The notes under the pieces are model-generated. The model made no database searches and was not told the DNA's origin. It saw only the letters and a program-made list of their open reading frames with translations. The translations under genes and the position numbers were made by a program. 64,000 nucleotides of DNA from Acidobacteriota bacterium. Lineage in GTDB: Bacteria; Acidobacteriota; Polarisedimenticolia; JACPZX01. Positions 1-64,000 of the stretch are shown here, in pieces (the stretch's first letter is position 1; every line of letters begins with the position of its first letter). The stretch lies in the NCBI GenBank assembly GCA_016195325.1, contig JACPZX010000016.1, forward strand, positions 8,703 to 72,702, written 5' to 3'.

Positions 1-105
1 CTGCTTGCGGAGCATGGCGATCACGGCGTCCTTGTTGTCGGCGACGAGCACGCCCTCCTGGGCGGCTCCCGCTCGACTCTTCCCCTTCCATGCGTAGCTC
101 GGCAT
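1..105 (-). CDS. pilC: Type IV pilus platform protein PilC, N-terminal fragment running off the left edge of the window
   Basis: The minus-strand ATG is the reverse complement of 103-105. It translates as MPSYAWKGKSRAGAAQEGVLVADNKDAVIAMLRKQ, matching the conserved PilC/GspF N-terminus (M-x-F/Y-x-Y/W-K-x-x-D-x-G...EG-x-L-x-A). It sits 30 nt downstream of the pilT stop, in the canonical pilB-pilT-pilC order. Confidence 0.75.
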   Translation of the reverse strand, partial: MPSYAWKGKSRAGAAQEGVLVADNKDAVIAMLRKQ

Positions 106-134
106 CGATTCCTCCCGTCGGCGACGCTAGCTCG

Positions 135-1259
135 TCACGCCTTGCGTCCCGCGGCCGGCCCGCCGCCCGCCGAGGGCTGGTAGATCAGGCCGGCGCCCCT
201 GTTGATCATGTCCTGAAGCTCCTCGGGATTCGAGGAGGTCGTCAGGGCGGTCTGAAGGGAAATCTGCTTCTTGAAGTAGGACGAGGCGAGGGCCTGGTTG
301 AACGTCTGCATCCCGTGCTTGGACTGGCCCGCCTGCATCATCGCGTACACCTGGTGGATCTTGTCCTCGCGGATGAGGTTCCTCACCGCCGCGTTCGGGA
401 CGAGGATCTCCATCACGAGCGCGCGGCCCTGGTTGTTGGCCCTGGGGAGCAGCGACTGGCAGAGGATCCCCTCGAGCACGAACGACAGCTGCGCGCGCAC
501 CTGCGACTGCTGGTGCGCCGGAAAGACGTCGATGATGCGGTTGATCGTCTGCGTCGCGGAGTTGGTGTGGAGCGTGGCGAAGGTGAGGTGACCCGTCTCG
601 GCGATGCGCAGCGCCGACTCGACGGTCTCGAGGTCGCGCATCTCGCCGATGAGCACGACGTCGGGATCCTGTCTGAGCGCCGAGCGGAGCGCGTTCGCGA
701 ACGTGTGCGTGTCGGCGTGCAGCTCGCGCTGGTTGACGATGCACTTCTTGTGGGAGTGCAGGTACTCGACGGGGTCCTCGATCGTGACGATGTGCTCGTG
801 CCGCTCGGCGTTGACCTTGTCGAGCATGGCCGCGAGCGTCGTCGACTTGCCGGAGCCCGTCGGCCCGGTGACCAGCACGAGGCCGCGCGGCTTGTCGCAG
901 AGGGTCGCCACGACCTCGGGGAGGCCGAGATCCTTGAACCCCTTGATCTCCCACGGGATCAGGCGGAAGGCCGCGGCGACGGCGCCGCGCTGCGAGAAGA
1001 CGTTCGCGCGGAACCTCGCGAGCCCCTTGATGCCGAAGGAGAAGTCGAGCTCCAGCGTCTCCTCGAACCGGTGCTTCTGGTTGTCGGTCAGCACCGAGTA
1101 GCAGAGCTGCTTGGTCTCGGGAGCGTTGAGGGGGGGGAGCTGGAGCGGAATGAGCTTGCCGTCGATGCGGATCTGAGGCGGCGAGTTGGTCGTCACATGG
1201 AGGTCGGTCCCCCCCTGCTCGACGAGGGTCTTGAGCAACTGGTGAAGCGTGATGTTCAT
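135..1259 (-). CDS. pilT: Twitching-motility retraction ATPase PilT
   Basis: 374-aa ORF with a Walker A motif (GPTGSGKSTT), Asp/His boxes and the overall PilT/PilU signature (…LVLVTGPTGSGKSTTLAAMLD…IVTIEDPVEY…IGEMRD…). Confidence 0.92.
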   Translation of the reverse strand: MNITLHQLLKTLVEQGGTDLHVTTNSPPQIRIDGKLIPLQLPPLNAPETKQLCYSVLTDNQKHRFEETLELDFSFGIKGLARFRANVFSQRGAVAAAFRLIPWEIKGFKDLGLPEVVATLCDKPRGLVLVTGPTGSGKSTTLAAMLDKVNAERHEHIVTIEDPVEYLHSHKKCIVNQRELHADTHTFANALRSALRQDPDVVLIGEMRDLETVESALRIAETGHLTFATLHTNSATQTINRIIDVFPAHQQSQVRAQLSFVLEGILCQSLLPRANNQGRALVMEILVPNAAVRNLIREDKIHQVYAMMQAGQSKHGMQTFNQALASSYFKKQISLQTALTTSSNPEELQDMINRGAGLIYQPSAGGGPAAGRKA

Positions 1260-1299
1260 GACTTCCCCCCGGGCGTCCAGGCCCCGCGGCGCGGCTCGA

Positions 1300-3015
1300 T
1301 TAGAGTACCGTCTCCCTGAGCACTTCCTCCACCGTCGTCAGCGAGTCCTTGATCTTGCGGAGGCCGCTGCCCCGGAGGGTAATCATGCCATCCTCCACCG
1401 CCTTCCGCCTCAGCTCGATGGCGGAGGCGCCGGTCAGGATCATCTCGCGGATCCCCTCGGTGATCTCGAGGACCTCGTAGAGCCCGACGCGCCCCTTGTA
1501 GCCGGTGTTGTTGCAGATCGTGCACCCCTTCCCCTTGAACAGCTTGATCTTGGCCGCGTCCTCCGCGGCGAACCCGATCTCGACCAGGGCGCTCGGGGGC
1601 ATGTGGATCTCTTCCTTGCAGCCCGCGCACAGCCGCCTCACGAGGCGCTGGGCGCAGATGAGGTTGACGGAGGTCGAGACGAGGAACGGCTCGATCCCCA
1701 TGTTCATGAGCCGGTTGATGGTCGAGGGGGCGTCGTTGGTGTGCAGCGTCGAGAGGACGAGGTGGCCGGTGAGGGCGGCCTTGACCGCGATCTCCGCCGT
1801 CTCGAAGTCGCGGATCTCTCCGACGAGGATGATGTTGGGATCCTGGCGGAGGAACGAGCGCAGCGCGGCGGCGAAGTTGAGCCCGATCTGCTCCTTCACC
1901 TGCACCTGGTTGATGCCGTGCAGGTTGAACTCGACCGGGTCCTCGGCCGTCATGATGTTCGTCTCGGGAGTGTTCACGCGGCTTATCGAGGAGTAGAGAG
2001 TGTTCGTCTTCCCGGACCCGGTCGGCCCCGTGACCAGCACCATGCCGTACGGCCTGAAGATCGCCTTCTCGAACCTCGCCAGCGACTCGATCTCGAACCC
2101 GAGCCGCGTCATGTCGAGCATGAGGTTGTCCTTGTCGAGGAGACGCAGGACGATCTTCTCTCCGAAGAGGCACGGCAGGACCGAGACGCGGTAGTCCATC
2201 TCCTTGGTCTTGTTCTGGAGCTTCATCTTGATCTTGATGCGGCCGTCCTGCGGAAGCCGCTTCTCCGCGATGTCGAGCTTCGCCATGATCTTCAGGCGCG
2301 ACGTGATCGCGTCCTTCAGCTTCAGGGGCGGGTTCATGATCTCGTAGAGCACGCCGTCGATCCTGAACCGCACGCGGAAGTCCTTCTCGTACGGCTCGAT
2401 GTGGATGTCCGACGCCCCGCGCTTGATGGAATCCGAGAGGATGAGGTTGACCAGCTTCACGACCGGAGCTTCCTCGGTCGCCGCCTCGAGGCGCTGGAGG
2501 TCGAGCTCCTCTTCCTCTTCGAGGAGCTCGAGGCTGTCCGTGTCGGACTCGTTCATCTGGTCCATGACTTTCTTGAGCTCGAGCTGGTGGGACGAGCCGT
2601 AGTACTTGTCGATGGCGTCCTTGATCGCGATCTCGCTGGCGACCACGGGCTCGACGTTGTAGCCGGTCATGAACTTGATGTCGTCCATCGCGAAGACGTT
2701 CGTCGGATCGACCATCGAGATCGTCAGCGTCGCCCCCGTGCGCTGCACGGGCATGATCAGGTACTTCTGCGCGACCTCGGAGGGGATGAGCTTGACGACG
2801 GTTTCCTCGATCTGGATTTCGCGGAGGTTGATCGCCGGAACGCCGTACTGCTGCGAGAGGAGCTGGGTGATGTCGTCTTCCTTGACGAACCCCATCTTGA
2901 CGAGGTTATATCCGAGCTTGCCCCCGTTGACTTTCTGCGCTTCGAGGGACTTGTTCAGTTGCTCCTGGGTGATCAGGCGAGCCTTCAGGAGCATTTCACC
3001 GATCTTGATGGCCAT
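1300..3015 (-). CDS. pilB: Type IV pilus assembly ATPase PilB (GspE family)
   Basis: 571 aa with an N-terminal GSPII domain, Walker A (VTGPTGSGKT), the tetracysteine motif CAGCK…CTICNNTGYKGR and a C-terminal signature shared with GspE/PilB. Confidence 0.93.
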   Translation of the reverse strand: MAIKIGEMLLKARLITQEQLNKSLEAQKVNGGKLGYNLVKMGFVKEDDITQLLSQQYGVPAINLREIQIEETVVKLIPSEVAQKYLIMPVQRTGATLTISMVDPTNVFAMDDIKFMTGYNVEPVVASEIAIKDAIDKYYGSSHQLELKKVMDQMNESDTDSLELLEEEEELDLQRLEAATEEAPVVKLVNLILSDSIKRGASDIHIEPYEKDFRVRFRIDGVLYEIMNPPLKLKDAITSRLKIMAKLDIAEKRLPQDGRIKIKMKLQNKTKEMDYRVSVLPCLFGEKIVLRLLDKDNLMLDMTRLGFEIESLARFEKAIFRPYGMVLVTGPTGSGKTNTLYSSISRVNTPETNIMTAEDPVEFNLHGINQVQVKEQIGLNFAAALRSFLRQDPNIILVGEIRDFETAEIAVKAALTGHLVLSTLHTNDAPSTINRLMNMGIEPFLVSTSVNLICAQRLVRRLCAGCKEEIHMPPSALVEIGFAAEDAAKIKLFKGKGCTICNNTGYKGRVGLYEVLEITEGIREMILTGASAIELRRKAVEDGMITLRGSGLRKIKDSLTTVEEVLRETVL

Positions 3016-3225
3016 CAGCGCAAAGCCCCAAGGTGTCGTCCGACCTGGATCGAGGAGCGCCGGCTGGGTTGGACCGGCGAAGATAACTGTTTACGGTTTA
3101 ATGATTTACGATGAGGATTCGCCGTCGGCACGGGGCAAATACTATGTAGGAGTGACACTTTTGTCAAGGCGTGACGGGGCTTCTCACGTATTCGGGGCGC
3201 GGCCCACCTCAGAGGCGTCGGCCCC

Positions 3226-4515
3226 TTGACGGGACGCGGTGAATACAAGGGCGTCGCCGCCCTCATCCTTATATATGTCGCCTCCCGCGTTCTCCTCGTC
3301 GCCGCGGGGATGTCGGGATTCGTGCTGCTCCCCTCCGGACGCGAGTTCTCCGCCGGCAATGTGCAGCGTCCGTGGGCCGGGCCGCGCCCGCTCGAGATGT
3401 GGGCCCGATGGGACTCCGAGTGGTACCTCCTGATCGCCGAGCGCGGATACCACCTCGAGGACCGGATGTCGGGCCGTCGGGTGGCGTACGAGCCGGCCGA
3501 CGCGACCGGGTTCTTCCCCCTCTACCCGATCCTGACGCGCGAAGTGGCTCGTGGGCTCGAGTGGATTCCGGCCGTGCGCGCGATCGCCACGACCCCCTTC
3601 TCGCCCCGCGATCCGACGGACACGACGCCGCGCGGAGCGTCGCTCCTCCTCGCGGGGATTCTCGTCTCGAACGCCGCGCTGCTCGGCTCGCTCCTCGTCC
3701 TGCTCCATCGGGCCCGTGGCGCCGGCTCCTCGGGCTCGCGCCGGGGCGCGGAGCCATCGGGGGCCGGGGGCCCCGACCGCGCGGCGATGTTCGCGTGCGT
3801 CGCGCTGCTCTTCTTCCCCCCGTCGCTCTTCCTCTCCGCCGTCTACGCGGAGTCGCTGCTGCTCTTCCTGACGATTCTCTGCTTCCGCCTTCTGAGCGAC
3901 AGGCGGTGGCTCGCCGCCGCGGTGGCTGGCGCCCTCGCCTCCGCCACCAAGCCGACGGGGCTGCTGCTGATCGTCCCCGCCGTCCTGACGATGGCGCGCG
4001 CCCGCGTGGATCACCCTCAGGGGTCGCGCGAATCGTGGCTCGCGCCCTGGGTCACGCTTCCGCTCTACGGCGCCGGCGCGGCCGGCTTCTCCCTCTACTG
4101 CGGCACGGCTTTTGGCGATCCCCTCTCGTGGCTCAACAGGCAGGACCGCTGGCGCGGCCCCCTCTCCGGGCCCTGGCGCGCCTTCACGCGATGGGCGGAG
4201 TCCCCGCGCCTCCACGGCTCCCACGGCTCCACCGTCGAGCTGGTGTTCGCGATCTTCGTCCTGACGCTCCTCCTGATCTCGCTCTGGCGCCGGCCCGCGG
4301 CCGAAGGGATTCTCGCCGCGCTGGTCGCGGTGCCGCCGCTCTGCGCGACGCTCTGGTCCTACGGCCGGCTCTCGCTCCAGGCGTTCCCGATCTTCATCAC
4401 GCTCGGGGAGGCGCTCGCGCGACGGCCGAAGCTGGCGGCCGCGTACGTGGCGATCGGAGGGGCCGGATCGGCCGTGCTGATGGCCTACTTCGCGGCCGGG
4501 TACTGGGCGGGTTGA
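3226..4515 (+). CDS. Polytopic membrane glycosyltransferase, PIG-V / GPI-mannosyltransferase-2-like (GT-C fold)
   Basis: Contains the PIG-V family hallmark rWDsEWYllIAErGY…FFPLYP, with about ten predicted TM helices. The start is uncertain: the frame opens with TTG at 3226, and an internal ATG at ~3308 is an alternative. Divergently transcribed from pilB. Confidence 0.6.
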   Translation: MTGRGEYKGVAALILIYVASRVLLVAAGMSGFVLLPSGREFSAGNVQRPWAGPRPLEMWARWDSEWYLLIAERGYHLEDRMSGRRVAYEPADATGFFPLYPILTREVARGLEWIPAVRAIATTPFSPRDPTDTTPRGASLLLAGILVSNAALLGSLLVLLHRARGAGSSGSRRGAEPSGAGGPDRAAMFACVALLFFPPSLFLSAVYAESLLLFLTILCFRLLSDRRWLAAAVAGALASATKPTGLLLIVPAVLTMARARVDHPQGSRESWLAPWVTLPLYGAGAAGFSLYCGTAFGDPLSWLNRQDRWRGPLSGPWRAFTRWAESPRLHGSHGSTVELVFAIFVLTLLLISLWRRPAAEGILAALVAVPPLCATLWSYGRLSLQAFPIFITLGEALARRPKLAAAYVAIGGAGSAVLMAYFAAGYWAG

Positions 4516-4534
4516 GGCGGCGTCCCGACGGCCG

Positions 4535-5269
4535 CTACACTCCGAACTCGAGGCGGTAGGCGAGGGGGTACGGCAAGCCGGCGTCGGTGATCTTCTTCTG
4601 GGCCATGGCGACGTCGTACCGGACGCGATGCGCGGTCACGAGGCCGAGCTCGCGGTCGTAGATGGCGTAGGCGGCGCGCGGGTTGTGATCGCGGGGCTGC
4701 CCGATCGACCCGGGATTGATCAGGTACCGCCAGTCCGGGTCGAGGCGCAGCTCGTGGTCCTCCCCGAGCATCTCGAGGCGCGACCTCTCTCCCGACGTCG
4801 CGAAGCAGCAGGCGAAGTGCGTGTGCCCGAAGAACGCGAGGGAGAACGCGACCGACTCGAACGTCATGAGGGCGTCGACCTCGCTCAGGAGATAGCCGTC
4901 CTCGTCCGCCGGATTCCCGTGCGAGATGACGAAGCCTCCGGCGTCGACGGGCCCGCACGGGAGATCCCTGAGGTAGGCGCGGTTCTCCTCCGACAGCGCG
5001 TCGCGCGTCCACACGGCGGCGGCGCGGGCGATGTCGTTGAAGTGCTCACCGTCCTCGATGCCGCAGGCGACCTTGTCGTGGTTCCCCCGGATCACGGCGG
5101 CCGGCTCCTGGGCCCTGAGCAGGTCGATGACCTCGTTGGGATTCCCGCCGTACCCGACGATGTCGCCCAGGCAGAGGACGCGGTCGTACCGGCGCACCGC
5201 GGCATCGGCGAGCACGGCCGTGAAGGCCTCGAGGTTGGCGTGGAGATCGCTCAGGATCAGGTATCGCAT
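4535..5269 (-). CDS. Calcineurin-like metallophosphoesterase
   Basis: Motifs MRYLILSDLHAN, GDIVGYG, GNHD and GHTH. The start is set at the ATG that precedes the MRYLILSD motif (reverse complement of 5267-5269). Confidence 0.8.
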   Translation of the reverse strand: MRYLILSDLHANLEAFTAVLADAAVRRYDRVLCLGDIVGYGGNPNEVIDLLRAQEPAAVIRGNHDKVACGIEDGEHFNDIARAAAVWTRDALSEENRAYLRDLPCGPVDAGGFVISHGNPADEDGYLLSEVDALMTFESVAFSLAFFGHTHFACCFATSGERSRLEMLGEDHELRLDPDWRYLINPGSIGQPRDHNPRAAYAIYDRELGLVTAHRVRYDVAMAQKKITDAGLPYPLAYRLEFGV

Positions 5270-5375
5270 CGGCGGTCGCGGGGCCTCGAAGGGATCGACG
5301 GGGGGCCGGCTCAGGAAACCGCAATCTAGCACCGGCCTCGCGCGCGGCAAAGTGTTCAGCCGTGGCGCCCGTCCT

Positions 5376-5897
5376 TCATCTGAGACCCGCGAGGGTCGAG
5401 ACGATCCGCGCCGCCAGGGCGTCGGGCAGGTCCGCCGAGGCGTCGACCCTCAGGTCCGCGGCCCGGTAGGCGGGAAGCCGATCGGCGAGAAGGGCCTCCA
5501 TGCGCGGGCGGTCCGAGAGGAGCGGCCGGTGCTCGGAGGCGCGGCACCGCTCGAGCATCACGTCGAGCGGCGCGTCCAGCCAGATCGAGATGCCGGTCCG
5601 GTGGATGAAGTCCCGGTTCTCCCAGAGGGTGAGCGTCCCGCCCCCCGTCCCGACGACGACGCCCGGCGCGTCGACGAGGCGCAGCGCCCGCGCCTCGAGG
5701 CGGCGGAAGACCTCCTCGCCGTCGTCCCGAAAGAGCTCGGCGATCGTGCGCCCGGCCTCGCGCTCTATCTCGCGATCGAGATCGACGAACCGGAAGCGGA
5801 GCTCGCGCGCGAGGCACTCGCCGACCGACGTCTTCCCGGCCCCCATGAATCCCACGAGGTAGATCCGCCGGCGCCTGTCGCGATCGATGATGGCCAC
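5376..5897 (-). CDS. aroK: Shikimate kinase
   Basis: 173 aa with the P-loop LVGFMGAGKTSVG and a shikimate-kinase-like core. aroK downstream of a pilMNOPQ region is a conserved arrangement in several proteobacteria. Confidence 0.85.
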   Translation of the reverse strand: MAIIDRDRRRRIYLVGFMGAGKTSVGECLARELRFRFVDLDREIEREAGRTIAELFRDDGEEVFRRLEARALRLVDAPGVVVGTGGGTLTLWENRDFIHRTGISIWLDAPLDVMLERCRASEHRPLLSDRPRMEALLADRLPAYRAADLRVDASADLPDALAARIVSTLAGLR

Positions 5898-5945
5898 GTC
5901 AGTCCCACTCCCGGTGCGGGAGGCCGCTCCCCGGAGGCGAGTATA

Positions 5946-6563
5946 TCAACGAGGTTTCGGGGCGAGCGCGAGGTACGCGCGCGTCCGGGCCGCGATGTCC
6001 TCCGCCCGCATGAGGTCGGAGATGACGGCGACGGACGCGGCTCCCGCCGCGAGGACCCCGGGCGCGTTTCGGAGGGTGATCCCTCCGATGGCGACGAGCG
6101 GAAGGCGCGCCCTCGCGGCCGCCGCGGCGACCGCGGCCAGGCCGAGGGGCGGCCGGCGGACGGAGGCGTTGGGGGTCTCGAAGACGGGCCCGAGGGCCAC
6201 GTAGTCGACCGGGAGATCGCACGCCGCGATCGCGACCTCGACCGAGTGGGTCGAGACGCCGAGGATGGCGGCGGGGCCGAGGAGCTCGCGGGCGGCGCCG
6301 GCCGGAAGATCGTCCTCGCCGAGGTGCGCTCCGGCCGCGCCGGTCACGCTCGCGACGTCGGCCCGATCGTTCACGATGACCGAGAGACCCCGCACGAGAA
6401 GGCACTCCCGGACCGCCTCGGCGAGAAGGCGGTCGGGCATCGATTTCTCCCGCACCTGGACGATCGTCGCGCCGCCGTCCGCGAGACGCCTGGCGATCTC
6501 AGCGTGGGAGAGTCCGCCCGCGAGGGCGCGGTCGGTGATCGGATAGAGCGCGGGAAGCGTCAG
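5946..6563 (-). CDS. thiE: Thiamine-phosphate synthase
   Basis: ThiE-like motifs are present (IVNDR…GVHLG…LGVSTHS…DYVALGPVFET…IGGI). The first in-frame ATG is at 6455, but the conserved N-terminus (…LTLPALYPITDRALAGG…) continues upstream in the same frame with no canonical start before the accC stop. The true start is probably non-ATG and unresolved. Confidence 0.7.
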   Translation of the reverse strand: MTLPALYPITDRALAGGLSHAEIARRLADGGATIVQVREKSMPDRLLAEAVRECLLVRGLSVIVNDRADVASVTGAAGAHLGEDDLPAGAARELLGPAAILGVSTHSVEVAIAACDLPVDYVALGPVFETPNASVRRPPLGLAAVAAAAARARLPLVAIGGITLRNAPGVLAAGAASVAVISDLMRAEDIAARTRAYLALAPKPR

Positions 6564-6582
6564 GGGGATTCGCCCGCGCCGG

Positions 6583-7916
6583 TCACGGCACGTAGCGCTC
6601 GAGGAACTTCGTCGAGACGTTCCCCTTCTGGAAATCCGTGTCGGCGAGGATCTTCTTGTGCAGCGGGATGTTCGTCTTGATCCCCTCGACGACCATGACG
6701 TCGAGAGAGCGCCTCATCCGCGAGATCGCCTCCTCGCGCGTGCTCCCGTGAGTGATCACCTTGGCCACCATCGAGTCGTAGTAAGGCGAGATGCGGCAGT
6801 CGGAGTGCACCGCGGAGTCGACGCGGACGCCGGGGCCTCCCGGCTGGTGGTAGCTCGTGATGAGGCCGGGGCTGGGCATGAACGTGTCGGGGTCCTCGGC
6901 GTTGATCCGGCACTCGATGCTGTGGCCGCGGACGATGATCTCCTCCTGCTTCTTCGACAGCCGGTGGCCCGCGGCGACGAGGATCTGCTCCTTCACGATG
7001 TCGACCCCCGTCACCATCTCGGTCACCGGGTGCTCGACCTGGACTCGGGTGTTCATCTCGATGAAGTAGAACCTGCCGTCCTGGAGGAGAAACTCGATCG
7101 TCCCCGCGTTCTCGTACTTCACGGAGCGCGCCGCCTTGAGCGCGGCCTCCGCCATCCGGCGCCTCAGATCGGCTGTCAGCGCCGTGGATGGGGACTCCTC
7201 GAGCACCTTCTGGTGCCGCCGCTGGATCGAGCACTCGCGCTCGCCGAGATGGATGATGTTCCCCTTCTCGTCGGCCATGATCTGGAACTCGATGTGACGG
7301 GGATTCGGGAGGTACTTCTCGATGTAGACGTCGGGGACCGTGAACGCGGCCCTCGCCTCCTCCCGCGCGACGGGAAAGACGCGGCCGAGCTCCCGGGCGT
7401 CCGTCGCGATGCGCATGCCGCGCCCGCCCCCTCCCGCCGCGGCCTTCACGATGACCGGGTAGCCGATCTCGGAGGCGATGGCGGTGGCGCGCTCGACGTC
7501 CTCGACGACGCCGTCGCTGCCCGGGAGGACCGGGACTCCCGCCTTCCTCACGATCTCCCGCGCCCGCGACTTCTCGCCCATCATCGCGATGACGTTCGGC
7601 CGGGGACCGATGAACTTGATCTTGCAGGCCTTGCACACCTCGGCGAAGGCCGGCGATTCGGCCAGGAACCCGTATCCGGGGTGAATCGCCTCGGCGTCGG
7701 TGATCTCGGCCGCCGCGATGACTCCGCTGATGTTGAGGTAGCTCTCGCTGCTCTTCGCCGGGCCGATGCACACGTCCTCGTCGGCGAACCGGACGTGCAG
7801 CGAGTCCTTGTCGGGCTCCGAGTGCACCGCGACCGTCTTCACGCCGAGCTCCCGGCAGGCGTAGACGATCCGCAGGGCGATCTCGCCGCGGTTCGCGATC
7901 AGAATCTTCTTGAACA

Positions 7917-7917
<1 letters not shown>
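6583..7917 (-). CDS. accC: Acetyl-CoA carboxylase biotin carboxylase subunit
   Basis: 444 aa starting [17 protein letters not shown] with an ATP-grasp domain and a full biotin-carboxylase signature. The rest of the 914-aa track ORF upstream of this Met is readthrough of accB/antisense and was not counted. Confidence 0.95.
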
Positions 7918-8417
<500 letters not shown>

Positions 8418-8450
8418 CTGGTCCCTCGCTTCGGGCCGCCCGCGCCCGGC

Positions 8451-9587
8451 TCAGACGATGAGCATCTCCTTCGGCGTCGTGGTCAGGACGCGGCAACCGT
8501 CCCGCTCCACCACGACGATGTCCTCGATCCGCACGCCGCCCCAGCCTTCGATGTAGATCCCCGGCTCGATCGTCACGACCATGCCGGCGGCGAGGAGAGC
8601 CCCGTCCGCGGCGCGGCCCACGTGGGGTGCTTCGTGGACCTCGATCCCCACCCCGTGTCCCGTCCCGTGGCGGAACGCCGCGTCGGCAAAGCCGGCCTCG
8701 GCCACGGCGTCCCGCGCGGCGCCGTCGACGGCCGCGATGGAAGCGCCGTGCCGCACCAGCCCTTCCGCGCGGCGCACTCCCTCGAGGACGGCCGCGTGGA
8801 CGCGCCGCCCGAGGTCGCCGGGTTCGCCGAGAAAGACCGTCCTCGTCATGTCGCTCGTGTACCCGTCCACCTTCGCGCCGATGTCGACCACCACGGGCTC
8901 TCCCGCGACGAGACGCCGCATCGAGGCGCGCGCGTGCGGCAGCGCTCCGCGCGGACCCGACGCGACGATCGAGTCGAAGGCGGGGGACTCGGCCCCGCGC
9001 TCCCGCATCGTTCCCTCGATCACCGCCGCGACGCGCGCCTCCGTGACGCCGCCGGCGATCTCCGCGACTCCGGCGTCGAATGCCTCCGCGTTCACGCGGA
9101 CCGCGCTCTCGATCCTTCGAATCTCCTCCGGCTCCTTCACCGATCGATGCCCCTCGACCAGCCCCCGGGTCGCGACGAGCCGGGCGCCCGTGGCGGCGGC
9201 CTCGAGGTCCTCCCTCTCCGCGACCGTCACGTGCGCCGCCTCGAACGCGACGCGGACCGCCCCCGCCGCCCGGAGCGCCGCGCGCAGGGGGGCCCCGGTC
9301 ACGGTCTCGACCGTCCCGCCGGTCCACTCCTCGCCGGCCTGAATCGTGTACCGCGAGTCGGTGAAGAGCGTCGCCGCCCCCTTCGTCACGAGGATCGCCC
9401 CCGACGATCCGCTGAATCCCGAGAGGTAACGCACGTTCGCGCGCGATCCGACCAGCAGCGCGACGGCGCCGGCCTCGTCGATCTTCTCACGGATCCGCTC
9501 CAGCCTGGACGGCACTCGGGACGTCTCCGACGCGAAAGGGTTAGCGGAGATCCGACTCCAGGCGAGCGGCGGCTCGGGAAGCCTCAA
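8451..9587 (-). CDS. M24 family Xaa-Pro aminopeptidase / dipeptidase
   Basis: Creatinase N-terminal domain plus an M24 catalytic domain ([13 protein letters not shown]…[11 protein letters not shown]…GGVRIEDIV). An alternative GTG start at 9515 ([14 protein letters not shown]…) fits a typical N-terminus better and would remove the overlap with the roadblock gene. Confidence 0.85.
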
Positions 9588-9897
9588 ACCTCACCCTCCC
9601 CGGCACCGCGTTGCGTCCGGCCACGAGGATGAGAAAGAGATCGGCGCTCACAGGCTGCACGACGCAGGACCACGCCTCCAGCCGGAGAGTCAGATCCCTC
9701 ACGCCGCCGCCCCCGGCGTTGCGCCCGAGGGCCTCCACCGATCGCACCACCGGGGTGAGCTCGGCGGCGATGACCTCCGGCGACGGTCCGCCCGGCGAGG
9801 CCCAGTGCTCGACGACCATGCCGTCGCGCCCGACGAGCGCGGCGGCCTCACACCCCGGCAGACGTCGGGCCGCTTCTTCCAGCGTCGTCCTGAACAT
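9541..9897 (-). CDS. Roadblock/LC7 (MglB-like) domain protein
   Basis: 118 aa with the pattern GCEAAALVGRDGMVVEHW…LTPVVRSVEAL…VRDLTLRLEAWSCVVQPVSADLFLILVAGRNA, typical of the Roadblock/LC7 fold. Sits immediately downstream of the TPR/FimV-C-like gene on the same strand. Confidence 0.6.
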   Translation of the reverse strand: MFRTTLEEAARRLPGCEAAALVGRDGMVVEHWASPGGPSPEVIAAELTPVVRSVEALGRNAGGGGVRDLTLRLEAWSCVVQPVSADLFLILVAGRNAVPGRVRFEASRAAARLESDLR

Positions 9898-11164
9898 CTT
9901 TCAGCCTCCGAATCCTGCCGAGCCATCCCTCGAGTGTCTGGATCTTCCGCTGCGTGACGCTTCCCTGAGGTGCCAGCCTCTCGCGCAGCTCGCGAATGCG
10001 CACCGCGGCCTCGTGGTTGTGCGGATCGCCGGCGAGCACCGCCTCGTAGACCTCCAGCGCGCGCTCGGGCATCCCCTGCGCGAGGTAAATCTCGGCGAGA
10101 GTCGGCGTCGGAAGCGCCCCCACCGTGGGCTCGTCGTCGTGGGCCACCGGCTCTCCGTCGCGCGCGGCGAGAGGACCGGGCTCTGCGGCGGGCCCGCCGG
10201 CGGCCGCGGGGGCTGCCACGGGCACCGTCAAGCCGTCGAGGGCGCTCTCCAAGGTTTCTGCCGGGTGGGAGGCCGCGGGAACTTCATCAGCGCCGAAGAC
10301 GGGCGCGCGCATCATGACCGTCGCGGCGGAGGCATCGTGCGCCGGCGACGGCGTCGAGGGGGCGTGCGCCTCCATCCCGGCGACGACGTCGGCGGGCGAC
10401 ATGATCGTGGTTCGGACGTCGCGGGGGGCCCGGATTCCGACGGGGGGCGCCATCTCGATGGGCGGCCCCACGACATCTTCCTCGCGTGCTCCCTTCTCCA
10501 CATCCGGCGCCGTCATCATGACCGTGGCGGCGACGGCCTCGCCCGGGATCATCATGACGGTGGAGGCGACGGCCTCGGAGGGTGTCATGATCACCGTGGA
10601 GGCGATTTCGGGGAGTGTCATCATGACGGTGGACGCCACGGGTTCGGGCGGAGCGGGGGTGACGACCTCATCCGCGTCACCGACCTCGGCCGCCTCGGGC
10701 TCCGGCCTCGGAAGCGTCTCCAGCCCAGCCGTCGATTCCGCCGGGGGTCCGCTCTCGAGCTCCTCGATCTGCTTCAGGGCCTCCGCGTCCCCCGGCTGGA
10801 TCGCGAGAAACTGCCTCAGGGCGGCCACCGCGCCGGGACGATCGCCAACTCCGGCGAGGGCGTCGGCCAGGAGGCGCCGCGCGAGGAGGTTGTCGGGGGC
10901 CTGCTTGACGACGCGCTCGAGCTCCGGCCGGGCCTCCGCGAAGAGGCCCATGTCGAAGAGCACCTTCCCGAGCAGGACGCGGGCGGAGTGGTACGCCGGG
11001 TGCCTCTGCAGCCCCTCGCGGCAGAGGCGCGCCGCCTCGTCGAGGTTCTTCAGCGCATGGTGTTCCCGCGCCAGCTCGTAGAAGACCCGCGAGGTCGGAT
11101 CGAGCTTCAGGCGCCGGGCGAGGTGCAGGGCTTTCGGCGATGGCGTGATGGTTTTTTCTGGCAT
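9848..11164 (-). CDS. TPR protein with internal 12-aa tandem repeats and a FimV-C-terminal-like motif
   Basis: N-terminal TPR repeats (YHSARVLLGKVLFDMGLFAEARPELERVV…). A central acidic region carries ~5 copies of xxA(S/A)TVMMTxPE. The C-terminus (PTLAEIYLAQGMPERALEVYEAVLAGDPHNHEAAVRIRELRERL) resembles the FimV C-terminal domain. The start is taken as ATG 11164 (MPEKTITPSPKALHLARRL…); an alternative ATG lies at 11215. Confidence 0.65.
   Translation of the reverse strand: MPEKTITPSPKALHLARRLKLDPTSRVFYELAREHHALKNLDEAARLCREGLQRHPAYHSARVLLGKVLFDMGLFAEARPELERVVKQAPDNLLARRLLADALAGVGDRPGAVAALRQFLAIQPGDAEALKQIEELESGPPAESTAGLETLPRPEPEAAEVGDADEVVTPAPPEPVASTVMMTLPEIASTVIMTPSEAVASTVMMIPGEAVAATVMMTAPDVEKGAREEDVVGPPIEMAPPVGIRAPRDVRTTIMSPADVVAGMEAHAPSTPSPAHDASAATVMMRAPVFGADEVPAASHPAETLESALDGLTVPVAAPAAAGGPAAEPGPLAARDGEPVAHDDEPTVGALPTPTLAEIYLAQGMPERALEVYEAVLAGDPHNHEAAVRIRELRERLAPQGSVTQRKIQTLEGWLGRIRRLKDVQDDAGRSGPTSAGV
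10505..10655. repeat. Imperfect in-frame tandem repeat, ~36-nt period, four to five copies, inside the TPR/FimV-like CDS
   Basis: Visible directly: gtcatcatgaccgtggcggcgacggcctcgcccgggat / catcatgacggtggaggcgacggcctcggagggt / gtcatgatcaccgtggaggcgatttcggggagt / gtcatcatgacggtggacgccacgggttcgggc. A diverged copy sits at ~10311. Confidence 0.7.
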
Positions 11165-11261
11165 GAGTGTCGGGCCGGTGCGCCCGGATCGATCGGGCGC
11201 GGATCGGCGGCCCATGTTATCCGAGAGCGGCGCCCGCCATCAAGAGACGGCGTGCATGCGC

Positions 11262-11312
11262 CCCGAAAAGACAAAAGGCGGCTGGAGAGCCCTCGTCGGG
11301 GCCCGTCCAGCC
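11262..11312 (-). terminator. Putative rho-independent terminator after the lipoprotein gene, ending the pilMNOPQ-lipoprotein transcript
   Basis: Minus-strand stem GGCTGGA…TCCAGCC (7 bp, roughly 19-nt interior with extra pairing) followed by GCCTTTTGTCTTTT. Confidence 0.4.
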
Positions 11313-11340
11313 GCCCGGATGCCGCGGCGCCGTGCCGGCG

Positions 11341-11865
11341 CTATTGATCGACGAAGTTGACCGAGAAGCCCGCGAACGGGGTTTCCGCCGGATTTCCGGC
11401 GAGATCCTGTCCCTTGAACCGGACGAAGCACTGCCACGAATCGCCGACCGCCGCGCCGGTGGCGATCTTCTCGGCGACCGTGACCGCGGTCGTCGTGATG
11501 TCGGCCGAGCCGTTGACCGGGATGGTGAATCCCCCGGGGCCCGTCGCGCGGGCCACGGTGTTGCCGGCGAAGGTGCAGACGCGCTCGGACGACGTGACGG
11601 CGATGTCGCTGAAATTGCCGGTGGTCGTCGTGCGGGCCAGATTCTTCACCGTGACCGACGTCGAGTCGTCGTGGAGGGGCGTCGGGAGGCCCGTGTTCGG
11701 GTCCGTCGGCGTGATGTCCGACAGGACGAGCGCCGGGTTCACCTTCTCGATGGTGAGCAGGCCTTGACCCTGCGTCGGGTCGTCCAGGTTCTTGTTGCAG
11801 CCCGGGAGCAGGAGCCCCGAGACCGCCACGAGGACCAGGAGAAGGACTTTCACTTCGCTTCGCAT
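11341..11865 (-). CDS. Small lipoprotein of unknown function encoded directly downstream of pilQ
   Basis: ATG at 11865 is preceded by a strong SD (GAGGAGGG, 5-nt spacer). The signal peptide ends in a lipobox (LLLPG-C). The mature protein is ~150 aa, Thr/Gly/Ala-rich with a beta-strand pattern and two Cys residues. Only a 10-nt gap separates it from pilQ. Confidence 0.7.
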   Translation of the reverse strand: MRSEVKVLLLVLVAVSGLLLPGCNKNLDDPTQGQGLLTIEKVNPALVLSDITPTDPNTGLPTPLHDDSTSVTVKNLARTTTTGNFSDIAVTSSERVCTFAGNTVARATGPGGFTIPVNGSADITTTAVTVAEKIATGAAVGDSWQCFVRFKGQDLAGNPAETPFAGFSVNFVDQ

Positions 11866-11875
11866 CGAGCCCTCC

Positions 11876-14509
11876 TCAAACATTCGTCACGATCTTGGGC
11901 GTCAGGAAGACGATCAGCTCCGAGGAATCCTTCTTGAAGTCCTTGTTCTTGAACAGCCAGCCGAAGAAGGGGATTCGATGGAGCCCCGGGATGCCGGTCT
12001 CGGTGTCGGTCTCCTGGAGTTTATAGACCCCGCCGATGACGGCCGTCGTCCCGGTGCGGACGAGAATCTGCGTGTCGACGCGCTCGGTCACGATGCCCGG
12101 CGTGCCGCCGACGCTGACGGTCGAGCTCGGCTGGTTGTTCTCGACGAGGACCTTCATGATGACCGTCTGCTCGGCCGTGATCTGCGGCGTGACGATGAGC
12201 CGCAACGAGGCCGGCACGTACTGGACCTCGATCTGGGTGGCCGTCGTGGTGACGACCGGGATCTGCACGCCCTGCTCGATCGTCGCCGGCTGGTTGTTCT
12301 GGGTGACGACCTTCGGGGCGGACAGGATCCGGACCTTGCCGTCGGACTCGAACGCGTCCAGCGTGACGTCGAGGGTCACGCTGTCGAGGACGTTGCCGAG
12401 GGCCAGGCCGACCGTTCCGGCGTTCTTCGACGATGCCAGGTTGACGTCGGCGTTGAAGTCCGCCCGGTGCGGGAACTGCAGATTGGTCTGCGTCCCGTGC
12501 GCCGGGTCGGCCAGGGCCTTGAAGCCCCAGTCGATGCCGAGGCTGCGCTCGAACGACCGGATCGCCTCGACGATGCGCGCCTCGATCTGGACCTGCGGCG
12601 TCTGGGTGTCGAGGGCGTTGAGCAGGTTGTCGTACGCAGGGCGCTTGTCCGGGATGTCGCTGATGATGATCGTGTTCGTCCGGGCGTCCGCGATGATCTT
12701 GCCTCGCTCGGACCGGACCTGCTGCATGACGGCCATCGCCTCCTGCACCTTGGCATAGCTGAGCTTGCGGGTGAAGGTGACGGGGTCGACTTCCTGCTCC
12801 TGCGCCTGCTTGAGGGCGCGGCGCTCTCCGGCCTCGGCGCGCAGCTTCTGCGTGCGCGCGATGCGGACGACGCTGTCCTCCTCGACCGCGTCGAGACCCT
12901 GGTTCTTCAGGATCACCTGGAAGGCCTGGTCCCACGGGACCTGCGTCAGCCGGATGTCGATCTTGCCGGAGACGTCCGGGTCGAGGACGACGTTCATCTT
13001 CATCACGTCGGAGAAGAAGAAGAACACCTCGCGCAGATCGGCGTCGCGGAACGTGACCGAGATCTTCTCGCCCCGGTAGTGGCGCTTGTCGCCGGCGATC
13101 GTCTGGCTCTGGAAGCTGACCCCCGCGGGAAGCGAGGAGGTCGATTCCTCTTTGGAGGACGCCGCGGGGTCGGAGCGGTCGAAGAGAACGATGTCCTTGG
13201 CCACATCCTTCGCGCTCGTCGGCACGAGGCGGGGCTGGAGCTCCGTCGGGTCGGCCGCGGGCGCCGCCGCGACGGTCTGAGCCGGCTTTGGCTCGACGGC
13301 CGCAGGGGCTGAGGCTCCCGCGGGCTCCGCGAAGGAGACCGTCGGGGTCACCCTCCCGTCGGCGCGACGCGCGGCGGTCACGGGCGCGGCGGCCGGCGGC
13401 GTGGGGATCGCCTTCGGCACGATCGCCGCCACCGTCGGGACGGTGGTCGCGGCGCTCTGCTGCATCGCCTCGGCGCCGAGGAGAACCCTGATGCCGTCGG
13501 GATCGGTGACCACCTGGTGCTCGATCGGATGCGTGAGGTCGAAGACGATGCGGACGACCTTCTCGGGGTGCGTCTTGAACTGGGCGACCCTCACCCGCTG
13601 CAGGGGCTCTGCCGAGACGGGGTAGCTCTTCTCGGGGACCCTGTTCGTGACGCCGAGGAGGTCGACGACGAGGCGATCCGGGTTCTTCAGGATGAACTCG
13701 TTGTGACGGAAGGAGCCGTCGCCCACGATCGTGACGCTTCCCTTGGTTCGGGAGCCGTCCACGACGAGCCCGGTCACGACGCTCGCGTCGTCGCGGCGCG
13801 GGGCGGGCGGGGCGGGGATTTCCGCGGGCGCGCTCACCGCCACGGGCACCTGGATCGCCGCATCGGCCGGAGCCGCCACGGTGGCCGGCGCGGGCGTCGC
13901 CGCGAGGGCTGGCGCGGGCATCGCCGCGAGTGCCGGCGAGGGCCCGGAAGCCATCGCCGCGGCCGCGTCCGGAACGACGCTGGCCTGCCCCTCGACCGGC
14001 GTCAGGTAGACCGCCAGCCCGGAGCCCTCCGGGACCACCTTCGCCTCCATCGCCGATGGCCCGCTGAACTCGATGCGCGCGTGCGAGGATCCGTGATGCG
14101 AGGGAAGACCCGAGATCCTGATCGGGTTGAACCCTTCGCCGGCCATCGAGACGTCCGCCGGCAGCTTCGAGAGATCGACGTTCGGGATCTCGAGGATGAA
14201 GGCGTTCGGCTCGGGCTGGTATGACGTGTAATTGACCGGCGCTGACGCCGCGATCTCGACCTTGACGCTGCCCGCGGGCTCCGTCGCCGGGACGACGCGG
14301 ATTCCCGTGAGCGCGGTCACGTCGGAGACCGGCAGCGTGGCGGCCGAGTCGGACGCTCCGCGCGCGGCCTCCGCTCCGGGGGTCTGTTCCCCGCGGACTG
14401 AGGCCTGATCGGGCCCCGACTCCACCGGAACGCTCGCCCTTCCGGACGCGCCGCATCCTGCGGCCGTCGCGACGAGCAGGCAAAGCCCGAGGCTCTTAGG
14501 CCAGGTCAT
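11876..14509 (-). CDS. pilQ: Type IV pilus secretin PilQ with N-terminal AMIN domains
   Basis: 877 aa with a lipoprotein-type signal (LLVATAAGC), repeated AMIN-like beta domains, a long Ala/Pro linker, secretin N-domains and the C-terminal secretin domain (…GGVYKLQETDTETGIPGLHRIPFFGWLFKNK…ELIVFLTPKIV). Confidence 0.93.
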   Translation of the reverse strand: MTWPKSLGLCLLVATAAGCGASGRASVPVESGPDQASVRGEQTPGAEAARGASDSAATLPVSDVTALTGIRVVPATEPAGSVKVEIAASAPVNYTSYQPEPNAFILEIPNVDLSKLPADVSMAGEGFNPIRISGLPSHHGSSHARIEFSGPSAMEAKVVPEGSGLAVYLTPVEGQASVVPDAAAAMASGPSPALAAMPAPALAATPAPATVAAPADAAIQVPVAVSAPAEIPAPPAPRRDDASVVTGLVVDGSRTKGSVTIVGDGSFRHNEFILKNPDRLVVDLLGVTNRVPEKSYPVSAEPLQRVRVAQFKTHPEKVVRIVFDLTHPIEHQVVTDPDGIRVLLGAEAMQQSAATTVPTVAAIVPKAIPTPPAAAPVTAARRADGRVTPTVSFAEPAGASAPAAVEPKPAQTVAAAPAADPTELQPRLVPTSAKDVAKDIVLFDRSDPAASSKEESTSSLPAGVSFQSQTIAGDKRHYRGEKISVTFRDADLREVFFFFSDVMKMNVVLDPDVSGKIDIRLTQVPWDQAFQVILKNQGLDAVEEDSVVRIARTQKLRAEAGERRALKQAQEQEVDPVTFTRKLSYAKVQEAMAVMQQVRSERGKIIADARTNTIIISDIPDKRPAYDNLLNALDTQTPQVQIEARIVEAIRSFERSLGIDWGFKALADPAHGTQTNLQFPHRADFNADVNLASSKNAGTVGLALGNVLDSVTLDVTLDAFESDGKVRILSAPKVVTQNNQPATIEQGVQIPVVTTTATQIEVQYVPASLRLIVTPQITAEQTVIMKVLVENNQPSSTVSVGGTPGIVTERVDTQILVRTGTTAVIGGVYKLQETDTETGIPGLHRIPFFGWLFKNKDFKKDSSELIVFLTPKIVTNV

Positions 14510-15135
14510 ACGCCGCCCTCCCTCGTCAGATTCAACTTCTTCTCTATGTCGCGGTAGGGTTTGATCCGCGTCGGGTCGTTGATTTTCTGTCGAAACACCA
14601 CAGTTCCCGTGGGCGCATCCACTCTCAGGACCTCCCCGTCGTACAGCTTGTCACCCGCTTTGAGGCTGGCGCCGTAACCTTCCGGTCCGACGACGAGAGC
14701 CACGCCGCCGGATCGTCTCGAGAGCACGCCCACGAGATTGACCTCGGTGATCAGCCAGCACTCCATCCCCTCGCCCTCGCACTTGCCGACATCCTCGAGC
14801 TTGTTGGCCTCCGCGGGGGAGATGAACGGATCGCGCCGATCTCCCGGGTCGTACGTCAACCCCTTGCCGCTGGCCGAAGCCTCCTCCTGCTTGTGGACGT
14901 CCTCGAGAACCTTGTTCTCCCCGGCGGCCGGTGCCGGCGCCGATGACGCGGCCCCGCCCGATGCCGGGGGAGCCGATGCGGCGGCCGATGCGGCGGCCGC
15001 CTGCCGCGCCCTGGCCGGTCCGCGCCCCTGCGGCGTATTGTTCTCGTCGGGCACCCTGGCCCACAGAGCGCTTGCGGCGCAGGCCGCCACCAGGAGGGCC
15101 GACGCGCTGATGAGCTTCGTCACGCGCATGGTCAT
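14506..15135 (-). CDS. pilP: Type IV pilus lipoprotein PilP
   Basis: 209 aa with a signal/lipobox (LLVAAC), a Pro/Ala-rich linker and a C-terminal beta-domain. Its position between pilO and pilQ and the ATGA overlap with pilQ fit PilP. Confidence 0.8.
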   Translation of the reverse strand: MTMRVTKLISASALLVAACAASALWARVPDENNTPQGRGPARARQAAAASAAASAPPASGGAASSAPAPAAGENKVLEDVHKQEEASASGKGLTYDPGDRRDPFISPAEANKLEDVGKCEGEGMECWLITEVNLVGVLSRRSGGVALVVGPEGYGASLKAGDKLYDGEVLRVDAPTGTVVFRQKINDPTRIKPYRDIEKKLNLTREGGV

Positions 15136-15695
15136 CCTTCCTTTTCGGTGTAGACGAACGTCAGTGCCGAGAACGAGCTGACGATAGACCGCGATCGGGC
15201 GTCGGCCCCGGAGTTCTTCGTGATGCTGACGTTGCGCACGTTGATGATGCGATCGTGCTTGCCGATCACGTCGTAGAAACGGCCGAGGTCGTGGTAGTTG
15301 CCCACGACGTTCATCGAGTACGTGTATTCCTTGTAGAACTCGCCCTGCTTGATGCTGGCCTCGGAAAGCGACTTGATGCCCAGGTTAAACCGGCTGGCCT
15401 GGCTCTCGAGCCACTTGATGATGATGCCGGCCTCGGGCTCCGTCGGGAGAATCCGTCGCAGGCTGGCGAGCTCGATGTCCTTCTGGGCGATGAGCTTCTC
15501 GAGCTCCGCGCGCCGCCTCGCGGCCTCGCGCCCCTTGGCGATCTCGGCCTGGAGCCGATCGTGCTCCTGCTGCTTGCCGTCGATGTCGGACTGCTCCTGC
15601 GAGAAGTTCGGGTACGACTTCCACGCGCCGAACGCGAGCAGGCCGCAGACCCCGACCACGATCGCGACCCGCGCCCATACCGGCATCTTGTCCAT
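15132..15695 (-). CDS. pilO: Type IV pilus inner-membrane protein PilO
   Basis: 187 aa with a single N-terminal TM helix and a coiled coil, placed between pilN and pilP. Confidence 0.8.
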   Translation of the reverse strand: MDKMPVWARVAIVVGVCGLLAFGAWKSYPNFSQEQSDIDGKQQEHDRLQAEIAKGREAARRRAELEKLIAQKDIELASLRRILPTEPEAGIIIKWLESQASRFNLGIKSLSEASIKQGEFYKEYTYSMNVVGNYHDLGRFYDVIGKHDRIINVRNVSITKNSGADARSRSIVSSFSALTFVYTEKEG

Positions 15696-15722
15696 CGTAA
15701 AGTCCTCCAGCCCCGGGGCGCG

Positions 15723-16337
15723 TTAGTGCGCGCCCTCGGCAGGCGCCGGGGCCGCGGGCGCCGCGGCGGGCTTGGGATTCGGCACGAACCTCGCCGCCAG
15801 GGAGAAAGCGACGCCCTCGGCGCCGTCGTCGCGGTAGCTGATGCGGCCGACGTCCGAGAAATAGGGCGAAGCGTCCAGATTGTTGTAGAAGTTCGCGTAG
15901 GCCGTGGGCGTCGTCGCCTTGCCGCTGAAGGTCAGGGCGCCGCCATTCTCGTTCATCGCGGTCAGCCAGAGGAAGTCGGGGAGATTGCGGCTGATCTCGT
16001 CGAGAAGCCTGACCGGAACCTGCTGCTCGTTCTTCAGCTTGGTGATCAGGTCGATCTGGTGCTCGACCCTCTGCTTCTTCTTCTCGAGCTCGTCGGCGAC
16101 GCGGCGATCTTCCTCGACCTTCTTCATCGCGACGTGATCGTCCTCGAGCTTGCGGTCGAGATCGTCGATCTGCCCCTTGAGGTCGAGCTGCTTCCAGACA
16201 AGAAAGCTCAAGGTCCCGATGATGAGGACGGCGAAGAGCACGTTCTGAAGGGTCCCCGCCCCCTCGAGGTTGACGGTCGGCGCCTTTCTTCCTGCGGTCT
16301 CCTTGCGGGCGACGGCCAGAAGATTGACTTTGATCAT
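15723..16337 (-). CDS. pilN: Type IV pilus inner-membrane protein PilN
   Basis: Starts MIKVNLLAV…, followed by a TM helix and a coiled coil. ATGA overlap with the pilM stop (16334-16337). Confidence 0.8.
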   Translation of the reverse strand: MIKVNLLAVARKETAGRKAPTVNLEGAGTLQNVLFAVLIIGTLSFLVWKQLDLKGQIDDLDRKLEDDHVAMKKVEEDRRVADELEKKKQRVEHQIDLITKLKNEQQVPVRLLDEISRNLPDFLWLTAMNENGGALTFSGKATTPTAYANFYNNLDASPYFSDVGRISYRDDGAEGVAFSLAARFVPNPKPAAAPAAPAPAEGAH

Positions 16338-17401
16338 CGGTCGCCCACCTTCCTCAGCGCCAGGCCCACCGCGACGCTCGCGCACGAGGCGAGCGGCTCG
16401 AGACGGTCGGCGGGGAACTGTCGGTCGTTGACCGCCACTTTCTTGAAGGGATCCAGCATCTCGACGTGCGTTTCGAACCGCTGGCCGAGGTAGGCCGCGA
16501 GGTTCGGCGTGCGGGAGCCCCCGCCCGAGAGGACCATGAGAGAGACCGGGTCCGACGAGGAGGTCGCCTTGAAGAAGTCGAGCGTTTTCTGGATCTCGGT
16601 GCCGACCTGCTCACCGACCGCCTGGAGGACCGAGGCCACCCGCTCCGGGTTCGCCCCCTCGACCTCCTGCCCCTTCTTGAGGAGCTCGGCCTGATCGAAC
16701 GGCACGTTGAGGTCTTTCTGAATCGCCTCGGTGAAGAGGTTTCCGCCGATCGAGATGTCGCGCCAGAAGATCGAGGAACCGGACTGGAGGATGGCGATGT
16801 TCGTCACCGCCGCCCCGATGTTGATGAGCCCGACGACCTTGTCCGAGGGAACGTCGTAGTTCACCTCGTAGGCGTTCTGGAGCGCGAAGACGTCGACGTC
16901 CACGACCTGCGCCGACTTTCCGGCGTTGGCGAGAACCGTCGTGTAGTCGTTGATCTTGTCTTTCTTCACGGCGACGAGGAGGACGTCCATGTTCCCTTCG
17001 CCGGAGAGGCTGGGCCCCTCGAGGACCTGGTAGTCGATGTTCACGTCGTCGACGTCGAAGGGGATGTACTGCTCCGCCTCCCACTGGATCGACTCTCCCA
17101 GCTCCTCCTGCGTCATCTGGGGAAGGCTGATCTTCTTGATGATCACCGAGTGGCCCGAAAGCGAGATGGCGACCTCCTGGGACTTGATCCGGCTCGTCGT
17201 GAAGAGACGTTGGATCGTCTCCGCGACGAGCCCGGAGTCCATGATCGCGCCATCCACGATGGCTTCCGGCGACAGGGGCTCGATCCCGATGTTCAGAAGC
17301 TGGTACCCGCGCCCCTTGCCGAGATCTTTGAGCTCGACGGCCTTGACGGAACTGGACCCAATGTCGAGACCGACCAGGTTCTTGGTTCGCCCGAAGAGCA
17401 C
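16334..17401 (-). CDS. pilM: Type IV pilus actin-like ATPase-fold protein PilM
   Basis: 355 aa beginning LFGRTKNLVGLDIGSSSVKAVEL… with an FtsA/actin fold. GTG start with a GGAGAG SD upstream. Confidence 0.9.
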   Translation of the reverse strand: MLFGRTKNLVGLDIGSSSVKAVELKDLGKGRGYQLLNIGIEPLSPEAIVDGAIMDSGLVAETIQRLFTTSRIKSQEVAISLSGHSVIIKKISLPQMTQEELGESIQWEAEQYIPFDVDDVNIDYQVLEGPSLSGEGNMDVLLVAVKKDKINDYTTVLANAGKSAQVVDVDVFALQNAYEVNYDVPSDKVVGLINIGAAVTNIAILQSGSSIFWRDISIGGNLFTEAIQKDLNVPFDQAELLKKGQEVEGANPERVASVLQAVGEQVGTEIQKTLDFFKATSSSDPVSLMVLSGGGSRTPNLAAYLGQRFETHVEMLDPFKKVAVNDRQFPADRLEPLASCASVAVGLALRKVGDR

Positions 17402-17404
17402 CCC

Positions 17405-17470
17405 GTCTCTCCTATCCGTCAGATGTCAACGACTTAAACCAGCACCCAAAACGGCGTGTCAAGTTACCGT
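17405..17470 (-). promoter_or_regulatory. Candidate sigma70-like promoter for pilM (TTGACA-N18-TTTAAG on the minus strand)
   Basis: The reverse complement of 17415-17465 reads TTGACAcgccgttttgggtgctggTTTAAG, about 15 nt upstream of the pilM SD. The -35 element overlaps a motif (GTGTCaaGTTACCGTGA) that recurs at 17772-17791. Confidence 0.3.
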
Positions 17471-17842
17471 GACGCTTTTCGCCTTGTCAAGACAAAAGAA
17501 TGCGAGACAAAACAAAAGAGCGTGGGCATAGGCGCTTGGGCTGCAATCAACAGTCGTCGCCTCCCGCCGTGCCCGAAACGATCCGGTCGGTTCGTCAAGA
17601 CCTCCGCGGGGCGACTGGTTCGCGCGTGAGCTATGTTCCGGTTCTTCCGTTTCGGCGCAGCGGCAATATTATGCCGCTCTCCGTCACAAGCAAGCACTTC
17701 CGAGCGGCGGCCCCGAATCGGAACCTCTGAAGCCTCCCCGCCCCATCATTTTCATTTGATCCGCCGGGGGTGTCGTGTTACCGTGAGGCTCCCCTTCACG
17801 AACGGCCGCTGACGGCCCGACGAGTTCCGGAGTGACGAAAGC

Positions 17843-18037
17843 ATGGCGAGACGCTGCGAGTTCTGCGGCAAGGGTCCGCAGTTCGGTCACAACATCAGTC
17901 ACGCGCACAACCTGACCAGGGCCGTCTGGTATCCGAACCTCCAGCGGGTGCGAGCCCGGTTCGGCAAGGCGGTTCGGCGCGTCAAGATCTGCACCCGCTG
18001 CCTCCGGACCGGCCGCGTCCAGAAGGCCGTCTCCTAG
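17843..18037 (+). CDS. rpmB: 50S ribosomal protein L28
   Basis: 64 aa, [37 protein letters not shown]…, with conserved L28 residues throughout. Confidence 0.9.
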
Positions 18038-18039
18038 AT

Positions 18040-18429
18040 CTATCTCCCCTTCAGCGCGATCATCTCTATCTCGACGAGGGCCCCCTTCGGGAGCCCTGAC
18101 ACCTCGACGGTGGCCCGCGCGGGGGGGTCCCCCCTGAACGCCGCGCCATAGACCCGGTTCACCGCCTCGAAATCCTGGAGGCTCTTGAGGAAGATCGTCG
18201 CCTTCACCGCCCGATCGATGGAGGTGCCGGCGGCGTCGAGAATCGCGGCGAGGTTCTTCATCACCCTCTCCGTCTGTGCCGCCGCGTCCCCGCTCACGAA
18301 CGTCATGGTGGCCGGGTCGAGCGGGATCTGGCCGCTCACGAACACGAAATCGCCGGCCTCGATGGCCTGCGAGTACGGCCCGATGGCCGCCGGCCCCCTG
18401 TCCGTGACGATTCTCCTGCGCTCCATCAT
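18040..18429 (-). CDS. ridA: RidA/YjgF family reactive-enamine deaminase
   Basis: 129 aa, …AIGPYSQAIEAGDFVFVSGQIPLDP…ATIFLKSLQDFEAVNRVY…ARATVEVSGLPKGALVEIE. Confidence 0.85.
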   Translation of the reverse strand: MMERRRIVTDRGPAAIGPYSQAIEAGDFVFVSGQIPLDPATMTFVSGDAAAQTERVMKNLAAILDAAGTSIDRAVKATIFLKSLQDFEAVNRVYGAAFRGDPPARATVEVSGLPKGALVEIEMIALKGR

Positions 18430-18438
18430 CCTCTCTCC

Positions 18439-20601
18439 TCACGCGCCCATCTGGCGCTCGACGTGATGCACTCCATCGACGCTCCGAAGCTTCTCGATCA
18501 CCCGCTCGAGATGCGGCCGATCCTGCACGTCGATGACGAGGGATATCCGCCCCTTCCCGTCCGCGGTCGTGCGCGCCTCCACGTCGCGGATGTTGGTCCG
18601 CTCGTCGGCGATGACGGAGGTCAGCCTCGCGAGCATCCCCGGGCGGTCCTCCGTGTGGACGACGATCGGGACGTCGTACAGCCCCGACGCCGGTTGGTGC
18701 TCGTCCCCCTCCCAGGCCACCTCGATCCTCCGGTGGGGATCGAAGAGGAGGTTCTCCACGTTCGGGCACCGGGCGTTGTGGACGGAGACCCCCTTCCCGA
18801 ACGTGATGTAACCCACGATCGCGTCGCCGCGGATCGGCTTGCAGCAGCGCGCCAGAGTGACCATGACGTCGTCGGACCCCGACACGCGCACGCGGCTGTC
18901 GCCCGCGCGCACCGCCGGCCTGGGGTGCGCGGGCTCCTCCCTCGGGTGCAGCACGTCCCTGGGCACCAGCTCCTCGAAGAGCTGGTGGATCGTCAGCTTC
19001 CCGTACCCGACGTGGACGTGGAAGTCGTCGAGGGTCTCGCACCCGAGCTTCCTCAGCGCCCGATCGAGCGTCCCGTCCGCGGCGAGCGTCCTCAGGCTCA
19101 GCTTGTACCGCTTGAGCTCGCGCTCGAACATCGCGCGCCCGACGTCGAGGCTCCGCCCCCGCTCGTGGGCGTTCAGCCAATGGCGGATCTTGTGCCGCGC
19201 GTGCGACGTCTTGACCGACGCGAGCCAGTCCCGGCTGGGCCTCTGCGCGGGTGACGTCAGGATCTCGATCACGTCGCCGTTCTTCAGCTCGCTCTTGATG
19301 GGAACCAGCCGGCCGTTGATGCGGGCGCCCGTGCAGTGGTTGCCGACCTCGCTGTGGATCGAGTACGCGAAGTCGATGGCGGTCGCGCCCCGGGGGAAGG
19401 CCCGGACCTCTCCACGGGGGGTGAACGTGTAGACCTCCTCCGCGTAGAGATCGAGCTTGACCGCGTGGAGGAACTCGGTCGAGTCCTTGGTCTCCTTCTG
19501 GAGATCGAGGAGGCGCTGAATCCACTGGAAGCCCTGCTCTTCCCGCCTGTCGAACGAGCGCCCCTCCTTGTATTTCCAGTGCGCGGCGATCCCCTGCTCG
19601 GCGACGGCGTGCATCTCGCGGGTCCGGATCTGCACCTCGAACGGGTAGCCGCGATCGGTCATCACCGACGTGTGAAGGCTCTGGTAGAGGTTGGGCTTCG
19701 GCATCGCGATGAAGTCCTTGAACCGGCCCGGCACGGGGCGCCACCCCTCCTGCCCGTGAATGACCCCGAGGGCGGCGTAGCAGCTCTTCACCGTGTCGGT
19801 GATGATCCGGAACGCCACGTAGTCGTAGACGCGATCGACGTCGATGTGCTGGACCCGCATCTTCTTGTAGATCGAGTACAGGTGCTTGACGCGCCCCTTG
19901 ATCTCGGCGGGCACGCCGGCCTCCCGCAGCTTCTCCTCGATCGTGCGGCGGATCTCCGAGATGTACTCCTCGCTGACGCGCCGCTGCTCGTCGAGCTTGC
20001 GGGAGAGCATCTCGAATCCCGGAGCGTCGAGGTGCTGGAGCGACAGGTCCTCGAGCTCGGCCTTGATGCGCCCCATCCCGAGGCGGTTGGCGAGCGGCGC
20101 GTAGATCTCGATGGTCTCGCGCGCGATCCGCTCCTGCTTCTCCGCGGAGAGGAACTCGAGGGTGCGCATGTTGTGGAGCCGATCGGCGAGCTTGACGAGG
20201 ATCACCCGGATGTCGTCGAACATCGCCAGCATCATCTTGCGGAAGTTCTCCGCCTGCTTCTCCTCCTCGCTCGTGAACGTGATGCGGGAGATCTTGCTCA
20301 GCGCCTCGACGAGGCTGGCGACCTCCGCCCCGAAGTACTCCTCGATGACCTCGCGCGTCGCGAGGGTGTCCTCGATGACGTCGTGGAGGAGGCCGCCGAT
20401 GACGCTGACCACGTCGAGCTTCAGATCGGCCAGGATGTACGCGACCTCGAGGGGGTGGGTCAGGTACGGCTCGCCGGACCGGCGCACCTGGCCGCGGTGC
20501 GCCATCGCGGAGAAGACGTAGGCCCTGCGGAGCAGATCGAAGTCGGCCTCCGGATGGTAGGCCGCGATCTTCTCCTGGATGTCCTCGAAACGGACCTTCA
20601 T
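18439..20601 (-). CDS. relA: Bifunctional (p)ppGpp synthetase/hydrolase (RelA/SpoT family)
   Basis: HD hydrolase domain (HRGQVRRSGEPYLTHPLEVA…HD), synthetase domain, TGS and ACT domains. The start is set at ATG 20601 (MKVRFEDIQ…), which has a GGAG SD. The track ORF extends further upstream to 20727. Confidence 0.92.
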   Translation of the reverse strand: MKVRFEDIQEKIAAYHPEADFDLLRRAYVFSAMAHRGQVRRSGEPYLTHPLEVAYILADLKLDVVSVIGGLLHDVIEDTLATREVIEEYFGAEVASLVEALSKISRITFTSEEEKQAENFRKMMLAMFDDIRVILVKLADRLHNMRTLEFLSAEKQERIARETIEIYAPLANRLGMGRIKAELEDLSLQHLDAPGFEMLSRKLDEQRRVSEEYISEIRRTIEEKLREAGVPAEIKGRVKHLYSIYKKMRVQHIDVDRVYDYVAFRIITDTVKSCYAALGVIHGQEGWRPVPGRFKDFIAMPKPNLYQSLHTSVMTDRGYPFEVQIRTREMHAVAEQGIAAHWKYKEGRSFDRREEQGFQWIQRLLDLQKETKDSTEFLHAVKLDLYAEEVYTFTPRGEVRAFPRGATAIDFAYSIHSEVGNHCTGARINGRLVPIKSELKNGDVIEILTSPAQRPSRDWLASVKTSHARHKIRHWLNAHERGRSLDVGRAMFERELKRYKLSLRTLAADGTLDRALRKLGCETLDDFHVHVGYGKLTIHQLFEELVPRDVLHPREEPAHPRPAVRAGDSRVRVSGSDDVMVTLARCCKPIRGDAIVGYITFGKGVSVHNARCPNVENLLFDPHRRIEVAWEGDEHQPASGLYDVPIVVHTEDRPGMLARLTSVIADERTNIRDVEARTTADGKGRISLVIDVQDRPHLERVIEKLRSVDGVHHVERQMGA

Positions 20602-20678
20602 GGGAGGGCTCTCCGAGCCGGGAATATACACCGGCTCCCGGAGGAGGCGGGGCGCCGGAGCGCCCGCGCGGCGGGGCG

Positions 20679-21857
20679 CTAGGCCCGGACCGCGGCCTTC
20701 TTGCGCTCCGCGATCCAGCGCATCCACCAGACGACCACGGGGGACGAGATGTAGATCGTCGAGTAGGTTCCCGAGATGGAGCCGACGAGCAGGGCGAACG
20801 AGAACGGCTCGAGACGGCTGCCGCCGAAGACCCAGATGCTGACCAGCACGATCCAGACGAGGAAGCTCGTCAGGATGGTGCGGCTGAGCGTCTCGTTGAT
20901 GCTGTCGTTGAACGTCTTCTCGATGTTCGTGCTCCGGCGGAGCCTCAGGTTCTCGCGGACGCGGTCGAAGATGACGATCGTGTCATTGAGCGAGTACCCG
21001 ACGATCGTCAGGACGGCCGCGAGCACGGTGAGATCGAATTCCTTCTGGAAGAACGAGATGAACCCGAGGGTCACCATCACGTCGTACGCGAGGGTGACGA
21101 TCGCCGAGACGCCGTACGACCAGGCCTTGAACCTGAAGGCGATGTACATGAGCATCACGACGAGCGACATGACGACCGCCCATCGCGCCTTGCTCCGGAG
21201 ATCGGCGCCGACGGCGGGCCCGACGTAGTCGATCGAGACGATCGAGAAGCGCCCGGCGATCGCGCTCGCGCCGAGCCATCCGGCGACGGCCGGCGTGATC
21301 TCGGGCAGCGCCTTCACCATCGCGACGTCGGCGATCAGCTCTCCGTGCTCCTTGCGGTAGCGCTTGATCGCCAGCGCGGCGCGCTCCGCCTCGTCCTCCC
21401 GTCCGGGCCCCAGGGCCGAGACGAGGTTGCGCTTGATCTCGCTCGCCCCTGCGGCGTTGAGATCGACCTTCCCCTGCGCGGCGGCGGTGTCCTCGGGTGT
21501 CCGGATGGCGCGGAGGACGTCGGCCGCGAGATCCTCCTGCTCCTTCGGCTCCTCCGTGGCGCTGCCCCGCGCGTGCGCGTCGATCTGGATGAGGACCTCG
21601 TTGTCCGCGGCCGCGCCGAACGCCTGGAGGCTCACGCCGTGGAACCCGGCGGCCTCGAGGCCCGAGCGGATCTGCTGCGTCGGCGGCGTCTCACGGAACT
21701 TCAGCTGGACGTCCGCGCCGCCGCGGAAGTCGATGCCGAGCGGGATGCCGCGGATCGCGAGCGAGGTGATGCTCAGCGCCACGACGAGCAGCGAGGCGGT
21801 GACGAAATACTTCTTCTTGCCGAGGAAGTCGAACTTCGGGTTTGTCAGGATCTGCAT
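20679..21857 (-). CDS. secF: Protein translocase subunit SecF
   Basis: 392 aa with a SecF periplasmic domain and six TM helices; immediately downstream of secD. Confidence 0.9.
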   Translation of the reverse strand: MQILTNPKFDFLGKKKYFVTASLLVVALSITSLAIRGIPLGIDFRGGADVQLKFRETPPTQQIRSGLEAAGFHGVSLQAFGAAADNEVLIQIDAHARGSATEEPKEQEDLAADVLRAIRTPEDTAAAQGKVDLNAAGASEIKRNLVSALGPGREDEAERAALAIKRYRKEHGELIADVAMVKALPEITPAVAGWLGASAIAGRFSIVSIDYVGPAVGADLRSKARWAVVMSLVVMLMYIAFRFKAWSYGVSAIVTLAYDVMVTLGFISFFQKEFDLTVLAAVLTIVGYSLNDTIVIFDRVRENLRLRRSTNIEKTFNDSINETLSRTILTSFLVWIVLVSIWVFGGSRLEPFSFALLVGSISGTYSTIYISSPVVVWWMRWIAERKKAAVRA

Positions 21858-21864
21858 CGGTTCC

Positions 21865-23454
21865 TCAGATGCTCAGCCGCTCGACGCGTCGGCCCTGGCC
21901 GACCCTCCAGTCGAAGAGCGCCTTGGAGACGAAGAATGCCGTGAACATGCTCGCGATCAGGCCGATGCACAGCGAGACGGCGAACCCCTTGACGGGGCCG
22001 CTGCCGAACTGGATCAGCACGAGCGACGAGATGACGGCGGTGACGTGCGAGTCGAAGACGGCGCTGAAGGCGCGCTTGAAGCCGGCGTCGAGGGAAGCCC
22101 TCACGGTCTTCCCCAGGCGCAGCTCCTCGCGGATTCTCTCGAACACGAGGATGTTCGCGTCGAACGCGATGCCGAAGGTCAGGATGATGCCGGCGATGCC
22201 GGGGAGGCTGAGCGTGGCGCCGAGGTACGACATCATCGAGAGGATGATCAGGATGTTGATGACGAGCGCGACCACGGCGTTGATGCCCGCGCCCCTGTAG
22301 TAGACGAGCATGAAAATGACCGAGAGGCCGAGGCCGACGACCGACGCCGTGACGCCCTTGCGGATCGAGTCGAGACCCAGCGATGCGCCGACGGTCCGCT
22401 CCTCGATCACGTTGGTCCCGGCCGGGAGCGCGCCCGACCTCAGCTTGAGCGCGAGGTCGTCCGCCTCCTCGATGGAGAAGCTCCCCTCGATGATGCCGTT
22501 CGTGTTGATCACGCCGTTGATGCTGGGGGCGGAGATCACCTTCTTGTCGAGAAGGATCGCGAGCTGCTTGTGGAGGTTCTCGCGCGTCAGCTTCTCGAAC
22601 CGGACGCCCGCATCGGAGGTGAGCTGGAAGTCGACGGCCGGCATCCCGAGATTGTTCTGGCCGCGGCGGGCGAGCACGAGATCGTTGCCGCTGATCGGCG
22701 ACGACACGGTCAGAGGCCAGTAGAGCGTCTGCCGCGCCCCGTCCGCCCCGATCTTCTCCTGGGGGAAGACCGCGGTGTCCTGGGGGAGCGTGCCGCCGAA
22801 CATCTGGAGGACGCTCGGCTCGTCGGGAAGGCCGCCGAAGGTCTGCCCCTGGAAGTTCGCCGGCAGGCTCACCAGCTTGTACTCCAGGAAGGCGGGGGTC
22901 GAGAGCAGATCTCGCACGCGCTCCGGATTCTCGATGCCGGGGAGCTGGATGAGGATGCGGTCGCTGCTGAGCCCCTGCCGCTGGACGTTGGGCTCGGCGA
23001 CGCCGAAGGCGTCGACGCGGCGGCGGATCCGCTCGAGGGTGTCGGTGACGGCGGTCTCGCGGGCGAACGAGAGCTCCTGCGACCCCATCGTGACCCTGAA
23101 GTCGTTCCCCTCCTTCGAGACGCGCCACGAGGGGAGCTGCTCCGAGAACACCTTGCGGAACTCGTCCTGCGCGACGGGGTCGGCGCCGACGATGACCAGC
23201 CCGCCCCCCGCGACATCCGGGTTGATGTGCGCGACCTTGAGCCCCCGCCGGTTGAACTGCTCGGTCAGCGACGTCGAGCGGAGATCGAGCGAGGCCTTCA
23301 CCGCGTCATCGGTTCTCACCTGGAGGACGAGGTGGATTCCGCCCTTCAGGTCGAGCCCGAGGTGCACCTTTTCCTGCACCGGGAAGACCATGAACGACGT
23401 GATCGCCACGACGGCGAGGATGAGCAGCAGCTTCCATCTCAGGTCTTTGGACAC
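21865..23454 (-). CDS. secD: Protein translocase subunit SecD
   Basis: 529 aa with a SecD periplasmic domain and an RND-like TM bundle. Confidence 0.9.
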   Translation of the reverse strand: MSKDLRWKLLLILAVVAITSFMVFPVQEKVHLGLDLKGGIHLVLQVRTDDAVKASLDLRSTSLTEQFNRRGLKVAHINPDVAGGGLVIVGADPVAQDEFRKVFSEQLPSWRVSKEGNDFRVTMGSQELSFARETAVTDTLERIRRRVDAFGVAEPNVQRQGLSSDRILIQLPGIENPERVRDLLSTPAFLEYKLVSLPANFQGQTFGGLPDEPSVLQMFGGTLPQDTAVFPQEKIGADGARQTLYWPLTVSSPISGNDLVLARRGQNNLGMPAVDFQLTSDAGVRFEKLTRENLHKQLAILLDKKVISAPSINGVINTNGIIEGSFSIEEADDLALKLRSGALPAGTNVIEERTVGASLGLDSIRKGVTASVVGLGLSVIFMLVYYRGAGINAVVALVINILIILSMMSYLGATLSLPGIAGIILTFGIAFDANILVFERIREELRLGKTVRASLDAGFKRAFSAVFDSHVTAVISSLVLIQFGSGPVKGFAVSLCIGLIASMFTAFFVSKALFDWRVGQGRRVERLSI

Positions 23455-23473
23455 GATTCGATTCTCCGAGGGA

Positions 23474-23782
23474 TTACTCTTCCTTCTGGAGCCCGGCGAT
23501 TGCGTTGCGCGCGACGTCGATCTTCACGCCGTTGGAGACGCGGAGCTGGATGATGTCGTCGGTGATCCCCGCGACGGTCCCGTAGATGCCGCCGCTCGTG
23601 ATGACCCGGTCGCCGTTCTTCAGCGACTTGAGCATGGCCTCCACCGCCTTCTGCTTCTTGCTCGCCGGGCGGAACATGAGGAAATAGAAGATGACGAAGA
23701 CCAGCCCCATCGGGACGATGAACTGGAAGAAGAGATTGGGCGCCTCGGCGGCGGGGGCGGCGGGCTGCTGCAGGAAGTGCAT
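23474..23782 (-). CDS. yajC: Preprotein translocase subunit YajC
   Basis: YajC core FLMFRPASKKQKAVEAMLKSLKNGDRVITSGGIYGTVAGI. The start is placed at the internal ATG (23782) that gives a typical ~100-aa YajC. Confidence 0.85.
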   Translation of the reverse strand: MHFLQQPAAPAAEAPNLFFQFIVPMGLVFVIFYFLMFRPASKKQKAVEAMLKSLKNGDRVITSGGIYGTVAGITDDIIQLRVSNGVKIDVARNAIAGLQKEE

Positions 23783-23915
23783 CACTGTTTGAAGAAAACT
23801 CCCTATCGCGACGTCATGCAGATCGCGCGACAACGACGAGTCCTGTGGATCGAGAGGCCGGGTAGTCTGAGGCAGCACCCCGTGAATGTCAAGGCACGGC
23901 CGATGGACACGGAGA

Positions 23916-24692
23916 ATGCGCGCGGCTAGCCTCGCGGCCATGGCCGACTGGACGACGCTTCAGACCGATTCCGGGGACCGCGCCCTCGTCTGCGGCCCGC
24001 TGGCCGGCGCCGGGCTCGCTCACATGTTCACGCTCCGCCCGGCCGGGACGATCGCGTCCGGCACCGCCATCCCCGCCGGCCTGCTCGCGCGGATCGCCCT
24101 CGACGGGATTCCGATCTCGAGGCCGAGGCAGGTTCACGGCTCGATCGTCGCGACCCCCGCCGGCGCGAGCGGCGGGACCTCCCCCCCGGAGGCGGACGCC
24201 GTGGCCGTCACGACCGGGGGCGGGGCGGCCGCCATCGCGACCGCCGACTGCGTCGGCGCGATTCTCCTCGACCCCGGGTCGGGGGCCTTCGCCGTCGTGC
24301 ACGCGGGGTGGCGCGGAACGCTCGCGAGGGTCGTGCCCGCCGCGATCGAGACGCTCACGATCCGCGGCGGCGCGCGCCCAGGGCGGATGGTGATGGCGAT
24401 GGGGCCGTCGATCCGGGGGTGCTGTTACGAGGTCGGCGAGGAGGTCCTCGCGCCGTTCCGCCGCTCCTTTCCCGACGCGGACAGGCGCGGGATCTTCGGT
24501 GAGCGCGGAGGGCGTGAGACGGTCGACCTCGTGGCCGCGAACCGGGCCCTGGCCGAACAGTGCGGCCTCGATCCCCTCGGGATCCACGCCTCGGATCTGT
24601 GCACGTCGTGCCGCACGGATCTCTGCTGGTCGTATCGGAAGGCCGGCGCGGGCGCCGGCCGGATGTGGACTCTCGCCGGTCGCCCCGGCTAG
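23916..24692 (+). CDS. pgeF: Peptidoglycan editing factor PgeF (YfiH/DUF152 laccase-domain protein)
   Basis: Motifs QVHGSIV, ADA, ADCVGAIL, HAGWRG, GPSIRGCCYEVGEEV and CTSC. The start is ambiguous among ATGs at 23886, 23916 and 23940. Confidence 0.8.
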   Translation: MRAASLAAMADWTTLQTDSGDRALVCGPLAGAGLAHMFTLRPAGTIASGTAIPAGLLARIALDGIPISRPRQVHGSIVATPAGASGGTSPPEADAVAVTTGGGAAAIATADCVGAILLDPGSGAFAVVHAGWRGTLARVVPAAIETLTIRGGARPGRMVMAMGPSIRGCCYEVGEEVLAPFRRSFPDADRRGIFGERGGRETVDLVAANRALAEQCGLDPLGIHASDLCTSCRTDLCWSYRKAGAGAGRMWTLAGRPG

Positions 24693-26050
24693 CCCTTCGA
24701 GGCGGCCTTGCCCGGAGGCGCGAGCTTCTTGAGCTCCTGCACCATCTGCTTCGCCTCCGCGGCCTTCGCGTCCTTCGGGCTCAGCTTCAGAAACGTCTCG
24801 AAGTGGCCGACCGCTCCGGGGAAATCGCCGAGCTTCACCAGCGTGTAGGCGAGCTGGAAGTGGGCCATGGCGTGGTTCGGGTCCTTCTCGAGCACCTTCT
24901 TGTAGTAGACGTCCGCCTTCTGCGGCTCGTCGCGGTTGAAGGCGAGATTCCCCAGGTTGTAGAGAGACTTTCCCGTGGGATCGCGATCCCCGAGCTTCGT
25001 GTACATCTCCTCTTCCTTCGCCTTGTTCCCCGTCTCTTTGTACAGCGCGGCGAGGGAGGTGTACGCGTCGAGGTCGTCGGGGTTGTGCGCGATCATCCCC
25101 TGGTACAGCTCGATCGCCTTGTCGGGCTGTCCCGTGTCGGAGTACAGGCCCGCGAGCGCGTCGACGACCGCCTCGCTGTCCGGGCTCAGCGTCTTCTCGT
25201 CCTCGAGCGCCTGCACCGCCTGGATCTTTCGTCCCTTCTTGTCGTACACGCGCGCGAGATAGAAGCTGACGCCGGTCTTCGTCGGATCGAGAGCCTTCGC
25301 CTTCTTCAGCGACGTTTCCGCGTCGGCAAGCGCGTCGGTCTCGAACTGCGAGCGGCCGAGCCGGTAGTAGCCTTCCGCGTTGTTCGGATCGTCGGGGGCC
25401 TTCTCCACCGACTCCTTCAGGAGCGGGATCGCGCCGGCGTAGTCCTTCTGATCGAGCTTGTCCATCGCCAGCTCGAACGACGTCTTCTTGTCGCCGGTGC
25501 CCGCCGTCGGCGGCGGGAGCGCCTGCCCCGGCTCGGCCGGCTTGCCCGGATCGGTCGCGGGCACCCCCTTGTACTCGGCGTAGAGCTTGTTGACGGTCGC
25601 CATGTGCTTGTCGGGAGTGGTGAGGACCCAGTCGATCTTGTTCCTCGACTTGCTGGTCAGGTCGCCCGTGGCGAAGACGTGGACCTTCTTCTCGAACTCC
25701 TGCTTCTCGTTGAAGAAGTATGTGATGGAGTTCTTGACGCCGTCCCCGTTGGTGATCTCGGAGAGCTGGCGGACCACCAGGTAGCCTTCCTTCTTCGCGA
25801 TCAGGATGTACTCGCCGGGCTCGACGATATAGAGGTAGGAGCCCTTCTTGCTCGTCTTCGCCGGCTTGAGCAGGGCGTTGGTGTCAACTCTCCTGAGGCT
25901 GATCTCCACGGCCTCGAGCGGATTCCCCGCTTCGTCTGCGGCGATCCCTTCGATGCGCGCGACGACCTGGCAGAAGGCCGGGACGGCGAAAAAGGACGAG
26001 ACGGCGAGAACGAGGGACGCGGCGGCTGTCGATCGGGTTGGATTTTTCAT
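24689..26050 (-). CDS. Secreted protein: CarboxypepD_reg-like beta-sandwich followed by a multi-TPR domain
   Basis: The ATG at 26050 gives MKNPTRSTAAASLVLAVSSFFAVPAFCQ (signal peptide). This is followed by a transthyretin/CarbopepD_reg-like segment and then about eight TPR-like repeats. Confidence 0.7.
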   Translation of the reverse strand: MKNPTRSTAAASLVLAVSSFFAVPAFCQVVARIEGIAADEAGNPLEAVEISLRRVDTNALLKPAKTSKKGSYLYIVEPGEYILIAKKEGYLVVRQLSEITNGDGVKNSITYFFNEKQEFEKKVHVFATGDLTSKSRNKIDWVLTTPDKHMATVNKLYAEYKGVPATDPGKPAEPGQALPPPTAGTGDKKTSFELAMDKLDQKDYAGAIPLLKESVEKAPDDPNNAEGYYRLGRSQFETDALADAETSLKKAKALDPTKTGVSFYLARVYDKKGRKIQAVQALEDEKTLSPDSEAVVDALAGLYSDTGQPDKAIELYQGMIAHNPDDLDAYTSLAALYKETGNKAKEEEMYTKLGDRDPTGKSLYNLGNLAFNRDEPQKADVYYKKVLEKDPNHAMAHFQLAYTLVKLGDFPGAVGHFETFLKLSPKDAKAAEAKQMVQELKKLAPPGKAASKG

Positions 26051-26266
26051 GGGCTCCTTTGAGGGCGCGGAGGAGCGCGGACTCCAGCAGGCAGTATATT
26101 CGGGTGACGAGGCCGGCGGCAAGGGACGAACCCCAATCGTTGACACGACTTCGCTTCTGGTTGTAATGTTCCGACCCTGGTGAGGAACATGGCCTGAAGT
26201 AAGCCACTCGCTCCGCTCTCGATGTCCCTGCCTCACTCGCTCCCCGCCCTGCCGGGATAGGAGCCC

Positions 26267-28180
26267 ATGGCGCTTCAGAAGCTCGGCAAGTACGAGATCG
26301 TCGGAGAACTGGGTCGCGGCGCCATGGGCGTCGTCTACAAGGCCTTCGATCCGGTCCTCGAGCGCGAGGTCGCTCTCAAGACGATGATGGCGTCCATGAG
26401 CGGCATGGACGCGGAGAGCAAGGCCCGCTTCTACCGCGAGGCCCGCTCGGCGGCCAAGCTCACCCACCGGAACATCGTCACCATCTACGACATGGGCGAG
26501 GAAGAGGGAATCCCCTTCATCGCGATGGAGTTCCTCGACGGGGTCGACCTGCACAAGAAGATGAAGCGCGACGGCCCGATGCCCCTCAAGGAGGGGCTCA
26601 AGATCACCAGCCAGATCCTGCACGGCCTGAACTACGCGCACCAGTTCCAGATCGTGCACCGCGACATCAAGCCCGCCAACGTCTACATCCTGAAGAACGG
26701 GACCGCGAAGATCCTCGACTTCGGCATCGCCAAGCTCGCCAGCTCCGAGATGACGCGCACGGGGATGGTCCTGGGGACGGTCGACTACATGTCGCCCGAG
26801 CAGATCCGCGCCGACAAGATGGTGGACGGGCGCTCCGATCTCTTCTCGGCGGGGGTCATCCTCTTCGAGATGATGGCGGGGTGCAAGCCGTTCCCCGGCG
26901 AGACGATCACGCAGGTCATGTTCAAGATCGTCCACGATTCGCCCGGCGAGATGCCCACGGAGCGGGAGCTCCCGCCGAGGCTCGTCGCCATCTCCCGCCG
27001 GGCGCTCGAGAAGGACCCCGCCGTCCGTTTCCAGACCGGCGAGGACTTCGCGAACGATCTCGAGGCGGTGATTCGCGACATCGACGCCGAGCTGACGACG
27101 GTCCGCCAGATGGCGCCCGCGAGCCTCGACCCGCGAGCCGGCATCTCGAACGCGCGGCGGCTCTTCGAAGGAGGCTCCTTCATCGAGTCGGCCGCGATGC
27201 TCCGCGAGGTGCTGAAGAAGGATCCGGAGAACCGGGAGGCGACGGCGCTCTTCACCGTCGTCGAGCGCCGCCTCGGCGGCAGCGACAAGACGGTGATGCT
27301 CGACGGCGAGGGGGCGCAGAAGGCGTCCGGGTCCTCGGGGTCCGGGGCGCGCTCGGGGAGCATCGAGCAGATCCTCGCCGAGATTGAAGAGGAGCGGAAG
27401 ACCGGGCACGACCCGGCCCGGAGCGACGCCGGCAATCCCAACCTGACGCTGAGGCTCGACGATTCGGGGCCGCAGCCCGCGCCCCCGGTGGCGGCGAAGC
27501 CGCAGACGCAGACACCCTCGCGCCCCGCGCCCCCTCCGCCGGTGAGCCCGGATCGTCCCACCGAGCAGTTCACCCCTCCCTCCCGCGCCGTCAGCAGGCC
27601 GGAGCCCCTCCCGAAGGGGGAGAGGAAGACGGAGGCGAAGCCCTCCCCGACCGCCACGCCGAAACCTGCCGCCATGAGGCAGCCCGCCGCTTCGCCGGCC
27701 GCGGCGCGCTCGCCCCTGCCGATGATCCTGGGCGGCGCCGCCGTCCTCGCGCTCATCGTGGGGGTGGTGCTCTACATGAGGAGCTCGAAGCCCGCCCAAC
27801 CCTCCGTCACGACGATCCCTCAGAGCGCCCCGTCGGGGGCCCCCTCCGGGGCGCCGCCGGCGTCCACGGGCGCCCCGGCCGCGGCGACGACCGCGGGGTT
27901 CCTCGCGATCGACGCCGAGCCGTGGGCCGAGGTCACGGCGATCCGCGAGGCAGGCGGGGGGAAGGCGACGGCGCTGCCGGCGGAGGCGGGGCACGCGGGA
28001 CCGACGACCCCCCTCGTCGTCCCTCTCCCACCGGGCCGCTACGAGGTCGTCCTCAGGAATCCCGAGTTCCAGGAAGTGACCCTGCGCGACGTGCAGATCG
28101 CGCCGGGGGAGTGGACCCGAAAGCACCAGATGATGCCCGGATTCTCCTACAAGTCGAAGATGCCGGCGGGAGTTCCTTGA
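26267..28180 (+). CDS. Hanks-type Ser/Thr protein kinase with a C-terminal TM helix and an extracytoplasmic PEGA-like domain
   Basis: GELGRGAMGVVYKA…VALK, HRDIKPANV, DFGIAK and SPEQ motifs. A Pro-rich linker leads to TM helix ILGGAAVLALIVGVVLYM and a ~120-aa C-terminal PEGA-like beta domain. Confidence 0.9.
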   Translation: MALQKLGKYEIVGELGRGAMGVVYKAFDPVLEREVALKTMMASMSGMDAESKARFYREARSAAKLTHRNIVTIYDMGEEEGIPFIAMEFLDGVDLHKKMKRDGPMPLKEGLKITSQILHGLNYAHQFQIVHRDIKPANVYILKNGTAKILDFGIAKLASSEMTRTGMVLGTVDYMSPEQIRADKMVDGRSDLFSAGVILFEMMAGCKPFPGETITQVMFKIVHDSPGEMPTERELPPRLVAISRRALEKDPAVRFQTGEDFANDLEAVIRDIDAELTTVRQMAPASLDPRAGISNARRLFEGGSFIESAAMLREVLKKDPENREATALFTVVERRLGGSDKTVMLDGEGAQKASGSSGSGARSGSIEQILAEIEEERKTGHDPARSDAGNPNLTLRLDDSGPQPAPPVAAKPQTQTPSRPAPPPPVSPDRPTEQFTPPSRAVSRPEPLPKGERKTEAKPSPTATPKPAAMRQPAASPAAARSPLPMILGGAAVLALIVGVVLYMRSSKPAQPSVTTIPQSAPSGAPSGAPPASTGAPAAATTAGFLAIDAEPWAEVTAIREAGGGKATALPAEAGHAGPTTPLVVPLPPGRYEVVLRNPEFQEVTLRDVQIAPGEWTRKHQMMPGFSYKSKMPAGVP

Positions 28181-28270
28181 GCCGGCGCCGACGATTCGAG
28201 TTCACACGGCCCATCCCATCGGTTGGACGACGGAGTCCAGAGGGGCCCAGGAAACCATGGAGGCAGATGC

Positions 28271-29602
28271 ATGAGAAGTGAAACGCGATTCATCGCCCGG
28301 GCGGCCGCCCTGACGCTCGCCGTGCTCCTCGCTGGATCGGCCGCGCTCTTCGCGATCACCGACGAAGAGGTCTTCCGCGACTTCCGGTTCAACCTCAGCA
28401 ACCCGGGAGCGCGGTCGATCGCGCTCGGCGGCGCGTTCATCGCCGTCGCCGACGACGCGACCGCCTCGCTCGCGAACCCGGCCGGCCTGATGCTCCTCGC
28501 GCGCCCCGAGTTCTTCACCGAGATCCGCGACTCGAAGGCCGACTCGTCGTCGATCCAGCAGGCGTTCGGCGGCGGCCAGGGAATCGTCTCCACGACCGAT
28601 CCGCGGGCGACCTTCGGCCCGTCGTTCATCTCCTACGTCTACCCGTGGAAGCGCTTCGCGGCCGGCATCTCGCGCCTCGAGCTCAACACCACCAACAACA
28701 ACACCTCGAACGCGTTCGCGCTGTCGTTCGACCCGAACAACCCGTCGAACCTCTTCGTCCTGGGCGGGCGCGGATCGATCCAGTCCGACCTCTCGGTCTG
28801 GAACGTCTCCGGCGCGGCCAAGATCACCGACAAGATCTCCGTCGGCGCGACCGTGGCCATCGGCGTCCTCAGCCTGCGCTCGAGCGTCACCAACACCCTG
28901 ACCGACAGCAGCGACCCGAACAGCCCGACCTTCAACATCCCGCAGACGCTCTACACCACCGACATCAACTCCACCGACACCGACTTCGCCTTCAACGCCG
29001 GAGTCCACTGGCGCCCGTGGTCGAAGCTCTCCTTCGGCGCCGTCTACCGCGGCGGCATGAAGTTCAAGGTGGCGGAGACCGTCGCCAACGACGGATTCTT
29101 CGGGGGCGGCTTCGCGGCGTCGCTCGGGAGCCCGCTGAGCACGACCTTCAACACCCCCGACAGCTGGGGCGCGGGCGCGGCGTGGCGGCCGCTCGCGGCG
29201 CTCACCGTCTCGCTCGACTGGGTGCACATCAAGTACTCGCAGCTCCTCGACGGCTTCCAGTCCGGGCTGAACGTGCTGACGATCTTCGACCAGCAGGCGA
29301 AGTTCACGATCCACGACACCGACGAGTTCCATCTCGGCGGCGAGTGGGTCTTCACCGCGGGATCGGTCCCGTGGGCCGTCCGCGGCGGCGCGTACAGCGA
29401 GCACAACGCCCGCGTCTTCGCGGACTTCAAGAACGGGCAGTCGAGCTTCTCGAGCAACGACTCGTTCCCCCCGCGCGACGTCGTCACGCACTACACCGTC
29501 GGCACGGGCGTCGTCGTCAAGGACCGGTTCCAGATCGACGCGGCGGCCGACTTCTCGAAACTGGCGAATGCCTATGTCGTCTCGACGATCTTCCGGTTCT
29601 GA
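28271..29602 (+). CDS. FadL/TodX-family outer-membrane beta-barrel (hydrophobic-compound channel)
   Basis: ATG at 28271 with a GGAGG SD. Signal peptide, the FadL N-terminal signature GARSIALGGAFIAVADDATASLANPAGL, alternating beta-strand pattern and a C-terminal aromatic residue (…VSTIFRF). Confidence 0.7.
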   Translation: MRSETRFIARAAALTLAVLLAGSAALFAITDEEVFRDFRFNLSNPGARSIALGGAFIAVADDATASLANPAGLMLLARPEFFTEIRDSKADSSSIQQAFGGGQGIVSTTDPRATFGPSFISYVYPWKRFAAGISRLELNTTNNNTSNAFALSFDPNNPSNLFVLGGRGSIQSDLSVWNVSGAAKITDKISVGATVAIGVLSLRSSVTNTLTDSSDPNSPTFNIPQTLYTTDINSTDTDFAFNAGVHWRPWSKLSFGAVYRGGMKFKVAETVANDGFFGGGFAASLGSPLSTTFNTPDSWGAGAAWRPLAALTVSLDWVHIKYSQLLDGFQSGLNVLTIFDQQAKFTIHDTDEFHLGGEWVFTAGSVPWAVRGGAYSEHNARVFADFKNGQSSFSSNDSFPPRDVVTHYTVGTGVVVKDRFQIDAAADFSKLANAYVVSTIFRF

Positions 29603-30407
29603 CCCGCGGCGTCACGCCGCGGTGACGATCTGGCTCCTCGGGGCCGCGATCTGGGCGTCCGTCCTGCCCGCCGTCGCGGCCCCTCTCCCCCAGGCCTCGC
29701 CGACGACGCCGGGCTCGCCTCCCTGGTACGAGGCGTACCAGAGGGCGGTGGCCGACGCCGAGCTCGAGAACTGGGAGGGGGTCGAGGCGAAGATCGATCA
29801 GGCCCTCAAGCTCAACGCGAAGTCGGAGAGAAACGTGCGCACGTACGGGATGTGGCACGCGTCGTACATCCCGTACTACTACCTCGGCATGGCCCAGTAC
29901 CACATGGGGAAGGGGAACGAGGCCCTCAAGAGCCTGCAGAGGGAGGAGGCGGCCGGCGTCGTGCAGCACGACCCTGTCGCGTACCTGAAGCTCCGGAAGA
30001 TCTCGGACGCGATCGAGGCGGGGCCCAAGGCCCCGCCGTCCGCCGCCGCGACCTCGACGGCGGCTCCACCCGCCGCCTCGAAGCCGGCCACCGCCGCCTC
30101 GACGAAGGCCGACGCCCTCGTGGGCGGCCTGCAGGCCTTCTTCCAGGGTAACTACGACAGGTCGATCTCCCTCTTCCAGGAAGAGATGAAGCGCACGACC
30201 ACCGACGATCTGACGCTCCACCTCTACCTCGGCATGGCCTACGCCGGCAAGGCGTCGGAGCAGCCGGGGCAGAAGGAGATCTGGCGGAACCTCGCCATCC
30301 TCGAGTTCCAGCGCGTGCACGCGCTCGACTCCGCGTACACGCTCGCCTCTGGGGTCTTCTCGGAGGAGATGGTCGTGCTGTTCAACGAGGCGCAGAAGAA
30401 GAAATGA
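29568..30407 (+). CDS. Secreted TPR-like protein, paralog A
   Basis: Signal peptide (…VTIWLLGAAIWASVLPAVAA) and TPR-like helices containing the motif SYIPYYYLGMAQYH. The start is ambiguous (ATG 29568/29574 or GTG 29622), and it overlaps the end of the FadL-like gene. Confidence 0.6.
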   Translation: MPMSSRRSSGSDPRRHAAVTIWLLGAAIWASVLPAVAAPLPQASPTTPGSPPWYEAYQRAVADAELENWEGVEAKIDQALKLNAKSERNVRTYGMWHASYIPYYYLGMAQYHMGKGNEALKSLQREEAAGVVQHDPVAYLKLRKISDAIEAGPKAPPSAAATSTAAPPAASKPATAASTKADALVGGLQAFFQGNYDRSISLFQEEMKRTTTDDLTLHLYLGMAYAGKASEQPGQKEIWRNLAILEFQRVHALDSAYTLASGVFSEEMVVLFNEAQKKK

Positions 30408-31792
30408 AGGCCGTTCGCGTCGCCGCCGCCGTGCTTTTCCTGCTCGCGCTCGCCCTCCCCTCGCCCGCGTTCGCGGGATGGGAGTCGAGCTACAAGGACG
30501 GCAAGGCGGCGTACGACGCGGGCGAGTACGCGAAGGCGATCAAGCTCCTGAAGGAGGCGATCGACGCCAAGGGGGACGAGAAGGCCAACGCCCTCAAGTC
30601 CAGCGGCATGTTCTTCGAGTCCTACCTCCCGCACTACTACCTCGGCATGGCGCTCTTCCAGAAGAAGGACTTCAAGGGCGCCATCGACGAGCTCAACGCC
30701 AGCGAGGAGGCGAAGGTCATCCAGAAGTCGAAGGACCTCTTCGCCCAGCTGAGGCAGACGCGCACCGCCGCCGAGGCCGCCGCCGCGGCGGGCGGGGCGC
30801 CCCCCCAGGTCGCGCAGAACACCCCTCCCCCCCCGGCGGCGACACCGCCGAAGGAGACTCCCCCCGAGACGGTGAAGGAGACGCCGAAAGAGACGCCCCC
30901 TCCCGTGAAGGAGGCGCCGAAGCCCGCCCCCATTCAACCCGTCCCGATGGGCCCCGACCCCGCCCTGACCTCCGCCCTCAACGCCGCGGCGGCCGACATC
31001 GCGGCGGCGCAGAAGTTCGCCGTCGACAACGCGAAGTACCTCGACGACGGCGAGAAGCGCCATCTCGACACCCTCGCCACCGACATCCGCGGCGGGCAAA
31101 CGCCGGCCGCCGTCGGCGCGAAACGCCAGGAGCTCGACCGCGCGATCGCCGAACTCCGCGGCAAGAGCGCCGAGCGGAAGAAGGCCGAGGACGATCGCCT
31201 CGCGCAGCAGAGGAAAGATCAGGAGGCCCTCCAGGCGCGCGCGGCGCAGAACAAGGCCCTCGCCGACGCCGTGGCGAAGGCCAACCCCGTCTTCACCGAG
31301 GCCGAAGGATTTCTCGCCGACAACCGCACGAACCTCGCCCCCGCCGACGCCCAGAAGATCCAGGGGCTCCTGGAAGGGGCGCGCCGCGGCGCGACCCCCG
31401 ACGCCGTCACGAAGAGCGCCGCCGAGCTGAAGGGGGCGGTCAGCGCCGCGCGCCGCTCCCTCGACGATCGGCGCGCCGCCACGGCGCGAGAGGCCCAGGC
31501 CCAGTACGGGCGCGCCGTCGAGGCCTACTTCAACGGCCACTACGACGACGCGCTCCCCGCTCTTCTCCAGGCGAGCGGCGGCCTCCCGAAGGACGCGACG
31601 CTCAAGGGGATGCTCGGGTCCACCTATTACAAGAAGTACCTCCTCTCGAACGGCGCCGACACCCTCTCGAAGCAGCAGGCCGAGGAGGCCTTCCGCTCGG
31701 CGGTGTCGGTGGATCGCAGCTTCTCGCTCGACCCCCGCTACTTCCCGCCGAAGATCGTCGCGTACTTCAAAGAGGTCACCGGCCGGAGGTGA
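30404..31792 (+). CDS. Secreted TPR-like protein, paralog B, with a Pro-rich linker and coiled-coil region
   Basis: Signal peptide MKAVRVAAAVLFLLALALPSPAFA, the motif SYLPHYYLGMALFQ shared with paralog A, a PPPPAATPPKETPPETVKETPKETPPP linker, and long Ala/Glu/Arg-rich helices. ATGA overlap with paralog A. Confidence 0.7.
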   Translation: MKAVRVAAAVLFLLALALPSPAFAGWESSYKDGKAAYDAGEYAKAIKLLKEAIDAKGDEKANALKSSGMFFESYLPHYYLGMALFQKKDFKGAIDELNASEEAKVIQKSKDLFAQLRQTRTAAEAAAAAGGAPPQVAQNTPPPPAATPPKETPPETVKETPKETPPPVKEAPKPAPIQPVPMGPDPALTSALNAAAADIAAAQKFAVDNAKYLDDGEKRHLDTLATDIRGGQTPAAVGAKRQELDRAIAELRGKSAERKKAEDDRLAQQRKDQEALQARAAQNKALADAVAKANPVFTEAEGFLADNRTNLAPADAQKIQGLLEGARRGATPDAVTKSAAELKGAVSAARRSLDDRRAATAREAQAQYGRAVEAYFNGHYDDALPALLQASGGLPKDATLKGMLGSTYYKKYLLSNGADTLSKQQAEEAFRSAVSVDRSFSLDPRYFPPKIVAYFKEVTGRR

Positions 31793-31847
31793 GCGAAGCT
31801 CAGCCGCCCGTTCCAGCTCCTCGCCGAGTTGACGACTCGCGCGTGGA

Positions 31848-32280
31848 CATGACCGAGCTGGTGATGCCCGGCGACGCGAACGTCCTCGGAAACGTCTTCG
31901 GCGGCCGCGTGATGGCCCTCATCGACAAGGCGGCGGCGATGGTCGGCATCCGCCACTGCCGCTCGATCGTGGTCACGGCGTCGGTCGACAGCATCGACTT
32001 CATCGCGCCGATCAAGCTCGCCGACATCATGAGCTTCCACGCGCGCATCACGCAGGCTTTCCGGACGTCTTTGGAAGTGCGCGTGGACGTCCACTGCGAG
32101 GATCCGCGCTCGGGGCGGCGGCTGTTGGCGACCTCCGCCTTCGCCACGATGGTGAGCCTCGGCCCTGACGGGAAGCCCCAGCCCGTGCCGCCTCTCGTCC
32201 TCGAGTCCGACGCCGAGCGCGCCGAGGCGGCGGCCGCCGACAAGCGACGAGCCCTGCGCCTCGCCCGCCGCGGCGCGTGA
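31848..32280 (+). CDS. Hotdog-fold acyl-CoA thioesterase (YciA-like)
   Basis: MTELVMPGDANVLGNVFGGRVMALIDKAAAM…, characteristic of YciA/4HBT family thioesterases. Confidence 0.75.
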
Positions 32281-33815
32281 GCATCACCGGGTCTCGGACC
32301 GAAATACCTCCTTCGCGGTTGTCGCCGGGGAATTCCTTCTCGCGGGAGGCCCGGCTCCTTGGGCCGGACGAAATCCATGCGTGGTCCGCTGGAGCGGGGG
32401 ATCTCCTCGAGCTGTACGGGCTGACTCTTCTCGAGTGTCGAGTGATCCCGCTGCGGGAGGCGGTGCGTCCGGTGCGCGGGGAGTTGGAGACCGTGCATCG
32501 TCCCCGGCTCGCGGTGGCGGCCGCGGTGGCGGCGCTGGCGGTGACGGTGCGGGGCCGAGGGGCGCTGCTCGATCTACCTTCTGATCAACGCGCCGCGGCG
32601 AAGGAGTCGATCAAGGAGCGGAACGATCGCGCGGCGGCTTGCGCGCTGGCGGAGGGGCTCTTCTCGCTCGCCTCGGCATCGGATTCCGTCTGCGAGATCG
32701 CGATCGGCGAGGGGGTGCGAAAGAAGCCCGACGAGCGCGGGTCGAACCCGACGCTCTACGCGGGACAGAGGTTTGGCTCATCTGGTTCGGTCACGTACTC
32801 GGTGGCCGTCGATGCGGTCGAGGGAACATCCAAGAGCACGGTGGCGGAGGGCTCGTCCGGGTGCCTTTTCTACATCACGCCGGCGGCGATCCGGAGGGTG
32901 CCCGACCTCTACTTCAACCGGTGTCACCTGTTCGAGGTCCCGGGAGTGCACGTCGATTCGGATCTGGGGGAGATCCTGGCGGCGATCTGTCGGTCTCGCG
33001 GGGGGATCGACGTCTTCTCGCTCGATCGGCCGCGGCATCCGCACGCGCTGATGGCGTCGCTCGGGGCGAACGTGCGGACCGATGCGGACGGCGACGCCTT
33101 TCCCGTGGTCGCCACGGGACTTCGCTGGGGCGTCTTCCCGGACGACGGGCGGTGTCTCGATGGCGTCGTCGGGAACATCGGCGGCGCGGCGGAGGTGATC
33201 GCCTCGTCGGCGGCGGCGCATTACCTCGGTGTCCGATCGTCGGTCCGGTTCGCGGCCTCGTCGATCTCGCGGTGGGAGGATCGGTACGCGTTCTCGTCTT
33301 CGGATGTCGAGACGATTCGCGCCGCGGGTTTCGACGAGTCGGTGGTCTACCGGATCGAGGATCTCGTGCCGGGGATCGATTCCGCAGACGGTCTCTTCGT
33401 GGCGTCGGCGATCACAGACAACGCGCACATTCCTCTTCTCGACGCGGCGGTGTGGGGGTCGAACTTCGCGGAGGCCTCGGTGCTGATCGTGGGCGCTTCT
33501 GGGGAGGCTTCGATTTTCCGGCTGTCATTCGGATTCGCCTCGGCGGACGCCGCCGCACGGCGGCTCACGCCGATTCTGGACGGGCTGCTCGCGTTGCCGC
33601 CAGAGGAGATGAAGCAGTCGATCCGGCAGGCGCTCAGCTCGCCGAGCGGCGCGAGGCGGCTGAGGCACGAGTTTCAGTCGACGTACTACCGGTACTTCAC
33701 GGAGGAGGGGGGCCGATTCAAGTTGGACCTGGCTTCGACCGACGATGGGGAATCGCATCATGCGATCCGGTTCCTGCGCACACTCGTAGAACTGGCGCCG
33801 GAGTGGCTCGGCTGA
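32277..33815 (+). CDS. Class II fructose-1,6-bisphosphatase (GlpX) family protein with N- and C-terminal extensions
   Basis: The central ~330 aa align to GlpX: CEIAIGEGVRKKPDE…TLYAGQRFGSSGSVTYSVAVDAVEGTS ~ [21 protein letters not shown]…DIAVDPIEGT; DRPRHPHALMASLGANVRTDADGDAFPVV ~ AKPRHDAVIAEMQQLGVRVFAIPDGDVAA; NIGGAAEVIASSAAAHYLG ~ GIGGAPEGVVSAAVIRALDG. The GTG start overlaps the thioesterase stop (GTGA). Total length 512 aa, against ~330 for canonical GlpX. Confidence 0.65.
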   Translation: MSITGSRTEIPPSRLSPGNSFSREARLLGPDEIHAWSAGAGDLLELYGLTLLECRVIPLREAVRPVRGELETVHRPRLAVAAAVAALAVTVRGRGALLDLPSDQRAAAKESIKERNDRAAACALAEGLFSLASASDSVCEIAIGEGVRKKPDERGSNPTLYAGQRFGSSGSVTYSVAVDAVEGTSKSTVAEGSSGCLFYITPAAIRRVPDLYFNRCHLFEVPGVHVDSDLGEILAAICRSRGGIDVFSLDRPRHPHALMASLGANVRTDADGDAFPVVATGLRWGVFPDDGRCLDGVVGNIGGAAEVIASSAAAHYLGVRSSVRFAASSISRWEDRYAFSSSDVETIRAAGFDESVVYRIEDLVPGIDSADGLFVASAITDNAHIPLLDAAVWGSNFAEASVLIVGASGEASIFRLSFGFASADAAARRLTPILDGLLALPPEEMKQSIRQALSSPSGARRLRHEFQSTYYRYFTEEGGRFKLDLASTDDGESHHAIRFLRTLVELAPEWLG

Positions 33816-33824
33816 ATCCGGCGA

Positions 33825-35282
33825 TCAATCCTCCGAGATCGCCCCTGAAGGCCCGGTTTCGATCGGCGCGGCCGACTTCGCCCCCGCCCTCCCCGACCCC
33901 GGCGGCGGCATCCTCACCTCGATCGGCTTCACCCACTTCGCGACAGTGGCCGCCCCGCCGTCCACGCGGAGCTGCTTGAAGAGGAACTCGAACTTCGCCT
34001 CGAGCGTCGCCCGCATCGCCTCCCGGATGGACGAAGGCAGCCCCCAGAGCTGAGCCTTGAACGGACCCCAGGTCCTCTTCCGCGCCTTGTAGTTGAACTG
34101 CTCGTCGGTCATCCCGGCCTTCCGCTCGTCGGCGCAGTGCACCCCGCACCACGCGTACATCTCCGCCCGAAGCTCCTTAGGCAACGCCGGATGATCGAAG
34201 AGGATGTTCTGGAACTCCGTCGCGAGATGGACCTCCGCGGCCCCGGCCTCCGGAAACTTCCCGAACGCCTCGGCAGGCAGAGTCGAAGCCCCGTGCTGCA
34301 CCGACCCCGCCATCCCGTACTCTCGGCGCGCGATGTCGGTGATCGAGCGAAGCACGCCAAAATCCAGAGCGACCTTCGCGACGGTGCCGTCCGCCAGAGG
34401 CACCCCGCCGTGTGATGTCCCCGTTTGAACCGAGATCTTGCTGGGCCCCCGAACGCCCCCGAGCCGCGCGAACTCGGCCGAAAACCCGGACATGAAGGTA
34501 CGGAACTCCTCCGGCGTCGAGTTCTTTCCGCCGACCTCTCCGATCTCGGCGCCGATGGAGATGACGACCCCCGCCGGCTGCCTCTTCCTCACGAGAGCCC
34601 CCAGGCCCGCCGCCTCCGTGAAGTTTTCCCGCTGCTGCTCGACGAGGGACGGGCGATCGAGGATGACGAGCGTCGACGAATCAATGTCGATGTTGTAGAA
34701 GCCGGCCGCTACCGCATCGACCACCAGCGCGCGAAGGGCCGTGAGCTCCCCTTCCCGCGACGCCCCGCCGGCCTGGTACTTCTTGGGCGAAACCTGGAAG
34801 TGATCCCCCTGGATGAAGAGGGGGCCGGTGAGCCCCTCCCGAAGCGCCGCCGCGATGACGACCGTCGCGTACTCGGCGGGCTTCTGGAAGGTGTACCCCA
34901 TCTCCGAGCGCGCCAGCTCGAAGACGACCGGCCCGGCCGAGAGCTTCTTCATCGTGCGGACGACGGCGCGCGCGCTGTCGTAGGCGAGGCCGCGGAGGTT
35001 CAACGCCGGGGTCGTGAAGCCCGAGGCCTCGCCCCGCCCCATCGCGTCGTAGAGAGGCTGGATCGACGCGGGGACGAGACCCCGTAGCCTCGCGAGCTCG
35101 TGGATGAGCCAGCGCGCGGTCTCCTGCTCGTCGTCCGAGCCGAAGACCGCCTTCTCGACGAGGCGATCGATCACCTCGCCGGTGAGGGCCTTCGGATCGG
35201 TGAGCGAGACGTCCCACGCCGCCGAGACGGAGACGATGTCCTTGAACGAGTCGATGAGCGCGCGCGCGCCGCCTGATGACAC
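33825..35282 (-). CDS. Class II (metal-dependent) fructose/tagatose-bisphosphate aldolase family protein, long form
   Basis: 485 aa. FIQGDHF, SIGAEIGEVGG, SVQTGTSHGG and GSVQHGASTLP correspond to the conserved TDH / E-x-G-x-x-GG-E-E / GN-x-HG / HG-x-SG blocks of class II aldolases. Confidence 0.65.
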   Translation of the reverse strand: MSSGGARALIDSFKDIVSVSAAWDVSLTDPKALTGEVIDRLVEKAVFGSDDEQETARWLIHELARLRGLVPASIQPLYDAMGRGEASGFTTPALNLRGLAYDSARAVVRTMKKLSAGPVVFELARSEMGYTFQKPAEYATVVIAAALREGLTGPLFIQGDHFQVSPKKYQAGGASREGELTALRALVVDAVAAGFYNIDIDSSTLVILDRPSLVEQQRENFTEAAGLGALVRKRQPAGVVISIGAEIGEVGGKNSTPEEFRTFMSGFSAEFARLGGVRGPSKISVQTGTSHGGVPLADGTVAKVALDFGVLRSITDIARREYGMAGSVQHGASTLPAEAFGKFPEAGAAEVHLATEFQNILFDHPALPKELRAEMYAWCGVHCADERKAGMTDEQFNYKARKRTWGPFKAQLWGLPSSIREAMRATLEAKFEFLFKQLRVDGGAATVAKWVKPIEVRMPPPGSGRAGAKSAAPIETGPSGAISED

Positions 35283-35401
35283 GGAAGCCCCCTTTGGCGA
35301 TGTGGTGATCCGGAGGACTCGCCCCGAGGGGCCGTCCCGGAGGCGGCGATCCTATCGCAACGCGGCCGGCAAAGACCAGCCGCGTTGCGAGGGGCCGCCC
35401 A

Positions 35402-38368
35402 TCAGTTCTGGGTCTGCCCCGAAAAGAAGGGGAACGGCGCGGGGCAGCGACGGATCACGACGCGCTCGGCCCCGGAGGAGGCGTACCCGGGACTGCCCTC
35501 GTTCCCCTCTTCGGGGGTGACCGCGGGGTTCACGGTCAGCGTGGAAACTTTCGTCATGACGTACACGAACGCCGTTCCGGGAAGCGGCGTCGCGGTGTCC
35601 ACCGCGTGCGGCGTAGCCACCCGCTCGAAGCAGTCCGCGTCGGCGAGCGACGTCGAGCCGTCCAGCGTGGCGCGATAGACGTGATAGGCACCCTGCCCCG
35701 CCTCGGCCTTCCATCGAAGATCGATCCCCGGTGTCCCCTGCGCGCTCCCGTCGTACACCTCGACGCCGGCAATGAGGCCGTCGTCCCCGTCGCAGGCGTC
35801 CCCTGCGCCGTCCGCGTCCCGGTCGTGCTGGTTGGGGTTCGCGGCGGTGGGGCAGTTGTCGAGGGCGTTGGGGACACCGTCCCCATCAAGGTCCGGATCG
35901 GAAACGTCGGCGATGCCGTCGTTGTCGTCGTCCGGATCGCAGACGTCTCCGAGCCCGTCCCGATCGTTGTCGGCCTGGTCGACGTTGGGCGTCGCCGGGC
36001 AGTCATCGCCGGCATCCCCGATGCCGTCCCCATCCGCGTCGGCCTGGAGCGGGTTGAACGCCGCCGGGGCGTTGTCATCGGGGGAGCACCAGCCGTCCTG
36101 GTCGGCGTCGTTCATCGCGTCGGCCGGGCAGAAATCGCACGCGTCGCTGATGCCGTCCCCGTCGGCGTCGGCGAGCCCCGGGAGGGCGCGGGCGTCGCAG
36201 GAATCGAGGACCTGGAAGTCGTCGACGCCGGCCTCGGTCACGTTGTCCTCGTTCCCCGTGTTGTTGTCGGAATCGCTCGCCAGGAACCGGACGCCGACCG
36301 AGGATGGGCGCGCGAGGACGGTCTGCACCGATCGATTGACCTCGCGCCACCGGGGTGTCGGCGGGGGAAGCATGTAATCCTGCTCGGGGATCCCGTCCTC
36401 GAGCGGAAACCAGGTCGCGAAGTAGTCCGTCGAAGCGTCCACGTGCCAGCGCTGCCTGGACGGGTAGGCTGAGTACCACGAGAAGTACGAGATCACGGGA
36501 TGGTCGAGGTTCGAGATGTCGTAGAGCTGGGTGCGGAGCGTCGTCCTCCCGTGCTTCACGTCGGCGCTCACCGCGCCCCCGCCGGGCTCGCCCTGGCCGG
36601 TGACGAATGCCGTGCTGCCGCTCCCCGGAGTGTGATCGTCCTCCGGCTGCGAGGGGTCGCCCCAGTACAGGTGCGTGCCGATGGGATCCACGCGCTCCCA
36701 GGCGCCGTGCATCGCCGAATCGTCGTTGAGAGGGTTGACGAGCCACCCGGGATCGCTCTCCATGTCGAAGGCAAGGTACGCGGGAGCCAGGCTCAGGCTC
36801 ACGCTGGCCGGCCGCTGCGGCGTTGCTTCGACTTCCTCCGAGACGGGGGTGAACCCGAGCTTCGCGGCGCGCAGGGTGTAGACCCCTCGCGGCACCCGCG
36901 GCAGGGAGAAGATCCCGGCGGCGTCGGAGGTCGCCGAAAGAGCGGTGCCGGCGACGGTGACTTGCGCCCCTTCGAGCGCGTCTCCCGACGCCGTCGTCAC
37001 GACCCCCGAGATCGAGCCCGCCGGAAGCGGCGTCAGCTCGATATCGACCGTCTTCCGCGGCCCGACCGCGGCCGTCGTCGAGACGAACCGCCCCCTGTAA
37101 CCCTGCGCGATGGCGCCGAGCGTGACCGGCCCCGGATCGGCGTCGAGGGCGTAACGGCCCCCTTCATTCGTCGACACGGGCCGGTTCTCGCCGATCCGGC
37201 GCACCGAGGCCCCCGGGATCGGCAGCCCGCTGACGGCATCCCGCACCGTTCCGGTGAGGATGCCGTACTGCCCCGTGAACGAAAGGACGAAGAGGCCATC
37301 CTCGTAGTCGCTCATCAGGATGTTCCCCGAGGGGAGGTACGGGTACACGCCGCGGGTGCCGGGGGGGACGTTCTGGTCGTCGCCGACCTCCTCCGGCGGC
37401 ATCTGGTCGTAGAAGCCGACCTCGACGGGCATCGTCGGGTCTGCGATGTCCACGATGCGCAGCCCGTCCTCGGTCCACGCGCAGTAGGCGAGATCCCCCT
37501 TCACGCGGACGTCGCGGATCGACGTGTGGAAGCGATGATCGGAGTTGGGGCCGACGAAGCTCGACACCCTCGACGGCGCGTTGGGGTTCGACACGTCGTA
37601 GATCGAGAGGTATCCGCCGCCGTCCTTGCGAAAGTCGGCCGCGAGGAGATGGCGGCCGTCGTCGGTCACGGTCACGTTCCAGGAATATCGAAGGGGCTCC
37701 GGAAGGGTGCTGAGCACGGTGGGCCGCGAGCGGTTCGTGATGTCCAGGATCTGCACGTTCCCGTCGTAGACGTTCGACGAGAATAGGAGGTTGCCGCGCA
37801 CGTGGCTCGCGTAGGTCGGGATCGGGAGCGGGATCCCGGCAAACAGGCCGAGGTCCACGGGATGGATCGGGTCGGCGAGGGAGATCTCCTTGACCCCTCC
37901 CGTGCCGCCGGCCCCGAGCCCGCTCACGAAGATCCGATCCTGCGAGTCGACGAACAGGGTGTCCCCGGAGTTGAAGGACTGCGTGTACGTGCCGACGAGG
38001 CTCACCGTCCCGGGGAGCCCCGCGAGATCGATGATCTGGAGCCCGCCAGGGTCGCTGTACACCCTCCCTGAGCTGTAGGCGTAATGGCCCGCGGTCCTCA
38101 CGTCCCGGAGATCGAGGCCGACCGCGGTCCCCGAAACGTACGCGCGCTCCACGGGATTGTCCGGGTCGGTCACGTCAACGACCATCGTCCCCGTGTATTC
38201 GCCGAGCAGGGCGTACTCGCGTCCCGCGGCCGCGTATCCCCAGATTCCCGCGTACTCGGCGTGCGGGGCGAGGCGCGAGTGGAAAATCACCCTCTTCGAA
38301 CTCTGCGCCGCTGCCGGGGCGGCGAACCCGATCAGTGCCATCGCCAGGATCGCGAGCGTTCGTCTCAT
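35402..38368 (-). CDS. Large secreted protein: LVIVD-repeat beta-propeller, two CarboxypepD_reg-like domains and a thrombospondin type-3 Ca-binding repeat array
   Basis: ATG at 38368 gives signal peptide MRRTLAILAMALIGFAAPAAAQ. About six LVIVD-type repeats (…YAYSSGRVYSDPGGLQIIDLAG…). A TSP3-like D-x-D-x-D-G-x-x-D-x-C-D array (DADGDGISDACD…DADGDGIGDAGDDCP…DNDRDGLGDVCDPDDDNDGI…DLDGDGVPNALDNCP) is also visible as DNA-level repeats at ~35750-36200. Confidence 0.75.
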   Translation of the reverse strand: MRRTLAILAMALIGFAAPAAAQSSKRVIFHSRLAPHAEYAGIWGYAAAGREYALLGEYTGTMVVDVTDPDNPVERAYVSGTAVGLDLRDVRTAGHYAYSSGRVYSDPGGLQIIDLAGLPGTVSLVGTYTQSFNSGDTLFVDSQDRIFVSGLGAGGTGGVKEISLADPIHPVDLGLFAGIPLPIPTYASHVRGNLLFSSNVYDGNVQILDITNRSRPTVLSTLPEPLRYSWNVTVTDDGRHLLAADFRKDGGGYLSIYDVSNPNAPSRVSSFVGPNSDHRFHTSIRDVRVKGDLAYCAWTEDGLRIVDIADPTMPVEVGFYDQMPPEEVGDDQNVPPGTRGVYPYLPSGNILMSDYEDGLFVLSFTGQYGILTGTVRDAVSGLPIPGASVRRIGENRPVSTNEGGRYALDADPGPVTLGAIAQGYRGRFVSTTAAVGPRKTVDIELTPLPAGSISGVVTTASGDALEGAQVTVAGTALSATSDAAGIFSLPRVPRGVYTLRAAKLGFTPVSEEVEATPQRPASVSLSLAPAYLAFDMESDPGWLVNPLNDDSAMHGAWERVDPIGTHLYWGDPSQPEDDHTPGSGSTAFVTGQGEPGGGAVSADVKHGRTTLRTQLYDISNLDHPVISYFSWYSAYPSRQRWHVDASTDYFATWFPLEDGIPEQDYMLPPPTPRWREVNRSVQTVLARPSSVGVRFLASDSDNNTGNEDNVTEAGVDDFQVLDSCDARALPGLADADGDGISDACDFCPADAMNDADQDGWCSPDDNAPAAFNPLQADADGDGIGDAGDDCPATPNVDQADNDRDGLGDVCDPDDDNDGIADVSDPDLDGDGVPNALDNCPTAANPNQHDRDADGAGDACDGDDGLIAGVEVYDGSAQGTPGIDLRWKAEAGQGAYHVYRATLDGSTSLADADCFERVATPHAVDTATPLPGTAFVYVMTKVSTLTVNPAVTPEEGNEGSPGYASSGAERVVIRRCPAPFPFFSGQTQN

Positions 38369-38616
38369 GGCCTCACCCCCACTCGCCTCGCCGGTCGGGA
38401 GAGCGGCGGGCGAACCGGCCGAATTGTGACTCGAGAAATCGAACGGATGCGGAAAGCTCCGGAGCGAGCGCCTAGCGTGCGACACTTACCGTGAGCCACG
38501 ATACGCGTCAAGGGGAATAATTGCCACCGACCTGCTGCCGTAGCAGCAAGCCTGGCGGGCACGAGGGAGGCCGCCCGCCCGATCGAGCTTCGACCGGGCG
38601 GGCGACGGTTCGGGAG

Positions 38617-40431
38617 CTAGACGCTCACGATGTCGTAGTGTTCGTGGTGCAGCGACGGATCGGGCTTGATGACCAGCTCCGTGCCGTTCCGCGAGCCGAG
38701 CCCCTCGAGGAGCACCCCCCTCTCGAGCTCCATCTCGGCCGCCACCTCGGGGTTCGCCCGGATGACGAGCTTCTTGCCGTCCATGCTCGGCGCGAGGCGG
38801 CGGATCTCCCGCTGGACCTCGAAGAGCACGGTCGGGTTCGACTTCACCTTCCCGGTGCCCGTGCAGTACGGGCACGAGCGCGTGAGGAGCCTCTCGAGAG
38901 ACTTCTTCGTGCGCTGCCGCGTGATCTCCACGAGGCCGAAGTCGCTGATCTGGAGGACCTTCGTGCGGGCGCGGTCCTTCATCAGCTCCTTCTCGAAGGC
39001 CTCGTTGAGCTTGCGCCGGTTCTTCCGGTCCTCCATGTCGATGAAGTCGACGACGATGATGCCGCCGAGATCGCGGAGCCTCAGCTGCCGCACGATCTCG
39101 CCGACCGCCTCGAGGTTGGTCTTGAGGACCGTCTCCTCGAGGTTGCGCCGGCCGACGAACTTCCCGGTGTTGACGTCGACCGCGACGAGCGCCTCGGTCT
39201 GGTTGATGACGATGTAGCCGCCGGACTTCAGCCACACCTTGCTCTTGAGCGCCTTGTCGAGCTCGGCCTGGACGCCGTACTTGTCGAAGACCGGCAGCTC
39301 CTCGTCGTAGTAGTGGACCTTCTTCACGTCGGCCGGATCGAAGAGGCTCAGGAAGTCGACGGCCTGCTTGCGGGCCTTCGGGCTGTCCACGACGACCTTG
39401 TTGACCCCGGCGTTGAAGTGGTCTCTCAGGATCCTGAGGAGCGGGTCCATCTCGGCGCGCACGAGCGCCGGAGCGACGACCTTCTCCGCGTTCTTGCGGA
39501 TCTCCTCCCAGATGCCCGTGAGGAACTTGACGTCCCCCTCGAGCTCCTCCTTGCCGGCGCTGTCGGCGACGGTGCGGATGACGAAGCCCAGGCCGTGCTT
39601 GCGCGCCTTCTCGACCGCCTTCCGGAGGCGCGCCCTCTCGCGGGCGTCGCCGATCTTGCGGCTCACGCCGACGTGATCGACCTGCGGCATCAGAACGAGA
39701 AAGCGGCCCGCGATCGTCACGTAGCTCGTGATGCGCGCGCCCTTCGTGCCGATCCCCTCCTTCGTGACCTGCACGAGGAGCTCCTGCCCTTCCTTGAGGA
39801 GCGCCTGGATCGGCGCGCGGCGGTCGGGCTTCGGGACGTCCTTGCGGATCTCGTCCCCTCCCTCGACGTCGTCGAGGTTCAGCGGCCCCTCGTAGTCGTC
39901 GAACCCCGGCGAGATGTCGCTCACGTACAGGAACGCGTCGCGCTCCAGGCCGATGTCGACGAACGCCGACTGCATGCCGGGGAGGACCTTGGAGACCTTC
40001 CCCTTGTAGACGTTGCCGACGACCCCGGGCGCGTTCTCGCGCTCGATGAAGATCTCGGCGAGCGCCCCCTTCTCGAGGATGGCGATCCGGGTCTCGCGCG
40101 ACGTGTCGTTGACGACGATCGTGCGCTCCGGCCCGGCGCTCTTCAGCCGGCGCTTCTGCGAGCGGCTCGGCTCGGGCTCGTCGAGCTCGGCCTCCACCTC
40201 GACCACGGGCCGGGGCTCGATCCCCTCGTCCCCCTCGGCCGGCTCGGGGAGCAGCTCCAGCACCGGCGTCGAATCGTCGGGCTCGAGCGCCTCGATCGGA
40301 ATGGGCTGCTCTTCGGTTCCGTTCTCCCCGTTGCCGGGAGCCTTCTGCGAGGTTCCCGCCGGGCTCTTTCCACCACGACCGCGCCCACCGCGGCGGCCGC
40401 GTCTTCTTCTTCTCTTCAATTCACCAGACAT
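38617..40431 (-). CDS. rng: Ribonuclease E/G family endoribonuclease with an Arg/Lys-rich N-terminal extension
   Basis: The ATG at 40431 gives [21 protein letters not shown]…. An S1 domain (VGNVYKGKVSKVLPGMQSAFVDIG) and the RNase E/G catalytic core follow, ending in the Zn-link CPYCTGTGKVKS. Its position after mreBCD-mrdA-rodA matches the conserved mre-rng neighbourhood. Confidence 0.85.
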   Translation of the reverse strand: MSGELKRRRRRGRRGGRGRGGKSPAGTSQKAPGNGENGTEEQPIPIEALEPDDSTPVLELLPEPAEGDEGIEPRPVVEVEAELDEPEPSRSQKRRLKSAGPERTIVVNDTSRETRIAILEKGALAEIFIERENAPGVVGNVYKGKVSKVLPGMQSAFVDIGLERDAFLYVSDISPGFDDYEGPLNLDDVEGGDEIRKDVPKPDRRAPIQALLKEGQELLVQVTKEGIGTKGARITSYVTIAGRFLVLMPQVDHVGVSRKIGDARERARLRKAVEKARKHGLGFVIRTVADSAGKEELEGDVKFLTGIWEEIRKNAEKVVAPALVRAEMDPLLRILRDHFNAGVNKVVVDSPKARKQAVDFLSLFDPADVKKVHYYDEELPVFDKYGVQAELDKALKSKVWLKSGGYIVINQTEALVAVDVNTGKFVGRRNLEETVLKTNLEAVGEIVRQLRLRDLGGIIVVDFIDMEDRKNRRKLNEAFEKELMKDRARTKVLQISDFGLVEITRQRTKKSLERLLTRSCPYCTGTGKVKSNPTVLFEVQREIRRLAPSMDGKKLVIRANPEVAAEMELERGVLLEGLGSRNGTELVIKPDPSLHHEHYDIVSV

Positions 40432-41510
40432 CGCATTCTCACATTCAGGACCAGCCCGAGCGCCCCGACAGACGTGACGAGGGACGATCCTCCATAGGAC
40501 ATGAGGGGCAGCGGGATGCCGGCCGTCGGCATCAACCCGAGTATCACCCCGATATTGATAATTATCTGCGACCCCAGCAGCGCGGCGACGGTCATGCACA
40601 GGAAGAGCCCGAGTCTGTCCCGGGCGGCCCTGGCGCTCGCCACGCAGCCGTAGAGCAGAATACCGTAGAGCAGCAGCGCGGAGGCCGTGCCCGCGAAGCC
40701 TATCTCCTCGGCAAGGACCGAGAAGATGAAATCTGTGTGCCTGTCGGGAAGGAAGTTGAGCTGGGCCTGGCTGCCCTCGCCCAGTCCCTTCCCGAGCAGA
40801 CCGCCCGATCCCACAGCGATCCGCGATTGGAGCACCTGCCAGCCGACCCCTTTCGGATCGAGCCCGGGCTCCAGGAAAATCATCACACGCTCCTTCTGAT
40901 AGGGCTTGAGGAGAAGCCAGAACGCGGGGACGCAGAGAACGCCCAGGAGCATCACCGCGATGATCGTCTTCCAGCGCACCCCCGACAGGAAGACCGCCAC
41001 CCCCAGGAGAGGGAAGAACGGCAGCGTGCTTCCCAGATCGGGCTGCATCAGGATGAGCCCGACCGGGGCCGCGACGATCAGCCCCATCCCGGCGAGGATT
41101 CTCGGCGTCAGGCCGAAACCCTGCCGGGACGCGGCGTAGGTCGAGAGCAACAGGGCCGTCGTGAACTTCGCCGCCTCGGCCGGCTGGAAACGCACCGGCC
41201 CGAAGGCGAGCCACGAGTTCGATCCCCTCACCTCGGTCCCCGCGACGAGCACGATGGCGAGGAGAACGAGGCTGCCGAGCCAGAGCGGCAGCGAGAGGTT
41301 CGACCAGATCTGGTAAGGGACCGCGACGACGAGGGCCAGCACCGCGAGCGCCGCCGCGCATGAGTACGCCTGCTTGCGGAAGGGCTCGTGGTCCTCGTAG
41401 ACGGTGGCGGTGTAGACCATGAGCAGACCGAGGGTGATGAGGGCCGCCATCGCGCCCAGGAGCGCCCAGTCAAAGCGCCCGCGTGGCGGTGCCTGCAGGA
41501 CCAACCGCAA
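40416..41510 (-). CDS. rodA: Peptidoglycan glycosyltransferase RodA (SEDS family)
   Basis: 364 aa with ten TM helices and FtsW/RodA/SpoVE motifs; located downstream of the PBP2 gene. Confidence 0.9.
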   Translation of the reverse strand: MRLVLQAPPRGRFDWALLGAMAALITLGLLMVYTATVYEDHEPFRKQAYSCAAALAVLALVVAVPYQIWSNLSLPLWLGSLVLLAIVLVAGTEVRGSNSWLAFGPVRFQPAEAAKFTTALLLSTYAASRQGFGLTPRILAGMGLIVAAPVGLILMQPDLGSTLPFFPLLGVAVFLSGVRWKTIIAVMLLGVLCVPAFWLLLKPYQKERVMIFLEPGLDPKGVGWQVLQSRIAVGSGGLLGKGLGEGSQAQLNFLPDRHTDFIFSVLAEEIGFAGTASALLLYGILLYGCVASARAARDRLGLFLCMTVAALLGSQIIINIGVILGLMPTAGIPLPLMSYGGSSLVTSVGALGLVLNVRMRCLVN

Positions 41511-43365
41511 CCTCCGTCGTCGCGGGATGGCCGGGGGCCTTCCGCGTCTTGTCGTAGTAGATCTGGAGCACGTCCTTCGCGATCGGCGCCGCGGCGTCCC
41601 CGCCGTGGCCGCCGTGCTCCACGAGGATCGCGAAGGCGACCTCGGGTGATGAGTAGGGCGCGAAGCCGACGAACCACGCGTGATCGCGCTGCTCGGGCGG
41701 GAGCTCCAGCTCGTTCTTCACGCCGACGGAGGCCGCGACCACCTGCACGGTCCCCGTCTTGCCGCAGATGTCGAAGCCCTTGATGAGAGCCCTCGTCCCG
41801 GTGCCCGCCTCGTGGACGACGCCCCACATCGCGCGCCGGATGACGGCCAGGGTCGACTCCGAGAGCGCCTCCCCGTGCGGCTCGGGAAGGGAGCCCGTCC
41901 CCATCTCGCCGCCGAGCCGGAAGGTCGGCGACACGAGCCGGCCGTCGGTGGCCAGCGCCGCCTCGGCGATCGCCTGCTGGATCGGAGTCACGAGGATCGG
42001 CCCCTGGCCGATCGAGACGGAGATCGTCTCGGACGGGTACCAGCGATCGTGGTAGACGCGCTGCTTCCAGGTCTCGTCCGGGACGAGGCCGGGCTCCTCG
42101 GTCCCGAGGCCCAGTCCCGTCGGGCTGCCGAGCCCGAACCGGCGGGCCATCGCGGAGATCTTCTCGATGCCGAGCCGCTTGCCGACGTTGTAGAAGAAGA
42201 CGTCGCACGACTTGATGATCGCCTCGTTCAGGTCGACCGCGCCGTGCCCCTTCTTCTCGTGGCAGTGGAAGATGCGCCCGTAGAACTCCGCCTGCCCGGG
42301 GCAGAAGAAGGTCGTCGAGGGGTCGATGACCCCCGCCTCGAGCGCCGCCGCGGCGACGATCATCTTGAACGTCGAGCCGGGTGAGTACGACGACTGCGAC
42401 GCGCGGTTCTGCAGCGGGTGCCCCGGATCCCCGATGAGGGCCCGCCACACCGTCCGGTTCAGCCCCGTGACGAAGAGGTTGGAGTCGTACCCGGGGCGCG
42501 ACGTGAGGGCGAGGATCTCGCCGGTGCGCGTGTTGAGGAAGACGGCCGCGCCGGCCCTGTCGCCGAACGAAAGGTCGAGGCGGCGCTGCATGTCGAGATC
42601 GATGGAGGTCCGAATGTTCTCACCGGGCTGCGGGAGGTTCCCCGAGGGAAGCTCCCCCACCTCGCGGCCCACGCTGTTCACGATGACGTCGCGGTACCCG
42701 CGCCGGCCCCTGAGGCTCGAGTCGAAGTACCGCTCGAGCCCCGCCTTGCCCACGAAGTCGCCGCGCCGCGCGTCGGGGACCCTGCCCGTCGACAGATCGC
42801 TCGCGGACACCTCGCTCACGTAGCCCACGAGGTGCGCGCCGCTCGCGCCACCCTCGTAGTAGCGCCGATCGTCGATGCCGATCGAGACACCGGAGAGCTC
42901 CGAGCGCCGGGCTTCGACGTAGGACACGGTGCCCAGATCGACGTCCTCGGCGAGGACGATCGGCTCGTACTTGAACCGGCGCGCGGCCGCGCGGTAGTAG
43001 ATGCCCGCGATCTCCTGGGGGGTCCGGCGCATCACCGGCGAGAGGATCGAGAAGGCCCGGGTGAGATCGCGCCCCTTCTCGCGATCGAGCACGACGCTGA
43101 ACGAGAGGCGGTTCCTGACGATGACCTGCCCGTTCCTGTCGAGGAGCGCCCCCCGCGGCGCGGGCACGTCGAGATGCCGGACCCGGTTCTCCTCGGCCAT
43201 CGTCCGGTACTTGTCGCTCTCGACGACCTGGAGGTACCAGAACGCGAAGAGGAAGCCGACGAGGACGGCCGCGAAGACCCACCACAGGACGGCGATCCGG
43301 GCCGAGAGGGTCTGCTCCTCGACGTGCTCCTGGAAGCCTTTCGTGTGGCGGAAGTTCTGGGTCAA
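41470..43365 (-). CDS. mrdA: Penicillin-binding protein 2 (elongasome transpeptidase)
   Basis: N-terminal TM helix, dimerisation domain and transpeptidase motifs STFK (GSTFKMIV), SCD and KTGT. Confidence 0.9.
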   Translation of the reverse strand: MTQNFRHTKGFQEHVEEQTLSARIAVLWWVFAAVLVGFLFAFWYLQVVESDKYRTMAEENRVRHLDVPAPRGALLDRNGQVIVRNRLSFSVVLDREKGRDLTRAFSILSPVMRRTPQEIAGIYYRAAARRFKYEPIVLAEDVDLGTVSYVEARRSELSGVSIGIDDRRYYEGGASGAHLVGYVSEVSASDLSTGRVPDARRGDFVGKAGLERYFDSSLRGRRGYRDVIVNSVGREVGELPSGNLPQPGENIRTSIDLDMQRRLDLSFGDRAGAAVFLNTRTGEILALTSRPGYDSNLFVTGLNRTVWRALIGDPGHPLQNRASQSSYSPGSTFKMIVAAAALEAGVIDPSTTFFCPGQAEFYGRIFHCHEKKGHGAVDLNEAIIKSCDVFFYNVGKRLGIEKISAMARRFGLGSPTGLGLGTEEPGLVPDETWKQRVYHDRWYPSETISVSIGQGPILVTPIQQAIAEAALATDGRLVSPTFRLGGEMGTGSLPEPHGEALSESTLAVIRRAMWGVVHEAGTGTRALIKGFDICGKTGTVQVVAASVGVKNELELPPEQRDHAWFVGFAPYSSPEVAFAILVEHGGHGGDAAAPIAKDVLQIYYDKTRKAPGHPATTEVAVGPAGTATRAL

Positions 43366-43832
43366 ACGGCTTTCTCTCTGCGAAGAAGTTGGAATGCGGT
43401 CCAGCCGACGGCCGTGTTGCCAAGGATGCCGGCGAACAGTTCAGGGAGGGGCGGAAGGACGAGTTGCCTTCCCATCACGACGAGGGTCAGAAGGTCCAGA
43501 AGCCTCACGGCGAGTGTCCCGCCGGCGATCACCAGGAGCTGGGAGAGCGGTCTGGTGAGGACGAATCGATTTCCGGCGGCTCCGACCACGTAGCCCGTGA
43601 GCCCTCTCGCCACCGAAGCGGCTCCGAGGAGGCTCCCCGTCAGGCTGTCCTGCACGATTCCCACTCCGGCGCCAATCAGCAGCGCCGCGACGGGCCCGCG
43701 GTCGAGGCCATAGTATAGGACCACGAGCAGTGGAAGATCAAAGAAGATGGCGCTCGAGGGCCAGAGCGACGAGACGAAGAGTTGCCCGAAGAGCGTCCCC
43801 AGCAGCGCCAGACCTCCCCAAACCCACGTCAC
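43362..43832 (-). CDS. mreD: Rod shape-determining protein MreD
   Basis: ~156-aa polytopic membrane protein in the mreC-mreD-mrdA order. The GTG start overlaps the mreC stop (GTGA), and the stop overlaps the mrdA ATG (ATGA). Confidence 0.75.
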   Translation of the reverse strand: MTWVWGGLALLGTLFGQLFVSSLWPSSAIFFDLPLLVVLYYGLDRGPVAALLIGAGVGIVQDSLTGSLLGAASVARGLTGYVVGAAGNRFVLTRPLSQLLVIAGGTLAVRLLDLLTLVVMGRQLVLPPLPELFAGILGNTAVGWTAFQLLRREKAV

Positions 43833-44653
43833 GGCTGGATTTCTCCCTGGCCCTGGTCGGGGTTGACGCGCGTGAGCACGAGGAGTTCCTCGAGCCTGTC
43901 GAAATCGACCCTGGGGACGACCGTCACGATCCGCATGAGCCCTCCCCCCGCCCGGACCTCGCCGACGACGCCGACCGGGAGACCGCGGGGGTAGATCCGG
44001 TCGAGTCCCGACGTGAGGAGGAGATCGCCCGTGCGCACGTCGTCGATCGTGGAGACGTAGCGGAGCTCGAGGAGGGGATCCCCCCTGCCCATCAGCACCC
44101 CCTGCACGCGGGTGCGCTGCACGAGCACGGCGATGCCCGCCGAAGCGTCGGTCAGCAGCTGCACCTTCGACAGGCTCGACCCGGCGGACCACACGCGGCC
44201 GACCACCCCCTGCGAGTTGATGACCGGCATGTCGGCGACGACGCCCGAGCCGGTGCCGCGGTCGATGAGGCACGTCTTCGTGACCGAGCGGAAGGAGTTG
44301 GCGACGACGGTGGCCGCGACCGTGGGGACCGGCAGGCTCTGCTTCAGATCGAGGAGGGCCCGAAGCCTCGCGTTCTCGAGCCCCTCCTCCTCGAAGCGCT
44401 GCCGCTGCAGCTCGAGCGCGGCGATCCGCTCCTCGAGATCGCGCACGCGGCTCGGGCTCTCGGCGCCCGTCACGGCGCTGACCGCCTCGGCGGTCCCCGC
44501 GACGGCCAGGTGCGCCCCCCTGAGGAAGGGCGAGGCCGTGCGCAGGAGCAGCCCTTCGACCCTCGAGAGAGGTCCTCCCCGCACCTGTCCGGCCATGAGC
44601 CCGAAGAGAGCGACCAGGACGATGACGAGGACGACGGCGGGCCGGCGACTCAT
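43829..44653 (-). CDS. mreC: Rod shape-determining protein MreC
   Basis: 274 aa with an N-terminal TM helix, a coiled coil and MreC beta domains (…VINSQGVVGRV…). Confidence 0.85.
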   Translation of the reverse strand: MSRRPAVVLVIVLVALFGLMAGQVRGGPLSRVEGLLLRTASPFLRGAHLAVAGTAEAVSAVTGAESPSRVRDLEERIAALELQRQRFEEEGLENARLRALLDLKQSLPVPTVAATVVANSFRSVTKTCLIDRGTGSGVVADMPVINSQGVVGRVWSAGSSLSKVQLLTDASAGIAVLVQRTRVQGVLMGRGDPLLELRYVSTIDDVRTGDLLLTSGLDRIYPRGLPVGVVGEVRAGGGLMRIVTVVPRVDFDRLEELLVLTRVNPDQGQGEIQP

Positions 44654-45703
<1,050 letters not shown>

Positions 45704-45725
45704 TCAAGGAAGACGGCGCGGCCCT

Positions 45726-47123
45726 TCACGTGGCGAGGGCGACGCCGTTCTTCTCCTTCTCTTTGATCTCGTACATCGCTCGATCGGCCTTCTGAATCAG
45801 CTCTTCCCTCGACTGCCCGTGCTCCGGGTACGACGACACCCCGAAGGAGGCGGTCAACCTGACCTCGTGCCCCATCTCGGAGAGGAACGTCTGGGCCTCG
45901 ATGTTCTGCCGGATCCTCTCGGCGATGACGGCGGCTCCCGCCGCATTGGTCTGCGGGAGCACGATGGTGAACTCGTCTCCCCCGTACCTGCAGACGATGT
46001 CGATCTCCCGGACCGAAGCCTGGAGAACGTCGCCGACCTCCACGAGCGCCCGCGATCCCGCGAGATGCCCGTGGGAGTCGTTGATCTTCTTGAAGCCGTC
46101 GAGGTCCAGGAAGATCACCGACACCGGGGTCTGGTAGCGCCTGCCGCGCTTGACCTCCCTCCGGAGGGCGAGGTCGAGGTAGCGGCCGTTGAAAAGATGC
46201 GTCAAATCGTCCGTAAAGGAAAGCTCCGTGGAACGCTTGTACAGGATGGCGTTTTCGATGGCGATGGCGCCGGGCTCGACGAGGACCTTCAGCGTCTCGA
46301 GATCCTCCCGCGAGAACCCCCCCCGGCGCTTGTTGATGAGCTCCACCACGCCGATGATCCGGCCCCGGCTGATGAGGGGCGCGCAGAGGATGGAGCGCGT
46401 CTTGAACCCGGTCATCATGTCGAAACGGGGGTCGAATCGCCTGTCGCGGTAGACGTTGTTGATGATGACGGGCCTGCGGTACTGCACGACCCAGCCGGCA
46501 ATGCCCTGCCCGATGCGGACCTTCTGCTCCTTGATGTCGGCCGACCGCTCCCCGCGCGACATCTCGAACGTCAGGCTCTGCTCGTTCTCGTCGACGAGGA
46601 GGAGCGACCAGGCCTCGGACCGGATGAGGGACTGGGCCTTTCCCATGACGATTTCCATCACGCGCCGCGGCTCGAGCACCGAGTTCGCGGTCCGGGTGAT
46701 GTCCGAGAGAATCTTGAACCGCCGCGCGCTCCTCGTACCCGCGACGTCCCGGGACGGGATCCGCCCCGCGGGCTTCAGGCGCGCCAGGCGGCGCAGCGTC
46801 GCGCGCGCGTCGGCGGCGGACGACCTGTCGAGGTGCACCGCGAAGCCGAGCGACGCGGAGCGTCGGGCCGTGCCGCGGCCCCGCTCCGGCCCGACCGAGA
46901 GGCAGGGGCCCGCCGCCGCCCGCACGAGCGCCCGGACGCGCCGGTCCGACGCGCGGCTTTCGCCGAGCCAGACGGCCAGCGCGCCGCGGGAGAGATCCTC
47001 GAGGCGGCGCTCCGCGCGTTCGAGTGGAAGGCGCCCCTTCGACGAGCCGGCGCGCGCGCCCCGCGGGGGGACGGTCGCGTCGACGAGGATGAGAGTGGGA
47101 GCGGGCATCCGGATCCGGACCAT
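45726..47123 (-). CDS. GAF-domain diguanylate cyclase (GGDEF)
   Basis: ~130-aa N-terminal region of unclear fold, then a GAF domain, then GGDEF (…FLDLDGFKKINDSHGHLAGSRAL…RYGGDEFTIVLP…) with an intact GG(D/E)EF site and an RxxD-like I-site. The ATG overlaps the stop of the upstream FecR-domain gene (TGATG). Confidence 0.85.
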   Translation of the reverse strand: MVRIRMPAPTLILVDATVPPRGARAGSSKGRLPLERAERRLEDLSRGALAVWLGESRASDRRVRALVRAAAGPCLSVGPERGRGTARRSASLGFAVHLDRSSAADARATLRRLARLKPAGRIPSRDVAGTRSARRFKILSDITRTANSVLEPRRVMEIVMGKAQSLIRSEAWSLLLVDENEQSLTFEMSRGERSADIKEQKVRIGQGIAGWVVQYRRPVIINNVYRDRRFDPRFDMMTGFKTRSILCAPLISRGRIIGVVELINKRRGGFSREDLETLKVLVEPGAIAIENAILYKRSTELSFTDDLTHLFNGRYLDLALRREVKRGRRYQTPVSVIFLDLDGFKKINDSHGHLAGSRALVEVGDVLQASVREIDIVCRYGGDEFTIVLPQTNAAGAAVIAERIRQNIEAQTFLSEMGHEVRLTASFGVSSYPEHGQSREELIQKADRAMYEIKEKEKNGVALAT

Positions 47124-48592
47124 CAATAGGTGTCGACGTCGACGACCCGCTCGAGGCGGGTGGCGTTCCCCGCGACGTCCTGCGCGACGAAGACCAGCGT
47201 GTGGTGTCCCGCCTTGCGCAGGGGGATGACCGAGGTGAAGGTGCCGTCGTCGTAGACGTCGATCTTCGCCCCGTCCACGGAGAGCTGGGCGCCCGGCTCG
47301 GTCTTCCCCCTCACGATGACCTGCGTCGCAAAGGTGAGGAAGTCGTCGATTTCGAGGGGCGGAGGCTGCACGTCTCCCGACGGCGCCAGCGTCCCGGGGA
47401 CTATCTTGAACTTTCTCGCCTCGCTCATTGGCCCCTCGGTCCCGTCGTCGAAGATGGCCGCGACCCGCCAGTAGTAGTTCCCCTCGCCGGCGCGCGGCAG
47501 CGTGGCGGACGTGGTGTCGAGCGTCCTGTCCACGAGCGAGTCCGAGAAGAGCGGGTGCGCCGAGATCTGGAGATGGTAGCTCTTCGCCTCCGCGACCTCC
47601 TGCCACTCGAGCTGGACCGACCCCCCCTCGCCTCCTTCGAGCGGGAGGATCCTCTGATCCACGGGGGAGTTCAGGAGCGGCGCGGCCGGCAGCTTGACCT
47701 TCGTCGAGAGCCGCTCCTTCTGATCGACCTCGACGCGCTCCTGCGCCTCGACGGCGATCTTCCGGGCCCCCTCCTCGGGGGTGGAGACGCTGGCCTTCCC
47801 GGTGTGGACTTCGAGGCGCGTCGTCGCCTGCCGGTCGTCGAACGCAACGTCCATCTCGGTGCGTTCCTCGGTGGTGGCGACCGTGTTCTGGGTGGCGATC
47901 TCGTGGAACGATCCCTTGGTCGGGGGATCCTGCGTCGACGACGAGACGCGCCCCTCGTGGAGCCGCTCCCTCACCTGCTGCACGCGGGTCGTCGGGTTCT
48001 CGTAGAGCTCCTTGATCTCGAGGAGCGAGCCGGGCGTGACGGTGGTGATCGTCCCGTTGAAGTAGATGATTTGGGCCGCGGAACGCGAGTCCGTCTTGAT
48101 CTGGTCGCCGACGGAGAGGGTCATCCCCTTGGCGGCGGGAGCCCAGATCAGCTCGCGCGAGCGCTTCACCTTGACGTCCCCTTCGATCTTGTAGAACTGC
48201 GCCGCGCGCGACGTCTCCCCGTGGGCGAGCGCGATCACGCGCTGGCTGCTCATCTGCGACTGCTCGGCCGACTTCGCGGCGTCCTCGAAGTTGGTCGCGT
48301 CGAACTGGCGCCTGGCCTCGCCGAGAAGCCGCTCCGCGTTCTGCTTGAGCGGCTCGCTCTCCTTCGTGGCCTCGCCGGCCGACGCCTTCTCGAGGAGCCC
48401 CTCCGCCTGCGTGATCGACGTCGACGCCCGCGCGCGCGGGCTGTTGCGGTAGACGAACTGGTAGTAGAGGGCGCCGCCGACCGCCGACAGCAGCAGGATG
48501 AGGGCGATGGATCCGCCCACGATGGACCGGTAGCTGACCGTGAACCAGTCGAGGAGGACCGCGGGCCGATCCCCTCCCCTTCTCACCGCCAT
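47123..48592 (-). CDS. Membrane-anchored FecR-domain protein with C-terminal Ig-like beta domains
   Basis: The ATG at 48592 gives MAVRRGG… and a TM helix (GGSIALILLLSAVGGALYY). The FecR-like segment is VKVKRSRELIWAPAAKGMTLSVGDQIKTDSRSAAQIIYFNGTITTVTPGSLLEIKEL, followed by repeated beta-rich modules. Confidence 0.65.
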   Translation of the reverse strand: MAVRRGGDRPAVLLDWFTVSYRSIVGGSIALILLLSAVGGALYYQFVYRNSPRARASTSITQAEGLLEKASAGEATKESEPLKQNAERLLGEARRQFDATNFEDAAKSAEQSQMSSQRVIALAHGETSRAAQFYKIEGDVKVKRSRELIWAPAAKGMTLSVGDQIKTDSRSAAQIIYFNGTITTVTPGSLLEIKELYENPTTRVQQVRERLHEGRVSSSTQDPPTKGSFHEIATQNTVATTEERTEMDVAFDDRQATTRLEVHTGKASVSTPEEGARKIAVEAQERVEVDQKERLSTKVKLPAAPLLNSPVDQRILPLEGGEGGSVQLEWQEVAEAKSYHLQISAHPLFSDSLVDRTLDTTSATLPRAGEGNYYWRVAAIFDDGTEGPMSEARKFKIVPGTLAPSGDVQPPPLEIDDFLTFATQVIVRGKTEPGAQLSVDGAKIDVYDDGTFTSVIPLRKAGHHTLVFVAQDVAGNATRLERVVDVDTY

Positions 48593-48840
48593 GATGGTCC
48601 CGCCACCCGGATCCGCCCCACGATTCCGGGAGGATCCCGAAACGTTGAGAGTCGGAGTGCCGGCCGCTCGAAGCCCCGGCCGTTCTTGGCTGATAAGTAG
48701 CTTATTTTCAATTAGTTGAGATAGATCGGCAGCGGGGCGCCTCAATCTAACACACTCATCCGAAAAGGGCCACAGAATGCGGTCTTGCTCGACCGCGCGC
48801 GGAACCGTAGAATGCACCCCTTCCTCGGGGGACATCGCGA

Positions 48841-50753
48841 ATGCTGGGATGGGCGCGCAAGAGCAAGGGAGTCACGAAGATCATTCTCGGACTGGTCGTC
48901 ATCGCGACGGTGGGCAGCCTCGCGCTCGCGATGTACGGGCTGTGGGGCGGCGGTCTCGCGGGCAAGGAGCAGGGCGCGCCCGACTGGATCGCCAACGTCG
49001 ACGGCGAGCCGATTCCCACGAAGGCCTTCATCAAGACGAGGGGAATCGTCGAGAACGATCTGCGCCAGCGGTTCGCGGGCCAGGCCAGCGACGACGCGCT
49101 CAGCGCGTTCGTCGACCAGCAGGCGCTCGGGACGGTGCTCGGGCAGTACCTGACCGAGCGGGAGGCGACGCGCGCCGGCCTGCGGGTCACCCCCGCCGAG
49201 CTCAAGGACGACATCGTCAGCATGCCCCAGTGGCAGCGCGACGGCAGGTTCATCGGGGCCGATCAGTACCGGAAGATCCTCGAGTCGGCCCGCATCAACA
49301 TCGCCGAGTTCGAGGGTGAGCGAGAGAAGGAGATCGCCGCCGAGAAGCTGCGCGCCGCCGTCTTCAGCCTCGCGAGAATCGACGACGCCGAGGTGGATCG
49401 GCGCTTCCGCTCCGAGGTCGAGAGGGTCGACCTCGACTACGTGCTCCTCGCCGATGCGTCCTTCACCGACGCGAAGGAGCCGGCCGCCGCCGACACGAAG
49501 AGCTACTACGAGTCCCACCGCGCGGACTACATGACGGCGGAGGCCCGCCGGGCCGGCTACGTGCTCTTCGACCGCGAGGCGAAGGCCGCGTCGGCGCAGG
49601 TGAGCGACGCCGAGATCAACGACGCCTACGAGAAGGGGAAGGCGACGACCTACACGCACCCCGATCAGCGCCGCGCCTCGCACATCCTCTTCAAGGTCCC
49701 GCAGAACGCGACCCCCGCGCAGGACGCCGAGATCCGCGCGAAGGCGGCCGCCGTCCTCGCCCGCGCGCGCGGCGGCGAGGATTTCGCGGCGCTCGCGCGC
49801 CAGAGCTCGGAGGATTCGGGCTCCGCGGCGTCGGGCGGCGACCTCGGGTTCTTCGGGCGCAACCGGATGGTGAAGGAGTTCGAGGACGCGGCTTTTTCGC
49901 TCAGCGTCGGCGCCGTCAGCGATCTCGTGAAGACTCCGTTCGGCTACCACATCATGAAGGTCACGGAGGCCCGGACGGCCGGGGTCGATCCGCTCAGCGA
50001 GGTGAAGGACGAGATCCGCCGCGGGCTGGCCGTGGCGAAATCGCAGGAGGCCCTCCGCGTGGAAGCCCAGGCGTTCCAGGGCAAGCTGGCGGCGCAGGAG
50101 GCGTCGTTCGACAAGAGCGCGGCCGCGATGGGATACAAGGTGGGCGACACGGGATTCTTCGCGAAGGGCGAGCCCGCCGGACCGCTCGGGTGGACGATGC
50201 CCTCTTCGCCCTCAAGCCGGGAGGGTTCTCGGCCCCCGTGACCGTGCCGCAGGGTCTCGCCGTCCTCAGTCTCGCCGATGTCCGCGCTCCGCAGCCCTCG
50301 CCCTTCGAGACGGTGAAGGGGCGCGTGGAGGCCGATCTCAGGAAATCGCGATCCCGCGCGAAGGCGAGGACCACCGCCGCCGAGATCGTGGGCGCTTCGG
50401 GAACCCTCTCGGCGCGCGTCGAGAAGAAGAAGCTCGAGGTGAAGAGCCTCCCGCAGATCAACCGATCCCAGCCCGCCCCGCCCATCACCGAGGCGGCGAA
50501 GGCGGCCGCCTTCGCGGCGACCGTGGGCTCGGTCCTCGGTCCGTACGACTCGGACGACGGCCTGCTAATCCTCGCGGTCAAGGCGAAGACGCCGGCGACG
50601 CCGGACCAGGCCGCCGCGGATCGCGCCACGCTCAAGCGGCGGATGCTCGACGAGGATCGCGCGTCGCTCTACCAGGCGCTCCTGGCCCGACTCGAGAAAA
50701 CGTCGACGATCGACGTCAACGAGGGACTGCTCCGCAAGCGCACGCAGGGCTGA
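48841..50753 (+). pseudogene. ppiD: PpiD-like periplasmic chaperone / parvulin PPIase, reading frame broken by a -1 frameshift at ~50188-50190
   Basis: N-terminal TM helix, a SurA-N/PpiD-like region and a parvulin domain (ASHILFKV…[23 protein letters not shown]…FGYHIMKV). The C-terminal PpiD region continues in the adjacent frame (…[16 protein letters not shown]…). The junction lies in a G-run (ccgctcGGGtgg), where one extra G would restore …[11 protein letters not shown]…. Confidence 0.7.
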
Positions 50754-50851
50754 CGCGTTCGAGGGCTCGCGCCCCCCGCCCCGGGTTGCCCGTGATCCGG
50801 AGAGGCACCATATTTTCGCCGCTCCGCACATTCCCCGGACCGGAGGCGGCC

Positions 50852-51334
50852 TTGTCCACCAAGCTCACACCATCCGATCGTTCGTTCGCCCGCGGGCTCC
50901 ATGCGCTCGAGGCCGGCAACGCACTCGAGGCCCTCGCCTTCTTCGAGTCGAGCCTCAAGCTGGACGAGTCGGCTCCCAACGTCGCGCGGCGGGCCCGCAT
51001 CACCTCTTACTACGGCTATTGCCTCGCCGCCGCCCTCGGCCGCACCCGCGAGGGACTGACGATATGCAGGAAGGCGGCATCGAGCGAGTTCTTCTCTCCC
51101 GAGATCCTCCTGAACCTGGCGAAGGTGCACCTCCTCGCGGGACAGCGCCGGGAGGCCTGGGACACCCTGATGAAGGGGCTCAGCGTCGATGCCGATCATG
51201 GCGGGCTGCGCGCCGCGCTGAGGGACATGGGGATTCGCAAGAGGCCGGCGATCCCGTTCCTGGAGCGAGCGCACCCGCTGAACCGGGCGGCCGGCAGGAT
51301 GTCGGCGAAGCGCAGGAGCTCCGGCCGAAAATAA
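50852..51334 (+). CDS. Small TPR-like protein
   Basis: High GC3 begins at TTG 50852 (GGAGG SD with a 5-nt spacer), whereas the ATG at 50786 is followed by low-GC3 codons. The product carries two to three TPR-like helices (…GLHALEAGNALEALAFFESSLKLD…). Confidence 0.5.
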   Translation: MSTKLTPSDRSFARGLHALEAGNALEALAFFESSLKLDESAPNVARRARITSYYGYCLAAALGRTREGLTICRKAASSEFFSPEILLNLAKVHLLAGQRREAWDTLMKGLSVDADHGGLRAALRDMGIRKRPAIPFLERAHPLNRAAGRMSAKRRSSGRK

Positions 51335-51349
51335 AAGAAGACAACTCCT

Positions 51350-51425
51350 GGTGGAGCTGGCGGGGATCGAACCCGCGACCTCATGACTGCCAGTCATGCG
51401 CGCTCCCAGCTGCGCTACAGCCCCA
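51350..51425 (-). tRNA. tRNA-Ala (anticodon GGC)
   Basis: The minus-strand sequence GGGGCTGTAGCGCAGCTGGGAGCGCGCATGACTGGCAGTCATGAGGTCGCGGGTTCGATCCCCGCCAGCTCCACCA folds as a cloverleaf. It has the G3:U70 alanine identity pair, anticodon loop CTGGCAG and an encoded CCA. Confidence 0.9.
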
Positions 51426-51501
51426 CGGCAGGAAGGTTGTCTTCAAGTTTGCTGCTGGAACCTTCTCCGGAGAAGGACTCCTTACACTTGCCTGCGCTCT
51501 G

Positions 51502-51561
51502 CTAGCGGCGCTTCTTCGCGGTCTTCTTCGCGGCCTTCTTCTTGGTGGTCTTCTTCTTCAT
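51502..51561 (-). CDS. Candidate 19-aa lysine-rich mini-ORF (MKKKTTKKKAAKKTAKKRR) upstream of tRNA-Ala
   Basis: ATG at 51561 with GGAGGTG upstream (an in-frame GTG two codons earlier gives an 8-nt spacer). The AAG-rich composition is anomalous for this genome. Too short for the ORF track. Confidence 0.25.
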   Translation of the reverse strand: MKKKTTKKKAAKKTAKKRR

Positions 51562-51676
51562 CGGCACGCTGGGTTCACCTCCATGGAAACGACGGGCCGT
51601 CCGTCTCCTGTTCCACGATCCGGCCCGACCAACGATGACGGGGCGCGGCCGCACCCCGCCGACCTATGAGACCGTG

Positions 51677-51722
51677 AACAACAAAAGACCCCCCGTGGCC
51701 GTTCGTCCGTCGCCACGCGGGG
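51677..51722 (-). terminator. Rho-independent terminator after the dipeptidase gene
   Basis: Minus strand: CCCCGCGTGGC-gacggacgaacg-GCCACGGGGGG (11-bp stem with one mismatch) followed by TCTTTTGTTGTT. Confidence 0.55.
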
Positions 51723-51779
51723 TCCGATGAGACACTCAATGACCACGGCGCGCAATATAGTGCAGCCCTCGAAAAACTG

Positions 51780-53105
51780 TCAACGTGCCGGCGCGGTCGC
51801 GGCGATCTTTTCGGCGCTCTCGAACACGCGCAGGAAATTTCCGCCGAGAACCTGGATCACCTCCTCGTCGGAGTGGCCGCGCTCGAGGAGCCCTCGCGTG
51901 ATCGCCGGCAGCTTCGAGACGTCCTCGAGCCCCTTCGGCGCGCTCGTGATGCCGTCGAAGTCGGAGCCGAGGCCGACGTGATCGGGGCCGGCCACCCGCA
52001 TCACGTGCTCGATGTGATCGAGCACGCGCTCGATCGACGGCGGAGGGATCGCGCCGTCGAGCTGCGTGTACATCTCCCACATCCGGTTCTCGCGCGCGAC
52101 CGGATCGCCGAGCGTCTCGGTGGCGATCCTCGAGATCGTCTCCTTCGCGCCGTCCTCGGCCTTGTCCGCGGCCTTCGCGAAGTCCTGATCGATGAAGGCC
52201 GAGAAGTAGTTGATCATCACGACGCCCCCGTTCTTCGCGAGGGCGCGCAGCATGTCGTCGGTCATGTTGCGCTTCGCGTCGCAGATCGCGCGGCACGACG
52301 AGTGCGACGCGATCACCGGGGCGCTCGTCACGCGCAGCACGTCGGCGAACGTCTCGTCGGAGACGTGCGAGACGTCGACGAGCATGCCGAGCCGGTTCAT
52401 CTCCCTCACGACCTGCTCGCCGAAGCCGGTCAGGCCATGGCTGACCCGCTTGTCCCCCGAGGAGTCGGCCCACGAGGTGTTGATGGACCACGTGAGCGTC
52501 ATGTAGCGGACCCCCGCGCGATAGAACATGCGGAGCACGCCGAGGTCGTCCTCGATCGCCTGCCCCCCCTCGATGCCGACCAGCGCCGCGACCCTCCCCT
52601 CCCGGTCGGCGCGCCGGATGTCCGCGGCGCTCGTCGCGAGGAACATCCTCCCGCCGCTCCTCGCGACGACGCCGTGCAGCGCGTCGATGAGCCTCAGGCT
52701 GCGCTTCACCCACCCCGAGGGGCCGTACAGGGGCTGCGGCCAGATCGAGAAGAACTGCCCGTCGACCCCTCCCGCGAGGAGGCGCGGGAGATCGACCTGC
52801 CCCTTCCCGTCGCTCGAGACGATGTCGTCCCCCTTGTCGAGCACGCGCCAGAGCGTGTCGGCGTGCGTGTCGACGACGATCGCACGCCGGTGGACCTCTC
52901 GGACGTGCTCCTCGCTGACCGCCACCTTCGTCGTGGCGCCCGCGGCGCTCTGCCAGAGCGCGGCCGCGATGAAGCACACCGAGCCGAGCGCCGTGCTTCC
53001 CCTGACGAATCTCTCGATCACGACGGATCTCCCGAAGTGCCCGGAACCGGCCGGGCGCCGCATGCAAGGCATGCAGACTACCCGCAGCCGCCCGCGCCGG
53101 TCCAC
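51780..53105 (-). CDS. Membrane dipeptidase (peptidase family M19)
   Basis: Signal peptide, then the M19 core (…VVDTHADTLWR…YRAGVRYMTLTWS…MLVDVSHVSD…PVIASHS…GLGSDFDG…). The start is uncertain among in-frame Met residues at 53105, 53072 and 53063. Confidence 0.85.
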   Translation of the reverse strand: MDRRGRLRVVCMPCMRRPAGSGHFGRSVVIERFVRGSTALGSVCFIAAALWQSAAGATTKVAVSEEHVREVHRRAIVVDTHADTLWRVLDKGDDIVSSDGKGQVDLPRLLAGGVDGQFFSIWPQPLYGPSGWVKRSLRLIDALHGVVARSGGRMFLATSAADIRRADREGRVAALVGIEGGQAIEDDLGVLRMFYRAGVRYMTLTWSINTSWADSSGDKRVSHGLTGFGEQVVREMNRLGMLVDVSHVSDETFADVLRVTSAPVIASHSSCRAICDAKRNMTDDMLRALAKNGGVVMINYFSAFIDQDFAKAADKAEDGAKETISRIATETLGDPVARENRMWEMYTQLDGAIPPPSIERVLDHIEHVMRVAGPDHVGLGSDFDGITSAPKGLEDVSKLPAITRGLLERGHSDEEVIQVLGGNFLRVFESAEKIAATAPAR

Positions 53106-53153
53106 CGGTCATCGGGCGCGACATTTCGTCCACCGGCGTCTAGTCTGGGGACG

Positions 53154-54014
53154 ATGCTCCCGATCCTGATGGTCGCGGCCCTCGTCCTCCCCCCGCCGCA
53201 GACGGCGGACCCGAACGGAGACAGCCAGGGGGCGGTCTCGCGCTTCATGCGCGACCACGGCTGGCGGCTCCTCTTCTGCGCCGGCGTCGACAAGGCCGCG
53301 GATGTGTACGGGCACCAGATCGGCGAGTCGAGGGAGCCCCTTCTCTTCCGCGGCGTGCCGGGGATCGATCGCGCCGTCCACGACACCTTCACCACGGGGG
53401 CCGAAGGGCACGACTACTTTGCCGTCCATGGCCTCGAGACGTTCCGGTACGGCACCCCGCTCGTCCTCCTGGGTCTCGACTTCGGGAGCTGGCACGAGCT
53501 GAGCGGCGATCTCTTCGGAGCGGCCGACGCCTTCTTCCTGAACCGCGGCCTCACGGGGCTCACGAAAGCGGTGATCGGAAGGCGCCGCCCGACGCTCGAG
53601 TTCGCCGATCGCAAGGCGCTCGGCCCCGCCGCCTTCGCCGCGCTTCAGGCGGCACCCGACGAGCGCCGCTCGTTCCCGTCCGGGCACTCGAGCGGATCCT
53701 TCACCTGGGCCTCGTACCTCGATCGCGTCGTCGCGCGCAAGTACGGGCCCCGGAGCCTCTCCCGCAAGATCGCCTTCGCCGGCCTCTACGGCGCCGCCGC
53801 CTACATCGGGTACACGCGGATCCGCGAGGGGGAGCACTACCTGACCGACGTCGTGGCGGGGTCGGCTCTCGGGATCGGCCTCAGCCGCTGGGCCTATCGA
53901 TCGGAGCATTCGCCCCGATCGCAGGCGCCGCGCGTCAGGCTGCTCACCCCGCAGATCCTCCAGGGAGGAGCCGCCTTGACGATTGGCATCCGCCTGTCGT
54001 CAGATCCCCCTTGA
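53154..54014 (+). CDS. PAP2 (type 2 phosphatidic-acid phosphatase) family protein, paralog 1
   Basis: Signal peptide MLPILMVAALVLPPP. PAP2 motifs KAVIGRRRP, PSGHSS and SRIREGEHYLTDVVAG. Confidence 0.8.
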   Translation: MLPILMVAALVLPPPQTADPNGDSQGAVSRFMRDHGWRLLFCAGVDKAADVYGHQIGESREPLLFRGVPGIDRAVHDTFTTGAEGHDYFAVHGLETFRYGTPLVLLGLDFGSWHELSGDLFGAADAFFLNRGLTGLTKAVIGRRRPTLEFADRKALGPAAFAALQAAPDERRSFPSGHSSGSFTWASYLDRVVARKYGPRSLSRKIAFAGLYGAAAYIGYTRIREGEHYLTDVVAGSALGIGLSRWAYRSEHSPRSQAPRVRLLTPQILQGGAALTIGIRLSSDPP

Positions 54015-54901
54015 TGCGTCTCGTTCCGTGCACGGTCCTTCTGCTCCTCGCCTGCGCCGTGCCGTGCCGCGCCACCGACGATCAGGCCGCGCGCCCCTTC
54101 TGGAAGCCCCTCGTCGAGGACCACTGGCGGCACGTCACGCTCGTCGTCCTCACGTGGGCGGCCGACGAGGGGATCGACCAGCGGATCGGACCGCGGCAGC
54201 ATCCCCTCCTCTTCGGCAACCCGCCGATCTTCGACGAGGAGGTCCGCGACCACTTCCGCCGCGGTGCGAGCGACACGCGGCCGCACGGATTCATCGAGAG
54301 CCACGCGTCGGAGGTGACGGGGACGATCGCGGCTGGGGCGATCCTCGCCTCGGCCGGCCCGAGGTGGCGCGACGACGTCACCGATTTCCTGGGGCTCTGG
54401 GAGGCGCGCCGGTTCAACATCGCCATGACCGGGATCGTGAAGAACGTTCTCGGCCGCCAGAGGCCGGAGCTGGAGTTCGCGGCGGCGGACGGGGCGAGCC
54501 CGCGGCAGATCCGGCGCCTCCGGGGCGAGGACGACAACCACCGGTCCTTCTACTCCCACCACGCGTCGTCGGCGTTCACGACGCTGAGCTACGCCGACTT
54601 CGTCCTCTCGCGCCGCCTGGAGCTTCAACCGATCGCGCGGCGGTGGGCTCACGTCGGGCTCTACACCCTCGGGGCGTACATCGCCTGGTCGCGCGTCCTC
54701 CAGGATGCGCACTACCTGAGCGACGTGGCGATAGGATCCGTCGCGGGGACGCTCGTCGGCCGCTCCTTCTACTCCTTCAACCACGCCGATGGGCTGGATC
54801 ACCGTTTGTCGTGGGATCCGATCACGTCGCGCCGCTTCACGCTCTCGCCGCCGGTGCCCATCCCGGGCGGGGTGATGGTGTCGGCGCGCGTCGGGATCTG
54901 A
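54011..54901 (+). CDS. PAP2 family protein, paralog 2
   Basis: Signal peptide MMRLVPCTVLLLLACAVPC. PAP2 motifs KNVLGRQRP, SFYSHHAS and SRVLQDAHYLSDVAIG. ATGA overlap with paralog 1. Confidence 0.8.
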   Translation: MMRLVPCTVLLLLACAVPCRATDDQAARPFWKPLVEDHWRHVTLVVLTWAADEGIDQRIGPRQHPLLFGNPPIFDEEVRDHFRRGASDTRPHGFIESHASEVTGTIAAGAILASAGPRWRDDVTDFLGLWEARRFNIAMTGIVKNVLGRQRPELEFAAADGASPRQIRRLRGEDDNHRSFYSHHASSAFTTLSYADFVLSRRLELQPIARRWAHVGLYTLGAYIAWSRVLQDAHYLSDVAIGSVAGTLVGRSFYSFNHADGLDHRLSWDPITSRRFTLSPPVPIPGGVMVSARVGI

Positions 54902-54966
54902 CCCCCGCGCTTTGACGCTCCCGCGGGGCGCTGGTACGATGCGCCCTCTCGTCACCTGAGTTCCGG

Positions 54967-55064
54967 GGAAGCGAATCGGGGCTGGTGTCTCGCACGGACT
55001 TCAAATCCGTTGGCGGTACGCGAGAGCGTGCCGCGGTGGGTTCGATTCCCACACGCTTCCGCCA
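54967..55064 (+). tRNA. selC: Selenocysteine tRNA (tRNA-Sec, anticodon UCA)
   Basis: 98 nt: GGAAGCGAATCGGGGCTGGTGTCTCGCACGGACTTCAAATCCGTTGGCGGTACGCGAGAGCGTGCCGCGGTGGGTTCGATTCCCACACGCTTCCGCCA. It closely parallels E. coli selC (GGAAG…GGACUUCAAAUCC…CUUCCGCCA). Features: 6-bp D-stem with a 4-nt loop, anticodon loop CTTCAAA, a 9-bp extra arm and an encoded CCA. The eighth acceptor pair is A·A. Confidence 0.8.
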
Positions 55065-55194
55065 CCCAATCGCGGAACTCAGCGAGCCGCACGAGAAGAC
55101 CAGGGTCGAGGAGGATCGGATCGACAAGGACAGATGGCGCCTGGACCCGCGGGAGGTCACCTCGGGGTACGAATCGACGTCGCAGCCCACGAGG

Positions 55195-55404
55195 CGCGTG
55201 GCGCACCTTCCTCCCGGCGCAGACGTGCGCGAGTACGTCATCTGGCTCGAGCACCCGCCGACGGGCCAGCGCGTGGAAGGGGTCATCCCCCGTCAGCCCC
55301 ACACGCGGCAGGAGCTGGAGCTCCTGGAGATCGAGCTGCGCAAGGCCCTCTTCGCCGAGCTGGAGCTGAAGGTGTCACGCCACCTCGGCGGCCCGGCAGC
55401 CTGA
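55195..55404 (+). CDS. Hypothetical small protein; coding frame abuts the 3' end of tRNA-Sec
   Basis: High GC3 runs from the tRNA 3' end to the stop at 55404. The first canonical start is GTG 55195 (VAHLPPGADVREYVIWLEHPPTGQRVEG…). No homology recognised. Confidence 0.3.
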   Translation, partial: RVAHLPPGADVREYVIWLEHPPTGQRVEGVIPRQPHTRQELELLEIELRKALFAELELKVSRHLGGPAA

Positions 55405-55423
55405 GATCATGGTCTCCTGACGC

Positions 55424-55966
55424 GTGGCCACCGGCGCGACCATCTACAATTTCGACATCGATCTGGCGGACGCCGACCGGAGCGTCTACGAGTCGCTCGC
55501 GCTTCGCCTGGCTCGTCACCCGTCGGAATCCGAGGAGTACCTGGTGACGCGGGTGCTCGCCTACGCCATGGAGCACGCGGAGGGGATCGCGTTCTCCACC
55601 GGCGGCCTCGCCGACCCGGACGAACCGGCGATGACCGTTCGCGATCTCTCCGGCGCCCTCCGTGTGTGGATCGAGGTCGGCAGCCCGGATGCCGCCCGCC
55701 TGCACAGGGCCTCGAAGGCCTCGCCGCGCGTCGTGGTCTACACCCACAAGGACGCCCAGCGCCTGGCCGGACGCCTGTCGGGCGAGCGCATCCATCGCGC
55801 CGAGGCTCTCGAGCTCTACTCGATCGATCCCGCCCTCATCAGCGCGCTCACGTCACGACTCGATCGGCGGATGGCCTTCGCGCTGTCCATCGCAGGCCGC
55901 GAGCTGTTCGTCTCGATCGGCGCCGACACGCTCACGGGCCGGGTCGTCCGCCGCGCGATCGCCTGA
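55424..55966 (+). CDS. yaeQ: YaeQ family protein
   Basis: GTG start. ATIYNFDIDLADADRSVYESLALRLARHPSESEEYLVTRVLAYAME…VWIEVGSPDAARLHRASKASPRVVVY matches the YaeQ family throughout. Confidence 0.8.
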   Translation: MATGATIYNFDIDLADADRSVYESLALRLARHPSESEEYLVTRVLAYAMEHAEGIAFSTGGLADPDEPAMTVRDLSGALRVWIEVGSPDAARLHRASKASPRVVVYTHKDAQRLAGRLSGERIHRAEALELYSIDPALISALTSRLDRRMAFALSIAGRELFVSIGADTLTGRVVRRAIA

Positions 55967-56030
55967 GTGCGGACCAGGATCGCGCGCGTGCCCCTTGCCG
56001 CGGAGTGTCCGGTCTGAGAGACTGGGTTGA

Positions 56031-56900
56031 ATGTCGCCCGATAACGAGAGGCTGCTGCTCGATGTCCCCTTCTTCGAGAACCTCGACGAGGAAGAAAGAC
56101 GGACGCTGGCCGCCCACGTCGAGACCGTCCGTTACCCGCAGGGCCACGAGCTGTTCGCGGTCGGCGACCCGGGGGACTCTCTCTACGTCCTGACCGGAGG
56201 CGTCGTCGAGATCTATTTCAAGGACAACACCGGCCGTCGCATCGTTCTCGAGACGCTGGGGGCGGGTGAGTTCTTCGGCGAGCTTTCGCTGCTCGATGCG
56301 GGGCCTCGGAACGCCTCGGTCGTGATCAAGGAGGACATGGAGGCCATCCGGGTTGACCGGCACGACCTCGATGCCCTGATTCGACGCCACCCGGACGCCG
56401 CCATGGATCTGCTCGCGGCCACGGGCCGCAGGTTACGACAGACCGTCGGACTCCTGCGGCACACCGCGTCTCGCAACGTGAACCAGGAGGTCGCGGACAC
56501 TCGTACCGCGGTCCAGCGCGTGGCCGACTGGATCGCGGAGTTCTCGGGGAGTCTGACCTTTCTGGTCCTTCACCTGCTGTTCTTCTTCTTCTGGATACTG
56601 CTCAACACGCATTGGGCTCAGAGCTTCGAGGCCCCGTGGATCCGGCCTCTGACCGGATTCGATCCGTTCCCCTACGGCCTTCTCACGATGGCGGTCTCCC
56701 TCGAGGCCATCGTCCTGTCGGTCTTCGTTCTGCTGAGTCAAAGCCGCCAGGTGGCCAAGGACAAGATCCGAGGCGACATCGAGTACGACGTGAACCTCAA
56801 GGCCGAGCTCGAGGTCGCGGAACTTCACGAGAAGGTGGATCGCCTCCACTCGGAAGCGCTCAGTCGCATGGAGCGGATCGAGAAGCTCGTCACGAAATAG
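56031..56900 (+). CDS. Cyclic-nucleotide-binding domain fused to a DUF1003-like membrane domain
   Basis: N-terminal cNMP-binding fold (FFENLDEEERRTLAAH…GEFFGELSLLD…RNASVV). The C-terminal half (LTFLVLHLLFFFFWILLN…FDPFPYGLLTMAVSLEAIVLSVFVLLSQSRQ…) is two TM helices plus a coiled coil, typical of DUF1003. Confidence 0.75.
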   Translation: MSPDNERLLLDVPFFENLDEEERRTLAAHVETVRYPQGHELFAVGDPGDSLYVLTGGVVEIYFKDNTGRRIVLETLGAGEFFGELSLLDAGPRNASVVIKEDMEAIRVDRHDLDALIRRHPDAAMDLLAATGRRLRQTVGLLRHTASRNVNQEVADTRTAVQRVADWIAEFSGSLTFLVLHLLFFFFWILLNTHWAQSFEAPWIRPLTGFDPFPYGLLTMAVSLEAIVLSVFVLLSQSRQVAKDKIRGDIEYDVNLKAELEVAELHEKVDRLHSEALSRMERIEKLVTK

Positions 56901-56965
56901 AAGGGGCGGGCTCACGCTGATAAGGCGGAATCGCGAGCTCCGCGATCTTCGACCGCGCCGAGCCG

Positions 56966-58231
56966 CTACTCCGGGAGGCGCGCCGGGAACGCGAGCTCCC
57001 TCAGGCCCACCGCGAAGAGCGCCACGCTCGTGGCGACGACGAGCGTCCCCGCTACCCGAGCCGAGACGGGGATGCCGACGTTCATGGCCGGTTCGATCGC
57101 GAGACCGAGCACCGCCAGGGCCAGGAAAACGCGTCGCAGCATCGAGGCGCGCGGCGTCGCTCCCTCGCGGGGCCGCGCGAGAAAGATGAGGATCGGGATC
57201 GTCAGAACGAAGTAATGGAGCCATGCGAGGCGCGGGGCGAGGACCACGAGGAGGCAGCCCAGGGCCACGACAAGCTCGTCGCCGAGATCGGCGGCCGCCG
57301 ACCCCCCGCCGCGCCGGGAGGCGGTCCGACTCCGCATCCAGATCGCGGCGGCGAGTGCGGAGATCGCCACGATCGTGAAGGTGAGCGGGGCATCGAGGCC
57401 GAGGTTCTCGGCGGCCAGACGCGACGGCGCGAAGTTCCCGATCTCCACCGAGATGATGTCGCCCGGCAGCGACCCGAGCGCAGAGAGCCAATCCGTCCAG
57501 CACCGGAGCGATCCGAACGCGGCGGCCGAGACGGCGACCGCAAGAGCGACGCCGACTGCGGCGCCGGCGGCGTGCTCCGCCATCTTGCGCAGGCGCCTGC
57601 TCATGATCCAGTGGAGCGTGAGAGCTCCCGGAACGAAGAGAAGATTCGGTTTGAACGCGACGGCCAGGGCGAGGATCAGTCCACCGAGGAAGTCGCGACC
57701 GCGCCAGGGCAGGCGCGTCACCGTGCCGAGGTATGCGGCGAGTGCCGCGAGCTGTATCGCGTTCACGTTACCGACGCGCAGGTCGGATGCGAACGGCATG
57801 AACCAGGCCGTGAAGACTGCGACGGCGCCGAGCGTCACGGGCCACGCGAGCTGCGCGAGCCGGCCAAACGCGATCACACCCGCGGCCATGCACGCGAGAA
57901 GGAGCAGCTGGTAGTTCCTGAGGCTTCTACCGTAGTCGTCCGTCGAAAAGAACCGGAAGAACGTGTAAAGGAAGGGCGACGAGTACGTTTCCAACACCTT
58001 GCGCTTCTCGGCCGCGGCGATCATCGACGCTTGGCCCGAGCGATTCGCCTGATCGAGAAACCTGGCGCCGATGCGGACGCGATCGCCCTCCGAGTAAACG
58101 CTTGCCGGACCGGGCGTCTTCAGCTCGCGTCCGACCGCCCAGAACTGGTAGGCGTCCATGCCCGAGTCGCGCGAGGCGGCCTTCCACGCACTCGTGAGCG
58201 CGAGGCCTGCGAGCAGGACAGCGAAGATCAC
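56966..58231 (-). CDS. Polytopic membrane protein, possibly a GT-C / DUF2029-like glycosyltransferase
   Basis: 421 aa with at least ten predicted TM helices and periplasmic loops carrying conserved Arg/Asp/Lys residues (…AVAFKPNLLF…). GTG start. Confidence 0.5.
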   Translation of the reverse strand: MIFAVLLAGLALTSAWKAASRDSGMDAYQFWAVGRELKTPGPASVYSEGDRVRIGARFLDQANRSGQASMIAAAEKRKVLETYSSPFLYTFFRFFSTDDYGRSLRNYQLLLLACMAAGVIAFGRLAQLAWPVTLGAVAVFTAWFMPFASDLRVGNVNAIQLAALAAYLGTVTRLPWRGRDFLGGLILALAVAFKPNLLFVPGALTLHWIMSRRLRKMAEHAAGAAVGVALAVAVSAAAFGSLRCWTDWLSALGSLPGDIISVEIGNFAPSRLAAENLGLDAPLTFTIVAISALAAAIWMRSRTASRRGGGSAAADLGDELVVALGCLLVVLAPRLAWLHYFVLTIPILIFLARPREGATPRASMLRRVFLALAVLGLAIEPAMNVGIPVSARVAGTLVVATSVALFAVGLRELAFPARLPE

Positions 58232-58445
58232 GTCGGCATTCCTGGGCGGGTGCGCTCGGATGAGATCCTCCGCAAGCTGCCACGGACCTCCGTCCGCGCG
58301 GTGATCGCGAGCGGGCGGGGGTGCCTACAAGACTTCGATCGGGCCAGGGATCATGGCAGGACCGGCGCCGCCCGTCCATCTGTTTTCCACGTCCATTCCC
58401 ATGAGGCGTTCACCCAAGCCGGGGCAGGGCTGGATCTCCACGGCC

Positions 58446-59240
58446 TCACCTCGAAGCGGCGTCGCCGGGCCGGGTGAAAATGCTGCGGAGGAAGTAGTAC
58501 TCGTTGACGGGGCGGTCGTCCGAGAGTGCCTCGGCCGGTACCGGGGCGTCGACGAGGATGCGGGGCGAGAACTCCCGCTTCAGCACGCGCTCGAACTGAT
58601 CCTCTACCGTCGTCGCCGGACCCCACTCCAGGAGGTCCCGGGCCGCCTCCGCCGGCACACGCGCGGCCAGATCGGATGCGCTCCCCTGCGCGATGGGTTC
58701 GGTACTCGCCAGGAAATGACCACCCCACCCCTCCATGGAAGTAAAGGTCCGCAGGTGAGGGAAGCTCTCGTTCAACGCCCTCGCCACGGCGACCACCACA
58801 GTGGGATCACATGGGGGCAGCCACTGGGCCAGGATCCCGCCCGGGCGCAGTCTCTTCTTCGCCGCCTCCTAGAATTGTTTCGAGTAGAGCAGGCTCGATC
58901 CAGCCGCTTCCACGGGAGGCGGCGGGTCCACGGTGATGACATCGAAGCTCTCGCGCGAGCGCTCGAGGAAGCGGCGGGCATCGTCGACGACGATTCGCGC
59001 GGTCGGCAAGTGAATGAGTTTTTCGGCGTCCTGGTGGTAGTACCCGAAGAGCGAGGGAACGCTCGGCACGAGTTCCACCGCCGTGCTGGAAATTCCCCAG
59101 GAGAGCATCGAGCGGAAGGACGTGCCCATCCCGAAGCAGAGCACCAGCCCCTTCTCTGGGCGCCTCTGAAGGAACGCCAGGGGCAGGTGAGCCATCATCT
59201 TGGTGATGGGTGTCAGGTGGGTGCATCCGTGTTCGGTTAG
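58446..59240 (-). pseudogene. Spermidine-synthase-family (PABS methyltransferase fold) gene remnant: N-terminus missing and an in-frame TAG
   Basis: Two same-frame ORFs (58869-59198 and 58446-58799) separated by TAG at 58866-58868: …DVITVDPPPPVEAAGSSLLYSKQF*EAAKKRLRPGGILAQWLPP…. The N-terminal ~60 aa expected for this fold are absent; the frame is closed by TAA ~40 nt upstream of the first Met, close to the IS. Confidence 0.6.
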
Positions 59241-59249
59241 CGGTTTGGA

Positions 59250-60640
59250 AGGAAGAGGGTAGACGAAGGGCCACGTCCTCTGTTCTCATGGGGTTGTCGA
59301 AGCTCCAGGAGATGGAGGAAAAACCGTGGCCCGACACAAGTCTATCGGAATCCGTCGTGAGTTGGAGTGGACGGGACTCGTGAAGCGCCGTCGCAAGATC
59401 GAGCCGATGGCGCTGTTTTGGACGATCGTTCTGGGCTTCGCCGCCGGCAAGGAACGCTCCCTCACGGCTTTGAGGCGCGCGTACGAGCGATGCACCGGCG
59501 CAACGCTGGTGCCGTCGGCCTTCTACGACCGGTTCAGTCAGGCGATGGCGGAGTTCTTCCGCACCGTGGCCGCGGTGATGATGGAGCGGCTCGGCGAGAC
59601 GGACGGGAAGCTCGGAGGAGTTCTCGCGGGGTTCAAGGACGTGTTGCTGACGGACTCGACGCTCGTGAGAGTGCACGATCTCCTGGAAAAGAGCTTCCCG
59701 GCGAGCCGGACGAACCACACGAAGGCGGCGGTGAAGCTGCACGTCGTGATGAGCGTGAAGGGAGGCGGGGCGCACTCGATGAAGATGACGTCGGGGCGGC
59801 AGCACGACGGGCCGGTCCTGCAGGTTGGCCGGTGGGTGAAGGATCACCTGATGCTCTTCGACCTCGGGTACTTCCGCTACGCGCTGTTCGACCAGATCGA
59901 CAGGTTTGGCGGTTACTTCGTCTCGCGCTTGAAGCAGAGCGCGAACCCGGTCGTCGTGGAAGACCCGCAAGAGGGCGGCCGAGGTGGTCTCGTCGGGCGC
60001 CGGCTTCTCGACGTGTTGAAGAGAGTCCGAAGAGAGGAGCTGGACCTGATCGTGGAAGTGCCGTTCCGGCGGCGCGCTTACCTCGGACGACGTTCGGGGG
60101 CAAAGTGCACGCTGAGACTCGTCGGCACGCGCGACAAGGCGACGGGGGCGTGGCACCTCTACTTCACGAACATCCCCGCGGAGAAACTGTCGGCGCGGCA
60201 GGTGGCGACGGTGTACGCGTGCCGCTGGGAGATCGAGCTGCTCTTCAAGGAGATGAAGTCCGAGTACCGGCTCGACGAGGTGCACACGAGCAAGCGGCAC
60301 ATCGTCGAAGCTCTGCTGTACGCCACGGTGCTGACGCTGCTCGTGAGCCGCAAGCTGATGCGAGCGGTCAGAGAGAAACTCCGCTCGACCGGACGGATGG
60401 TTCCACAGGGGCGGTGGGGGGCGGTGTTCGCCGAGATCGCAGCGGACGTACTGAAGCTGGTTCTTGCCCCGGTCGCGCTCGCGCGCGTGCTCGCGGTCCA
60501 CCTGGAGGCGACGCTGCTGCATGAGGCGCTCGATCCGAACCTATCGCGCACGCTGTTGCGAGAGCGCGTTGAGAATGGGGCGACGTGGTGATCGATGGAA
60601 ACCCACGCCAGTCTCCAAGGCCGGGCTCCACGCCACGGCC
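59250..60640 (+). mobile_element. IS4-family insertion sequence; ends approximate, inverted repeats not resolved
   Basis: Transposase gene flanked on both sides by truncated genes: the SpeE-like remnant on the left and an Ig/HYR-like fragment on the right. Confidence 0.45.
59326..60591 (+). CDS. IS4-family DDE transposase
   Basis: 421 aa with the characteristic C-terminal YACRWEIELLFKEMKS (the Y-x-x-R-W-x-I-E-x-x-F-K-x-L-K motif of IS4-type transposases) and conserved DDE spacing. Confidence 0.85.
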   Translation: MARHKSIGIRRELEWTGLVKRRRKIEPMALFWTIVLGFAAGKERSLTALRRAYERCTGATLVPSAFYDRFSQAMAEFFRTVAAVMMERLGETDGKLGGVLAGFKDVLLTDSTLVRVHDLLEKSFPASRTNHTKAAVKLHVVMSVKGGGAHSMKMTSGRQHDGPVLQVGRWVKDHLMLFDLGYFRYALFDQIDRFGGYFVSRLKQSANPVVVEDPQEGGRGGLVGRRLLDVLKRVRREELDLIVEVPFRRRAYLGRRSGAKCTLRLVGTRDKATGAWHLYFTNIPAEKLSARQVATVYACRWEIELLFKEMKSEYRLDEVHTSKRHIVEALLYATVLTLLVSRKLMRAVREKLRSTGRMVPQGRWGAVFAEIAADVLKLVLAPVALARVLAVHLEATLLHEALDPNLSRTLLRERVENGATW

Positions 60641-60950
60641 TCCCCTGCCGGCGTCGCGGGGGACCGTCACCGTCGCGACGCCCCAGCTTGCATTCCCCGC
60701 CGCGTCGGCGCACGAAACGCCGACCGCGTAGACCCGTTCCATCACCGCGCCCGCACCGCCGGCGCGGAGAAGGGCGACCAGCCTCGCCGGGCTCGCCAGG
60801 GGGCCGGGATCGAGGAGAGCGAAATCGGAAGCCGCGATCGGCTCGTTCGCCGTCACCGAGGTGATCTCGCACGTCGGTGCTCCGTTTCCGAAGCCGGTGG
60901 CCTCGACCGCGATCGAGACCGGGAAGAACTTCCGACACGTCCCATGCGAA
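60640..60950 (-). pseudogene. Fragment of an Ig-like/HYR-like domain protein truncated at the IS
   Basis: The minus-strand frame reads …ATGFGNGAPTCEITSVTANEPIAASDFALLDPGPLASPARLVALLRAGGAGAVMERVYAVGVSCADAAGNASWGVATVTVPRD…, a HYR/Ig-like end motif. The frame runs into the 3' end of the transposase and there is no plausible start. Confidence 0.3.
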
Positions 60951-61040
60951 CCTCCTCCGAAACCATGCCGTCGCCCTTGAATCCCGCCCGGAGCAGCCTC
61001 TCTCCGGGCGGGACCATGGGACGTCGACTCGTTCAGCCGC

Positions 61041-61652
61041 CTAGTTGCCGAACTGCCCGAGCGGCCCGTCGCCGTCCGCGAAGTTCGTGGTGTTGAGCAC
61101 CTGGATCCCGGCGGTGTGGTCGCCGTTGAACGGGGTCTGCCCGCCGGGGCAACCCTGGGCCGTCGCCTCGGCCGTCGAGTCGAACCACATCCCGACGTGG
61201 AACATGTGGACCGGCGCCGTCACCGGGTTCGAGGTCGCGTCGGCCGGGTGGACGACCGGAGCCGGGTTCACGGCCGGCGCCACGATGAAGGTCTCGTCGC
61301 TGAAGATCCCGATGAACCGCGCGTGGCCGTTCCCCTGGTCATCGGTCCTCACGTCCCCCTGGTACCAGGCCATGCCGAAGGGGCCGTGGGGAATCTGGAG
61401 GACGAAGACGGTGAAGATGTCGTTGGGGGCCAGCCCCGACACCCTCACGTCCATCTGCTGGCTCACGCCGTGCGGCGTGAGCCTCACCTCGCCCCGGGCG
61501 TTCGGCATGCACGTCGCGACCGTCGCGGGGGCGACCAGGTCGAACGTGAGCGAGGCCTCTTTCCCGGAGGCGAAGGGGGTCGAGCCGGTGAGCGTAAGCG
61601 TCGCTGCCGCGACGAGCAGCGCGGTTCCCATGCGAGTCGGTTTCATGTGCAA
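61041..61652 (-). CDS. Secreted hypothetical protein
   Basis: Signal peptide MKPTRMGTALLVAAATLTLTG, then a beta-rich ~180-aa domain of no recognised family. Lies downstream of the 491-aa secreted protein on the same strand. Confidence 0.6.
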   Translation of the reverse strand: MHMKPTRMGTALLVAAATLTLTGSTPFASGKEASLTFDLVAPATVATCMPNARGEVRLTPHGVSQQMDVRVSGLAPNDIFTVFVLQIPHGPFGMAWYQGDVRTDDQGNGHARFIGIFSDETFIVAPAVNPAPVVHPADATSNPVTAPVHMFHVGMWFDSTAEATAQGCPGGQTPFNGDHTAGIQVLNTTNFADGDGPLGQFGN

Positions 61653-61711
61653 TTCTCCTTATGGCGTTGATGGTTCAAGGTGTTCTTGTGGACGGTGGAC
61701 GGTGTCGGGTG

Positions 61712-63187
61712 CTAACGGTCGTCGCCGTCGCGGCCGGCGGAGGCCGGCACGGCGGGGTTGACTATGGTCGCGGATCCCGTGAGGATCCAGGCCTTCTGGC
61801 TGGGTGCGAAGCGCGGGGCGAGGTAGCCGTCGTTGATCTCGCGCGTCACGGCGAAGCGGTTGAAGGCGGTCGCCGGCAGGAAAAGGCGGGCGTTGTCGGC
61901 GAAGCCGTCGGACGCGCTGTCGACGTCCCCCTCGACGGCAGAGATCACGCCGTCCCGGTCCTGGTCGACTCGGGCCACCTCGAAAGCGTAGGCGTCGAAG
62001 AGGCGCTGCGGGAAGCCGACTCCCCGCTCGAACGAGGCGATCCTCTCGTAGACGTCGAGGTAGATTTCGCGGGCGAGGCCGCTCGGAACGAACCGGTTCC
62101 GGAACTCGCGCTGCGAGTCCTCGTCGCCGTCGAACTTGTCGGGATCGCGGGGAAGGAAGGGACTGTCACCGTACTTCGTCGGGTCGTTCGTGACGCCCGA
62201 TGGTCCCGACCCGGGCACCAAGCTCGACAGGGTGCCGATCAGCCCCGCCTCGAATGTCCCGGGGATTCCGCCGGTGAAGGGGAGCTCGTAGAGCGGGAAG
62301 ACCCAGTCGGTCGTGTAGTTGAACTCCCAGTAGCTGTGCACGTCGCTCTGCTGCATGGCGTTGTAGGCCCCCATGCTGAGCTGGATCGGGACCGTGTTCC
62401 CCTGGATGTCGGGGAAGTGGTCCGACTCGCTCGGGAATCGCACGGGCTTGCCGTCCGAGGTGAAGAGCTCCCCCGCGACGTTGTTTCCCGTCCCCATCGC
62501 CTTGAGCGCGTCGGCGTCCGCCTGGAGGAGCACTCCGAACTGCGCGTGGCCGTCGCCGCGCGGCGAGCCGACGGGCGCGACCTTGAGGTCGTGGATCATC
62601 CACCCCTCGTACCAGCCGCTCTCGTTGTTGATGACGAACATCGGGTCGATGTCGGTGAAGATGTCGATGAAGGCGCGGACGTCGTTCGGATCCGTCGGCA
62701 GGCCGGGCTTCGGCTCGAGGGCGAGGCGGACCGATCCGATCGTGGGGATGCCGCAGTCGGCGCCGGTCACGGTGAGCATGACGGCGTCGTTGATGCCGGG
62801 GAAGAGCGCGCTGAAGACGTTCGGCTCGAACCCACGGGTGTCGAGAAGGTAGTACTGGAAGAGCTGGCTGGGGCCGTCCGCCTCGGCGAACGTCTGCATC
62901 GGGAGAAACGTGTGCGGGCGCCCCGCCATCCGGAGCAGCCTCTCCTTGAGGGGGCGCGGCGTGAAGCGGACGTCGCCGCGCTCGGCGAGGTTCGCCATGT
63001 CGGCCTGCGCGCGCGGGTTCGGATGGCATGGCGGCGGGATCGTGTCCGTCTGGAAGATCGGGCGCTCCCCCTCCCTGTCCTTGTCGTCACGGTGCTGAGA
63101 CTTGCCGTCCGCGAGGCCGTAGCTCCCGGCCCCGGCGAGTGTCAGAGCGGCGGCGACGGCCACCGCGAGTGAAATCCTGGAATTCAT
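61712..63187 (-). CDS. Secreted hypothetical protein with an EF-hand-like Ca-binding loop
   Basis: Signal peptide MNSRISLAVAVAAALTLAGAGS. 470-aa domain of unknown family, with a C-terminal DQDRDGVISAVEGDVD loop. Confidence 0.65.
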   Translation of the reverse strand: MNSRISLAVAVAAALTLAGAGSYGLADGKSQHRDDKDREGERPIFQTDTIPPPCHPNPRAQADMANLAERGDVRFTPRPLKERLLRMAGRPHTFLPMQTFAEADGPSQLFQYYLLDTRGFEPNVFSALFPGINDAVMLTVTGADCGIPTIGSVRLALEPKPGLPTDPNDVRAFIDIFTDIDPMFVINNESGWYEGWMIHDLKVAPVGSPRGDGHAQFGVLLQADADALKAMGTGNNVAGELFTSDGKPVRFPSESDHFPDIQGNTVPIQLSMGAYNAMQQSDVHSYWEFNYTTDWVFPLYELPFTGGIPGTFEAGLIGTLSSLVPGSGPSGVTNDPTKYGDSPFLPRDPDKFDGDEDSQREFRNRFVPSGLAREIYLDVYERIASFERGVGFPQRLFDAYAFEVARVDQDRDGVISAVEGDVDSASDGFADNARLFLPATAFNRFAVTREINDGYLAPRFAPSQKAWILTGSATIVNPAVPASAGRDGDDR

Positions 63188-63214
63188 GCGACTCTCTCCT
63201 TTCGTGAATGCGTT

Positions 63215-63535
63215 TCAGTTCGACTTCGAAGCCTTCCGGTCGTCCGACTCTCCGAGGGCTCGGGTCACTTCGATCCCCTCCTGCGCGAGCACGTCGGCGA
63301 TGAGCGGCGTGCAGCCGACGATGCCGGCTCCGGCCCAGACGAGGCAGACGAGCGCCTGGATGCCGGAGCGACCGATGAAGACCACGCCCGAGAAGTCGAG
63401 CACGACGCGCCGGCCGCGCCGGATCGACTCCAGGCCCTCTCGCTCGAGCAGCTCAGCCCACTCTCCCTCGATCCGGCCCTGGAGAATCAGGACCTCCAAT
63501 CGAGATTCCGTTCGGTTGCGCAGGATGCGAAGCAC
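63215..63535 (-). CDS. STAS-domain protein (anti-sigma-factor-antagonist-like)
   Basis: The C-terminal ~105 aa (LEVLILQGRIEGEWAELLEREGLESIRRGRRVVLDFSGVVFIGRSGIQALV…) fit a STAS/SpoIIAA fold. The start is set at GTG 63535; the track's first ATG at 63715 would add a low-complexity, Arg-rich N-terminus. Confidence 0.55.
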   Translation of the reverse strand: MLRILRNRTESRLEVLILQGRIEGEWAELLEREGLESIRRGRRVVLDFSGVVFIGRSGIQALVCLVWAGAGIVGCTPLIADVLAQEGIEVTRALGESDDRKASKSN

Positions 63536-63725
63536 GCTCGCTCTCCCTTCGTCGTGACGCCGGGACCCTGGACATATCAATGCCCGTGCCAGCGCCGTTC
63601 CGGCGCGGCGATTCGACCGCAATCGGTTCAGGGACGGAGAGTTGGCGGGCGCGGGGTTCGGGAAGCGCAGCGATCGGCTCGCGGGCCGCGAGCCACCAGG
63701 TTGGCGGAATGCCAATGCGGGGGGA

Positions 63726-64000
63726 TCAGGTGGGACGGGAGATGCCGAGCTTGCTCATCCGGGCTTCGAGGGTGGTCCGCTTGAGGCCGAGAATCTTCGC
63801 GGCCCCCTTCTCGCCGCTCACGCGCCAGCCCACGCTCTCGAGGACCGACAGGATGTGCTCGCGCTCGATCTCCTCGAGGGAGTCCCCCGTCGTCTTCCGC
63901 GATCGGGCAACGGGGGCTGCCAGCGAGTCGTCCAGCTCGAGCCGGTTGTTCCGCGAGAGGATGACCGCCCGCTCGATGACGTTCTGCAGCTCCCTCACGT
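63726..64000 (-). CDS. Sigma54-dependent transcriptional activator (NtrC family), C-terminal fragment running off the right edge
   Basis: The …RELQNVIERAVILS… end of the AAA+ sigma54-interaction domain, followed by a Fis-type HTH (GEKGAAKILGLKRTTLEARMSKLGI). Confidence 0.8.
   Translation of the reverse strand, partial: VRELQNVIERAVILSRNNRLELDDSLAAPVARSRKTTGDSLEEIEREHILSVLESVGWRVSGEKGAAKILGLKRTTLEARMSKLGISRPT

Follow-up and report, generated by a model that had tools for sequence, protein, structure and literature searches.

Three gene modules and a broken IS4-family element downstream of tRNA-Sec in an Acidobacteriota contig

The roughly 9 kb that follow the tRNA-Sec gene in the window (the whole 64,000-nucleotide stretch analysed, whose numbering is used throughout) are probably ordinary chromosome of a high-GC acidobacterium, composed of three small native gene modules and one broken IS4-family element, and not an island integrated at the tRNA. 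Within this region, 55065-64000, decay is limited to 58.4-61.0 kb, where a defective IS is flanked by two pseudogenes. The IS and its two wrecked neighbour genes mark one junction between gene blocks, that of M2 and M3, and represent IS-associated rearrangement and decay of the ordinary kind. A preliminary description had characterised the region as acquired or decaying. All genes that it listed were found in their places, and a small conserved ORF that it had overlooked was added (55198-55404); the decay is real but local, and acquisition at tRNA-Sec was not borne out. The modules are as follows.

M1, 55101-56901, forward strand: small ORF, YaeQ, cNMP-DUF1003
M2, between M1 and M3: GT87 and SpeE-like remnant
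M3, 60616-64000: cluster of sigma54 activator, STAS, 491-aa, 203-aa and Ig-like genes

Close orthologues of two of the three modules (M1 and M3) were found in soil relatives, and M2 had none among the sequences obtained. The best homologues are acidobacterial: those of YaeQ come from Vicinamibacteria MAGs, and the best matches of the 491-aa protein include Polarisedimenticolia MAGs.

Module M1 and the flank of tRNA-Sec

54967-55064, forward strand: tRNA-Sec (selC), anticodon TCA, CCA encoded (ARAGORN; Rfam RF01852, 77.2 bits against a gathering score of 47)
55065-55100, no strand: spacer of ~40 nt from the tRNA to the start of homology with relative L091, a synteny breakpoint (blastn, L091 homology from 55101)
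55198-55404, forward strand: small conserved ORF (95% aa identity to L091)
55424-55966, forward strand: YaeQ (PF07152, E 2e-52; 94% aa identity to L091)
56031-56900, forward strand: membrane protein, fusion of cNMP_binding and DUF1003 (Pfam; 92% aa identity to L091)

M1 was 88% identical in nucleotides to L091 over 1.8 kb (55101-56901), and the homology stopped 1 nt past the stop codon of the cNMP-DUF1003 gene. L091 has no tRNA, and the context of M1 differs there. In the relative L028, YaeQ was 92% identical in amino acids and the context upstream of it was again different; a 97-nt 'tRNA-His' call in L028 did not align to tRNA-Sec, lay inside ORFs and was discarded as a false positive. The small ORF had no Pfam match at E up to 5. 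Look-ups by exact protein with YaeQ, the cNMP-DUF1003 fusion, the transposase and protein P0001 gave no hit. The comparisons were made with tblastn and blastn of defined genes instead of tblastx of the relatives against the window, in which high-GC noise masked all but YaeQ.

In enterobacteria, tRNA-Sec (selC) is a classical integration site of islands (PMC6174562, PMC7545054), and the preliminary description had pointed to tRNA genes, tRNA-Sec included, as common sites of integration. As in the selC islands of Enterobacteria (LEE, PAI-I, SHI-2, SPI-3), accessory-looking genes begin right after the 3' end of tRNA-Sec, accompanied by an IS and pseudogenes, and synteny breaks beside the tRNA; the break with L091, ~40 nt past the tRNA 3' end, is what an integration site would look like. 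Unlike those islands, the region has no P4-type integrase, no direct repeat of the tRNA 3' end and no compositional contrast, and it consists of lineage-typical modules that relatives carry elsewhere. When all ORFs of at least 50 aa in 55065-64000 were scanned against Pfam and NCBIfam, no integrase or other recombinase was detected; the gaps left after the ORFs measured 133, 214, 127 and ~450 nt, the last being the Ig-like pseudogene. The last 17 or 27 nt of tRNA-Sec, with up to three mismatches allowed, gave no attR match downstream to 64000, and an exact direct repeat of the tRNA of at least 10 nt was likewise absent over this distance. The preliminary description had itself remarked that neither an integrase nor an attR repeat was seen, and these searches to 64000 gave the same outcome. 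An attR or integrase may lie past 64000 in the 163-kb source contig, or an empty site may exist in a relative.

By tetranucleotide and dinucleotide distance, M1, M2 and M3 fell at the 42nd-82nd percentile of upstream windows of the same size, and the only outlier was the 1.4-kb IS (97th-98th percentile). The whole 8.9-kb stretch had the largest tetranucleotide distance of any same-size window, in a test biased by the use of the upstream sequence itself as reference. GC3 (0.87 versus 0.90 upstream, p = 0.054) and CAI (0.65 versus 0.73 upstream, p = 0.038) gave small, borderline shifts. The GT87 gene, the SpeE-like remnant and the transposase were lowish in CAI (0.57-0.64), and 9 of 40 upstream genes were equally low; the genes of the 203-aa and 491-aa secreted proteins (0.79 and 0.77, against an upstream mean of 0.73) showed typical codon usage. 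The coding density, said to drop after the tRNA, did not change as raw ORF density (0.876 versus 0.880 upstream). The density of intact genes did fall, to ~76% by a hand count from coordinates, because of one decayed patch of 2.6 kb. Functional coherence, which was also said to drop, does not really do so at 60.6-64 kb, since this part is a coherent conserved cluster.

The region is a mosaic with respect to synteny, M1 and M3 being conserved in relatives separately. Of the two observations named beforehand as speaking against acquisition, the lack of compositional deviation was obtained for the modules and full synteny was not. We dropped the lack of YaeQ synteny as evidence of an island, because the 80 related loci compared are not syntenic among themselves either, save for one subgroup; a break beside YaeQ is expected anyway. 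In relatives, M1 (L091) and M3 (L087-L090) occur on separate contigs with different neighbours, which argues that they are genes of the lineage rather than a single co-transferred unit. It is quite unlikely that the region is an old island at tRNA-Sec whose composition has since ameliorated and whose integrase and attR were lost by IS-associated deletions, or which extends past the window. The position of the synteny break, the context of L028, the GC3 and CAI values slightly below those upstream and the presence of a deletion scar are consistent with such an island, but the window contains neither integrase nor tRNA repeat, the composition of the modules is normal, M1 and M3 are found at 83-88% nucleotide identity in unrelated contexts in the nearest relatives, and M3, a conserved and apparently sigma54-regulated cluster, is found in a distant genome as well. 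Very unlikely, too, is a reading in which an ancient element, or a recombination hot spot, at the tRNA-Sec 3' flank in Acidobacteriota has left the stretch as its eroded remnant, IS-linked deletions having wiped out integrase and attR. On this reading, what survives of attL would be the synteny break 40 nt past the tRNA, and selC-type island targeting would be extended to a phylum without a prior description of it. As ordinary chromosome, the region simply adjoins tRNA-Sec through M1 and shows no sign of site-specific integration.

The defective IS and its flanking pseudogenes

56966-58231, reverse strand: GT87-family polytopic membrane glycosyltransferase, apparently intact (PF09594, E 4.7e-10, 40 bits against a cut-off of 25)
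58446-59223, reverse strand: membrane-bound spermidine-synthase-like (PF01564) pseudogene (homologue, tblastn and NCBIfam alignments)
59224-60613, forward strand: defective IS4-family IS (alignments with the related elements L081, L082 and L083)
59326-60591, forward strand: transposase ORF, DDE_Tnp_1 (PF01609, E 7e-30; NF033592, transpos_IS4_1, 251.7 bits against a cut-off of 115)
60614-60615, no strand: 2-nt filler (TC) joining the truncated end of the IS to the Ig-like pseudogene (nucleotide alignments)
60616-61017, reverse strand: M3e, pseudogene of an Ig-like-domain gene (tblastn with L087/L088 proteins; nucleotide alignment)

The assignment of the transposase to the IS4 family in the preliminary description was confirmed by the DDE_Tnp_1 match and by the NCBIfam IS4 model, which scored above its cut-off. 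IS4-family elements have a DDE transposase with a Y-(2)-R-(3)-E-(6)-K signature, terminal inverted repeats starting 5'-CA and a target duplication of ~10 bp; the subgroups with 5'-CAT ends are of the IS231 / ISH8 type (De Palmenaer et al. 2008, PMC2266710). The transposase of the window is a single ORF without frameshift that carries this signature, and D110, D179 and E304 as well as Y297, R300, E304 and K311 were invariant in an alignment of 16 sequences. Three independent related elements fixed the IS ends as CATCCGTG...CACGGATG and the full element at ~1.47 kb; the 5'-CAT terminal inverted repeats of these relatives and their length, within the published size range, recall these subgroups. 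Of the two repeats the window copy retains the left one, and 13 transposase codons are missing from it as well. It matched the related elements only from 59224 to 60613: the left inverted repeat is intact at 59224 (CATCCGTGTTCGGTTA...), and at the other end ~43 nt are gone, the right inverted repeat with them; L082 and L083 retain the matching right end ...TAACCGATCACGGATG. Across the 64 kb, the inverted-repeat motif was found a single time, at the left end, and a repeat search found no credible pair around the transposase, the right repeat having been deleted. A 39-nt in-frame deletion between 59364 and 59365 removed 13 N-terminal codons of the transposase. No clear target duplication of ~10 bp was visible in the window, whose copy has lost the right end, or around the complete copies in L082 and L083. 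Judged by its sequence, the window copy appears to be a dead remnant.

The left end of the IS cuts the SpeE-like gene, and the preliminary view of a 5'-truncated pseudogene could be refined accordingly. About 155-165 N-terminal codons are missing, cut exactly at the IS left end, and the remnant aligned to residues ~155-412 of 422-423-aa homologues up to the IS. In tblastn, the full-length SpeE-like proteins of L084 and L085 matched with residues 155-412 on 59228-58479, and across the alignments the homology extends to 59222-59228; the missing ~155 residues were found nowhere else in the window. The best match had 67% identity (E 3e-104), and NCBIfam SpeE models matched only from position 67 of 287 or 296 of 522. 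A full-length member, of ~420 aa, joins a membrane part at the N-terminus to an aminopropyltransferase fold at the C-terminus, and the remnant falls short of this. It also contains an in-frame stop at 58869-58871; this codon is TAG, not TGA, and a selenocysteine reading was therefore dropped. The remnant is a pseudogene of the spermidine-synthase-like family and not a functional member.

The lack of a close M2 orthologue (no GT87 match was found in any relative locus fetched, and the best SpeE-like match was that of 67%), together with the lowish CAI of the GT87 gene, the SpeE-like remnant and the transposase, means that M2 could have come in along with the IS, forming a small IS-flanked acquired segment with a native module on either side; the M1 homology stops exactly at 56901. 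We consider this very improbable, since the composition of M2 is at the 42nd-69th percentile of upstream windows, nearly a quarter of the upstream genes are as low in CAI, the IS is a single copy without a flanking partner, and faster divergence is expected of a pseudogene than of an intact gene. Moreover, the order SpeE-like then GT87 is also seen in another acidobacterial genome (L085), although its GT87 had no detectable similarity to that of the window by tblastn.

The right junction was mapped to the base pair by nucleotide alignment. Here the truncated IS is joined through the 2-nt filler to the Ig-like gene, which has lost its last ~7 codons at the junction and carries a frameshifting deletion of 145 nt (60930/60931) and a deletion of 21 nt (60826/60827). 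The gene is intact in relatives (172-196 aa), and past it L087-L090 carry VapB-PIN and further genes that the window lacks. The 'Ig/HYR-like fragment running into the IS' of the preliminary description therefore stands as a pseudogene; the fragment itself had no Pfam match at E up to 5. The Ig-like domain of ~95 aa recurs in 853 proteins, and several of those tested carry Big_13, Big_6 or HYR.

IS copies are classical points of chimera formation in assembly. The contig analysed was assembled from a metagenome, most related elements assemble by themselves as contigs of ~1.5 kb, and the Logan contig L086, the only independent contig found, ends at 61065, short of the IS. The contig might thus have been joined through two IS copies, one inserted in the SpeE-like gene and one truncated by the Ig-like gene, so that M2 and M3 would not be truly adjacent. 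Such an artefact is rather improbable: the exact transposase sequence was found on one contig only, the window has no second copy of any part of the IS, and each of the two junctions is a unique sequence that the reads must contain. Since each junction alone shows a truncated gene and a truncated IS, the conclusion of decay holds either way.

The junctions of the scar can be read directly from the alignments; the single-event history behind them is one that we infer. The IS would first have transposed into codon ~155-165 of the SpeE-like gene, with which its intact left end is still in contact. Later, an illegitimate deletion or rearrangement would have taken the last ~43 nt of the IS with the right inverted repeat, along with the 5' part of the SpeE-like gene and any DNA beyond it. 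The IS stump would thereby have been fused, via the 2-nt filler, to the Ig-like gene of M3 at its 3' end. A cut-and-paste transposase requires both IS ends, and the element would from then on have been neither excisable nor movable. Further lesions would have followed in the disabled genes, namely the TAG of the SpeE-like gene, the 145-nt and 21-nt deletions of the Ig-like gene and the 13-codon deletion of the transposase. IS-associated deletion and pseudogenisation scars in bacterial chromosomes are similar in having an intact IS end inside a gene, the other end deleted with neighbouring DNA, and later lesions in the disabled genes. They differ in that the deletion endpoint here lies 43 nt inside the IS and not at its tip, which points to illegitimate recombination rather than a transposase-mediated adjacent deletion.

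The conserved cluster of M3

61041-61652, reverse strand: M3d, secreted hypothetical protein of 201-203 aa, intact (81% aa identity to the 201-aa gene of L087, same position)
61712-63187, reverse strand: M3c, secreted protein of 491 aa whose family is very conserved (L087: 87% aa identity)
63215-63535, reverse strand: M3b, protein of 106 aa with a STAS domain, starting with GTG at 63535 (L087 has a STAS gene of equal length, 74% aa identity)
63576-63591, reverse strand: sigma54-type -24/-12 promoter-like motif TGGCACGGGCATTGAT, with the STAS start 41 nt downstream
63726-64000, reverse strand: M3a, 3' end of a sigma54-dependent activator gene (AAA lid and Fis-type HTH; HTH_8, E 3.6e-8), running off the window

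M3 is collinear with L087-L090 from 64000 down to 60616, at 83% nucleotide identity over 3.1 kb and 73% thereafter. Its orthologues in the nearest available soil relatives have 62-88% aa identity, and the gene order is kept in the distant genome L153 too. M3a was 88% identical in amino acids to the C-terminus of a 491-aa GAF-Sigma54_activat-HTH_8 protein of L087; the activator (bEBP) is full length in L087 and L153, and the window holds the C-terminus only. The promoter-like motif has one mismatch, at -12, to TGGCAC-N5-TTGCW and is kept as TGGCACGCGCATTGAT in L087/L088 amid a diverged spacer; counted across the window, such motifs were not enriched over chance. From these sequence features, M3 is a candidate for a cluster controlled by the sigma54 activator through a putative promoter.

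The STAS gene named in the preliminary description is present, with weak matches of the window protein to Pfam STAS and STAS_2 (E 8e-5 and 2e-4, below the cut-offs); its 106-aa orthologues in relatives carry a precomputed STAS annotation. The two secreted hypothetical proteins were likewise found; by eye their N-termini resemble signal peptides, and neither had a Pfam match at E up to 5. Homologues of the 491-aa protein numbered more than 3,300, with 68-87% identity for the best 120, and a profile search of PDB sequences gave no match. Its AlphaFold2 model, built from a 35-sequence alignment, reached a mean pLDDT of 40.7.

Implications for annotation and gene order

Beyond annotation, the significance of these results is slight. 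The window carries an unnamed and apparently dead IS4-family element and two pseudogenes that automated annotation would report as short hypothetical ORFs. The most useful by-product is the conserved cluster of sigma54 activator, STAS protein, 491-aa secreted protein and ~200-aa secreted protein; being conserved and without Pfam or PDB match, the 491-aa protein would be worth characterising. The presence of an IS close to a tRNA does not suffice for calling an island in a genome whose gene order is already fluid.

The region downstream of tRNA-Sec

The window derives from an acidobacterial metagenome-assembled genome (MAG) and has a high GC content of ~0.62-0.72 (2-kb windows). Its transposase and its 491-aa protein have identical counterparts in NCBI, annotated as MAG proteins of an Acidobacteria bacterium and encoded on a 163,302-bp contig. 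Upstream of the tRNA-Sec gene it carries MreBC, a GGDEF protein, a SurA-like PPIase, tRNA-Ala, an M19 dipeptidase, and PAP2 proteins. Pfam and NCBIfam searches bore out the genes listed downstream in the preliminary description, namely YaeQ (top matches in Vicinamibacteria MAGs), a cNMP_binding and DUF1003 fusion, a GT87 membrane protein, and an IS4-family DDE transposase. For the STAS protein and for the spermidine-synthase fragment these databases returned only weak, sub-threshold matches. A small conserved ORF had been overlooked.

Features at the tRNA side
54967-55064, tRNA-Sec (Rfam, 77.2 bits)
55198-55404, plus strand, small conserved ORF (95% aa identity over 64 residues to its counterpart in contig L091)

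A metagenome scan with cNMP-DUF1003 detected L091, a contig from the same soil metagenome as the contig L088 described below. It is 88% identical at the nucleotide level to window 55101-56901, covering the small ORF, YaeQ, and cNMP-DUF1003. The small ORF has no Pfam match. A possible ATG start in L091 is replaced by ATC in the window (region 55105-55404, plus strand), so that the window ORF would need a GTG start at 55198 (68 aa). The homology extends from ~40 nt past tRNA-Sec to one base past the cNMP-DUF1003 stop codon. On one side of this homologous segment L091 encodes an FG-GAP protein; the other side holds an unannotated 270-aa ORF together with genes for a MacB/FtsX permease, an M23 peptidase, and a subtilase. 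Since the homology ends in this way and L091 bears no tRNA, synteny breaks next to tRNA-Sec. Three observations weaken this break as evidence for integration: YaeQ lay near tRNA-Sec or other window genes in none of 80 related genomes, the YaeQ contexts in the closest of these genomes also differ among themselves, and at more distant cNMP-DUF1003 loci this gene alone is shared with the window. Because gene order in the lineage is kept over only one to five genes, a break at any intergenic spacer is expected.

Two observations were made on the compared loci. L010 is labelled Bifidobacterium breve, but its YaeQ gene order is that of Vicinamibacterales/Acidobacteriota MAGs, and the label looks doubtful. 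A 97-nt 'tRNA-His' called by ARAGORN in the relative L028 (7245-7341) is probably a false positive, since it lies inside coding sequence and does not align to tRNA-Sec.

The stretch 55065-64000 had been regarded as a possible island at tRNA-Sec. This is not supported, as the window contains neither an integrase nor a tRNA repeat and the composition of the gene modules is ordinary. All ORFs of at least 50 aa were listed and scanned with Pfam and NCBIfam, and none encoded an integrase. The direct-repeat search gave no match to tRNA-Sec of at least 10 nt downstream within the window. Nor did the window contain a second copy of the final 17 or 27 nt of the tRNA, with up to three mismatches allowed. 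When compared with all same-size windows from the upstream 55 kb, the segments 55101-56901, 56902-59223, and 60614-64000 ranked at the 42nd-82nd percentile in tetranucleotide and dinucleotide distance. The sole real outlier was the 1.39-kb IS (97th-98th percentile, GC 0.643). GC3 was slightly lower after tRNA-Sec than upstream (0.87 versus 0.90, p = 0.054), as was the CAI trained on upstream genes (0.65 versus 0.73, p = 0.038). YaeQ and both secreted proteins have typical codon usage, and nine upstream genes have a CAI as low as the low-scoring genes after tRNA-Sec. A drop in coding density had also been noted: raw ORF density is the same (0.876 versus 0.880), whereas intact genes alone occupy ~76% (calculated by hand from coordinates), and this loss is restricted to 58.4-61.0 kb.

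The conserved cluster at the distal end

Features of the distal cluster
61041-61652, ~200-aa secreted protein, neighbour of the 491-aa gene
61712-63187, minus strand, 491-aa secreted protein
63215-63535, STAS protein, neighbour of the 491-aa gene

Orthologues of the 491-aa protein (87% identical) were found in L087 (GCA_035644275.1) and in three soil contigs, L088-L090. From 64000 down to 60616 the window is collinear with these four loci, with 83% nucleotide identity over 3.1 kb and 73% thereafter, in the order sigma54 activator (GAF-AAA-HTH_8), 106-aa STAS protein, 491-aa protein, 201-aa protein, and a protein of 172-196 aa. L087 is labelled Verrucomicrobiae, yet is 83% identical over 3 kb to the acidobacterial window, and the label looks doubtful.

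The 491-aa protein has no Pfam or PDB match but belongs to a highly conserved family. Its homologues number over 3,300; the top 120 are 68-87% identical and include some labelled Betaproteobacteria and Burkholderiaceae. About 170 positions are invariant, and an acidic motif resembling DxDxDG lies near residue 408-423. The sigma54 activator and the ~200-aa secreted protein accompany it in near and distant genomes; on the 1.4-Mb contig L153, which encodes a distant homologue, the order is again activator, 491-aa, and 196-aa protein. A sigma54-type, -24/-12-like motif, TGGCACGGGCATTGAT, is located at 63576-63591 (minus strand), 41 nt before the STAS gene begins. L087 and L088 keep it although the surrounding spacer has diverged. 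In L153, a GG-N10-GC motif lies upstream of the 491-aa homologue. The kept gene order and promoter-like motif indicate that the distal end is a coherent conserved cluster, probably sigma54-dependent, rather than debris.

A truncated IS4-family element between two broken genes

Hundreds of proteins of ~435 aa are related to the IS4-family transposase, most of them encoded on lone contigs of ~1.5 kb. Three such relatives (L081, L082, L083) were aligned with the window to set the element boundaries, which gave the ends 5'-CATCCGTG(T/A)TCGGTTAAG...CTTAACCGATCACGGATG-3', with a length of ~1.47 kb in L082 (positions 17-1489). In the window the homology covers 59224-60613; the left repeat at 59224 is intact, the final ~43 nt are missing together with the right repeat that they contain, and the terminal repeat motif occurs only once across the entire window. 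The transposase retains the DDE triad as well as Y-(2)-R-(3)-E-(6)-K, the defining signature of the IS4 family (PMC2266710), and lacks 13 N-terminal codons found in every relative aligned. With one end only, the element is not movable by a cut-and-paste transposase; it adds a new member, now dead, to a well-known IS family. The closest complete copy is in L082 (transposase 89% identical). Within region 1-3058 of that contig a second, different DDE_Tnp_1 transposase gene follows ~240 nt after the copy, so that IS elements are clustered there.

On the left flank, the ORFs 58446-58799 and 58869-59198 form a single SpeE-like frame, broken by TAG at 58869-58871 and open all the way to the IS boundary. 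Its best homologues are 'membrane-bound spermidine synthases' of ~420 aa (67% identity, E 3e-104), and two full-length homologues align from residue ~155-166 on, reaching window 59222-59228. The missing N-terminal part is absent everywhere in the window, as is the MFS-like gene that precedes the SpeE-like gene in L085 (9036-12677; MFS-like, SpeE-like, GT87). The SpeE-like then GT87 order and orientation are common to L085 and the window (56966-59223) and suggest that these membrane proteins are functionally paired. Between the two GT87 proteins themselves, divergence is so great that tblastn gave no match.

On the right flank, the 'Ig/HYR-like fragment' running into the IS was confirmed and corresponds to the fifth cluster gene (172-196 aa in relatives) in a lesioned form. 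A frameshifting 145-nt deletion at 60930/60931 removes the signal-peptide region, another of 21 nt lies at 60826/60827, and the last ~7 codons are gone. Its domain of ~95 aa is present in 853 proteins, often multicopy or C-terminal, and since some of these have Big_13, Big_6, or HYR domains, the label 'Ig-like' is fair. The cluster homology stops at 60616 and is followed by two filler bases and the truncated IS. Beyond the Ig-like gene, relatives carry further genes, VapB-PIN among them, which the window lacks.

Alignment demonstrates the junctions and lesions; from them we infer the order and number of events. An IS4-family element would have inserted in the SpeE-like gene. An illegitimate deletion or rearrangement, starting or ending 43 nt within the IS, would later have removed the right repeat of the IS, the SpeE-like gene's 5' half, and the DNA up to the Ig-like 3' end, and the stranded IS and two broken genes would have decayed further. 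As the window is a MAG assembly, the two flanks could instead have been joined through two IS copies into a chimeric contig, which we consider improbable. The sole independent contig found, L086 (Logan contig, SRR12113409), is 99.93% identical to window 61065-64000. It stops at 61065, a short distance upstream of the Ig-like pseudogene, perhaps because strains differ or coverage is interrupted at the decayed patch.

The preliminary observation itself was largely correct, and 'decaying' holds for the 2.6-kb patch at 58.4-61.0 kb but not for the remainder of the stretch. The damage is ordinary and IS-associated, in a chromosome with a fluid gene order.
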